Of a stretch of 42,023 nucleotides of DNA, positions 1 through 42,023 are shown one piece after another (position 1 is the first letter of the stretch; each line of letters starts with the position of its first letter). Both the position numbers and the translations under genes were made by a program. The DNA is from a virus. Taxonomy: Duplodnaviria > Caudoviricetes. The stretch is taken from IMG/VR virus record IMGVR_UViG_3300032332_000812, positions 1 to 42,023 of that record. One strand, given 5' to 3'. Below the pieces are notes generated by a model. It saw only the letters and a program-made list of their open reading frames with translations, searched no databases and was not told the origin of the DNA.

Positions 1-888
1 ATCCCCATGACAGTGTGCAGCCTTGTTATGGCACATCGTGCTGGCATGCCGTTCCGCCCGCGTCATATTGAGTTCATGACCAAAATGATCTTGACTGCCA
101 TTGGTACAGCAGAACCCGAAGCAGCGCCTGTGGCAGTGGCAGCAAAAACAGAAGTATATCGACCCACTATTCAAGATCGCTTGAATGAAAAAACCAGCGA
201 ACTGATTGGTGAGCTGGAAGGTCGCTATGATGATGTGTTTGGCAATGTAAAGACCGACTTCAAACCCTACGACTTCTTTACTGCCAACAGCGTGGCACAG
301 AGCCAGCTGGGCAAGTACCAAGCAGTATTCCAACGTCATCGCGATGAACTAGCCCGGGCACAGGCCAAAGCAGACGAGCAACTGGTGGAAGGATATCGAT
401 TCCTTAAGACTGCAGACTACCGTCGAATCCTCAGCTGGCTGGATGCCTTGCTGGCAGCAATTGAACAGTATCGTGATGTCAAACGTGCTACCAAGCGGGT
501 CACACGTGTCAAGAAGGCACCTGCCAAGGACAAGTTGGTAGCACGTCTCAAGTATGCAAAAGAGAACAAAGAGCTCAAACTGGTCAGCATCAGCCCTGTG
601 GACATTGTGGGTGCAACTGAGCTGTGGATTTTCAATGCCAAGACACGCAAGCTGGGACGTTATGTAGCAGCCAGCTATCAGACCTTGACTGTAAAAGGTA
701 CCAGCATCTTGAACTTTGATGATCAGAAGAGTGTGGCCAAAACCCTGCGCAAGCCAGCAGATCAACTCAAAGAGTTTGCTAAGGCAGGTAAAGTGGCCCT
801 GCGTACTTTTATCAAGGACATTCGTGCTACAGAGATACGCTTAAACGGGCGTATCAATGAAGATACAGTACTGCTCAAAGTACAATAG
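1..888 (+). CDS. Hypothetical phage protein, probably 5'-truncated by the window edge
   Basis: The frame is open from base 1 (ATC CCC ATG); >=293 aa, basic C-terminal half; stops just upstream of the late promoter of the neck gene. Confidence 0.7.
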   Translation: MPMTVCSLVMAHRAGMPFRPRHIEFMTKMILTAIGTAEPEAAPVAVAAKTEVYRPTIQDRLNEKTSELIGELEGRYDDVFGNVKTDFKPYDFFTANSVAQSQLGKYQAVFQRHRDELARAQAKADEQLVEGYRFLKTADYRRILSWLDALLAAIEQYRDVKRATKRVTRVKKAPAKDKLVARLKYAKENKELKLVSISPVDIVGATELWIFNAKTRKLGRYVAASYQTLTVKGTSILNFDDQKSVAKTLRKPADQLKEFAKAGKVALRTFIKDIRATEIRLNGRINEDTVLLKVQ

Positions 889-913
889 CCAACCCGGGTA
901 TCCTGTTCTGTGC

Positions 914-919
914 TAAATA
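914..919 (+). promoter_or_regulatory. T4-type late promoter (cTAAATA)
   Basis: TAAATA followed by AGGA RBS and ATG 938; the same motif precedes most structural genes. Confidence 0.65.
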
Positions 920-937
920 CACAAACAGGATACCAAC

Positions 938-2071
938 ATGGCGACACTTAAATCCGGATTAAAAAACAACACACTTAGCCTAGTCACAGATAATCTTGGT
1001 GGCCCGGGACAAATTGAGTTTGATGACACACAGCTGGAATCGCTCAACATCAAGCGAGCCGAAGTTACAGACTACATTAGATTGCGTCTCGGTGACCAAA
1101 TTGTTGATGTCGAACTGGACAAAGAGCACTACGAGCTGGCCATCAATCAGGCCTTGATCAGATATCGTCAGCGCAGTGCCAACAGCCAAGAAGAAAGTTA
1201 TGCCTTCTTAGACCTTTTGCCTGAAGTACAAGAGTACATCTTGCCCAAGGAAATCATGACTGTGCGACAAGTGTTCCGTAGAGGCATTGGCAGTGTCACA
1301 GGTACTACAGCTAGTCAGTTCGAACCATTTGCATCGGGCTACTTGAACACCTATATGCTGGTGGCAGGTAGGGTAGGCGGACTGACCAACTACGAGTTGT
1401 TTGTAGATTATCAAAAGCAGGCAATGAAGATGTTTGGTGGTTTCATGAACTTTTTATGGAATCCCACTACCAAGAAGCTGACCATCATACGCAAAATACC
1501 CAACGCTGGGCACAATTACATCAGACTGCTGGCACTGAGTGCCAGCGGACAAACAGTTGGTAGTACTATAACTATCCGCACAAAGGATGCATGGCTTGTT
1601 GCACCCGGCGACAGTATCACTGTTTCCAACTGCCGTATTGTGGGCTACAACAACAACTACATGGTTGATACTGTGGACGGGCTGCACACTACCATAACAG
1701 TCAAGGCCAAGTCGCAGCTGGAAAGAACCGAAGTGGTCACACAAGATCTGCGCAGTACACAAGTGTGGAGCAACCTAAGCGATGTGCCTTCTGAGAACGT
1801 GATGTTGCAGATCTACAATTACAAGCCCGATGTCATGTTGCTGAACGATCATATGGCTTATCCTTGGATACAGGACTATGCCTACAGTTTTGCCAAGCGC
1901 ATTGTGGGCGAAGCACGTAGCAAGTTTGGTAGTATTGCAGGCCCGCAGGGCGGCACTACCTTGAACGGCGAAGCTCTTAAAACAGAAGCAGCAGCCGAAA
2001 TGGAAAAACTAGAAGACGATCTACGTAGGTACATAGATGGGGCACAACCCATGTGGTGGATTACCGGATAA
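938..2071 (+). CDS. Neck protein (T4 gp13-like) with an internal insertion
   Basis: YIRLRLGDQIVDVELD N-terminus; WIQDYA...GEARSKF...GGTTLNG...PMWWITG C-terminus typical of gp13 homologues. Confidence 0.85.
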   Translation: MATLKSGLKNNTLSLVTDNLGGPGQIEFDDTQLESLNIKRAEVTDYIRLRLGDQIVDVELDKEHYELAINQALIRYRQRSANSQEESYAFLDLLPEVQEYILPKEIMTVRQVFRRGIGSVTGTTASQFEPFASGYLNTYMLVAGRVGGLTNYELFVDYQKQAMKMFGGFMNFLWNPTTKKLTIIRKIPNAGHNYIRLLALSASGQTVGSTITIRTKDAWLVAPGDSITVSNCRIVGYNNNYMVDTVDGLHTTITVKAKSQLERTEVVTQDLRSTQVWSNLSDVPSENVMLQIYNYKPDVMLLNDHMAYPWIQDYAYSFAKRIVGEARSKFGSIAGPQGGTTLNGEALKTEAAAEMEKLEDDLRRYIDGAQPMWWITG

Positions 2072-2072
2072 G

Positions 2073-2101
2073 TTGACAAAGCTACATAAATTTGTAATAA
2101 T
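2073..2101 (+). promoter_or_regulatory. Sigma70-like promoter
   Basis: TTGACA-17 nt-AATAAT, then AGGAG RBS and ATG 2122. Confidence 0.6.
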
Positions 2102-2121
2102 GCTACTACTAGGAGATATGT

Positions 2122-2826
2122 ATGATAGTAGGGCTAGTAGGATTCATTGGTTCAGGTAAAGATACAGCAGCAGACTATTTGGTGAACTTTCACGAATTCC
2201 GGCGTGAAAGTTTTGCCAATACTCTTAAAGATGCCGCAGCAGCAGTATTTGGGTGGGATCGTACCTTGTTAGAGGGACGCACCAAGCAGGCTAGGGAGTG
2301 GCGAGAACAGGTAGATCCCTGGTGGAGTCAGCGCCTGGACATGCCCAATCTAACGCCGCGATGGATCTTGCAACACTGGGGTACTGAAGTATGCAGACAC
2401 GGATTCCATGATGATATCTGGATAGCCAGCTTAGAAAACAAACTGCGTACAGCCACAGACAACATTGTTATCAGTGATTGTAGATTTCCCAATGAGATTG
2501 CTTCTATTAGAGCCCAGGGTGGTAAAATCTTATGGGTGCAACGTGGCCCACTCCCTGAATGGTATGACACTGCACTGGCATTCAACCTGGGCGAAAACGG
2601 TAACATGAACTGGGCACTGAGTAGAGCCAAGTTGGCAAAGTTAAAAATCCATGCCAGCGAAACAGCATGGGTAGGTTCACGGTTTGATGCAGTAGTTGAT
2701 AATAATGGTACTGTGGATCAACTGCACGAAAACATCAAAAGTCTGGTACTAGATCAGCCGGCCTCCATGGCAACTTCAACCGATGCACTTCTTGCTGACA
2801 GTTTAAGCACACAGTTTTCAAATTAG
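2122..2826 (+). CDS. Deoxynucleoside monophosphate kinase (T4 gp1-like)
   Basis: P-loop GFIGSGKDT, FANTLKD, TPRWILQHWGTE, ISDCRFPNE, HASE motifs. Confidence 0.92.
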   Translation: MIVGLVGFIGSGKDTAADYLVNFHEFRRESFANTLKDAAAAVFGWDRTLLEGRTKQAREWREQVDPWWSQRLDMPNLTPRWILQHWGTEVCRHGFHDDIWIASLENKLRTATDNIVISDCRFPNEIASIRAQGGKILWVQRGPLPEWYDTALAFNLGENGNMNWALSRAKLAKLKIHASETAWVGSRFDAVVDNNGTVDQLHENIKSLVLDQPASMATSTDALLADSLSTQFSN

Positions 2827-3091
2827 ACCAATTACTGTTCCTAAGGTCACCGTCTAGATAAAACACCCTGAGTTGATCCTCAGGGTATTTCGCTTTAAAG
2901 CCGCATTTTTCACATGCAGGCTTTTTTCTATATCCAGTTTTAAACCAGCTAGGCGCAGCAGGTTTGATTTTGCGCTTGGTACGCAAACAGACATCGCATT
3001 GTTTTCTATAGTATATTTTTTCGCCCACATGACAATTGACGGCTACGGGCCTGGCATTGTTGCATGTTGTACATAGTTTTCTTGTGTTCAT
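2735..3091 (-). CDS. Zn-binding HNH-like protein (possibly catalytically degenerate)
   Basis: Four CxxC pairs; LRVFYLDGDLRNSNWSNLKTVCLNC resembles an HNH core; own late promoter TATAAATA 5 nt upstream of ATG. Confidence 0.7.
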   Translation of the reverse strand: MNTRKLCTTCNNARPVAVNCHVGEKIYYRKQCDVCLRTKRKIKPAAPSWFKTGYRKKPACEKCGFKAKYPEDQLRVFYLDGDLRNSNWSNLKTVCLNCQQEVHRLKLPWRPADLVPDF

Positions 3092-3096
3092 ACAGG

Positions 3097-3104
3097 TATT
3101 TATA
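3097..3104 (-). promoter_or_regulatory. T4-type late promoter (TATAAATA, minus strand)
   Basis: Exact T4 late consensus upstream of the 3091 ATG. Confidence 0.7.
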
Positions 3105-3154
3105 CGATACCTTAATTAAGGGCACCGTAACGGCACCTTTTATTGAATACAAAA

Positions 3155-3160
3155 TAAATA
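3155..3160 (+). promoter_or_regulatory. Late promoter for tail sheath
   Basis: aTAAATA, then AAGGA RBS and ATG 3191. Confidence 0.65.
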
Positions 3161-3190
3161 ATACAAAGTTCTTATTAAAGGAAAAAAACT

Positions 3191-6100
3191 ATGGCAACAT
3201 CATTAGTCTCTCCAGGCATCAGTATTTCGGTTATTGATGAAAGTGCATACCTGCCAACAGCAGTTGGAACAGTACCTTTTGTGCTATTTGCTAGCGCAGA
3301 AAACAAAACAATCAATGGAACAGTTGCACCTGGCACATTAAAAGTCAACGCCGGTAAAATGTACGGCATCAGCAGCCAACGTGAATTGGTCAGCACATTT
3401 GGTGCACCACAATTCCAGCGCACCGCAGCAAACACCCCTGTGCATGGCGGCGAGCGCAATGAGTATGGACTCATGGCAGCATACAGCGCATTGGCATTGG
3501 GCAACCGCGTATGGGCTATGCGTGCCGATATTGACCTAGATCAATTGACTGGTAGCACAGTGCGTCCAAAGGGCGAAGTCCCAGACGGAACCAACTGGTT
3601 TGATACCATGGATTCCAAGTGGGGAATTTTTGAATACGATCAAGCCGGCGACAGTTTTGTAAATCGTATTCCTTTGGTAATTGATCTACAAGCAGATGCT
3701 GAATATGACAGCGGGTCCAGCACATGGTATCCAGCTGATTCAATTGGCGCAATTGGTGACTACGCAGTTGTGGCATTTGATGCCAACAACAATGTATTCC
3801 TTAAACACTCATTGAACACATGGGTAAAAGTTGGCTCCATGGAGTGGCAACAAGTTACACCAACTGTGGTTGGATCCAACGCCACAGTTGCACCAGCAGC
3901 TGGTGACAGTTTTACGCTGAATGGTAATAACATAGACGTTACTGCTGCGACTGATGTGGCCAGTTTTGTCACCACAGTCAATGCAGAAATTGCCGCTGCC
4001 ATGATAGACGGCGTGCAAGCCATTGAAGTATTTGGACAAGTGGCATTCGTGATTGATTCTACCATTGCTAACGGCGAGCTAGTGCTAACTGATGGCCAAG
4101 GTACTCCGCTGAACAGCGTGGGAATCGCTAACGGTACCTACTATCTACCAACAGTACAGTATTCTGGCTACGCCAGTGTTCCAGCATGGGGTGCATTTGA
4201 TGCCATCCCCCGCCCAACAGGTAGCGTATGGTTGAAGACCAGTTCGCACGGTCAAGGTGCAAATCTTGTGTTCAAGCAGTACAATGCTGCATTGATGACC
4301 TGGAAAACCTTGGCAGCACCACTGTACTCAGATGGATATACTGCATTGTACGGTTTGGACACACTGGGTGGCGGCAAGAATGTGCAGGCCGGTAGTGTAT
4401 TTGTCAAGACTGACGCTGCAAATGATGGAACACTAAGTTTCAAGTTCTACACCTTGTCTAGAAGTGGTAAATTATCTGTTACTGGACAGGCCAGTGCAGG
4501 TACAGCACAATTTGATGCAGGCAGCACATTTGATGTAATAGTATCAACACCTGGTTCATCTACTGGTACAACATACAGTTGCGTGGTAAATGGTGTCAAC
4601 AGCACAGCATTTGTTTCTGCTATCATAGCAGCCAACATCCCTAACATCACTGCTAGAATTGAATTGACTGGTGCAGTAACTATCAACCACACAGCTGGTG
4701 GTATCATTACTCTAGTAGATACCTGGAGCACAGGTGGCGGATTGGGCAACAATCCAGTGAACCCAATTGAGGCCGCTGGATTTACCACCGCAGTATATGG
4801 AGTACTTATGGACTTTGTTGCTGCTCCATATGGTGCATTGACCTTGACCAATTGGTTCCCAACTACATATACCTACAGCGACAACGAGCCATATACTGCT
4901 CCGGATGATGGTATTGTTTGGTACTACAGTACCCCAGCTGAGATTGACGTCATGGTTTGTGACACAAATGGCTGGAAAGGCTATAAAAATGTAAACCGCG
5001 ACACACGCGGCTTTGATTTGAGCTTGACTGATCCACAAGGCGTTATTATCAGTGGCAGCATGCCAGTTACCCAAACAGATAATACTCCGTTGGTTCCTGG
5101 AGATATATGGCTAGACAGCAAAGATCTAGAAAACTATCCTAGACTGTATCGATTCAATGCTCTACGCAAGTGGACCTTGATTGACAACACCGACACCATC
5201 AGTCAAAACGGTATTGTATTTGCTGATGCACGTTGGGACATTACTGGAACAACTGATCCTATCAGTGGTGCTTATCCTGACATCGCACTGATGCAGTATA
5301 GTGACTACTTGGATCTTGATGCTCCAGACTACAGACTGTTCCCGCGTGGTACGCTGCTGTTCAACACACGTCGCAGTGGTTACAACGTCAAGCGTTATGT
5401 AAGTGATTACTTCAATGCCAGTGCATACCCCAACGCTATGTTACCAGATGTAACAGACACATGGGTCACAACCAGTGGATTGAGAAACAACGGAACTCCA
5501 TATGCTGGGCACTATGCTCAACGTATCATGGTTGTTCGAGCACTGCAAGGAGCAATAGCTTCTAGCCTAGATGTTAGAGAAGAAGGTTACAATTTCACAC
5601 TGCTGGCTTGCCCTGGTTATCCAGAACTGCTAGACGAATTGGTGGGATTGAACAATGATCGTAGCCAGACTGGATTTGTTATTGGTGATACACCAATGAA
5701 TCTACCAGCTACATTCACTGACATTACTGCATTTGATGCTGCACAGGTAACTCGCGATCCATATATGGCATTGTACTATCCTAGCGCATTGGCCAGTGAC
5801 TTGAGTGGATACGAAATTGCAGTACCTGCTAGCCATATTGCATTGCGCACATATCTGCGCAGTGACAGCCAAAGCTATCAATGGTTTGCACCAGCTGGTG
5901 TACGTCGTGGTCTAGTAGACAATGCCGATGCTATTGGTTATATTAACAGCAACAGCGGTGAGTTTATCAAGACCGGTATCAGTCATCAGTTGCGTGATTC
6001 GTTGTATGAACTCAACATTAATCCTATTACTTTGTTGCAAGGTAGTGGATTGGTTGTTTATGGACAGAAAACACGTAATCCTGCTGCAACTGCCTTGGAT

Positions 6101-6421
6101 CGTGTCAACGTAGCACGTTTAGTCAACTACTTGCGTAAAATATTACAACCACTTGCTAACCAGTTCTTGTTTGAACCAAATGATAAAATCACACGTGATC
6201 AAATCAAGCAGGCAGTTGAAAGCGCATTGAATGACTTGATCGCCAAACGTGGTCTATATGACTACTTGGTGGTGTGTGATACTACCAACAATACTCCAGA
6301 CCGTATTGCCAGAAATGAGCTTTATGTGGACATTGCGATTGAACCAATGAAAGATGTTGAGTTCATTTATGTTCCGATTAGATTGAGAAACCCAGGATCA
6401 ATCGCAAAGGGACAGGCATAA
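3191..6421 (+). CDS. Contractile tail sheath protein (gp18-like), 1076 aa with large insertion domains
   Basis: LVSPGISISVIDES start; WFAPAGVRRG, INPI, YGQKT, LDRVNVARL, FEPND, VCDTTNNTPDRIARNEL, EFIYVPI sheath C-terminal motifs. Confidence 0.96.
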   Translation: MATSLVSPGISISVIDESAYLPTAVGTVPFVLFASAENKTINGTVAPGTLKVNAGKMYGISSQRELVSTFGAPQFQRTAANTPVHGGERNEYGLMAAYSALALGNRVWAMRADIDLDQLTGSTVRPKGEVPDGTNWFDTMDSKWGIFEYDQAGDSFVNRIPLVIDLQADAEYDSGSSTWYPADSIGAIGDYAVVAFDANNNVFLKHSLNTWVKVGSMEWQQVTPTVVGSNATVAPAAGDSFTLNGNNIDVTAATDVASFVTTVNAEIAAAMIDGVQAIEVFGQVAFVIDSTIANGELVLTDGQGTPLNSVGIANGTYYLPTVQYSGYASVPAWGAFDAIPRPTGSVWLKTSSHGQGANLVFKQYNAALMTWKTLAAPLYSDGYTALYGLDTLGGGKNVQAGSVFVKTDAANDGTLSFKFYTLSRSGKLSVTGQASAGTAQFDAGSTFDVIVSTPGSSTGTTYSCVVNGVNSTAFVSAIIAANIPNITARIELTGAVTINHTAGGIITLVDTWSTGGGLGNNPVNPIEAAGFTTAVYGVLMDFVAAPYGALTLTNWFPTTYTYSDNEPYTAPDDGIVWYYSTPAEIDVMVCDTNGWKGYKNVNRDTRGFDLSLTDPQGVIISGSMPVTQTDNTPLVPGDIWLDSKDLENYPRLYRFNALRKWTLIDNTDTISQNGIVFADARWDITGTTDPISGAYPDIALMQYSDYLDLDAPDYRLFPRGTLLFNTRRSGYNVKRYVSDYFNASAYPNAMLPDVTDTWVTTSGLRNNGTPYAGHYAQRIMVVRALQGAIASSLDVREEGYNFTLLACPGYPELLDELVGLNNDRSQTGFVIGDTPMNLPATFTDITAFDAAQVTRDPYMALYYPSALASDLSGYEIAVPASHIALRTYLRSDSQSYQWFAPAGVRRGLVDNADAIGYINSNSGEFIKTGISHQLRDSLYELNINPITLLQGSGLVVYGQKTRNPAATALDRVNVARLVNYLRKILQPLANQFLFEPNDKITRDQIKQAVESALNDLIAKRGLYDYLVVCDTTNNTPDRIARNELYVDIAIEPMKDVEFIYVPIRLRNPGSIAKGQA

Positions 6422-6430
6422 TATAAGTAT

Positions 6431-6458
6431 ATTATCGCGATCTTAGGGTCGCGATAAT
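6431..6458 (+). other. Intergenic hairpin between sheath and tube genes
   Basis: ATTATCGCGA-8 nt-TCGCGATAAT perfect 10-bp inverted repeat with no U-tract. Confidence 0.55.
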
Positions 6459-6473
6459 GCACCAATATATAGA

Positions 6474-6479
6474 TAAATA
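6474..6479 (+). promoter_or_regulatory. Late promoter for tail tube
   Basis: aTAAATA, AGGAG RBS, ATG 6501. Confidence 0.65.
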
Positions 6480-6500
6480 AAAGTAACAGGAGAGAATACA

Positions 6501-7118
6501 ATGGCAATAGCATCATTATCACGATTTACAGTACCCTTGGCCAGCGACCAGAGCGCCGGCGCACAAGGTCTGTTGATGCCCAAACTACAATTTAGATTCC
6601 GCGCCAGCTTTGAAGGCCTGGGCGTGAGTTCTAACAAGGTTGAACTAACCAAGCAAATCGTAAGTTTTGCTCGACCAAACGTCACGTTTGGTGACATCGA
6701 TGTACACGTCTACAACAGTATTGTGCGATTGGCCGGCAAGCCAACTTGGGAAGCTGTCAGTATCGTTCTGCGTGATGATGCACCTGGTAATGTCAGTAGA
6801 CTGGTTGGTGAACAATTACAGAAGCAATTTGACTTCTTTGAACAAAGCAGCGCATCTAGTGGTATTGACTATAAGTTTGTAACACGTTTAGAAATGCTGG
6901 ATGGTGGTAACGGTAACAATCAACCTACAGTCCTTGAAACATGGGAAATATATGGATGCTTCTTGTCGCAAGTGCAGTATGGTGAAACCAACTACAGCGC
7001 CAATGAACCAGTTCAAATTACATTGACCATGAAATTTGATAACGCTCTGCAAACACCACTTGGTAGCGGTGTTGGTGGTTTTGTCAACAGAACGCTTGGA
7101 CAGAACGTAACACTGTAA
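6501..7118 (+). CDS. Tail tube protein (gp19-like)
   Basis: Follows the sheath; PKLQFRFR, LAGKPTW, ETWEIYGCF, ITLTMKFDNA. Confidence 0.9.
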   Translation: MAIASLSRFTVPLASDQSAGAQGLLMPKLQFRFRASFEGLGVSSNKVELTKQIVSFARPNVTFGDIDVHVYNSIVRLAGKPTWEAVSIVLRDDAPGNVSRLVGEQLQKQFDFFEQSSASSGIDYKFVTRLEMLDGGNGNNQPTVLETWEIYGCFLSQVQYGETNYSANEPVQITLTMKFDNALQTPLGSGVGGFVNRTLGQNVTL

Positions 7119-7134
7119 TAGTTGTTTACACAAA

Positions 7135-7163
7135 GAGCCCGGCTATTTTAGCCGGGTTTTTTT
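7135..7163 (+). terminator. Rho-independent terminator
   Basis: CCCGGCTA-loop-TAGCCGGG followed by T7. Confidence 0.85.
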
Positions 7164-7194
7164 CTGACTAAATACTATACAAGGAATATATTAA

Positions 7195-8487
7195 ATGGCC
7201 ACAACTCCGACATTTCAAGACTATAAACATGCCAGTAAGCTGTTTGTAGAAGATCATTTTAATTTTGTTCCTAAGTATTCTTTTCTTTATCATGTCTACT
7301 TTGATGTAAACCAGTCAAATTTAAAAACTGATCCACAAAATCCCAATGGTGATAGAGAATTGGGGCTGATGGTTAAAGCAGTTGGACTACCAAAATTTAG
7401 TATTGATACCAAGGTGTTTAATTCGTACAATAGGCCCAATATAGTACAAACTAAAATAAAATACGATCCGGTTCAATTCACATTCCATGATGACAGCGCA
7501 GATTTGGTCAGGAACTTCTGGTTTGATTATTACAATTACTACTATAGAGACAGTGACCATGATGAGGCATTGTATCACCAACAGCACAAATATCAAGACA
7601 AGATACCAACATCGGGCTGGGGATATACCACACGCTCCAGCAATAGCGAGCCTTATTTGCAGAGTATACGTATCTACAGTTTGCACCAAAGACGATTCAG
7701 CGAGTATGTGCTGATAAATCCATTGATCAAATCATTCAAGCACGGCGAACACAAAGCTGGCGAAAACGACCTGCTAGGGCATGACATGACTGTGGAATAC
7801 GAGAGCATAATATATGCATATGGTACCATAGGTCCATCGACCGTGCCAGGGTTTGTTGACCTGCACTACGACCCAACACCAAGCCCGCTACCACCACAGC
7901 CATCTGCTATAAGTTTTGGTGAAGCATTCAGGGCTGCACGTAATGCACAGATAGCAAAAGATCGAACCAATCCCGGCGGCGGCCTGTTTACCTGGATGGG
8001 CAACATGTATAATACCATACATAAAGATAAAGAAACAGCAGAACGAGCAGCCATAGCAGCGGCAGCAGCAAGAAATTCTCCAGTCTATATACCTAGTCAG
8101 AAGGTCAGTAATTTTAATTTGGGAATAAATGGCACCAGTATACCAGTAGGCACCAGTACTACCATTACCAGTACTACCACTACCAGAACTGGCACCAGAA
8201 GTGGCATGGATTATGCAAAAAATTTAAAACCTGGCCAGAGCATGAAATTTATCTATACTGAGGAAGGTGGATATGTGCCAGTAGCTGATGAGGTTACACA
8301 ACAGAGCATTGCAGTTACCGGGGCACCGCAATCGGCAACCAGAGTACTGGCACCCAACGGGGCAACAATACCTGCCAAATCAGGAAACACTGGCAACGGC
8401 GGCGGCCAACAACGTGCTGGTAAAATACACTACCCTGGCAACTGGCACGACACTAGATTGCCACCTCCCACTGGATATAAAAAGTAA
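7195..8487 (+). CDS. Tail-tube-fold baseplate protein (gp48/gp54-like) with low-complexity C-terminal extension
   Basis: VKAVGLPKFSIDT..YNR..QTKIKYDPVQFTFHDD, LINPLIKSF, MTVEYE tube-like fold; late promoter TAAATA at 7169. Confidence 0.7.
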   Translation: MATTPTFQDYKHASKLFVEDHFNFVPKYSFLYHVYFDVNQSNLKTDPQNPNGDRELGLMVKAVGLPKFSIDTKVFNSYNRPNIVQTKIKYDPVQFTFHDDSADLVRNFWFDYYNYYYRDSDHDEALYHQQHKYQDKIPTSGWGYTTRSSNSEPYLQSIRIYSLHQRRFSEYVLINPLIKSFKHGEHKAGENDLLGHDMTVEYESIIYAYGTIGPSTVPGFVDLHYDPTPSPLPPQPSAISFGEAFRAARNAQIAKDRTNPGGGLFTWMGNMYNTIHKDKETAERAAIAAAAARNSPVYIPSQKVSNFNLGINGTSIPVGTSTTITSTTTTRTGTRSGMDYAKNLKPGQSMKFIYTEEGGYVPVADEVTQQSIAVTGAPQSATRVLAPNGATIPAKSGNTGNGGGQQRAGKIHYPGNWHDTRLPPPTGYKK

Positions 8488-8489
8488 AA

Positions 8490-8861
8490 ATGTCTATCAA
8501 TAATATCAGTACTGTGAATTTTGACAACTTGCCTGTTGACACACGCACGTATTTTAATAATTTCTATCAACCAATGCGTACAGTGAGTCAAGACGTTGAT
8601 GATGCCATATCTGGATATTTTGAACAAGTAACCAACACCAAGGAAAGTGCAAAAGCACTGGCAGCAGCGGTGATATCAACTAGTATTGCACAGGGAATTG
8701 ATCCAATGGTTGCATTGGATAATTTTAAATCTATGCCCAAAGGTGAATTGAATACTTACCTTACGATATTTTTAAATTTAAATCGCGTGGGTACCAGCTA
8801 TTTGGCTATCAGCAATTTACAAACGCCCAACAAATACGTAGCACGTTCGGTTTTACCCTGA
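8490..8861 (+). CDS. Hypothetical structural-region protein
   Basis: 123-aa ORF tightly coupled to both neighbours. Confidence 0.7.
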   Translation: MSINNISTVNFDNLPVDTRTYFNNFYQPMRTVSQDVDDAISGYFEQVTNTKESAKALAAAVISTSIAQGIDPMVALDNFKSMPKGELNTYLTIFLNLNRVGTSYLAISNLQTPNKYVARSVLP

Positions 8862-9298
8862 TGGCAAAATACTCCCAAGGCAAATTCCAAGTTCGCCATC
8901 CTGAAAAATATGTAGGTAAAAAATCACCTACCTATAGGAGCAGTTGGGAAGCAACGTTTATGAGTTTCTGCGACAACAATCCCGCAGTGATACAGTGGGC
9001 CAGCGAGCCGTTTATGATTCCCTATCGCAATCCGTTGACTGGAAAAAACACAGTATACGTCCCTGATTTTTTGATAGTGTACGTTGACAAAACTGATGCC
9101 AAATTTGCCGAAGTGATAGAGGTCAAGCCTAGAAAAGAAACCACAATGGAAAATGCTCGCACAGCCCGTGATCGAGCATTTGTCATACTTAACATGGCCA
9201 AATGGCAGGCAGCAAAAGCCTGGTGCGCACAGTACGGTTTAAAATTTAGAGTGGTAACTGAAGAAGATATATTCGCCGGAATTAAAGCAACCAAATAG
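8861..9298 (+). CDS. Head completion nuclease (T4 gp4 / TnsA-like PD-(D/E)XK)
   Basis: PEKYVG, YRSSWE, WASE, YVPDF, IEVKP, NMAKWQAA, FRVVTE. Confidence 0.92.
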   Translation: MAKYSQGKFQVRHPEKYVGKKSPTYRSSWEATFMSFCDNNPAVIQWASEPFMIPYRNPLTGKNTVYVPDFLIVYVDKTDAKFAEVIEVKPRKETTMENARTARDRAFVILNMAKWQAAKAWCAQYGLKFRVVTEEDIFAGIKATK

Positions 9299-9308
9299 AA
9301 TCGGTCAC

Positions 9309-9316
9309 TATAAATA
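9309..9316 (+). promoter_or_regulatory. Late promoter TATAAATA
   Basis: Exact consensus 4 nt before ATG 9321. Confidence 0.7.
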
Positions 9317-9320
9317 CCAT

Positions 9321-9818
9321 ATGACCAAAAAATTAGAAGACTTGTTTAATTTACCTTCTTCGGGCGACAGCAGGGACGAAGCGGATCCCGAGACCAGCCA
9401 AGAAGAAATAGAAAAAAACAAGGAAATACTGGAACAAGTAAATCTTGACATTGACAAGATTGATGCTGCATTACCCAGTGTACGTGATCTTGATACTGCT
9501 GATCACGAGCTAGATGAACTGGCTAAGTTGGCACAGGCAAGATTTGAAGACTTGATGGATCTAGGCATGAACGTAGAAGCTAGATTCAGCGGAACAATCC
9601 TGCAAACAGCAGGAGTGCTGCTGGGACATGCCATCACTGCCAAGACTGCTAAAATTGACAAAAAGCTGAAGATGATTGATCTACAGTTAAAGAAAGCCAA
9701 ATTGGATCAAGCAGAAGCTGCCAAAGATCCAGCGGCCGCCGCAGTTGAAGGCAAAGCATGGGTCATGGATCGTAACGAGTTGCTGCGCCAGCTCAATGGT
9801 GATCGCATAAAGAGTTGA
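9321..9818 (+). CDS. Probable terminase small subunit
   Basis: Helical/coiled-coil 165 aa ending DRNELLRQL, like gp16-type proteins; lies upstream of TerL. Confidence 0.6.
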   Translation: MTKKLEDLFNLPSSGDSRDEADPETSQEEIEKNKEILEQVNLDIDKIDAALPSVRDLDTADHELDELAKLAQARFEDLMDLGMNVEARFSGTILQTAGVLLGHAITAKTAKIDKKLKMIDLQLKKAKLDQAEAAKDPAAAAVEGKAWVMDRNELLRQLNGDRIKS

Positions 9819-9850
9819 ACTCGCATAAATATTGTTATTAGGATTAAAAT

Positions 9851-10438
9851 ATGAAATCGTTGACCCAATACATGTACGAAACACAGAAAATCTTTGAGTT
9901 CCGTATCAAGTTGGCCGCAATTGATGTGGACGCTGACTGCATAGATCGTTTAAAATTTGCATTGAACACATACGTGATTGAAAGCATTGGAAAGCCCAAG
10001 CGCCTGCCAATTCAAGCACATACTGATTTCCCTGCATTGGGTCCATGTGAGTGCCATATCTTTGATGTAGCACTAAAGTACCCAGTGGTAACAGACCAAT
10101 TGATGCAGATCATTGCCGAACGTGCTCGTATAGACAAGGCACATTTGAGTGTGCGTACCTTGCACGAGATTGAAAGCACAGACAGTGCCGAAGCATTGGG
10201 CAAGGATCACACCGGTGCTTATCTCGAAGAGCCCGAATTAAAAGACGTCCCAGGAGCTCAAGAACTCGTAGGACAGAATCGCTTGAGCGGTATGATTAAA
10301 GGTCTAGAAACACGCAAATTTGAAATGGCTGCCAAAGAAAAAACCAGCAGCCAAACAACAAATGATATTGAACCTGGTAAAGTAAGCCCAGTAGGTAGTC
10401 GACAGAATGCGATTCCCAGTCCAGTTAAAGGAAAATAA
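9851..10438 (+). CDS. Hypothetical late protein with capsid-targeting-like N-terminus
   Basis: MKSLTQYMYE; late promoter TAAATA at 9826 and AGGA RBS. Confidence 0.7.
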   Translation: MKSLTQYMYETQKIFEFRIKLAAIDVDADCIDRLKFALNTYVIESIGKPKRLPIQAHTDFPALGPCECHIFDVALKYPVVTDQLMQIIAERARIDKAHLSVRTLHEIESTDSAEALGKDHTGAYLEEPELKDVPGAQELVGQNRLSGMIKGLETRKFEMAAKEKTSSQTTNDIEPGKVSPVGSRQNAIPSPVKGK

Positions 10439-10439
10439 A

Positions 10440-12650
10440 ATGGATTTACAATCATTGATTGCCAAGATGACTGCTATCGAAAACAGCTCACTGACTGAGG
10501 GTGGCATTGTTGATCCAGTTGGTGAAATACGTCCCGGTTACTTTACCAACCCGCCAGTTAGGCCAACCAAAAAGCCCGAAGTAAAACGACTGGAAAAACC
10601 ACTAGACGACAAAAAAGAAACTGACAAAGAAGATCCTGTATCAGAAGATGAAGTCGAAGAAGGCTGGAAAGAAAAAGCTGGCGCTGTTGCACTGGCAGGT
10701 GCTGCTGCACTGGGTGCTGCTGCGCCAGCACATGCAGACGGTTGGGATGATATAATGCGTCCTGTTAATCAAGTGTATCAAGCACAGCGCGATATCAACA
10801 ACGTAGGCCGTAATGTTGGATTAGAGGTCAGCAAGGATGTAGATCGTGCCGGCAGGGATCTGCAAAAAATTCCATTTTTTGGAATTGATAAATTTGGTAA
10901 ACAGATGCGCGGCAACTATCCATACGGCGCTCATCCTGAGCCCGACCGTAGTCCCGATGCCGGGCAACGTCAAGGTCAAAATGCTGCCCGCAATGCAGAT
11001 CTACAAGGATCAGAAGCCGCAGCCGGTTACGGAGTAAATAACAATAGAGGTTACAAGCCTTATAGAATTAACAATTTTGAAAGCAAAAATATGTCTAAAG
11101 AACAAAAATGCAACGAGTGTGGTATGTACGAAAGCAAATGCAGTTGCCCCGATGAATTGGCAGAAATGCTAAAACTGTCTGGCCTAATGAAGCCATATGT
11201 TGCAGAAGCTAAAAAGAAAAAGCCTGACGCCAATAAAGATGGTATCCCTGACTATGCCCAAGACGGCAAAGGTAAAATGGAAGAAGGTAAAAAAGTTGAC
11301 GAGGCCGATGTCGAAGAAGGCAACGAGTTCAGTGGCGAACTAGCCAAAGCTAAATCATCCGGTCAGAAAGAATTTGAAGTAGATGGCAAAAAGTATAAAG
11401 TCAAAGAAGCTACTAGTGCTGATTTAATGAAGCGTTGGGCAGGTATCTTTGAAGCTGAAGAAAAATGTGCCGACTGCGGCGAAGTGCATACCGGTGACTG
11501 TGCAGAAGACACCAAAGAAAAAGTTGATGAAGTCAAAATGGCTGATCTACCCAGTAGAACAGTCAAAGGCAAGTCCTACGGCAATCAAGACGATTATGAA
11601 AAGCCACCAGAAGACAAGCGTCGTCCTGCAAAAACAATGCCGTTGAAAAAAGACAAGAAGCCATTGGGTGAGGCCATGGAGGAGTGCATGGACGGTGGCG
11701 AAGGTGGTATGGACGATAACTTCAGTATCAACAGCAGCATGGACAGCAGCGGTCACAAGAGCGTGAGCATTACTGCCAGCGGCAGCAAAGCTGATGAACT
11801 AACAAACATACTTAGAAATGCTGGCCTAGGCGTCATGGGCAGTAGTGATCATGCAGAACCAGATGCAGACAACATGGGCGGAATGGACGACATGGACGGT
11901 GATGTTGAAGTGGTATCAGTTCCTCTTGCACAGCATGATGGATACCAAGCGCCCGAGCATGAAGAAGAAATGGACGAAGCAGCCAAGTATCGTGACCCTA
12001 AATACAAAGACCAATTGTACACACAGGAACCACTAGACCACACGTTTGGTCCTGACATGGATGATGCCTACTATAATGACTATCCCGATGACTATGCCGG
12101 AAGAAAACGCCCAATGCACAGCGGCACCGGTGATCCATTAGAAAAATGGCATCGTATGTCGGCCAAAAATAGTATAAACACTCAGGGCAAGAGAGCAGGA
12201 CTACCATCAAGAGATCAAATTACCAGTTTGAAACAAAGTATTAAAAATGTTCACGGTCAACATGCAAGACCTAATTTGCCAGAGGAAGCCGACGAAGGCT
12301 ACCGCAATGAACCACATGCTCAGGTACAGTCTGTGAGCGCTCAGATGCGTCAAGGCAATGATTTAAATCGCGAAAAAGACATGCACAAGCACAGCTATCG
12401 CCAAGGCGACAACCCCATGGCCATGGAAGATCAGCGGGCAGCAGCACGGTTGGAAAAAGAATTGATGGAAGAACTATCTTCTCTCAAAGTTGTAAGCGAA
12501 AAGTATACAGGTTTTAATAAGACTGTGGGTGCTTTGAAGAAACAAGGTGGTGTTAAGGATCCAGACGCCCTGGCAGCATCAATTGGTCGTAAAAAATACG
12601 GTAAAGACAAATTCCAAAAGGCAGCTGCCGCAGGTAAAAAGTTAGGTTAA
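10440..12650 (+). CDS. Large acidic low-complexity protein, putative internal head/core protein
   Basis: Start moved to ATG 10440 (AAGGA RBS); many (L/V/M)xE motifs like gp21 protease sites; modular short motifs. Confidence 0.7.
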   Translation: MDLQSLIAKMTAIENSSLTEGGIVDPVGEIRPGYFTNPPVRPTKKPEVKRLEKPLDDKKETDKEDPVSEDEVEEGWKEKAGAVALAGAAALGAAAPAHADGWDDIMRPVNQVYQAQRDINNVGRNVGLEVSKDVDRAGRDLQKIPFFGIDKFGKQMRGNYPYGAHPEPDRSPDAGQRQGQNAARNADLQGSEAAAGYGVNNNRGYKPYRINNFESKNMSKEQKCNECGMYESKCSCPDELAEMLKLSGLMKPYVAEAKKKKPDANKDGIPDYAQDGKGKMEEGKKVDEADVEEGNEFSGELAKAKSSGQKEFEVDGKKYKVKEATSADLMKRWAGIFEAEEKCADCGEVHTGDCAEDTKEKVDEVKMADLPSRTVKGKSYGNQDDYEKPPEDKRRPAKTMPLKKDKKPLGEAMEECMDGGEGGMDDNFSINSSMDSSGHKSVSITASGSKADELTNILRNAGLGVMGSSDHAEPDADNMGGMDDMDGDVEVVSVPLAQHDGYQAPEHEEEMDEAAKYRDPKYKDQLYTQEPLDHTFGPDMDDAYYNDYPDDYAGRKRPMHSGTGDPLEKWHRMSAKNSINTQGKRAGLPSRDQITSLKQSIKNVHGQHARPNLPEEADEGYRNEPHAQVQSVSAQMRQGNDLNREKDMHKHSYRQGDNPMAMEDQRAAARLEKELMEELSSLKVVSEKYTGFNKTVGALKKQGGVKDPDALAASIGRKKYGKDKFQKAAAAGKKLG

Positions 12651-12652
12651 TC

Positions 12653-13537
12653 ATGAAAAGTTTAAAAGACTACATTGTTGAAACTGAGACCCAACGGGTA
12701 ACTGAAGGGTTACTTGATTGGGCCAAGAAGATCTTTACCCCCAAGGATCCTTCACCACAGACCCCTATCACTGCTGCAGATATTGATGCTGGAATGAAAG
12801 ACCCTGAGTTTGTTGCACAGGTAGAAAGTGCCGCAGCAGCATTGGGTATTGCACCTGCGCAATTGGTAGCACAATTAAAACAACAAGTTGGGCCAGCACC
12901 AGCACCGGCAGCACCAGCAGCAGCACCAGCAGCAGCACCAGCAGCAGCACCAGCAGCAGCACCAGCAGCAGCACCAGCAGCACCAGCACCAGTTGCTGAG
13001 AGCGCAGAGCACGACTCTGGTGGCACTTTTGAACATATCTGTAACACATTCAAGCGTGATGTTAAGGATTTCCAAACCATGGGAGCCATGAGCGAGCACC
13101 TGTATGATGCGCTGTATGACTACTACTTTGATGACATGCCATATGGTGTTAAGAAAGCTCGCAGCGGAGATCCCTACGAGTGGATTGGTAATCGCTTTGC
13201 AGATGATTTAGGTGGTCACTTTGGCAGCGGCATTGCTGAAATGGTAAAGTTGGCTGGATTGCCAACAGTACAGGACGAAGGTATCGAAGACGAGCCGGCA
13301 TTCTTGCGCAAAGGTAAAGCCGGCATAGGTAACTTTCCAGCGCCTATCCTGCCACGACCAGAAGCCAAAATCAAATTTGGATCTTCGCTGCGCCCAGAAA
13401 ACATTCCAGCTGTGAACCGTGCAGGCCCGGTTAGTTTAGATCAAGTTCGTGACAACAGCGACAAGATGAGTGATCTAGCCACCCTGCGCCGCATGGCCGG
13501 TCTGCCTGACCGTCCTGCGCACGGATCTCCACTGTAA
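12653..13537 (+). CDS. Putative internal head protein with PAAA linker
   Basis: MKSLKDYIVE N-terminus; VTE, VAE, IAE sites; two (L/M)AGL motifs. Confidence 0.7.
   Translation: MKSLKDYIVETETQRVTEGLLDWAKKIFTPKDPSPQTPITAADIDAGMKDPEFVAQVESAAAALGIAPAQLVAQLKQQVGPAPAPAAPAAAPAAAPAAAPAAAPAAAPAAPAPVAESAEHDSGGTFEHICNTFKRDVKDFQTMGAMSEHLYDALYDYYFDDMPYGVKKARSGDPYEWIGNRFADDLGGHFGSGIAEMVKLAGLPTVQDEGIEDEPAFLRKGKAGIGNFPAPILPRPEAKIKFGSSLRPENIPAVNRAGPVSLDQVRDNSDKMSDLATLRRMAGLPDRPAHGSPL
12893..12991 (+). repeat. Tandem 12-bp coding repeat (GCACCAGCAGCA)n encoding (PAAA)n
   Basis: Directly visible; it explains the spurious poly-Q, poly-C and poly-L ORFs in other frames. Confidence 0.9.
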
Positions 13538-13926
13538 TGAAATCGCGTGAGTTTATTACTGAACTGAGCGTCAAGCCAGCTGGCAAGCTGCATCCACATG
13601 TAGACGACGCTCACCAAGGTTCTATACTCATGCGCGACCAGGGAGGATACGATCGCACATACCATTTGAATCGTATCATGATGGCTGCTGCCATCGCCGA
13701 TGGACAAAGTAAAAATCCTGTTAGCATGGATGCCAGTAGTTTCGTTGAAAAATACAACGTAGCTTTTCCCTATACGGACGAAGAGCACCTGATGGTGTTC
13801 CAGGCCATGGCCACTATTCCCACTGACGGTGCCGAATTATCAAAACGTGCCAAGAGCAAAGAACCTGACGATACCAATAAAACCAGCCCTATGGTCAAGC
13901 GCAAGCCCAACCAATACGGAGTTTGA
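13537..13926 (+). CDS. Hypothetical late protein with capsid-targeting-like N-terminus
   Basis: MKSREFITE; start overlaps the upstream stop (TAATG). Confidence 0.7.
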   Translation: MKSREFITELSVKPAGKLHPHVDDAHQGSILMRDQGGYDRTYHLNRIMMAAAIADGQSKNPVSMDASSFVEKYNVAFPYTDEEHLMVFQAMATIPTDGAELSKRAKSKEPDDTNKTSPMVKRKPNQYGV

Positions 13927-13927
13927 C

Positions 13928-14245
13928 ATGAAAATGATGCGGGTCACTGCGGCCATGTTCAACGAACAAGAGCCAGAGATACCAGATGCAGTACTGAGCG
14001 AAAGCGACCCTATACAGAATCTCAAGCGCATGGCTGGATTGCCAACCGACAATCACAGCGCAGACGATTCGGGCAGAATGAGTCCAGTGGGCAACATAGC
14101 TGGCCCCAGCAACAAACAGCGTCGCGAGCTGGAAAGAGAATATGATATAAAAACCGGAACCCCTGAATGGTTCCGGTTATGGTTCGCCAAGCCGGACCTC
14201 ACTGGCGAAGAGCCAGTGGATCCCAAGACTAAACCCAGCCGTTGA
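13928..14245 (+). CDS. Hypothetical protein
   Basis: ATG 13928 just after the upstream stop; LKRMAGL motif; IKTGTPEWFRLWF. Confidence 0.65.
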   Translation: MKMMRVTAAMFNEQEPEIPDAVLSESDPIQNLKRMAGLPTDNHSADDSGRMSPVGNIAGPSNKQRRELEREYDIKTGTPEWFRLWFAKPDLTGEEPVDPKTKPSR

Positions 14246-14768
14246 CTGCGGCGTCACCAATACCCAAGTACTTGTTCCAGGTTGGGTGACCAATATGGAA
14301 TGTACAATTGCGCCACTGCCCAATTAGATTGTAGTAATCCGGCTTGAATGGTGCTCGTAATGGCTTCTGCAACTTGCTGCCTTTGTGGTGGTTACAGGGC
14401 TTACAAGCAGTTACACTATTTTCCCAAACAGTCTTACCACCACTGCTGCGCGGAATCACGTGGTCCAGTGTTAGATCGTTGGTATTGAATGTTTCTGCAC
14501 AGTATTGGCATTGGTACAGGTCGCGCAGGAACAGATTGGCCCTGCTGAACTTGACAGCCTTTTTGTAGTTAAAGTATTCCTTGGTAACACACACGCTGGG
14601 CATTTCAATCGTGAGGTGCTCGCTTCGTATTTGACGATCTGGGTAGGTTTCAATTACTGTGACTCTATCCAAAAACATAAGTTTAACGGCATGTTGCCAG
14701 CTAACTACGCTGAGTGGTAGGATTGAAATAGGATTGAAATCGCTGTTGAGTAAGAGAGTCTGTGACAT
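14229..14768 (-). CDS. HNH endonuclease (McrA-like)
   Basis: LLLNSDF.P, RANLFLRDLYQCQYC, LTLDHVIPRSSGG..WENSVTACKPCNHHKG; TAAATA 5 nt before ATG 14768. Confidence 0.9.
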   Translation of the reverse strand: MSQTLLLNSDFNPISILPLSVVSWQHAVKLMFLDRVTVIETYPDRQIRSEHLTIEMPSVCVTKEYFNYKKAVKFSRANLFLRDLYQCQYCAETFNTNDLTLDHVIPRSSGGKTVWENSVTACKPCNHHKGSKLQKPLRAPFKPDYYNLIGQWRNCTFHIGHPTWNKYLGIGDAAVNGWV

Positions 14769-14824
14769 AAGTATATTTAACAAAGAAATCTGATTGATTT
14801 TAACATATTATAAGACTATTGTCA

Positions 14825-16390
14825 ATGGCTAAACCATTAGAAAACGTACTGGTTAAGAAACCCAATCGGGCCGAAACCTACACTGAACAACAGGTACTGG
14901 AAGTACTCAAGTGCTCGGATCCGGTCACAGGCCCGCAGTATTTTCTTGAAAACTTCTTCTACATCCAGCATCCCACACGCGGCGGCATTAGATATGTGCC
15001 CTACGAATATCAGAAGCGTCTAGTAGACTCTTACCATAGTTACAGATACAGCATCAATTTGATGCCACGTCAAACCGGTAAATCAACCACAGCAGCCGGC
15101 TACCTGTTGTGGTATGCCATGTTTGTGCCCGACAGTACCATCTTGGTAGCAGCACACAAGTACACCGGCTCACAAGAAATCATGCAGCGTATTCGTTATG
15201 CATACGAATCGGTGCCAGATCACATACGTGCAGGTGCAGTGGACTACAACAAGGGCAGCCTGGTATTTGACAACGGCAGCCGTATTGTCAGTGCCACCAC
15301 TACTGAAAATACCGGTCGTGGTATGAGTATATCACTCTTGTACATGGATGAGTTTGCGTTCGTTCGTCCCACTATTGCTAAAGAATTCTGGACCAGTATT
15401 AGTCCCACCCTGGCCACTGGTGGTAAGTGTATTATTACCAGTACCCCCAATAGTGACGAAGACCAATTCAGTGAGATTTGGCACAAGGCCAACAAGTGCG
15501 TGGATGCTCATGGTAACCCTACTGAATTGGGACAAAACGGTTTCAAGGCATTCCGCAGCTATTGGGAAGAGCATCCGGATCGCGACGAGAAATGGGAATC
15601 GGAACAGCGCAGTCAACTGGGCGAAGAACGCTTTGAGCGTGAGATGAACTGCAAGTTCTTGATCTTTGATGAGACCTTGATCAATTCTTTCTGCTTGGCT
15701 CAACTTGAAGGTGTGGATCCCGTATACAAGCAAGGTCAGGTACGCTGGTTTAAAAAACCCAAAGCTGGGCATCAGTATCTTATTGGCCTAGATCCCAGCC
15801 TGGGCACCGGTGGCGACCCAGCTGCTATACAGGTATTAGAGTTACCCAGCTGCATACAGGTGGCCGAGTGGCAACATAACAAAACCAAAATACAGCAGCA
15901 GGTATCTATTCTTAAAGAAATATGTCAGTTCATATACGACGAAATACGAACAGAAACAGACATCTACTACAGCGTGGAGAACAACACACTAGGCGAAGCT
16001 GCACTGATCACTATTTCGGAGATGGGCGAAGAAAACATACGCGGCAATTTCATGAGCGAGCCGGCCCGGGCCGGACACAGTCGTGCATATCGTAAAGGCT
16101 TTACCACTACCAACAAAACCAAGCTGGCAGTATGTGCCAAGTTCAAAAACATGCTGGAAACTAAAAAATTGACTATCAACAGCAGCAACACCATCAGCGA
16201 ACTTAAAACATTCGTAGCAGCCGGATCCGGTTATGCCGCCAAAATAGGCGAAACAGACGACTTAGTCATGTCTTTATTGCTGACTGTGCGCATGATTTCG
16301 GTCCTGCAGAACTATGATCCCAATTTGGATGCTAGACTGCGTGAAACCGGCGACGACCTCATAATGCCTATGCCGTTTGTTATGATTTAA
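14825..16390 (+). CDS. terL: Terminase large subunit (gp17-like)
   Basis: YQK Q-motif, PRQTGKST Walker A, LLYMDEFAF Walker B, ITSTPN, RNase H-like GLDPS and DDLVMS. Confidence 0.96.
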   Translation: MAKPLENVLVKKPNRAETYTEQQVLEVLKCSDPVTGPQYFLENFFYIQHPTRGGIRYVPYEYQKRLVDSYHSYRYSINLMPRQTGKSTTAAGYLLWYAMFVPDSTILVAAHKYTGSQEIMQRIRYAYESVPDHIRAGAVDYNKGSLVFDNGSRIVSATTTENTGRGMSISLLYMDEFAFVRPTIAKEFWTSISPTLATGGKCIITSTPNSDEDQFSEIWHKANKCVDAHGNPTELGQNGFKAFRSYWEEHPDRDEKWESEQRSQLGEERFEREMNCKFLIFDETLINSFCLAQLEGVDPVYKQGQVRWFKKPKAGHQYLIGLDPSLGTGGDPAAIQVLELPSCIQVAEWQHNKTKIQQQVSILKEICQFIYDEIRTETDIYYSVENNTLGEAALITISEMGEENIRGNFMSEPARAGHSRAYRKGFTTTNKTKLAVCAKFKNMLETKKLTINSSNTISELKTFVAAGSGYAAKIGETDDLVMSLLLTVRMISVLQNYDPNLDARLRETGDDLIMPMPFVMI

Positions 16391-16403
16391 GATAAATATT
16401 CTT

Positions 16404-17879
16404 ATGCGTGAACTAAACAAAATATCCCAAGACCTTTTTGACCTGATCAGGTCGAGATTTGAACATGTCAGCATTGGTGACGAATCCGGAGAGAGCACAG
16501 ACAATCCTGAAGATGCCAGATTCTTCAACTTTGACTATGTGACTCATGACGGTAAAAATTACGGCAACATCACCATGACCCTGGTAGATGATTCGGCTCT
16601 CAAGATATTGTTCAGCAAAAAGATCACAAACGATCTTGAACCGGATGAAAAAGCCAATTGGTACCAATTCCTTAAGAATCTACGTGGCTTTGCCAAACGC
16701 AATATGCTGCGCTTTGATGTGCGGGATATCACTCGCAATAACCTGCAGGTCAGGGATTTGAAACATGTGAGCCAAGTCAGCGGTGCTATGGATGCAGATG
16801 ACTTGACCGAAAGCCGTATGTTTGGAAACACTCGCAACAGCTATCAAGACATCGGTGCAGTTAAATTACTGGTACGCCACACCGGACATATCAATCTCGA
16901 AGAACACGGCGCCAGAACACGCAACATCGACAGTATCTTTGTTGAGACCCAACTTGGTGAAAGGTTCTTGTTGCCTTTCAAACGCTTGCCGGAAGCTAGA
17001 GCAATGGCACGGCATATATCCAACGGCGGCATCATACAGGACGAGATTGGGCAGCACATAGTGGAAACTGTGAACGAAATGAGCAGCATGCGTGTGTTTG
17101 TTCGCAACATGAAGCATAGAGTATTTGAAGATGCAGAAACCAGCATGATGGTAGAAGCAGCCATAGAACGCTATACTGAGTTACGCACCAACTTGGTACA
17201 CATGAGCGGACAACAAGGTTATCGCCGTGTACAAGAAACTCTAAAAACACAGACTCCCACTATCATGGAAGATGAGTTTGACCTGGATCAACTCAAAGAG
17301 CGCTTTGTTAAGAAAGTATTTGATGATCGACTAAGTGAAGCATTGCCGCATGTGTATCGCGCATACCGCAATCGTCAACGTGCCATGGAAAATGCCTACA
17401 TAGCTGAGTTTGACACATGGGCCAATGATATCACTGAAGGCCAATGGGCCTTGCCTGACAGTGACATACGTCAAGAGGACCTAGCAGAAATAATGGGTAA
17501 ACCGTTGGCAGCTGGATCCAACGGAGCAGATGCCATCGCAGCAATTGGGGACATAATTGGATCCGACACGCTGAATGATGAGTTGTATGATTTCGCCAGT
17601 GAACAAGGTCCCGATGCAGATGCTCGCATCGTGGTAATTGATTGGTTGCGGGAAAACAACTACAGCGAACTGGCAGACCAATTTGAAGAAATAATCAATC
17701 CCACCATGGCTGATCCAACACAGCCCAATCCAAATCAATTGACCCCACAGGCCAATGTACCGGGACCACAGAGCCCAACCCGAGCTGCTGATGAAAAGGT
17801 TCCCACAGTGACTCCACCCATGCCGAATGAAAGCATAGACCATATGCTGCGTCTTGCCGGTTTGGTGAAAAAAGTCTAA
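16404..17879 (+). CDS. Hypothetical late protein
   Basis: 491 aa; TAAATA 5 nt before ATG; C-terminal MLRLAGL motif. Confidence 0.75.
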   Translation: MRELNKISQDLFDLIRSRFEHVSIGDESGESTDNPEDARFFNFDYVTHDGKNYGNITMTLVDDSALKILFSKKITNDLEPDEKANWYQFLKNLRGFAKRNMLRFDVRDITRNNLQVRDLKHVSQVSGAMDADDLTESRMFGNTRNSYQDIGAVKLLVRHTGHINLEEHGARTRNIDSIFVETQLGERFLLPFKRLPEARAMARHISNGGIIQDEIGQHIVETVNEMSSMRVFVRNMKHRVFEDAETSMMVEAAIERYTELRTNLVHMSGQQGYRRVQETLKTQTPTIMEDEFDLDQLKERFVKKVFDDRLSEALPHVYRAYRNRQRAMENAYIAEFDTWANDITEGQWALPDSDIRQEDLAEIMGKPLAAGSNGADAIAAIGDIIGSDTLNDELYDFASEQGPDADARIVVIDWLRENNYSELADQFEEIINPTMADPTQPNPNQLTPQANVPGPQSPTRAADEKVPTVTPPMPNESIDHMLRLAGLVKKV

Positions 17880-17977
17880 ATTTCTCTTGCGATCATAAAT
17901 ACATTTGTTATATACTAGCAGGGTGCTAGTGTGTATCTAGGCACATAAAGACCATCTTAATTTATAAAGGAAACATC

Positions 17978-18973
17978 ATGGCAACATCTTTAGCAGAAAT
18001 TCGCGCAAGACTTCAAGCAAACGAAGGCCGTACAGGCAAAACCCAGAACAGTGGTAGTGACAATGCGATCTACGCACACTGGAACATCCCAGAAAATGCA
18101 AGCACCAAAGTAAGGTTCCTCCCGGACGCAGATTCCAAGAACACCTTCTTCTGGATCGAACGTGCAATGATCAAATTGCCGTTTGCAGGCATCAAGGGAC
18201 AATCAGATTCTAAACCGGTTACTATTCAGGTTCCCTGTGTAGAAATGTGGGGCGAAGCTTGCCCGATCCTGGCAGAAGTTCGCGGTTGGTTCAAAGACCC
18301 CGGACTAGAAGATATGGGTCGTAAATATTGGAAGAAGAAGAGTTACTTGTTCCAGGGCTTTGTACGTGAGAACGCACTCAGCGACGATGCTACTCCAGAA
18401 AACCCAATACGTCGTTTTGTGATCAGTCCACAAATCTTCAACATCATCAAGAGCGCACTCATGGACGCCGAGATGGAAGAAATGCCTACTGACTACACAC
18501 GTGGCTTGGACTTTACTATCAGCAAGACCAGCAAAGGTGGCTATGCTGACTACAACACCAGCAAATGGGCACGTAAAGAGACTGCACTGACAGCAAGTGA
18601 ACACGAAGCAGTTGACAAGTTTGGACTGTACAATTTGGCAGACTTCTTGCCCAAGAAGCCCAACGAAACTGAACTCAAGGTCATCAAGGAAATGTTTGAA
18701 GCCAGTGTCAACGGAGAGCCCTATGACGCAGAGCGTTGGGCTGCTTACTACAAGCCATATGGCTTGAAGACCGAAGGCGCCGCCCCAGCAGCCGCAGCAG
18801 CAGCACACGGCGTGACTGAAGACGATATTCCTACATTTACTCGTGCCCCAGCACCAGTAGTAGAGGACGACGAAGATGACGCTCCTGTAGCAGCAGCACC
18901 AGTGGCAGCACCAGCAGGTGGTAACAAAAAGGCCGAAGATATTTTGGCCATGATCCGTAGTCGTCAGAAGTAA
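17978..18973 (+). CDS. Single-stranded DNA-binding protein (gp32-like)
   Basis: VRFLPD, VPCVEMWGEACP, GLDFTISKTSKGGYADYNTSKW; adjacent to UvsX/UvsY. Confidence 0.88.
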   Translation: MATSLAEIRARLQANEGRTGKTQNSGSDNAIYAHWNIPENASTKVRFLPDADSKNTFFWIERAMIKLPFAGIKGQSDSKPVTIQVPCVEMWGEACPILAEVRGWFKDPGLEDMGRKYWKKKSYLFQGFVRENALSDDATPENPIRRFVISPQIFNIIKSALMDAEMEEMPTDYTRGLDFTISKTSKGGYADYNTSKWARKETALTASEHEAVDKFGLYNLADFLPKKPNETELKVIKEMFEASVNGEPYDAERWAAYYKPYGLKTEGAAPAAAAAAHGVTEDDIPTFTRAPAPVVEDDEDDAPVAAAPVAAPAGGNKKAEDILAMIRSRQK

Positions 18974-19038
18974 AAACAAGGCCAGAGCCTCTGCGGATTG
19001 ATCACCGTACGCTCTGGTTATCTATTAGGAGTATAGTC

Positions 19039-20109
19039 ATGGCAAAACCATTTGACGTTTCAAAGTTTAGAAAAACAATCACCAAGGCCATCGACGGTAT
19101 TGGCTTTGGATTTAATGATCCCACAGACTGGATCAGCACAAACAATTTCGCATTAAACTACTTGATCTCGGGTGAGTTCAACAAAGGAATTCCCCTGGGC
19201 AAGGTAACAGTATTTGCTGGTGAATCCGGCGCAGGCAAGAGTTTTATCTGTAGTGGTAATCTTGTCAAGAATGCACAGGCACAGGGCATCTATGTGATCT
19301 TGATCGACACAGAGAATGCACTGGATGAAAAGTGGTTACATGCCTTGGGTGTAGACACCACAGAAGACAAACTGCTCAAGTTGAACATGGCCATGATCGA
19401 TGATGTGGCCAAAATGATCAGCGAGTTTGTCAAGGAATACAAGTCAATCGCAGAAGATCAACGTCCCAAGGTCCTGTTTGTACTAGACAGTCTTGGTATG
19501 ATGTTGACACCCACAGACGTTAACCAGTTTGAAGCCGGAGACATGAAAGGTGACATGGGTCGTAAGCCCAAAGCACTCACAGCCTTGGTTCGCAACTGTG
19601 TTAACATGTTTGGCAACTTGAACTTGGGACTGGTGTGTACCAATCACACCTACGCCAGTCAAGACATGTTTGATCCCGATGACAAAATTTCAGGCGGTCA
19701 GGGCTTTATCTATGCATCGAGCATTGTTGTTGCCATGCGCAAATTGAAATTGAAAGAGGACGAGGACGGCAACAAGATTAGCGAAGTAAAAGGTATTCGT
19801 GCTGCTTGCAAGATCATGAAGACACGCTACAGCAAACCGTTTGAATCGGTACAGGTCAAGATCCCTTACGAAACCGGCATGAACCCATACTCGGGCCTAA
19901 CTGATTTGTTTGAAGGACGCAGTCTTTTAAAGAAGGAAGGCAACAGTTTGGTATATACTGATGCTGATGGCGAAATCATCAAGAAGTTCCGCAAAGGGTG
20001 GGAACGCAATGATGATGGTTGCTTGGATCGAGTAATGGCAGACATCGAAGCCAATCCCGGGCAAGCACAGGTTGCATCAGTTACAATTGAAGAAACGGAA
20101 CAATCATGA
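19039..20109 (+). CDS. uvsX: RecA-like recombinase UvsX
   Basis: GESGAGKS P-loop, IDTENA, VLDSLG, NHTY, SGG..FIYASS, KTRY. Confidence 0.95.
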   Translation: MAKPFDVSKFRKTITKAIDGIGFGFNDPTDWISTNNFALNYLISGEFNKGIPLGKVTVFAGESGAGKSFICSGNLVKNAQAQGIYVILIDTENALDEKWLHALGVDTTEDKLLKLNMAMIDDVAKMISEFVKEYKSIAEDQRPKVLFVLDSLGMMLTPTDVNQFEAGDMKGDMGRKPKALTALVRNCVNMFGNLNLGLVCTNHTYASQDMFDPDDKISGGQGFIYASSIVVAMRKLKLKEDEDGNKISEVKGIRAACKIMKTRYSKPFESVQVKIPYETGMNPYSGLTDLFEGRSLLKKEGNSLVYTDADGEIIKKFRKGWERNDDGCLDRVMADIEANPGQAQVASVTIEETEQS

Positions 20110-20342
20110 GCCTAGAAGTTGATGCACTGATTGAGACCTATACAGTTCTCAAAGAATATGTGCCTGCCAAAGAACGCCAAGCAGCCGCCGACGCTCTAAT
20201 GAGTGTCATGGTGGACATGCTGAATGATCTAGATATCAAGGAATTGATATCTGTAGATTCATATCTGCGACGCAGTTATGAAGAATACGCAGATGATGCA
20301 GACGCCCAAGACGACGACTACAATAGCGACTACGAAGACTAA
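20106..20342 (+). CDS. Hypothetical protein with acidic tail
   Basis: 78-aa ORF coupled between uvsX and uvsY. Confidence 0.7.
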   Translation: MSLEVDALIETYTVLKEYVPAKERQAAADALMSVMVDMLNDLDIKELISVDSYLRRSYEEYADDADAQDDDYNSDYED

Positions 20343-20344
20343 GC

Positions 20345-20800
20345 ATGTGGTATAACCGTGTAGTTGGTGATATCAGCCAGCTGGCGCCATTCATCTCTTA
20401 CTACGAAGCTGAATTGGAAACTGCCAAGCGCGAAGTACATATTTTTGGTGTGGTGGAAAAGAACATTTCTAATCTACCGGGCACAACTGAACAGCGGTTC
20501 AACCAGCTGCAAGAAATTGAAGCTGTGTTGAACTTCTTGAACATACAGTTAAAGAAGATACGTCGCCGACATTTTCAAAAGTATCTGGAAGGATATCAAC
20601 GTGCCTTGACCAGTAGAGATGCTGAAAAGTACGTGGATGGTGAGGACGAAGTGATTGACTACGAAACCATTATCAATGAGGTTGCCCTGTTGAGAAATCG
20701 CTGGCTGGGCATCATGAAAGGGCTCGAAAGCAAGAATTTCATGCTGGGACACGTGGTTCGCTTACGTGCAGCAGGCATGGAAGACATCACAATCAACTAG
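20345..20800 (+). CDS. uvsY: Recombination mediator UvsY-like
   Basis: Helical 151 aa; KYVDGEDEV, GIMKGLESKNFMLGHVVRLRAAG; context. Confidence 0.8.
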   Translation: MWYNRVVGDISQLAPFISYYEAELETAKREVHIFGVVEKNISNLPGTTEQRFNQLQEIEAVLNFLNIQLKKIRRRHFQKYLEGYQRALTSRDAEKYVDGEDEVIDYETIINEVALLRNRWLGIMKGLESKNFMLGHVVRLRAAGMEDITIN

Positions 20801-20807
20801 ATTCTGG

Positions 20808-20836
20808 TTGACAAGGCCCCAAAACTGTGTTATAAT
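20808..20836 (+). promoter_or_regulatory. Consensus sigma70 (early) promoter
   Basis: TTGACA-17 nt-TATAAT. Confidence 0.85.
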
Positions 20837-20863
20837 AAATACATGTATTCGGCGAGGTCCACT

Positions 20864-21013
20864 ATGAAAATTGTTGTAAAAATCCCACAGAATCCGCAGC
20901 CCCGTGCTCACCGGGTCCTGTTCGATCGCAACTTGCCGTTCCGTGCTCGTGTAGTAAAATCACAGCTGGAATATCGTCGTCAACCCAAGCATCGCAATGC
21001 GCACCAGGACTAA
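20864..21013 (+). CDS. 49-aa basic peptide, ArfA-like (missing from ORF track)
   Basis: GAGG RBS; MKIVVKIPQNPQPRAHRVLFDRNLPFRARVVKSQLEYRRQPKHRNAHQD. Confidence 0.6.
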   Translation: MKIVVKIPQNPQPRAHRVLFDRNLPFRARVVKSQLEYRRQPKHRNAHQD

Positions 21014-21017
21014 GCCC

Positions 21018-21224
21018 ATGTCAGTAGATAATGTAACCAGCATCACCAGGCACAACAACGAACAATATCGTTTGATGTCAATACGCCATGTTGATCAACA
21101 ACATGCGGAAAAAGTGCAACAAGAACGCAAGGCCAAAATCAATCACGAAATAACCGAAGCTGAACGGGTCGCGCAGAATCGACGCATGAATCGCCCCGGA
21201 CAAAACATAGACAAATTCGCTTAA
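21018..21224 (+). CDS. Hypothetical protein
   Basis: ATG 21018 follows the upstream stop; 68 aa. Confidence 0.55.
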   Translation: MSVDNVTSITRHNNEQYRLMSIRHVDQQHAEKVQQERKAKINHEITEAERVAQNRRMNRPGQNIDKFA

Positions 21225-21228
21225 CACT

Positions 21229-21693
21229 ATGCCAAAATGCTATCAACTGATTGGAGTGCCGGCCTCAGGCAAAAGCACCTGGATTAAAAATCAAGAATGG
21301 ATGTTGGGGCTGACCATAGTTAATACCGACGTATTTGTAGAGGACTACGCTAGAACACAGGGCAAGACCTATAGTGAAGTGTTTGCCGAATACATGCCCA
21401 CAGCCATTGACCTAATGATTGAACAAGTTGTATTCGCACGTGAACACGGACATGATATTATTTGGGATCAGACCAGTACCACTATTGCTAGTCGTACTAG
21501 AAAGTTTCGCATGTTGCCTGACTACGAGCATATTGCTGTGGTGTTCCGGACCCCACCACGAGATGAATTGGATGTACGGCTTAGCGGCCGCCCAGGCAAG
21601 CACATTCCCAAAACAGTCATTGACAGCATGATCCAAGGTTGGGACGAGCCCGAACTGGAAGAAGGCTTTGAAGAAATATGGTACGCTGCTTGA
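21229..21693 (+). CDS. P-loop kinase (AAA_33 / polynucleotide-kinase-like)
   Basis: LIGVPASGKSTW, IIWDQTS, R..GRPGKHIP..VI. Confidence 0.85.
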   Translation: MPKCYQLIGVPASGKSTWIKNQEWMLGLTIVNTDVFVEDYARTQGKTYSEVFAEYMPTAIDLMIEQVVFAREHGHDIIWDQTSTTIASRTRKFRMLPDYEHIAVVFRTPPRDELDVRLSGRPGKHIPKTVIDSMIQGWDEPELEEGFEEIWYAA

Positions 21694-21718
21694 CACCAGC
21701 GCAGAACACTGTTATAAT
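21690..21718 (+). promoter_or_regulatory. Consensus sigma70 promoter
   Basis: TTGACA-17 nt-TATAAT. Confidence 0.85.
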
Positions 21719-21743
21719 TGTTTAACCAACCAGGAGAATAGCA

Positions 21744-21974
21744 ATGTACAAAACTGTTTACACAGAAGTGGAAGTTGATGTTGATTTGAGTGACTTTGAA
21801 ACTGATGACCTAATTGAAGAATTAGAAGAACGTGGACAGAACATGGGCAATGGTACTGGACCATATGATAGTAAGGAACTAGTGGAACAAATTTGGATGC
21901 GGCGCCGTAACGGTCAAGATTATAATTATCTATTGGATCAATTGATTTATAATGTAACTGGTCGAATTATCTAA
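21744..21974 (+). CDS. Hypothetical protein
   Basis: AGGAG RBS; acidic VDVDLSDFETDDLIEELEERG. Confidence 0.75.
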   Translation: MYKTVYTEVEVDVDLSDFETDDLIEELEERGQNMGNGTGPYDSKELVEQIWMRRRNGQDYNYLLDQLIYNVTGRII

Positions 21975-21987
21975 TACCGGGGTCACT

Positions 21988-22338
21988 ATGACAGGTTGGA
22001 ACACAATCAAACACATTCGTTCAATTGAAGAACGTGCCGATCAACTGGGCATGAAGTTGGCTCCCTATCGGCATGATCACGGGCACGGTGAAAATGTAGC
22101 ATTGGTCCCAAAAGACAATGACGCATTGCCCATCTACACCCGTGATGCTATTTTGTTTGCTGGGTCATTAGAAGCAGCTGATCAGTTCATGCAAGGTGTG
22201 CTTTGGGCACGAGAATATGACCGCATGGTGGTCGATAAAAACATTGATGCCAAGCGAGCTCGTAAAGAACAAGATGAACGCAACAAGCAGTTGGTTCGAC
22301 GACTATCGGACAAAAAACTAGATTTGGTGGGAACATGA
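21988..22338 (+). CDS. Hypothetical protein
   Basis: 116-aa ORF in a tightly packed operon. Confidence 0.7.
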   Translation: MTGWNTIKHIRSIEERADQLGMKLAPYRHDHGHGENVALVPKDNDALPIYTRDAILFAGSLEAADQFMQGVLWAREYDRMVVDKNIDAKRARKEQDERNKQLVRRLSDKKLDLVGT

Positions 22339-22745
22339 CACTGACCGAGCACAGCACCAACCGTCTGCTTGCAACCTTTGCACAGTGGCATGTTGAACAT
22401 GAATATCACCAGCACGTGACCAGCTATCTAGTACATGGTTTTGACCCAGGTAGCTTTTATACTGCGGTATTTGCCAACGACTTCGCCGGCGCCATGCGTT
22501 CGAGCCATCCCGGTAATCAAGTGGATGGTCTAAAAAATCTAGCAGGGTGGATGCAGGAACGCATGCCACGAGAATCCTGGGGCAGTCGTGAAGCAGTTAA
22601 ACGCTGGCTGGCGCTTGACGAGGCTGAACGTAGAGCTGTACTGGAATATCACCAGCTGGTGTATGATACCAAAACAGAAATGTGGTTGGTGCTTAAAGAT
22701 GAGCCAACTACCGATCCCTATGAAGATGAGATATATTGGCCATGA
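22335..22745 (+). CDS. Hypothetical protein
   Basis: ATGA overlap; YLVHGFDPGSFYTAVFANDF..A, SWGS...V..W. Confidence 0.7.
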   Translation: MTLTEHSTNRLLATFAQWHVEHEYHQHVTSYLVHGFDPGSFYTAVFANDFAGAMRSSHPGNQVDGLKNLAGWMQERMPRESWGSREAVKRWLALDEAERRAVLEYHQLVYDTKTEMWLVLKDEPTTDPYEDEIYWP

Positions 22746-22972
22746 ATAAGTTACCGCATCTGAGATGGCATCCGGATCCCACATGCCCGCTGGGTGTTAG
22801 TGGTCAAGCAAAATTGGTTGCTGACTACGATCACATGGACCGCAGATATACCAACCAACGTATGCGAACACTGATGCGTGAATTAGATCAATTGGCAGTT
22901 AGACGTGACTATTTTGTAAGTGAAGATGCATTAGTTGAATTGTATAGAAAACATTTTGGAATTGAAAAATGA
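22742..22972 (+). CDS. Hypothetical protein
   Basis: ATGA overlaps at both ends. Confidence 0.6.
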   Translation: MNKLPHLRWHPDPTCPLGVSGQAKLVADYDHMDRRYTNQRMRTLMRELDQLAVRRDYFVSEDALVELYRKHFGIEK

Positions 22973-23250
22973 GCACTGAAGAAGATAAATTCAAGCATAG
23001 CAAGCGTCTACTAAAAGATGAAAATGCCATCAACAAACAATTAAAACTTGCCAAGGAATTTGGAGTTCCTGTCAAGGAACCACATAAGTTCGCCAAACAG
23101 CATGCCCTGGATTGCGGCAACCCACAATGCCTGCTGTGCTCAAGCGAAAAAGTACTAGGGAAAAAGACCATCAAAGAACGACGCTTTGAGCAAGATGTAG
23201 ATACACGAACAGATCGACGCAGTAACGGAGTAGAACCCAATGAAGAATGA
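22969..23250 (+). CDS. Hypothetical basic protein with Cys cluster
   Basis: HALDCGNPQCLLC putative Zn site. Confidence 0.7.
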   Translation: MSTEEDKFKHSKRLLKDENAINKQLKLAKEFGVPVKEPHKFAKQHALDCGNPQCLLCSSEKVLGKKTIKERRFEQDVDTRTDRRSNGVEPNEE

Positions 23251-23428
23251 TCCTGTAAAACAGCGCATGAGCGAGCTCATGGCACCAATAGATCAACAAA
23301 TTCTCATGTGCGACACTAGAGAAGACATGCTCATGATGGCATGTGCCATGATGCAGCGCACAAACGAAATATTTGAATCTCATCTGGGCATTGAGGGTAG
23401 GAAACAGATGTACAAGGATCAAGTATGA
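23240..23428 (+). CDS. Hypothetical protein
   Basis: GGAG RBS; coupled to neighbours. Confidence 0.6.
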   Translation: MKNDPVKQRMSELMAPIDQQILMCDTREDMLMMACAMMQRTNEIFESHLGIEGRKQMYKDQV

Positions 23429-23913
23429 TTATATATTTAGACATGGATGATGTTGTGGCCGATTGGATGGTGGCAGCTAGAGACATTGTCAAACGCAATT
23501 GGAATTACGGCGAGCGTATACCCGATGAAGATTGGGACAAGGTCAAAGCCAAGCAGCGTTTCTATCGCGACTTGCCGGTCAAACCCGGTGCTGAGGATCT
23601 AGTGGAATACTGCCGTGCAGCAGTTGACGCTGGGAGGGCTGATGGATTGTTCTTCCTAACAGCCCTACCACACGACTACAGCGTACCCTATGCAGCACAA
23701 GACAAGGTCTGGTGGGCGCACGAACGTTTCCCGGGTATTCCTGTGTTCTTTGGACCATTCAGTCATGACAAATACAAGCATTGTCGCCCGGGCGATATCT
23801 TGATTGACGACCGTACCAGCAACTGTGTAGAGTGGGAAAATGCAGGCGGACATGCACACATCTATCGCACCTGGGCAGAATGCCAACCTTGGCTTGAGGC
23901 GCAGTTGACATGA
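23425..23913 (+). CDS. HAD-family 5'(3')-deoxyribonucleotidase-like protein
   Basis: YLDMDDVVAD motif I, FLTA, K..W, ILIDDR..N..EW..AGG. Confidence 0.85.
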   Translation: MIIYLDMDDVVADWMVAARDIVKRNWNYGERIPDEDWDKVKAKQRFYRDLPVKPGAEDLVEYCRAAVDAGRADGLFFLTALPHDYSVPYAAQDKVWWAHERFPGIPVFFGPFSHDKYKHCRPGDILIDDRTSNCVEWENAGGHAHIYRTWAECQPWLEAQLT

Positions 23914-24176
23914 TCAATATTGAGTTCAGTATATCCAATCCTTTCAGTGAAAGATTTGGTCATATACTACTGCGCCACGGATCTATTACTGGTAATAAAT
24001 CATGGGAATTCAATATCTATCGTGGCACAAATATCTTCACCATGCTGTTTAGATATACTGCTAGACAAGATCATGCTGGCCTAAAACTTCAATTTGGACT
24101 CTTTGGTTACGAGTGTGACTTGTATCTGTACGATACACGGCACTGGGACTATAAAGAAAATCGCTGGCATAGATAG
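23910..24176 (+). CDS. Hypothetical protein
   Basis: ATGA overlap; ends YDTRHWDY. Confidence 0.65.
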   Translation: MINIEFSISNPFSERFGHILLRHGSITGNKSWEFNIYRGTNIFTMLFRYTARQDHAGLKLQFGLFGYECDLYLYDTRHWDYKENRWHR

Positions 24177-24191
24177 ACAGTTAAATACTGT

Positions 24192-24443
24192 GTGGACTTT
24201 CAAACAACTGCAAGAGAACTGCTAGACGAGTGGGAACTGTATCGCACAGCCCGACCTCGCGAGCATGTGCTCAGCATACAGTTCGATAAAGATCAGCTGG
24301 GCAATTGGGCGTTACAACTGCGCCGCGCCATGATGTGGGGCAGTGCTGTTGAACTGGCCGAAGCATGCCATCAATTTGAGCAGCGACTCACACGTTTCAA
24401 AGACAACATAGTGATTGAACTGTTGACTAACGGATCAGTCTAA
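24192..24443 (+). CDS. Hypothetical protein (GTG start)
   Basis: TAAATA 4 nt upstream of GTG. Confidence 0.6.
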   Translation: MDFQTTARELLDEWELYRTARPREHVLSIQFDKDQLGNWALQLRRAMMWGSAVELAEACHQFEQRLTRFKDNIVIELLTNGSV

Positions 24444-24474
24444 GCATAAATACTTTATAACAGGTAATCATGCC

Positions 24475-25740
24475 ATGACCGATATAAGAAAATTAATCAA
24501 CCTCATTAAAATAAATGAATCTGCGGTAGACGATCGTCAGCTGGCACATCTTAAAACCATTATTTCGGGAAAAATCAAAGAGCTGCCACCAGATGATACC
24601 ACTATCAAAGCACTCCGCGAGATAGAAGATTTATTGCGTCACGTCAACGCTGGCGGAAAAATGGGAATAATAAACGGCGAGTTAGAAAAAGTTGATGATC
24701 CCACGGTACATGCAGCGCAGAAAGATTTGGCCCGTTACCTGTTGAGCATGGAGATGACCCCAGAGCAGCGTGAAGATTTGTTTAGTCTATGGCGCAGCGA
24801 CAAGTTGGTTAAACACAATGTATTGACCAAAATAGGTAAAAGTGATTTTAGCAAAATCATTACCAACTACGACAAAAATCCAGCCATTAAAGAATTCGTT
24901 AACGACATGATGCGTATATCTGCGCTGGGTCAAGGTAAAGGCGAGTTTGGCCTCAATGTGCTCAGCAAGCGTATCAACAAACAAGAAGGCAAAGGCGACT
25001 TAAATATTGCCGGGCGACCAATTGAAGTTAAAACCACAGATGGCGGTGCCGGAAGATTTACTGATCAAGAAGTGCGCCCGGGCAATGGCTTTGAAAAAGT
25101 AGCACGTGAGTTGTTTGGTCTACTACAACCATACCAAAAAAAGCTGACCAAGAGTGGTATGAACCTGGAAAACATCATCCAATTGGTTGAGATAATGAGC
25201 GGCAATCCTGACATGAAAAAAGAAGTAGCCAACATAGTGTCACTGATTGAAAAATCAGTTACTTTAATTTTTGCTGGTGAGGACGTCAGTAAAATACTAG
25301 CTGCTATCAAACAAGGTAATAGCAATCTGGCCAAGCAAGAGTATGCCAAGACCAGTTTTAACTATTATATGAATAAGAAAAACGATGAGGGTGTATTGTA
25401 TATCAGCCTGGTCAAAGATCCTATAATGACTGTGTTCTTTAAAAACGCCAATGATCTTGCAGCCAGTGGATTAAGATTACATGCTGGTACCATTTACATC
25501 ACCAGTGTAGATGATGTGCGCCTGCCTTACCCACAGTTGGAAATTGTTGACACCAGTGCAGGGCCATCGTTTGATGACGCCGAAGGTGGTGGGGTTGGTT
25601 CTGTAGGATCTGTAGGAGCCGTGCCTGAGCCAGAGATGCCAGACCCCAAAGCCAGTATGAGTGCAGATGCCATAACACCGCAAGCACCAGTTAACCCCAA
25701 ACCCCTGGCAGACCGAATAGGTAGGACAAAAAGAGCTTGA
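24475..25740 (+). CDS. Late-expressed protein with PD-(D/E)XK-like nuclease motif
   Basis: GKGE...GDLNIAGRPIEVKT; late promoter at 24447; N-terminus MTDIRKLINLIKINES. Confidence 0.6.
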   Translation: MTDIRKLINLIKINESAVDDRQLAHLKTIISGKIKELPPDDTTIKALREIEDLLRHVNAGGKMGIINGELEKVDDPTVHAAQKDLARYLLSMEMTPEQREDLFSLWRSDKLVKHNVLTKIGKSDFSKIITNYDKNPAIKEFVNDMMRISALGQGKGEFGLNVLSKRINKQEGKGDLNIAGRPIEVKTTDGGAGRFTDQEVRPGNGFEKVARELFGLLQPYQKKLTKSGMNLENIIQLVEIMSGNPDMKKEVANIVSLIEKSVTLIFAGEDVSKILAAIKQGNSNLAKQEYAKTSFNYYMNKKNDEGVLYISLVKDPIMTVFFKNANDLAASGLRLHAGTIYITSVDDVRLPYPQLEIVDTSAGPSFDDAEGGGVGSVGSVGAVPEPEMPDPKASMSADAITPQAPVNPKPLADRIGRTKRA

Positions 25741-25765
25741 CAACCAGCTAGAGCTCTTGTATAAT
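25737..25765 (+). promoter_or_regulatory. Consensus sigma70 promoter for the tRNA
   Basis: TTGACA-17 nt-TATAAT, 8 nt before the tRNA 5' end. Confidence 0.85.
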
Positions 25766-25773
25766 ACACACAA

Positions 25774-25851
<78 letters not shown>

Positions 25852-25864
25852 AATACCCTAGACA

Positions 25865-26473
25865 ATGACTTACACAACTTGGTCTACAACCAGCAACACT
25901 ATCACAGCGGCAGAACTTGACAAGTTAGCTGCCTTTATCGATCAAGAAATCACCAACAGCACAGAACCTGCTGCTGCCAATATGGGACTAAATCCCCCAG
26001 CTGGTTTCTTGTACAATATAAAAAATCAATTACGATGGCAAGCTGATGCAGGCGCTGTATACGTCGTTGAACATGATGATCAAATTGTAGCAGTCAGTGG
26101 TGTAGAGTATGCAGAAGGCACAAGATCATGGGCCATTGGTGGTATACGCACATGGATCACACCAACACACCGTACACAACAATTGCCTGGCGAAATGTTG
26201 AGGCAACAGACTGTGTGGGCACGTGAGCACAAATGTAATTTCATGCTGGTGACATTTAACGAATATAATCGCGCACTGTACACAGCAGTCAGCCGCGGCA
26301 TATATCGTAAAAGTCCAGGCTGGAGCACATGGTGGGATGACTGCACAGCAGTGCCTGATCCGGTTGTGATAAGATACACTGAACAGTGGTGTGTGATAAA
26401 ACCTGTCCTAGAGCAAGACAACCACAGTAATCTACTAGAATTAGCAGTATGGTCTACTGCTGCGAATAAATAA
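25865..26473 (+). CDS. GNAT-fold acyltransferase-like protein
   Basis: YVVEHDDQIVAVSGV, RTWITPTHRTQQL (motif A-like), WAREH, VTFNEYNRALY. Confidence 0.65.
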   Translation: MTYTTWSTTSNTITAAELDKLAAFIDQEITNSTEPAAANMGLNPPAGFLYNIKNQLRWQADAGAVYVVEHDDQIVAVSGVEYAEGTRSWAIGGIRTWITPTHRTQQLPGEMLRQQTVWAREHKCNFMLVTFNEYNRALYTAVSRGIYRKSPGWSTWWDDCTAVPDPVVIRYTEQWCVIKPVLEQDNHSNLLELAVWSTAANK

Positions 26474-26492
26474 TTGATCAACAAGGAATATC

Positions 26493-26717
26493 ATGAACGA
26501 TACCGAAAAATTAGCACTGATTTGCCGCGGCCTGGTAGAAATCAAAGGCAGAGAACTAAAAGCAGAAATCACTCCAGAAACCACATTGAGCAATGGTGGC
26601 CTTGACAGTCTGGATTCAATTGAACTACAGATGTGGATGGAAGAAACTCTGGGAAGAGAAATTCCAGAACCTGCATCTGCACCAGTGACCTTTAAGGACC
26701 TGATGGAGATGCTGTGA
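26493..26717 (+). CDS. Acyl carrier protein
   Basis: 74 aa, acidic; ITPETTL..GGLDSLDSIEL..WMEE phosphopantetheine site; AAGGA RBS; aTAAATA at 26467. Confidence 0.88.
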   Translation: MNDTEKLALICRGLVEIKGRELKAEITPETTLSNGGLDSLDSIELQMWMEETLGREIPEPASAPVTFKDLMEML

Positions 26718-26718
26718 C

Positions 26719-27648
26719 ATGCAGTTTACTCTAGGCAATCATTTAAAGTACTGGATCGAAGATAGACTATACGGACGCAGGGAATTACCCACTGACCGCT
26801 ATCGCGTAGAAGTAGGAGCAGTTGATCTAGATCAACTGCGCACCAGCAGCTGGCTCAAAGAACAATACCGCACAGCAGAAGCGGTGCGTGATCAGTTTGG
26901 TAAAGATTTTGTAGTCCTGTTCAGTGGCGGGACTGATAGCGAAATTGTTCTTAGAGCATTCCGTAAGGTTGGTGTGCGACCTAGAGTGGTATTCATACGT
27001 TTTGAAAATCGCTACAACAACATTGATTATATCAATGCACAAATGGTATGCGAGCAACTGGACATAGACTTAGAAGTCGCCGATGTCAAGGTCAAGGAAT
27101 TTTACAACAGCGGCGCCGCAGCGGAGTTTGCTGGAGAAATTGACTGTAGGCAAATGGCATACCTCACAGTGTATAACGAAATAAAACGCATGGGCATGCC
27201 TGCTGTCATGGGCGGGGAGATGTTGCTGCGCCGCCAGGTGCCTGCTGATCGGGACAGCTTCTGGTACTATGTGATACGTGAAAACGAAGATGCCAGTGCC
27301 ATGCGTTTCAGTCTCAAATACCAAATACCCTTGGTCAATGAATGGTTCAGCTACACACCAGAAATGATGGTGTATTACCTTGAGAATTCCTGGATACGCG
27401 GCATGGTCACCCAACGATTCAATTACAAACTAGGCAGTGTTAGCACAAAAAACAAAGTTCTATACGAATTCATGCCCGCACTGATACGCAAGGCCAAAAC
27501 CACAGGATATGAAAAACTCTTGGGCTTCAATGAAGAAACCTATAATACGCTGTACCAAACTCATGTGCGTAGATTAGAACCCAGCTTGGATGGCATACCA
27601 CTGACTGACTTATACCGACAATTAGGGATAGACGATGAAAATAATTAA
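26719..27648 (+). CDS. PP-loop (adenine nucleotide alpha-hydrolase) ATPase, asparagine-synthetase-C-like
   Basis: VVLFSGGTDSEIV PP-loop; VMGGE; K..GYEK near the C-terminus; no glutaminase domain. Confidence 0.7.
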   Translation: MQFTLGNHLKYWIEDRLYGRRELPTDRYRVEVGAVDLDQLRTSSWLKEQYRTAEAVRDQFGKDFVVLFSGGTDSEIVLRAFRKVGVRPRVVFIRFENRYNNIDYINAQMVCEQLDIDLEVADVKVKEFYNSGAAAEFAGEIDCRQMAYLTVYNEIKRMGMPAVMGGEMLLRRQVPADRDSFWYYVIRENEDASAMRFSLKYQIPLVNEWFSYTPEMMVYYLENSWIRGMVTQRFNYKLGSVSTKNKVLYEFMPALIRKAKTTGYEKLLGFNEETYNTLYQTHVRRLEPSLDGIPLTDLYRQLGIDDENN

Positions 27649-28231
27649 ACTTACTATGGATCATGCCGAGCATGCCAGACATTTATTTGATAACGAAAAG
27701 TACATGGGAGTTGAAGTCAACAACCAAACCTGGGGTACCACCACACACTATTTTGCACAGCTGACCTACAATAGATTCATCAATGCTTACCTGGCTGATC
27801 TCAAGAACTTTGGTGCCTATGGTGCTGTGGATGATGCAGGCACTGTACAGGCATTTGTCTGCTATTATACCAGCGCAGACGAACCCAGCTGGTTCTATAC
27901 TCTAGCTAGATCCAGTGGCGACAATCGGTTGTTAAAAGATGTGCTGGATGTTATCATTGCCATGCAAGAAGCACAGGGCAGAATGAAAGTTTACTCCTTG
28001 GTCAATGCCGAACACGCAAAAATACTGCGTAGACTGTATTGGAGTGAGTACAACAGCAATCGATACCACTATGTGGATGAGTACATGGTACCAGCTAAAT
28101 ACAAGACCTACTACAATCGAGATTGGGAGTTGTTGTTCAAGCGCAGCCTGCTGCCCAGTGACACCATTGTGCGATGCAGTTTCTTAAAACAAGAATTCCG
28201 TACTAATTTACCAATTGGAGGCAACATATGA
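27635..28231 (+). CDS. Hypothetical protein, possible divergent GNAT fold
   Basis: MKIIKLT, YGAVDDAGTVQAFV, ..QEAQGRMKVYSLV pattern. Confidence 0.5.
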   Translation: MKIIKLTMDHAEHARHLFDNEKYMGVEVNNQTWGTTTHYFAQLTYNRFINAYLADLKNFGAYGAVDDAGTVQAFVCYYTSADEPSWFYTLARSSGDNRLLKDVLDVIIAMQEAQGRMKVYSLVNAEHAKILRRLYWSEYNSNRYHYVDEYMVPAKYKTYYNRDWELLFKRSLLPSDTIVRCSFLKQEFRTNLPIGGNI

Positions 28232-29043
28232 TATTTGACTGGTCCAACAACGAAAACAAAGGTATATGGTTTGGCATGGTACCCATGATGATGCTGGGTG
28301 CTGCCACTGTGGCCTTGTTTGCCACCGGAACTATTCCCTTGGTGTACCTATGGGCCACGCTGTTCATGTGGATCATGATATCGGGTCTGGGCGTGGCAGT
28401 GGGATATCATCGTGTGTTCAGTCATCGCACACACAAATTGCCGGTGTGGAAAGAAAACATCATATTATGGTTTGGTGCCTTGAGCGCACAGGGTTCGGCA
28501 CTGTTTTGGGTGGCAGTACATCGCGGATATCATCATCCCTATGCAGACACTGAACGTGACGTACACAGTCCGGTGGTGTATGGTAAATGGCATGCATTTC
28601 TGGGCTGGATCAATCCGGATACCTTTGCCAAGGTCAATCTCAAATATTCAATCGATCTTTTAAAGAAACCCAATTTCACCTGGTTCCACAAGTACAACTA
28701 CGAAGTGCTATGGGGTACACCCTTGGTGATCGCCCTGTTTGATTGGCGCTTGGCAATGGCTGCATGCTTCTTGCCTGGCTTGATTGGACTCTTACAAGAC
28801 AACCTGGTCAATGTGGTTGGGCATACTCGACTGCTGATTGGATACAGAAATTTCGAAACTCGAGACCAAAGTCAGAACAATTTTCTCTGGGGTTATTTTG
28901 GGTGGGGGCAAGGATGGCACAATAACCATCATGCCAAGCCAGCCGAATATGACTTTGGCCGCACAGTGAGCGGTCGGTGGTGGGAGTTTGATCCGGCAGT
29001 TATTTTCTTACCATTCTTGGGTAAACCCACCAGAAGCACTTGA
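28228..29043 (+). CDS. Membrane fatty-acid (delta-9-type) desaturase
   Basis: His boxes GYHRVFSH, HRGYHH and WHNNHH; D.HSP; hydrophobic segments. Confidence 0.93.
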   Translation: MIFDWSNNENKGIWFGMVPMMMLGAATVALFATGTIPLVYLWATLFMWIMISGLGVAVGYHRVFSHRTHKLPVWKENIILWFGALSAQGSALFWVAVHRGYHHPYADTERDVHSPVVYGKWHAFLGWINPDTFAKVNLKYSIDLLKKPNFTWFHKYNYEVLWGTPLVIALFDWRLAMAACFLPGLIGLLQDNLVNVVGHTRLLIGYRNFETRDQSQNNFLWGYFGWGQGWHNNHHAKPAEYDFGRTVSGRWWEFDPAVIFLPFLGKPTRST

Positions 29044-29068
29044 CACTGAGTCACAAACATAGTACACT
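29040..29068 (+). promoter_or_regulatory. Sigma70-like promoter
   Basis: TTGACA-17 nt-TACACT. Confidence 0.7.
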
Positions 29069-29096
29069 GTGTTATTAACACTAACCGAGGTTTACT

Positions 29097-29246
29097 ATGT
29101 TTGAATCAATCGAAATCCGCAAAGTAGCAAATGGTTTCATACTTGTTGTGACCACACAAGATGACACAAAAGAATACGTATACGACACCAGCCGCAAAGC
29201 CCTGCGTGTGATCAAAGAATATCTAGAAGCTAAATCAACAAGCTAA
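29097..29246 (+). CDS. 49-aa hypothetical protein (missing from ORF track)
   Basis: GAGG RBS; MFESIEIRKVANGFILVVTTQDDTKEYVYDTSRKALRVIKEYLEAKSTS. Confidence 0.7.
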   Translation: MFESIEIRKVANGFILVVTTQDDTKEYVYDTSRKALRVIKEYLEAKSTS

Positions 29247-29265
29247 GTATCAAATAGGAGATTCA

Positions 29266-30306
29266 ATGAGTAAGAGAGTACTTGTCACCGGCGGTGCCGG
29301 TTTCATCGCACATCATGTAATAGACAAAATCCTAACAGAAACTGATTGGGAAATCGTCTGCTTGGACCGACTGGATATTTCCGGTAACCTAAATCGTCTG
29401 CATGATGTATTGCAAGATCATGATGCTGGCATGATATCAAGACGCATGAGTATCGTGTTCCATGATCTCAAGGCCGAATTAAACGAGATGATTGTCAAGG
29501 ACATTGGCAGCATTGATATTGTGTTACACTTGGCAGCAGGTAGCCATGTAGATCGCAGCATCACTTATCCCATGGAATTTGTGTTGGACAACACTGTGGG
29601 CACAGTCAACATGCTGGAGTATGCTCGTAAATATCTACCCAACTTGGAGCGTTTTGTCTACTTCAGTACAGACGAGATCTTTGGTGTTGCACCACCTGGG
29701 GTCAGCTATCGAGAATACGATCGCTACAACAGCACCAATCCCTACAGCGCCAGCAAGGCGGCCGCAGAAGAATTCTGCGTAGCATATGAGAACACCTACA
29801 AGCTGCCCATTGTGGTGACACACACCATGAATGTGTTTGGTGAACGTCAGCACCCTGAGAAGTTTATCCCCATGTGTATACAACGTGCCAGAGACGGCGA
29901 AAGAGTTTACATCCATGCCAATCCTGCCAAGACCGAAGCCGGTACACGCATGTATATCCATGCCAGAGATGTAGCCGAAGGCCTGATGTTTATCTTGAAC
30001 ACATTGCCAAGAGATTACCAACACACCGGTGACTACGGTACTGCACATTGTCCCAAGTTTAATCTGGTGGGCACAGAAGAGATTGATAATCTAAGCCTGG
30101 CACAGATGATTGCTGCTGCACAAGGCAAAGAATTGAATTATGAAATGGTTGACTTCCATGGCAGTCGCCCCGGCCATGACCTGCGGTATGCACTGGATGG
30201 CGGCCTGTTAAAGAGCCTGGGCTGGGAACCACGTATCAAACTGAGTGAGCGTATTGCAGAAATGGTACAGTGGACCTTGCAAAACAAAAGGTGGTTGAGC
30301 AAATGA
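29266..30306 (+). CDS. rmlB: dTDP-glucose 4,6-dehydratase-like extended SDR
   Basis: TGGAGFIA, HLAAGSHVDRSI, STDE, YSASK, HPEKFIP, RPGHDLRY. Confidence 0.9.
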   Translation: MSKRVLVTGGAGFIAHHVIDKILTETDWEIVCLDRLDISGNLNRLHDVLQDHDAGMISRRMSIVFHDLKAELNEMIVKDIGSIDIVLHLAAGSHVDRSITYPMEFVLDNTVGTVNMLEYARKYLPNLERFVYFSTDEIFGVAPPGVSYREYDRYNSTNPYSASKAAAEEFCVAYENTYKLPIVVTHTMNVFGERQHPEKFIPMCIQRARDGERVYIHANPAKTEAGTRMYIHARDVAEGLMFILNTLPRDYQHTGDYGTAHCPKFNLVGTEEIDNLSLAQMIAAAQGKELNYEMVDFHGSRPGHDLRYALDGGLLKSLGWEPRIKLSERIAEMVQWTLQNKRWLSK

Positions 30307-31025
30307 TACGTTCAGTTTTTATGATCACCAGCGCCATCAATACCAAATTTGGTGTGTACTCTAGCGAGCAACGACTGGAACAGACTCTGGCTACTATTGC
30401 CAGTGTGCGCAAACATGTGCCCGATGCTAGAATATTTCTACTAGAAATGGCTGGCTTGCCACTGAGTGCCGAGCAGGCTGCAACTCTTGGTGCCCAAGTA
30501 GAAAGCGTACTGGATTTCACCGGCGATCCCGATGTGGTCGGACTGTATAACAGTACTGACAACTGGGACGTGGTAAAAAATGTCACAGAAGTCATGTGCT
30601 TCAGCAAGGCACTGAAACGACTGCATCGTGATGCCATCAAATTTGAAAACACAGATCGTGTGTTCAAGTTGAGTGGACGTTATCTACTGAACAACCAATT
30701 TGATCTTGGTTGGTACGACAACTACAGAACACAGCACCTGATCACTGTGGGAGTCAGCCGAGGCAGTCAATTCCCATATGCTACTACCCTGGTAGAACGA
30801 CAGTACATGAGTCGTTTGTGGTCCTGGCCCACCAAGCTCACCGACGAAGTGATTGACATGTATGATCGCGGCCTGGTGTACATGGGCGAGCGCCTGGCGC
30901 AAGGAGGTTATGTGGATATCGAACACATGTTGTACAAATTCCTAGACCCCACAAAACTGATAGAAAAACAAATTTTAGGCCTAGAAGGCAATATCGCTCC
31001 CAATGGAGCAGCAGTACAAGACTAA
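30303..31025 (+). CDS. Hypothetical glycosyltransferase-like protein
   Basis: ITSAIN, RLEQTLATIAS, FKLSGRY, DIEH; sugar-cluster context. Confidence 0.55.
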   Translation: MIRSVFMITSAINTKFGVYSSEQRLEQTLATIASVRKHVPDARIFLLEMAGLPLSAEQAATLGAQVESVLDFTGDPDVVGLYNSTDNWDVVKNVTEVMCFSKALKRLHRDAIKFENTDRVFKLSGRYLLNNQFDLGWYDNYRTQHLITVGVSRGSQFPYATTLVERQYMSRLWSWPTKLTDEVIDMYDRGLVYMGERLAQGGYVDIEHMLYKFLDPTKLIEKQILGLEGNIAPNGAAVQD

Positions 31026-31026
31026 T

Positions 31027-32250
31027 ATGAAAACCTACACCAATTGCAATGCCTGTGGCAGCGAACACTTGACGCCAGTGCTGGATCTAAATCGCCAACC
31101 CTTGGCCAACAGTTTCCTATCGGCTGGAAACATGTCAGAAGACACTTACGAACTGGCAGTGGCGCTGTGCAACGATTGCTGTCACTTGCAGTTGACAGTG
31201 GCAATTGATCCGGATCTCATGTTCCGTAATTATCTTTATGTGAGTGGCACCAGCCAAACACATCGTGATTACATGCAGTGGTTTGCTGGCTTTGCTGCTG
31301 AATACTATACAAATCAAAGCCTAGTACATGCCAAGGTCTTGGACATTGGCTGCAACGACGGCACACAGTTGGACTTTTTTAAGAACCTGAGTGCCGACAC
31401 ATACGGAATTGATCCTGCTACCAATCTCTATGCCACCAGCAGCCAAAATCACAAAGTCACATGTGACTACTTTGGCGCAGACATGGCCGATGAGTTTGTG
31501 AAACAGAATGGCAGGATGAATCTAATAGTGGCGCAAAACAGCTTTGCACACAATCATGATCCACTAGCATACCTGCAGGCCATTAAAAAAGTTCTAGCAG
31601 TAAACGGCTTGATGTTTATCAGTACTAGTCAAGCAGACATGGTGCTGAACAATGAGTTTGATACCATCTATCATGAGCATGTTAATTTTTTCAATATCAA
31701 CAGCATGCACCGGTTGTGCCAACGTGCCGGATTAAACTTGATTGATGTGGTCAAGCATCCCATACATGGTACCAGCTATATCTTTGTCATCAGCCCGTCT
31801 GTGGCACACCCTGGGCGCATACGCAACTTTATTGAGCTGGAACGAGATCAAGGTCTACTAGATCCCAAGACATATCACCAGTGGGCACGTAATGTACGTG
31901 CCATGGTTGATGAGCTCAAGCAGGTATTACAACAGTATCGCAGTGATGGATATCTGCTGGTGGGCTATGGTGCTGCGGCCAAAGGTAATACCTTGCTGAA
32001 TTTTGTTGACGAGCGACTGGATGTCATAATTGATGACAACCCACTCAAGCAGGGCAAGTACAGCCCAGGCCAACACATTCCTGTTGTGGCCATTGGTTAT
32101 TTGGACCATGTGTTGGTCAACCGAGCCATAGCATTTGTTCCGCTGGCATGGAATTTCTACACTGAAATCAAGCAGCGCATACAACGCAAACGCACAAATT
32201 CGCTAGATTGTTTTGTGCGATATTTTCCCAATGTAAGAGTAGAAACATGA
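31027..32250 (+). CDS. NDP-hexose C-methyltransferase (Zn-finger + SAM + C-terminal domain)
   Basis: CNACG, QPLAN, C..C.HLQL, LDIGCNDG, FDTIYHEH, HGTS, YGAAAKGNT, DDNPLKQG..PG, LAWNF. Confidence 0.9.
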   Translation: MKTYTNCNACGSEHLTPVLDLNRQPLANSFLSAGNMSEDTYELAVALCNDCCHLQLTVAIDPDLMFRNYLYVSGTSQTHRDYMQWFAGFAAEYYTNQSLVHAKVLDIGCNDGTQLDFFKNLSADTYGIDPATNLYATSSQNHKVTCDYFGADMADEFVKQNGRMNLIVAQNSFAHNHDPLAYLQAIKKVLAVNGLMFISTSQADMVLNNEFDTIYHEHVNFFNINSMHRLCQRAGLNLIDVVKHPIHGTSYIFVISPSVAHPGRIRNFIELERDQGLLDPKTYHQWARNVRAMVDELKQVLQQYRSDGYLLVGYGAAAKGNTLLNFVDERLDVIIDDNPLKQGKYSPGQHIPVVAIGYLDHVLVNRAIAFVPLAWNFYTEIKQRIQRKRTNSLDCFVRYFPNVRVET

Positions 32251-33104
32251 ACATATTGGTAATTAGACAAGGAGCCCTAGGCGACGTAATCATGACCACA
32301 GGCGTGGTACGTGCCTTGGGTGAGCGATATACTGGTGCAGTGATTGATGTGGCCACCGACAGTCCCGAAGTATTCCGCAGCAGCACCCGAGTGAGAACTG
32401 CTGCTCCGGGTGGTGTTTTTAATCGCAGTGACTATGATCTAGTGGTTGACTTGGACCAGGCATACGAGTTGTCGCCCGGACAGCATGCCATTGATGCGTA
32501 TGCTGCTCGTGCAGGTATCGATCCCGCCACGACAGACCTGCACACCGAACTGTTTGTTGAACCCGAGGACCATGCTTTCCTGGCACAGGCCAACTTGCCC
32601 GAACGATTCGTTGTCTTTCATCAGCGCCAGCATTTCTGGCCCAATCGCAACCTGCCCGGTGATTTCTATATCGAGCTGGCCAGCAAGATTATTGGCTTGA
32701 CTGGGCATGCGGTGGTACAGATTGGTGGCAATCAAGATTACACATTTGGTACCATTGATGGTTGTCTATATGATCTCACACATCAATTGACTCTGCACCA
32801 GACCGCTGCTCTTATCAGTCGTGCTAGAGCATTTGTTGGAGTTGATGCTGGGCCCATGCACATAGCATCAGCAACTGCAACACCTATTGTTGCCATGTTC
32901 ACCAGTGTGCGAGCCGAGTATAGAGAAGCTAGAGATCGTCCAGTACCGCATATCAGTATTGCCAGCGCAATTGACTGCTATGGTTGTGTAGAGCGTTTAC
33001 CGGTACCGCTGACACAGTATCATTGTGAGCGCGGCGATGCTGAATGTACACGTAGATTTTCAGCTGATGCAATCATTGAACAATTAAAAACCTTACTAGT
33101 ATGA
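32247..33104 (+). CDS. GT9 (heptosyltransferase-like) glycosyltransferase
   Basis: ILVIRQGALGDVI, L.QTAALI, FVGVDAGPMHIASA. Confidence 0.88.
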   Translation: MNILVIRQGALGDVIMTTGVVRALGERYTGAVIDVATDSPEVFRSSTRVRTAAPGGVFNRSDYDLVVDLDQAYELSPGQHAIDAYAARAGIDPATTDLHTELFVEPEDHAFLAQANLPERFVVFHQRQHFWPNRNLPGDFYIELASKIIGLTGHAVVQIGGNQDYTFGTIDGCLYDLTHQLTLHQTAALISRARAFVGVDAGPMHIASATATPIVAMFTSVRAEYREARDRPVPHISIASAIDCYGCVERLPVPLTQYHCERGDAECTRRFSADAIIEQLKTLLV

Positions 33105-33919
33105 AGAAATTAAACAATGTCACATTGGTCATGCAAGAAACCATGTACCATGACCTTGCACAACGATCACTGGAATATACCCTGGATCGTTGTGAGTTTG
33201 CCGAAGTGGTCACATTCAGTGACCGAGATATCTTGCCCGGTGCTCGCAATGTAAAAATAGAACACTTCCCGTCGGTCAGTGACTACTGTGAATTTATGTT
33301 GCGAGGTATGTTGCCGCATATCAATACCGAGTTCATGTTGTTCCAACAATGGGATGCCATGGTGCATGATGCCGCAGCCTGGCAAGATCAATTCTTAGAC
33401 TATGACTATATCGGCGCACGTTGGCCATGGTGGCCCGAGGGAATTAATATAGGCAATGGTGGATTCAGCCTGCGCAGTCACCGCCTGTTGGCAGCACTAC
33501 AAGATCCTATTATACAGATGCAGCCCGATAATCCCCATGCTGAACATGAAGATCAGCTGATTGGTATGGAACATCGAGTGTATCTGACTCACAAATATGG
33601 TATTCGATATCCGCACTCGGAATTGGCTAGACAGTTCAGTTACGAAGTTGGCGAATATGTTCCCAGCTGGGGATTTCATGGACCGTGGAACGTGATAAAA
33701 TTTTGTGACGATGCCACTGTTGAATATTTCGTTGAGCACATGAACTACAAGGGCTGGAATCATTTCAAATGGCACCATGTATTGTTTGCCTTGATCAAGC
33801 GCGGTCGCCAGGATCTAGTTGAACAGGTTACACTCAAGATGACCGCACACGGAGCAGAACATGTCAGTCGTGTACTAAAGATGTTAGAGTCAAATATTTT
33901 TGACAACTACATATATTAA
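33101..33919 (+). CDS. DUF5672-like putative glycosyltransferase
   Basis: QWD, FLDYDYIGARW, GNGGFSLRS, ED, A.QFSYE, GFH. Confidence 0.8.
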   Translation: MKKLNNVTLVMQETMYHDLAQRSLEYTLDRCEFAEVVTFSDRDILPGARNVKIEHFPSVSDYCEFMLRGMLPHINTEFMLFQQWDAMVHDAAAWQDQFLDYDYIGARWPWWPEGINIGNGGFSLRSHRLLAALQDPIIQMQPDNPHAEHEDQLIGMEHRVYLTHKYGIRYPHSELARQFSYEVGEYVPSWGFHGPWNVIKFCDDATVEYFVEHMNYKGWNHFKWHHVLFALIKRGRQDLVEQVTLKMTAHGAEHVSRVLKMLESNIFDNYIY

Positions 33920-33932
33920 CTTAAATATCTAC

Positions 33933-34544
33933 ATGACCAATAAAACATTTGATCCTGCAAGGCATGTGGGAACAGAAACCAGCAAAAGCTATCGATACCT
34001 AATAGACTCGGGATTCATGCAACGCTACTTCAGTGGCGACAACATCGTTGAAATTGGTTATTCGGGCGGCAACGGTGCAGTGCCCATAACAGAAAACGCC
34101 ATCGGAATTGATCGAAACTATCCCGGATATGATGGTGTACACTTGCCATTTCCGGACCTGAGCCAAGACACTGTCTACTCTAGTCACTGCCTAGAGCACC
34201 TGCCCAATCCACAAACAGCCTTGGCTGACTGGTTTCGTGTTGTGCGAGTTGGCGGACACCTGATCATTGCAGTGCCGCATCAACAACTGTACGAAAAGAA
34301 AATGATGATGCCTAGCCGTTACAGCCATGAGCACCTGAAGTTCTACATGCCCAGCACCTTACTACTAGATATCGAGCGAGCATTGCCATTTGGTGAGTGG
34401 CGCCTGCGCGGCCTATACGACAACGACATGGGATTTGATTACTCGCTATCAGCATATGAACACAGCACTGGCTGTTTAGAAATCATAGCCATCATTGAGC
34501 GTATACCTCGGCATGCCTACATTGGTCAAATGCTGACATCTTAA
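33933..34544 (+). CDS. Class I SAM-dependent methyltransferase
   Basis: VEIGYSGG, LPFPD.SQD.VYSSHCLEH, RVVRVGGHL; TAAATA 5 nt before ATG 33933. Confidence 0.85.
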   Translation: MTNKTFDPARHVGTETSKSYRYLIDSGFMQRYFSGDNIVEIGYSGGNGAVPITENAIGIDRNYPGYDGVHLPFPDLSQDTVYSSHCLEHLPNPQTALADWFRVVRVGGHLIIAVPHQQLYEKKMMMPSRYSHEHLKFYMPSTLLLDIERALPFGEWRLRGLYDNDMGFDYSLSAYEHSTGCLEIIAIIERIPRHAYIGQMLTS

Positions 34545-34561
34545 AAATAAAAAGGTAAATT

Positions 34562-35719
34562 ATGAAATTTAGATTACATGTACTGGGCGTTCCACACACC
34601 ATCAGCAACAAAGATTACGTGGCCTGTGCGTTCACGCAAAAGGTAGTCAAGTTCTGCGCCATGATGAAGGCCCGCGGACATACCATTATTCATTACGGAC
34701 ACGACCAGAGTGATGTTGAGTGCGATGAAAATGTTGCGGTCACCAACAACGAACAATTGGAAAAAGCCTATGGTGATCATGACTGGCGCGCCCAAGAATT
34801 CAAGTACGATATTAACGACAGTGCATACAAATTCTTCTATGAAAATGCCATACGTGAGATTGGCAAAAGAAAACAAAAGAATGATTTCCTGCTGTGTTTC
34901 TGGGGTTGGGGACACAAATCAATTGCTGATGCACACTCAGACATGTTGGTGGTAGAACCTGGCATCGGTTACCCTGGCGGCATCTTTGCACCCTATCGTG
35001 TATTTGAAAGTCAGAGCATCATGGCAGCTTGGTTTGGCATGAAAGGTGTCAGCGGCCCCGGTGAGTTCAGCTGGTATGATGCAGTTATTCCCAACTACTT
35101 TGATACCGCAGACTTTGACTTTCGAGAAGACAAAGAAGACTACTTCCTGTACCTGGGACGCATTGGTGAACACAAGGGCACACACATTGCCATTCAAGCC
35201 ACCGAAGCCATTGGTGCAAAATTAAAGATTGCTGGACAAGGTAACCTAGAGCGCATGGGCTACAAAAAGACGCCGGACCACGTGGAAGTTGTGGGCTATG
35301 CTGACCTAGAAAAACGCCGCCGACTCATGAGTGGAGCACGTGGGCAGTTTGTCATGACCTTGTACGGCGAGCCATTTGGTGGTGTGCAGATCGAAAGCAT
35401 GCTGAGTGGAACTCCGGTTATCAGTACTGACTGGGCCTGCTTTGGTGAACTGAATCTGCACGGGGTCACTGGCTATCGTTGTAGGACATTTGAGCAAGTG
35501 ACCTGGGCGGCGCGCAACATCGCCCGTATCAACCCCAAAAACTGTCGCGAGTGGGGCGAAAATTTCAACTTTGACAAGGTTGGACTCATGTACGAAGAAT
35601 ACTTCTACAGTATCGTAAACATACATGGTGGTAAAGGTTGGTATGAAACCAACCCGGGGCGCACCCAGCTGGACTGGCTCACACGCAAGTATCCCACACA
35701 TCCCAACCGGGAAATCTGA
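34562..35719 (+). CDS. GT4-family glycosyltransferase
   Basis: VIPN, YLGRIGEHKG, EPFGGVQIESMLSGTPVISTD. Confidence 0.9.
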   Translation: MKFRLHVLGVPHTISNKDYVACAFTQKVVKFCAMMKARGHTIIHYGHDQSDVECDENVAVTNNEQLEKAYGDHDWRAQEFKYDINDSAYKFFYENAIREIGKRKQKNDFLLCFWGWGHKSIADAHSDMLVVEPGIGYPGGIFAPYRVFESQSIMAAWFGMKGVSGPGEFSWYDAVIPNYFDTADFDFREDKEDYFLYLGRIGEHKGTHIAIQATEAIGAKLKIAGQGNLERMGYKKTPDHVEVVGYADLEKRRRLMSGARGQFVMTLYGEPFGGVQIESMLSGTPVISTDWACFGELNLHGVTGYRCRTFEQVTWAARNIARINPKNCREWGENFNFDKVGLMYEEYFYSIVNIHGGKGWYETNPGRTQLDWLTRKYPTHPNREI

Positions 35720-35739
35720 AATTTTGGGCTAATAGCCCG

Positions 35740-35768
35740 TTGACCATAAATAAAAACTCGTATATAAT
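35740..35768 (+). promoter_or_regulatory. Sigma70-like promoter with a late TAAATA inside the spacer
   Basis: TTGACC-17 nt-TATAAT. Confidence 0.75.
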
Positions 35769-35797
35769 TACGACATGTTAAGAAATTAACTAGGTTT

Positions 35798-35967
35798 AGG
35801 ATAGGTACAGCAACTAACCATTACTATGGATTGATTTACTTTCTCTGTTATTAGCTGGAGCCCGAAAGGGCTTTGAAGGTTGGTAACAATGCGCAAGCAA
35901 GGATCGTATTTCTAGAGGAGTTTCGATAAGTCTCCTCAATAAAAACAAAAAGTAGACAACTATCCTG
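35798..35967 (+). ncRNA. Putative structured RNA element 1 upstream of the Ro/TROVE-like gene
   Basis: Closing stem AGGATAG/CTATCCT; inner stems TTTACTTT/AAAGTAGA and TGTTATTAGCT/GGTTGGTAACA; hairpins GAGCCC-GAAA-GGGCTT, TGC-GCAA-GCA and GAGGAG/CTCCTC. Confidence 0.6.
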
Positions 35968-35976
35968 TTGAATAAT

Positions 35977-36030
35977 AGAATGTTAACAGCAATCTTATAT
36001 TTCACATCATCGAAAATAAAATACATTCTG
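35977..36030 (+). ncRNA. Putative structured RNA element 2 (short copy of the same motif)
   Basis: Stem AGAATGT/ACATTCT followed by NNACAGCAA and a 3' G, as in element 1. Confidence 0.55.
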
Positions 36031-36044
36031 AAAGGTAAAGTAAA

Positions 36045-37460
36045 ATGAACGCTTTTGTAACTGCAATCGCAAACCAAGAAGCCCGTACCGCTAACGGTAT
36101 GAAGGCCCGTAAGTCAACTGCCAGCAAGTGCGTTGACCTGTTCTACAACATCGGCGCAAGCCGTGGTAAGAACATTGTACCTGCATTCACTGCGGCCTAT
36201 GTCGAAAACTTCGACCTGGCCCTGCGTATCGCACAATGGGCACGTGATGTCCGTGGTGGTGCCGGCGAACGTGAACTGTTCCGTTCAATTCTAGTGCATC
36301 TAGAAAAGACTGATCCAGATGCTGCCATGGCTCTGCTGCGCAAGGTACCTGAAGTAGGTCGTTGGGATGACATCTTTGTGTTCTCGACTCCTACACTGAA
36401 GAGTGCTGCTTACACCATGTTGGGCGATGCTCTACGTGCTGAAAACGGCCTTGCTGCCAAGTGGACACCACGTAAGGGCAAGATCGCAGCAGAAGTCCGT
36501 GAGTTCTTCGGAATGAGCCCAAAGTTCTACCGTAAGAGCCTGGTGGCGTTGACCCGGGTCGTTGAAACACAAATGTGTGCCAAGGACTGGGACAATATCA
36601 ACTTCAACCATGTACCAAGCGTGGCTGCTCGTAACTACAAGAAGGCTTTCGGACGTAACACTCCAAAGTTTGCTGAGTACGTGGCTGCATTGGTCAAGGG
36701 TACACCTGGTGTGAAGGTTAACGCTAACGCGATTTTCCCACACGATGTATTGAAGGGACTGGTCAACATGTATGGTCGTAAGGAGCTGTCTAAGACAGAC
36801 TTGGATCACATCACTGCGCAATGGAACGCCTTGCCAAACTATGTTGGAGATGCTAGCATCTTGCCAATCGTAGACGTAAGCGGCTCTATGAGCTGCCCAG
36901 CGGGTGGTAAGGGTGATGTTACTTGTATGGATATTTCTGTTAGCCTTGGCTTGTACTTGGCTGATAAGAACAAGGGCGTGTTCAAGGACACTTTCTTGAC
37001 ATTCAGTGACAAGCCTAATTTGATGACTCTTCGGGGCGACATCGTCCAAAAGATGGATCAAATGGTACGTAGTGACTGGGGTATGAGCACAAACCTACAC
37101 AAGGCATTTGAAAAGATCCTGGATGTAGCAGTTAAGGGCAAGGCGCCACAAGAAGACATGCCAGCAATGGTACTAATCTTGAGCGACATGCAGTTTAACG
37201 CCTGTGTTCGCAACGATGACAGTGCCATGGAAATGATCGAACGCAAGTTTGAAGCAGCCGGATACACTGTACCAAAGGTTGTTTTCTGGAACCTAAACAG
37301 TTCTGGTAACGTACCAGTCAAGTCAGACAAGAGCGGCGCTGCTCTTGTAAGTGGATTCAGTCCAGCAATCATGGCTAGCTTGCTAGGCGCGGATGTTGAA
37401 CAATTCACTCCAGAAGGCATCATGCGTAAGACTGTAATGGTCCCACGCTACGATCTGTAA
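36045..37460 (+). CDS. TROVE/Ro60-like helical domain + vWA protein (DUF2828-like)
   Basis: WARDVRGGAGER, GRWDD, LAAKWTPR, VETQMC...VPSVA; MIDAS DVSGSM, TFS, STN, ILSDMQF, VFWNL, VSGFSP. Confidence 0.85.
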   Translation: MNAFVTAIANQEARTANGMKARKSTASKCVDLFYNIGASRGKNIVPAFTAAYVENFDLALRIAQWARDVRGGAGERELFRSILVHLEKTDPDAAMALLRKVPEVGRWDDIFVFSTPTLKSAAYTMLGDALRAENGLAAKWTPRKGKIAAEVREFFGMSPKFYRKSLVALTRVVETQMCAKDWDNINFNHVPSVAARNYKKAFGRNTPKFAEYVAALVKGTPGVKVNANAIFPHDVLKGLVNMYGRKELSKTDLDHITAQWNALPNYVGDASILPIVDVSGSMSCPAGGKGDVTCMDISVSLGLYLADKNKGVFKDTFLTFSDKPNLMTLRGDIVQKMDQMVRSDWGMSTNLHKAFEKILDVAVKGKAPQEDMPAMVLILSDMQFNACVRNDDSAMEMIERKFEAAGYTVPKVVFWNLNSSGNVPVKSDKSGAALVSGFSPAIMASLLGADVEQFTPEGIMRKTVMVPRYDL

Positions 37461-37465
37461 GCAAC

Positions 37466-37492
37466 AAAAAGCCGGAGCAATCCGGCTTTTTT
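37466..37492 (+). terminator. Rho-independent (bidirectional-type) terminator
   Basis: AAAAAGCCGGA-GCAA-TCCGGCTTTTTT. Confidence 0.9.
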
Positions 37493-37507
37493 CTATTCAA
37501 ATGCCAG

Positions 37508-37536
37508 TTGACAACCGATAATTTTGGGTGTATAAT
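37508..37536 (+). promoter_or_regulatory. Consensus sigma70 promoter
   Basis: TTGACA-17 nt-TATAAT. Confidence 0.85.
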
Positions 37537-37542
37537 ATGCAC

Positions 37543-37773
37543 ATGATCAAGATTTCCCAAGGTCAATCTCATATAACTCTCCGAGCAGGTGATGAAGATT
37601 TCACATTCTCGCCCAACGGCATTACCCTAGTGCCCAGAGCCAGCTTTGAAATCAGCAAGCATTGTCCACGGGAATATCGAATGATCATTGGAGAATGCAT
37701 TGGTAACGGCTGGATCAAGCCTGTGGCCCACATGCGAGATATGGAATACACCATGGAGTTATTGCTAAAATGA
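37543..37773 (+). CDS. Hypothetical protein (probably leaderless)
   Basis: ATG 6 nt after the -10 box; no RBS. Confidence 0.65.
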   Translation: MIKISQGQSHITLRAGDEDFTFSPNGITLVPRASFEISKHCPREYRMIIGECIGNGWIKPVAHMRDMEYTMELLLK

Positions 37774-38162
37774 GCATGCACCTACATCACCCCAGTCTCA
37801 GCCTCAACGGTCGCCGCCGGGGCAAGGTCAAGTTCCGCAATGCGGAAGAAGCACGTAAGCATCGCGAGCTTGAAGCTGACTGGCAAGAGCTGCAAAAGAA
37901 GTGGGGAGTTGAGCAAGAGACCAAGCGCCAGCGCCGTGCCATGTCTGCAGAGACCTTGGTATATTCGTTACCCACACCAGTTGGACGTACCAACACTCAT
38001 CACATCCCCAGTCTTAATACTGTAGGCGGCACTGCACCACTGTCTACCCCCAAGGTCTACACTGGCACCAAGGTAAAAGGTATTGCCACCATGCACAAGA
38101 GCAATGCAGTACCAGTATTCTCAGACGAGGAAGCTATCGACATAAGTAAAATGAGGAGATAG
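37770..38162 (+). CDS. Hypothetical protein of a type seen in T4-like phages
   Basis: C-terminal YTGTKVKGIATMHKSNAVPVF...AIDISKMRR. Confidence 0.75.
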   Translation: MSMHLHHPSLSLNGRRRGKVKFRNAEEARKHRELEADWQELQKKWGVEQETKRQRRAMSAETLVYSLPTPVGRTNTHHIPSLNTVGGTAPLSTPKVYTGTKVKGIATMHKSNAVPVFSDEEAIDISKMRR

Positions 38163-38169
38163 TTATTCA

Positions 38170-38952
38170 ATGAGATTACTTCAAGAAGGATACTTCAGCT
38201 GTGGCTATAGGTTAGCAGCATTAGGTGATGCCATAGTCATGAGTCCGATTGTGCGCAGATTTGCCCGGGACTCGGACCGTTTGTATTTTCCTGTCAGGGC
38301 TGCAAACTACCAAACAGTCAGGTGCCTGTTCCAGGACCTGGACAGTGTTGATGTGTTTGCATATTCAGCTGATGCAGAGATTGAGCAGTATCTCAGTACA
38401 CGCAAGCATTTTAGGATCAATGCTCCGGAAATGGTGATCACGGACATATACCTTCCGGGCATCTCGGGCGCAGTGCCTATCCCTATCAATTGGGATAGAC
38501 AATTGTACGAGTTCTATGACATTCCGTTTTCGGCTAGATATCATGAATTTCGATTGCCAAGGAAAATCGAAGGAGTGGATGAGCTGTACAATCGTCTGAC
38601 TGCGGGTGCCACTGACTACTGCCTGGTACATCAACAGACCTACCACCACACTCGGGGCGAGATGCAGTTGAACTTGGCCCTGTGGCGCCAGCAGTATAAT
38701 CTACCCCCACTAAAAATTATCGAAGTCACTCCGGACATAACCAGCAACATGCTGGAGTATGTGAAACTGATTGAAAACGCCCGGGAAATACATTGTGTGC
38801 CCAGTAGTTTCTTCTGCCTGGTTGACAGCATAACCGAACGCACCCAGGCCACTCTGTACTATCATGATATACGTGCCACCACCATGATGCAGATAAATTC
38901 AAAATGGAACAACTTCCGGTGGCATGTAGTACACTATGATAAAAAATTATAA
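38170..38952 (+). CDS. Putative GT-B-fold glycosyltransferase-like protein
   Basis: LGDAIVMSPIVR, LIENAREIHCVPSSF, reminiscent of GT9 motifs. Confidence 0.55.
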   Translation: MRLLQEGYFSCGYRLAALGDAIVMSPIVRRFARDSDRLYFPVRAANYQTVRCLFQDLDSVDVFAYSADAEIEQYLSTRKHFRINAPEMVITDIYLPGISGAVPIPINWDRQLYEFYDIPFSARYHEFRLPRKIEGVDELYNRLTAGATDYCLVHQQTYHHTRGEMQLNLALWRQQYNLPPLKIIEVTPDITSNMLEYVKLIENAREIHCVPSSFFCLVDSITERTQATLYYHDIRATTMMQINSKWNNFRWHVVHYDKKL

Positions 38953-39559
38953 CATTGACCAACATGGTGTGATACACCAGCAAGATCGACAGCCGTTTAC
39001 TTACGATAAAAATTACATAGACGCTGGCTATGGTAAGTTGGTGCAGCTGACTGATGAAATGGCCTATTTGAGATTGGGCTACATCATTGGCGTCATTGGT
39101 CGTGTTCCACTATCAGTACTGGATGTAGGCTACGGCACTGGTGACTTCCTTAAGGTGTGCAATCGCATAGTAGATCGCTGTGCTGGCCATGATTTGTTTC
39201 GTGATTTGCTACCTGCAGGATGTGATTTTGTAGAAGACATCACAGCCCAGCACTATGATGTCATTACCTTCTTTGACAGCCTGGAACACTATCCTGACAT
39301 TGATTTTGTACAAAAATTAAATTGTAATTATGTAGTAGTCTCGTTGCCATGGTACCATAACATCAGTGACGAATGGTTCAGCACCTGGAAACATCGCAAG
39401 CCCGATGAACATCTGCACCATTTTGATCTCAGCAGTTTGACAAACTTCATGCGATCTCAGGGATTCCGATTAGTTGGGCACTCGAATGTGGAAGATACTA
39501 TTAGGAAATCCGCCAGTACCTTACCCAACATACTTACAGCAGTTTTCGAGCAGATCTGA
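38936..39559 (+). CDS. Class I SAM-dependent methyltransferase
   Basis: VLDVGYGTGDF, YDVITFFDSLEH, EHLHHF...SL. Confidence 0.85.
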   Translation: MIKNYNIDQHGVIHQQDRQPFTYDKNYIDAGYGKLVQLTDEMAYLRLGYIIGVIGRVPLSVLDVGYGTGDFLKVCNRIVDRCAGHDLFRDLLPAGCDFVEDITAQHYDVITFFDSLEHYPDIDFVQKLNCNYVVVSLPWYHNISDEWFSTWKHRKPDEHLHHFDLSSLTNFMRSQGFRLVGHSNVEDTIRKSASTLPNILTAVFEQI

Positions 39560-39565
39560 TTCTGG

Positions 39566-39594
39566 TTGACCTTTTGGGAGATCTGTGTTACAAT
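39566..39594 (+). promoter_or_regulatory. Sigma70-like promoter
   Basis: TTGACC-17 nt-TACAAT. Confidence 0.75.
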
Positions 39595-39600
39595 GCAGTC

Positions 39601-39828
39601 ATGTATAGAGTAATAGGAAAAGAAGAAACCTTCAAAGTTCTTACACTGGCTGAGGCCATGAATGTTGCCAAGCACATGAACGAGTTTGTGACCATTCGAG
39701 GTGCGGACTTTGAAGTATGTGGCCTGTTTGGGGTCGACACTGTTCGGGATGGTAAGACCCCAGACGGTGTGGTATATACCTGGAACAAGGCGTCACGAAT
39801 TGGACGAACAAAAAAGGAGGGCAATTGA
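39601..39828 (+). CDS. Hypothetical protein (probably leaderless)
   Basis: ATG 39601 is 6 nt after the -10 box. Confidence 0.65.
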   Translation: MYRVIGKEETFKVLTLAEAMNVAKHMNEFVTIRGADFEVCGLFGVDTVRDGKTPDGVVYTWNKASRIGRTKKEGN

Positions 39829-40496
39829 TGGCCGATAACATTAACATAAAAAAAGATTTCTTATATCTTTTAAAAGACGAACTAAATGATGGCATCCTAC
39901 ATGCTACTGATTCATATGATGCAGCAACTGCCATGTCATTGTTTTCCCCAAGAATTACACTGACACCAATTGAGACACAGGCACCATGGTTAAAGGAAAA
40001 TTTAAAAACTCCAGACTATAAAAATAAACATGTATTTTTAAAATGGGAATCCAAAAACGCATTGCGATTTGTAGTGCCTCTTGAAGAAAACGAAATAACG
40101 CCAGAATACATTGCATACCGGAATGAAATTATAGTACGGACTCGTTATCAAGAACTTCTAATAACACGTTGCGATATACTTTTAGTAACAAATGGTATTG
40201 AAACTCCGATGCTAGAAAGATATGCTGCGACAATAGTCAATGAGCTATCAAAATGTTCAGTTGAGGAAAACACGTTTTCACCGGCTGTTGTAAATTATGC
40301 AATAATCAGTGAAATTGATACGGTAACTGCATTTAATGAATTAAAGTTACACATTGACAACATGGCACAAACACGCCTGAGAAATTTAGCGGTTTATATC
40401 AAGTTTAGAAATATACTGAATCGATCGCCATTGGCGGATCAAGGAAAAATATTTGAATTAGCAATCGATGCAATTTATAGGGCTTCCCAAGCATGA
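39828..40496 (+). CDS. Hypothetical protein (AT-rich cassette, gene 1)
   Basis: AAGGAGG RBS; TGATG overlap. Confidence 0.7.
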   Translation: MADNINIKKDFLYLLKDELNDGILHATDSYDAATAMSLFSPRITLTPIETQAPWLKENLKTPDYKNKHVFLKWESKNALRFVVPLEENEITPEYIAYRNEIIVRTRYQELLITRCDILLVTNGIETPMLERYAATIVNELSKCSVEENTFSPAVVNYAIISEIDTVTAFNELKLHIDNMAQTRLRNLAVYIKFRNILNRSPLADQGKIFELAIDAIYRASQA

Positions 40497-41581
40497 AACA
40501 ATTAATACTGGCAACACAATCAAGCGCAATGGAATCCTTGGGCCACCCGGACGTAAAAGACTGGGCAGGCATTTATAATCTAATCAGTAAAAACGTAAAC
40601 ATCATTGATCGTTGTGAACACCTTATTACACCTTTTAACTTTAAGAGTGTATTCCCAATCCCTGCCACTGACAACTTTAACAAGACCTACGAAGAAGTTT
40701 GTATTGAATCAGCACAAAAGATTATTGCCCATAGTCGTGCAATCAACAAGCCAATTTTGATCATGTACAGTGGTGGCATTGACAGTACCGTGGTAGCTGT
40801 TAGCTTTATGATTGCGGCTGAAGGTGACTACAGCAATTTAAAGATTGCACTTAGCACACATAGCATTAGAGAAAACGCAAACTTCTATTATGATCATATC
40901 CGTGGAAAGATTGAAGTAATCCCAAGCGAAACAGCGTTGGATTCGATCACATCTGACTATATCATTGTTGGTGGTGAAGGGAACGACCAGTTGTTTGGTA
41001 CTGACATTTATAAAACCATACGAAATTATGCCGGTATTCCTTTTATACACCAACCATATACTGAGCAAAATATAACTGACTTTTTCAAGCATTATGGCCT
41101 TAGTGAAAGGCAAGCAACTGTTTGGTATTCGCTGATGCATGATCAAATTCGTGCAACTCAAATAGCAGATATTACAACTGTCAAAGATTTCTTTTGGTGG
41201 TACAATTTCTGCTACAAGTGGCAAAACGTGTATTTTAGAATACCTGCACGTAGTACTTCTAGTCAACCATTGTCTAAAGAGTTTTTGGACACGTACTACT
41301 TTCAGTTTTTTATGAATGATGATTTTCAAAGATGGAGTATTTTAAATCCAGACAAGAAGATTGAAGATACTTGGAAGAGTTATAAAAAAGCTGCCAAAGA
41401 ATTTATCTACAAGTTTAACGACGACCGAGAATACTTTTTAAATAAAACAAAAGTACCTAGCTTAATAAACATTTTTAGACAGCGTAAAGTTCATCCGGGC
41501 ATTGACAGCAATTATTCATTAATGACCGAGCTTGACCCTGCTGAATATTATAATCCAAACAACAGCTTTGCTAACTTTTAA
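40493..41581 (+). CDS. Asparagine-synthetase-C-like PP-loop ATPase (cassette gene 2)
   Basis: IMYSGGIDST and IVGGEGNDQLFG motifs; no N-terminal Cys glutaminase domain. Confidence 0.75.
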   Translation: MKQLILATQSSAMESLGHPDVKDWAGIYNLISKNVNIIDRCEHLITPFNFKSVFPIPATDNFNKTYEEVCIESAQKIIAHSRAINKPILIMYSGGIDSTVVAVSFMIAAEGDYSNLKIALSTHSIRENANFYYDHIRGKIEVIPSETALDSITSDYIIVGGEGNDQLFGTDIYKTIRNYAGIPFIHQPYTEQNITDFFKHYGLSERQATVWYSLMHDQIRATQIADITTVKDFFWWYNFCYKWQNVYFRIPARSTSSQPLSKEFLDTYYFQFFMNDDFQRWSILNPDKKIEDTWKSYKKAAKEFIYKFNDDREYFLNKTKVPSLINIFRQRKVHPGIDSNYSLMTELDPAEYYNPNNSFANF

Positions 41582-41595
41582 GAAAGGAGGGCATA

Positions 41596-42023
41596 ATGCC
41601 TAGTGTATTTTTAGTCAGTGATACACATTTTGGACACATGGGTGTGTGCAAGTTCACACGCAATGACGGTGTGACCAAATTGCGTCCCTATGCCACACCT
41701 GAGGAAATGGACGAGGACATGGTCGCCAAGTGGAACGCCCGAGTCCGACCCACAGACAAGGTGTACCATTTGGGCGACGTGGTGATCAACCGCCGTGCCT
41801 TGCCCACCTTGGCCCGATTGAACGGTGACAAGGTCTTGATCCGTGGTAACCACGACATCTTCCGTGACGAGGAATATCGCACATACTTTCGAGAATTGCG
41901 AGCCTACCATGTCATGAACGGAATGATCTTGAGCCACATCCCGTTGCACTCAGACAGCTTGGGCCGCTTTGGTGTCAACATCCACGGACACACTCACTCA
42001 AATCGTGTAATGAAGGCCCGTGG
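41596..42023 (+). CDS. Calcineurin-like metallophosphoesterase, 3'-truncated by the window edge (missing from ORF track)
   Basis: AAGGAGG RBS; SDTHFGH, YHLGD, RGNHD, LSHIP, IHGHTH. Confidence 0.9.
   Translation, partial: MPSVFLVSDTHFGHMGVCKFTRNDGVTKLRPYATPEEMDEDMVAKWNARVRPTDKVYHLGDVVINRRALPTLARLNGDKVLIRGNHDIFRDEEYRTYFRELRAYHVMNGMILSHIPLHSDSLGRFGVNIHGHTHSNRVMKAR

Follow-up and report, generated by a model that had tools for sequence, protein, structure and literature searches.

A predicted carrier-protein-linked gene module of uncultured large phages with an AsnB-like ligase and two GNAT-type proteins

The phage module described here shares parts with several known systems, but it differs in composition from each of them. 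In aminolipid synthesis, OlsB transfers an acyl chain from acyl-ACP to an amine, and OlsA is a PlsC-type O-acyltransferase. The aminolipid pathways (OlsB, OlsA, OlsC/OlsD and the taurine of cerilipin) resemble the module in 2-oxoglutarate tailoring and in an ATP-dependent head-group amide; in a review of these lipids, the hydroxylases OlsC and OlsD are given as LpxO homologues, and an ATP-dependent transfer of taurine to a lipid carboxyl group is described for which no gene is identified there (PMC12971839). The module lacks an OlsB match and a PlsC-type O-acyltransferase, which separates it from the OlsBA pathway even though a host enzyme could supply the latter, and four of its components come on top of that pathway: the ligase of AsnB fold, the second GNAT, the dedicated ACP and the SCD-type desaturase. 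It is also phage-borne; the main text of that review never uses the word "phage".

The JamABC and TtuABC alkyne cassettes, as described, likewise combine an ATP-dependent activator, a dedicated ACP and a membrane di-iron desaturase. The module, however, contains an AsnB-class enzyme rather than an ANL-family acyl-ACP ligase, for which reason membership in the JamABC type was rejected; it also has two GNATs and an optional ACP, and its fetched flanks contain no PKS or NRPS. Carrier-dependent GNATs such as FeeM, SbzI and GdvG are reported to have a changed CoA loop and an adjacent or fused carrier protein, as in the module, whose GNATs nevertheless do not match the FeeM profile and are joined by an AsnB-like ligase and a desaturase. 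The glutaminase-free AsnB class (beta-lactam synthetase, carbapenam synthetase and lasso cyclases) has the same synthetase-domain fold and PP-loop as the phage ligase, which is only 10–14% identical to AsnB-class proteins and is paired or fused with GNATs. A lasso-peptide cluster was rejected, since the phage loci scanned contain no lasso B proteins, RRE or leader peptidase, although one bacterial locus has PqqD and an S26 peptidase. On the features compared, the module falls outside the JamABC, OlsBA, lasso, QueC and FeeM/LuxI families.

Phage lipid genes described so far are single auxiliary enzymes, phage-borne like the module but without a ligase or GNAT-2, whereas the module would be a multi-step, carrier-protein-linked pathway. 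ACPs are listed for 2 of 153 cyanophages in a table of PMC10452541, and three GenBank phage records hold desaturases at 27% identity. A literature search of titles and abstract openings, with subscription papers outside its scope, found no description of the five-gene system and no known system that matches the ligase–GNAT pairing; a jumbo-phage review (PMC7824862) does not mention acyl carrier, desaturase, PP-loop or asparagine.

The window, which is the whole stretch of DNA analysed, is a virus record of 42,023 nt whose genes include those for tail sheath, tail tube, terminase, SSB and UvsX. Its tail sheath is most similar to those of jumbo phages, Atu_ph07 and PA5oct among them (44–45% identity). 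The module consists of five intact ORFs, all on the + strand between 25865 and 29043, and with its small size of 3.2 kb is directly open to co-expression and lipidomics. In gene order, the ORFs are separated by a 19-nt gap and a 1-nt gap and then overlap by 14 nt and 4 nt, so that the location and the tight packing of the last four genes agree with the original prediction. The features are as follows.

25737..25765, + strand: predicted sigma-70-type promoter, 12/12 consensus match with a 17-nt spacer, upstream of the tRNA and GNAT-1
25774..25851, + strand: tRNA (CAT anticodon), which stops 13 nt short of GNAT-1
25865-26473, + strand: GNAT-1, predicted carrier-protein-dependent acyltransferase, 202 aa; R95, R103 and N135 invariant, CoA-loop glycine lost
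26467..26472, + strand: TAAATA late-type promoter motif (within ATAAATA, 26466-26472), 20 nt upstream of the start of the ACP
26493-26717, + strand: acyl carrier protein (ACP), 74 aa; GLDSL, Ser39
26719-27648, + strand: AsnB/beta-lactam-synthetase-like ATP-dependent ligase domain without glutaminase, 309 aa; SGGTDS at 69-74
27635-28231, + strand: GNAT-2, predicted GNAT fold in which the acyl-donor loop is shortened, 198 aa
28228-29043, + strand: membrane di-iron desaturase, SCD/delta-9 type, 271 aa; HRVFSH, HRGYHH and HNNHH

All five genes are under purifying selection, with dN/dS values of 0.03-0.20 against one relative, L002 (approximate Nei-Gojobori estimates); the value for the ACP is <0.05, and its synonymous sites are saturated in this comparison. 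Contigs of one metatranscriptome run, a small share of that run, cover the flanking genes and leave 25874-29077 uncovered, which has no bearing on expression.

The co-occurrence expected of such a module was followed in 64 non-redundant phage loci with flanks of at least 2.5 kb around the ligase. The ligase stands beside GNAT-2 in all 64, beside the desaturase in 63 and beside the ACP in 43, and 36 loci have all five genes; the gene order is also seen again in relatives, so that the co-occurrence in related phages called for by the original prediction is borne out. In 61 of the 64 there is either GNAT-1 or a homologue of it, f12 (hhalign 95.5%, E 1.5e-8), and no locus has the two together; f12 proteins are predicted to prefer CoA. 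The ACP, which had been counted as a full member of the cluster, keeps that place only in part: it is missing from 21 loci and from one complete 524-kb genome that retains the other four genes (a search run with positive controls). The core therefore comprises four genes, and the ACP is an optional accessory. This core is conserved across dozens of uncultured large phages, and the ligase family forms 762 clusters at 90% identity. No homologue of the ligase or GNAT-2 was found among 50,697 phage records, a set that may lack entries very close to the window. No ACP was flagged beside the ligase in 18 bacterial regions.

GNAT-1 by itself matches Pfam PF00583 at E 0.0016, short of the cut-off, but 21 of the 70 members of its family match this profile at E<=0.05 (best 3.9e-5) and 25 of the 70 match PF13508 at the same threshold; by profile and motif, GNAT-1 belongs to the GNAT superfamily. 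In acyl-CoA-using GNATs, the loop motif is given as Q/R-x-x-G-x-G/A, and changes in this loop are called a hallmark of the carrier-protein-dependent SbzI and FeeM (PMC11685415). Neither phage protein has the acyl-CoA motif: at the CoA-loop glycine position, GNAT-1 sequences have Gly in 1 of 77 and Tyr, Phe or Trp in 63 of 77, with Tyr in 11 of 13 ACP-less loci, and in GNAT-2 the loop is shortened. GNAT-1 is accordingly named here as a predicted carrier-protein-dependent acyltransferase. The coupling of ACP and GNAT that the original prediction put forward finds support in natural fusions of GNAT-1 and ACP into a single ORF in 6 locus clusters. Since the fusions in full-flank loci sit in one part of a quick tree, they may derive from one event. 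The comparison with FeeM, LuxI and OlsB that had been drawn is not borne out at the level of profiles: none of 70 GNAT-1 and none of 98 GNAT-2 family members match these families at E<=0.05.

The ACP scores 29.2 bits against PF00550 (cut-off 20.8), and D38, S39 and L40 are invariant in 36 of 36 sequences. With the DSL serine and the PP-binding profile it is an ACP, whose phosphopantetheinylation is putative. It had been expected to rely on host fatty-acid synthesis and host AcpS; a ketosynthase is indeed found in none of four larger relatives, but one of five relatives searched encodes its own AcpS within the cluster, together with a second ACP, which indirectly favours phosphopantetheinylation of the carrier.

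The AlphaFold2 model of the ligase (pLDDT 96.4) aligns in VIA-align with human ASNS (Z 15.3, rmsd 3.7, 257 aligned), AsnB (Z 14.3) and beta-lactam synthetase (Z 14.0), so that, as modelled, the ligase has the AsnB-class PP-loop fold. Its PP-loop residues S69, G71 and S74 are conserved in 137, 139 and 136 of 139 sequences, and the conserved motifs and residues comprise SGGxDS, GE, YTPE, K244, K260, G263 and E265. A glutamine-dependent asparagine synthetase was rejected because the N-terminal glutaminase (Ntn) domain is absent, no such profile being found in the 309-aa ligase or in 12 longer homologues. Of seven homologues of more than 430 aa, three match GNAT profiles (P0197, GNAT-2-like, E 1.9e-7; P0246, PF00583, 8e-12; P0195, weak), two are tandem ligases and the remaining two are GNAT-like by eye only; a glutaminase is present in none of the seven. 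QueC and Cap9-type enzymes have a C-terminal Cys zinc motif. The only cysteines of the ligase are Cys111 and Cys143, the alignment with QueC reaches Z 9.0 against 15.3, and the QueC profile PF06508 matches residues 65-132 only, and this identity was rejected as well; PADLOC returned a partial QueC match and nothing else.

The fourth gene, previously unannotated, has a GNAT fold according to its AlphaFold2 model (pLDDT 93.6), which matches GNATs with a Foldseek E of 3e-7 and, in VIA-align, a Z of 13.9 (rmsd 2.8, 148 aligned). The best 50 structural matches listed are near-tied generic GNATs, and FeeM and LuxI are not among them. Sequence searches of the PDB gave only weak PP-loop matches and none for GNAT-2. 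The gene identities first proposed are thus upheld by the models, both for GNAT-2 and for the class of the ligase. A complex prediction for the ligase and GNAT-2 scored 0.01 and was counted neither for nor against their pairing; the natural fusions, of GNAT-1 with ACP and of ligase with GNAT-2, tie the parts of the module together.

The metal ligands of SCD1 are nine His residues plus an Asn. In the phage desaturase, H61, H66, H98, H102, H103, H199, H231, H234 and H235 are invariant in 53 of 53 sequences and N195 is conserved in at least 90%. The protein has hydrophobic segments and scores 42.8 bits against PF00487, and its profile matches mouse (E 3e-28) and human (E 2e-26) SCD1; by these sequence features it is an SCD-type (delta-9) membrane desaturase, which points to a long acyl chain.

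TAAATA is the top hexamer upstream of genes, at 308 of 1240 starts, and an artefact of TAA stops was rejected as its source by comparison with other TAA-hexamers, the next of which occurs at 110. It lies close to the start of GNAT-1 or the ACP in 31 of 53 loci, and structural genes, those for tail sheath and tail tube among them, have it as well; in the whole window it is not enriched (24 against 21.5 expected), the enrichment being positional only. By these counts TAAATA is a genuine late-type motif, beyond chance, as had been proposed for the copy before the ACP, and the module probably acts late in infection.

Our preferred reading, a tentative one held at somewhat below even confidence, is that the module is an acyl-carrier-fed pathway to a phosphorus-free, unsaturated N-acyl amide lipid, made in the infected cell and probably late. 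AcpS would phosphopantetheinylate the phage ACP or, in phages that lack one, the ACP of the host, and this carrier would be charged with a fatty acyl chain made by the host. GNAT-1 would then shift the chain to an amine on the head group, an amino acid or a polyamine. The AsnB-like ligase would use ATP to adenylate a carboxylate and, acting with GNAT-2 as one unit, would form a second amide link. At the membrane, the desaturase would introduce a double bond, either into acyl-ACP or into the completed lipid. Further tailoring may fall, in most relatives, to variable 2-oxoglutarate oxygenases and radical SAM enzymes. The most frequent neighbouring family, f4, occurs in 45 of 64 loci, and the one representative scanned matches PF05118 (E 7e-7), the family of LpxO; PF05118 also contains protein hydroxylases. 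None of 12 tailoring families tested is present in this window. The purpose would probably be to remodel the envelope of the infected cell, for example against rival phages or for progeny release. If the product is real, lytic jumbo phages would be a source of specialised lipids or of lipidated proteins, and the ligase might offer a candidate class for the unidentified ATP-dependent aminolipid head-group ligases. The missing FeeM, LuxI or OlsB match, the dispensable ACP and the absence of a PlsC-type O-acyltransferase from 24 window proteins and 35 neighbour families count against this reading; moreover, the late timing and the peptide-maturation neighbours in bacteria would fit a protein or peptide acceptor equally well. 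The perfect sigma-70 site before GNAT-1 suggests that at least this gene is expressed earlier.

A broader claim, possible but doubtful, is that a widespread lineage of uncultured jumbo phages has its own carrier-protein secondary metabolism, in which a new unit of AsnB ligase and GNAT, along with an ACP-dependent acyltransferase, makes a diversified, unsaturated acyl-amide under the timing of late promoters. The product would be fixed on virion proteins or on the envelope of the host, where it would serve as weapon or disguise, and predatory Bdellovibrionota would share the tailoring enzymes. Were such fixation true, it would be a phage-made lipidation chemistry without a described counterpart.

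It is rather unlikely, yet the main rival and worth serious weight, that the acceptor is a protein, with GNAT-1 moving an unsaturated acyl chain from the ACP to a virion or host protein which the ligase amidates or cross-links; this would amount to protein lipidation run by the phage. The module shares its late-type motif with tail sheath and tail tube genes, and bacterial ligase homologues lie beside PqqD, S26 peptidase and HprK-like genes (L193), beside YcaO and a TOMM leader-binding protein (L200), or, in some cases, beside HTTM proteins. GdvG reportedly acylates a peptide. GdvG and AprG are named among carrier-dependent GNATs, in goadvionin biosynthesis (PMC11685415). RimI and Ard1 are among the best structural matches listed for GNAT-2, but they are tied with small-molecule GNATs. 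Furthermore, no RRE (PqqD) or leader peptidase is found in the 24 window proteins or the 35 phage neighbour families scanned, whose clustering covered ORFs from 55-60 aa upward, and a membrane desaturase as near-constant partner suits a lipid better. The small candidate acceptor family f17 is weakly linked to a bacterial protein with a Tat signal (E 4e-5 in a search of six sequences, hhalign 12%); it was set aside, being present at just 9 of 64 loci and missing from the window.

A loading route like that of JamABC is distinctly unlikely. Here the ligase and GNAT-2 would serve as an unorthodox acyl-ACP synthetase and load a free acid on the ACP, the desaturase would oxidise it and GNAT-1 would off-load it to an amine; oxidation of acyl-ACP by the desaturase would give an alkene or alkyne. 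CitC is a GNAT-plus-HUP ACP ligase, although the literature search found no paper on it as such. The ligase and GNAT-2 are inseparable (64 of 64 loci, and the fused P0197), and an ANL-type ligase (PF00501) is absent from three of four larger relatives and about 190 kb away in the fourth. The combination of ACP, ATP-dependent adenylating enzyme and membrane desaturase mirrors JamA, JamB and JamC as they are described (bioRxiv 10.1101/291195). On the other side, the solved AsnB-class matches form amides rather than thioesters, the ligase–GNAT-2 pair is retained where the phage ACP is absent, and Cys143 of the ligase is present in just 87 of 139 members of the wider family.

That the product is a diffusible N-acyl amide, a signal mimic or antibacterial freed at lysis instead of a membrane lipid, is quite improbable. 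FeeM/LuxI-type chemistry is possible for carrier-dependent GNATs (PMC11685415), and the tailoring families around the module are highly variable between loci, but neither GNAT matches the LuxI or FeeM profiles, and the 35 neighbour families scanned contain no exporter, just a TctC-type receptor at 6 loci.

The proposal that the ligase and GNATs act in the manner of TilS, MnmA or QueC, with the adjacent CAT tRNA or some other nucleic acid as their target and the ACP and desaturase as unrelated neighbours, is hardly credible: the tRNA abuts GNAT-1 and there are weak QueC, MnmA and TilS profile matches, but the ligase has no zinc motif, its match to the AsnB-class fold (Z 14-15) outscores that to tRNA enzymes (Z <=9), the desaturase accompanies it in nearly every locus, and just 6 of 64 loci have a CAT tRNA within 2.6 kb, for which reason the linkage was rejected and this tRNA is probably a neighbour rather than part of the pathway. 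The tRNA and the sigma-70 consensus directly upstream of GNAT-1 had not figured in the original prediction.

The five-gene module is real and conserved, and it is apparently undescribed. The original prediction read its open reading frames as an acyl-chain pathway; all five, with their spacing and named motifs, were borne out on re-examination of the window sequence. Approximate dN/dS values of 0.03–0.20 against the phage relative L002 place all five genes under purifying selection, and their GC (0.43–0.48) is in line with the window. This 42,023-nt virus record carries myovirus structural and replication genes, and its tail sheath is nearest, at 44–45% identity, to those of the jumbo phages Phosso and Atu_ph07 and of the PA5oct group. 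No description of the five-gene system was found in the titles and abstract openings of the literature searched, and term counts and passages of the jumbo-phage review PMC7824862 gave no mention of the module's parts.

The ACP scores above the cut-off for PF00550, and all 36 aligned members of its family retain DSL. The 309-residue ligase, in which no glutaminase domain was found, has a confident predicted fold (pLDDT 96.4). Structurally it comes closest to asparagine synthetase, beta-lactam synthetase and carbapenam synthetase (Z 15.3–12.8), while NAD synthetase, LarE, QueC and tRNA enzymes score lower (Z ≤10.3). Since the ligase has just two cysteines, a partial QueC match was rejected as a sign of membership. 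A second, distant PP-loop/AsnB-like gene (40493–41581, +, 362 aa; wider ligase profile, E 4.5e-9) adjoins a methyltransferase and unannotated genes. GNAT-2 has no match in a Pfam search; its predicted structure is a GNAT (pLDDT 93.6; Z 13.9 to GNATs), with viral GNAT-like clusters as its look-alikes in the ESM Atlas. GNAT-1 is a predicted GNAT, by a weak profile match and motifs. The desaturase is SCD-like (E 3e-28 versus mouse SCD1), and its nine histidines are invariant (53/53).

Ligase homologues form 762 clusters at 90% identity and 529 representatives at 50%; neither the ligase nor GNAT-2 has a match among 50,697 GenBank phage records, a set that may exclude records nearly identical to the window. 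Because loci were retrieved via conserved ligase patterns, the sample is one clade. From the 151 loci fetched plus the window, 146 contain an anchor that is at least 40% identical across 200 residues. These give 103 clusters at 95%, of which 64 have flanks of 2.5 kb or more on each side; the 39 with shorter flanks were excluded from co-occurrence counts. Within 2.6 kb of the ligase, on the same strand, the 64 loci carry GNAT-2 (64), the desaturase (63), GNAT-1 (49) and the ACP (43), with all five genes together in 36. Over the whole fetched locus, GNAT-1 occurs in 52 and the family f12, homologous to GNAT-1 (hhalign 95.5%), in nine others, never together, so a GNAT-1-type gene is present in 61 of 64.

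The ACP is an accessory part of the module. It was gained or lost at least four times on the ligase tree (eight on a quick tree) and was not found in phage G002, a 524-kb record rated complete, in which both positive controls were detected and the remaining four genes are kept. Seven ligase-profile matches in G002 constitute a large paralogue expansion. In six locus clusters GNAT-1 and the ACP form a single ORF; the four with full flanks are confined to one region of the tree, possibly the outcome of a single event. Among seven longer ligase homologues (>430 aa), P0197 has a GNAT-2-like domain at its C terminus (E 1.9e-7), N-terminal GNATs are present in P0246 and, with a weak match, in P0195, two others resemble GNATs by eye alone, and the remaining two are ligases in tandem.

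The glycine position of the CoA-binding loop in GNAT-1 holds Gly in 1 of 77 sequences and an aromatic residue in 63, ACP-less loci included; in f12 it is Gly in 8 of 12. According to the SbzI paper (PMC11685415), loop changes of this type mark carrier-protein-dependent GNATs, and we therefore infer that GNAT-1 uses acyl-ACP, drawn from the host where the phage is without an ACP. No ketosynthase was found in four larger relatives, and one of the four has an AMP-binding enzyme, distant from the module, so the acyl chain is most likely supplied by the host. About 190 kb from its module, phage G003 has a separate island (L202, G003:C1:42000–60000) in which an AMP-binding enzyme accompanies several radical SAM-like genes. 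AcpS is present in one of five records searched. The cluster of phage G005 is extended: besides AcpS it includes an additional GNAT-2, ligase and ACP and two extra desaturases.

Clusters and genes in phage and bacterial loci:
L152:2566–13268, extended cluster of phage G005: FkbM methyltransferase, two GNAT-2, two ligases, three desaturases, AcpS, second ACP, radical SAM, hydroxylases
L206:3154–12473, island of bacterium G092: GNAT-2-like gene, radical SAM, hydroxylases, desaturase-like genes, HTTM-like proteins, Tat-signal-like small protein
L190:7678–8097, L192:2787–3209, L195:7116–7424 and L196:8309–8800, small proteins with twin-arginine-like leaders adjoining bacterial ligase homologues

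The surroundings of the module in relatives are variable, with 2-oxoglutarate oxygenase, TauD-like, radical SAM, Rieske and SDR genes. The commonest neighbour family, f4 (PF05118 by scan of one member), occurs in 45 of 64 loci, and radical SAM families in 31. None of 12 tailoring families tested is in the window, which has instead a sugar-modifying cluster 3' of the module. This cluster is probably separate, since just 6 of 103 locus clusters contain its epimerase family. Among 301 genomes of one bacterial phylum, labelled Bdellovibrionota, 15 also encode the ligase family, and its bacterial and phage sequences form separate groups in the tree. In 18 regions from 13 of these genomes, GNATs (six genomes), desaturases (three), hydroxylases and HTTM proteins lie near the ligase; YcaO is close to it once, as is PqqD together with an S26 peptidase, and none of the regions had an ACP flagged. 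In an island of one ligase-bearing bacterium, the radical SAM shares 50% identity, and the hydroxylase 44%, with the G005 counterparts. The Tat-signal-like protein of the G092 island weakly resembles f17, a small candidate acceptor family of the phages. Among the small proteins with twin-arginine-like leaders, which are possible substrates, two are Cys-rich and one has a Peptidase_S74 chaperone domain at its end.

Alongside the observed gene content, predicted folds, conservation, fusions and motif changes, a mechanism can be proposed in which the ACP would be loaded with an acyl chain, GNAT-1 would move it to an amine, the ligase with GNAT-2 would form an amide at the expense of ATP, and desaturation would occur at the membrane. 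As judged from its genes, the module would work like carrier-dependent N-acyl amide synthesis, but it lacks defining features of JamABC, OlsBA, lasso clusters, QueC and the FeeM/LuxI/OlsB families. A phosphorus-free N-acyl amide lipid is the first-ranked, if tentative, product, because the membrane desaturase is almost always present, hydroxylases lie nearby and there is a parallel with aminolipid tailoring, in which an ATP-dependent head-group amide step is still without a gene (PMC12971839). Protein lipidation, with the chain ending on a polypeptide, is somewhat unlikely. A JamABC-like loading route is doubtful and a diffusible product slightly more so. Nucleic-acid modification is very improbable.

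TAAATA is not above chance in number in the window, but 10 of its 21 plus-strand copies lie 5–60 nt upstream of a gene start (P 2e-7, on a gene-start list drawn up by the analyst), the genes behind it including tail sheath, tail tube and ACP. It is the commonest upstream hexamer across loci (308/1240 starts), and 31 of 53 loci have it close to a GNAT-1 or ACP start. Because structural genes carry it and it resembles the T4 late consensus, TAAATA is a putative late promoter. A CAT-anticodon tRNA and a perfect sigma-70 consensus also lie upstream of GNAT-1, whose start has no evident Shine-Dalgarno sequence. The Met identity of this tRNA is uncertain because of its G27–U43 pair, a feature of tRNA-Ile2.

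Features flanking the module in the window:
24475–25740, +, 421-aa unannotated protein, downstream of TAAATA
25774–25865, CAT tRNA to GNAT-1 start, the tRNA ending 13 nt before that start
29040–29068, +, sigma-70-like site (10/12), overlapping the desaturase stop
29097–29246, +, 49-aa ORF 3' of that site, without NCBIfam match
29266–35719, +, sugar-modifying cluster directly 3' of the module: NAD-dependent epimerase/dehydratase, C-methyltransferase, GT9, DUF5672, methyltransferase, GT1

At the position of the 421-aa protein, the proteins encoded by relatives differ but resemble one another in an N-terminal stretch, which suggests that these are internal virion proteins with a common leader.
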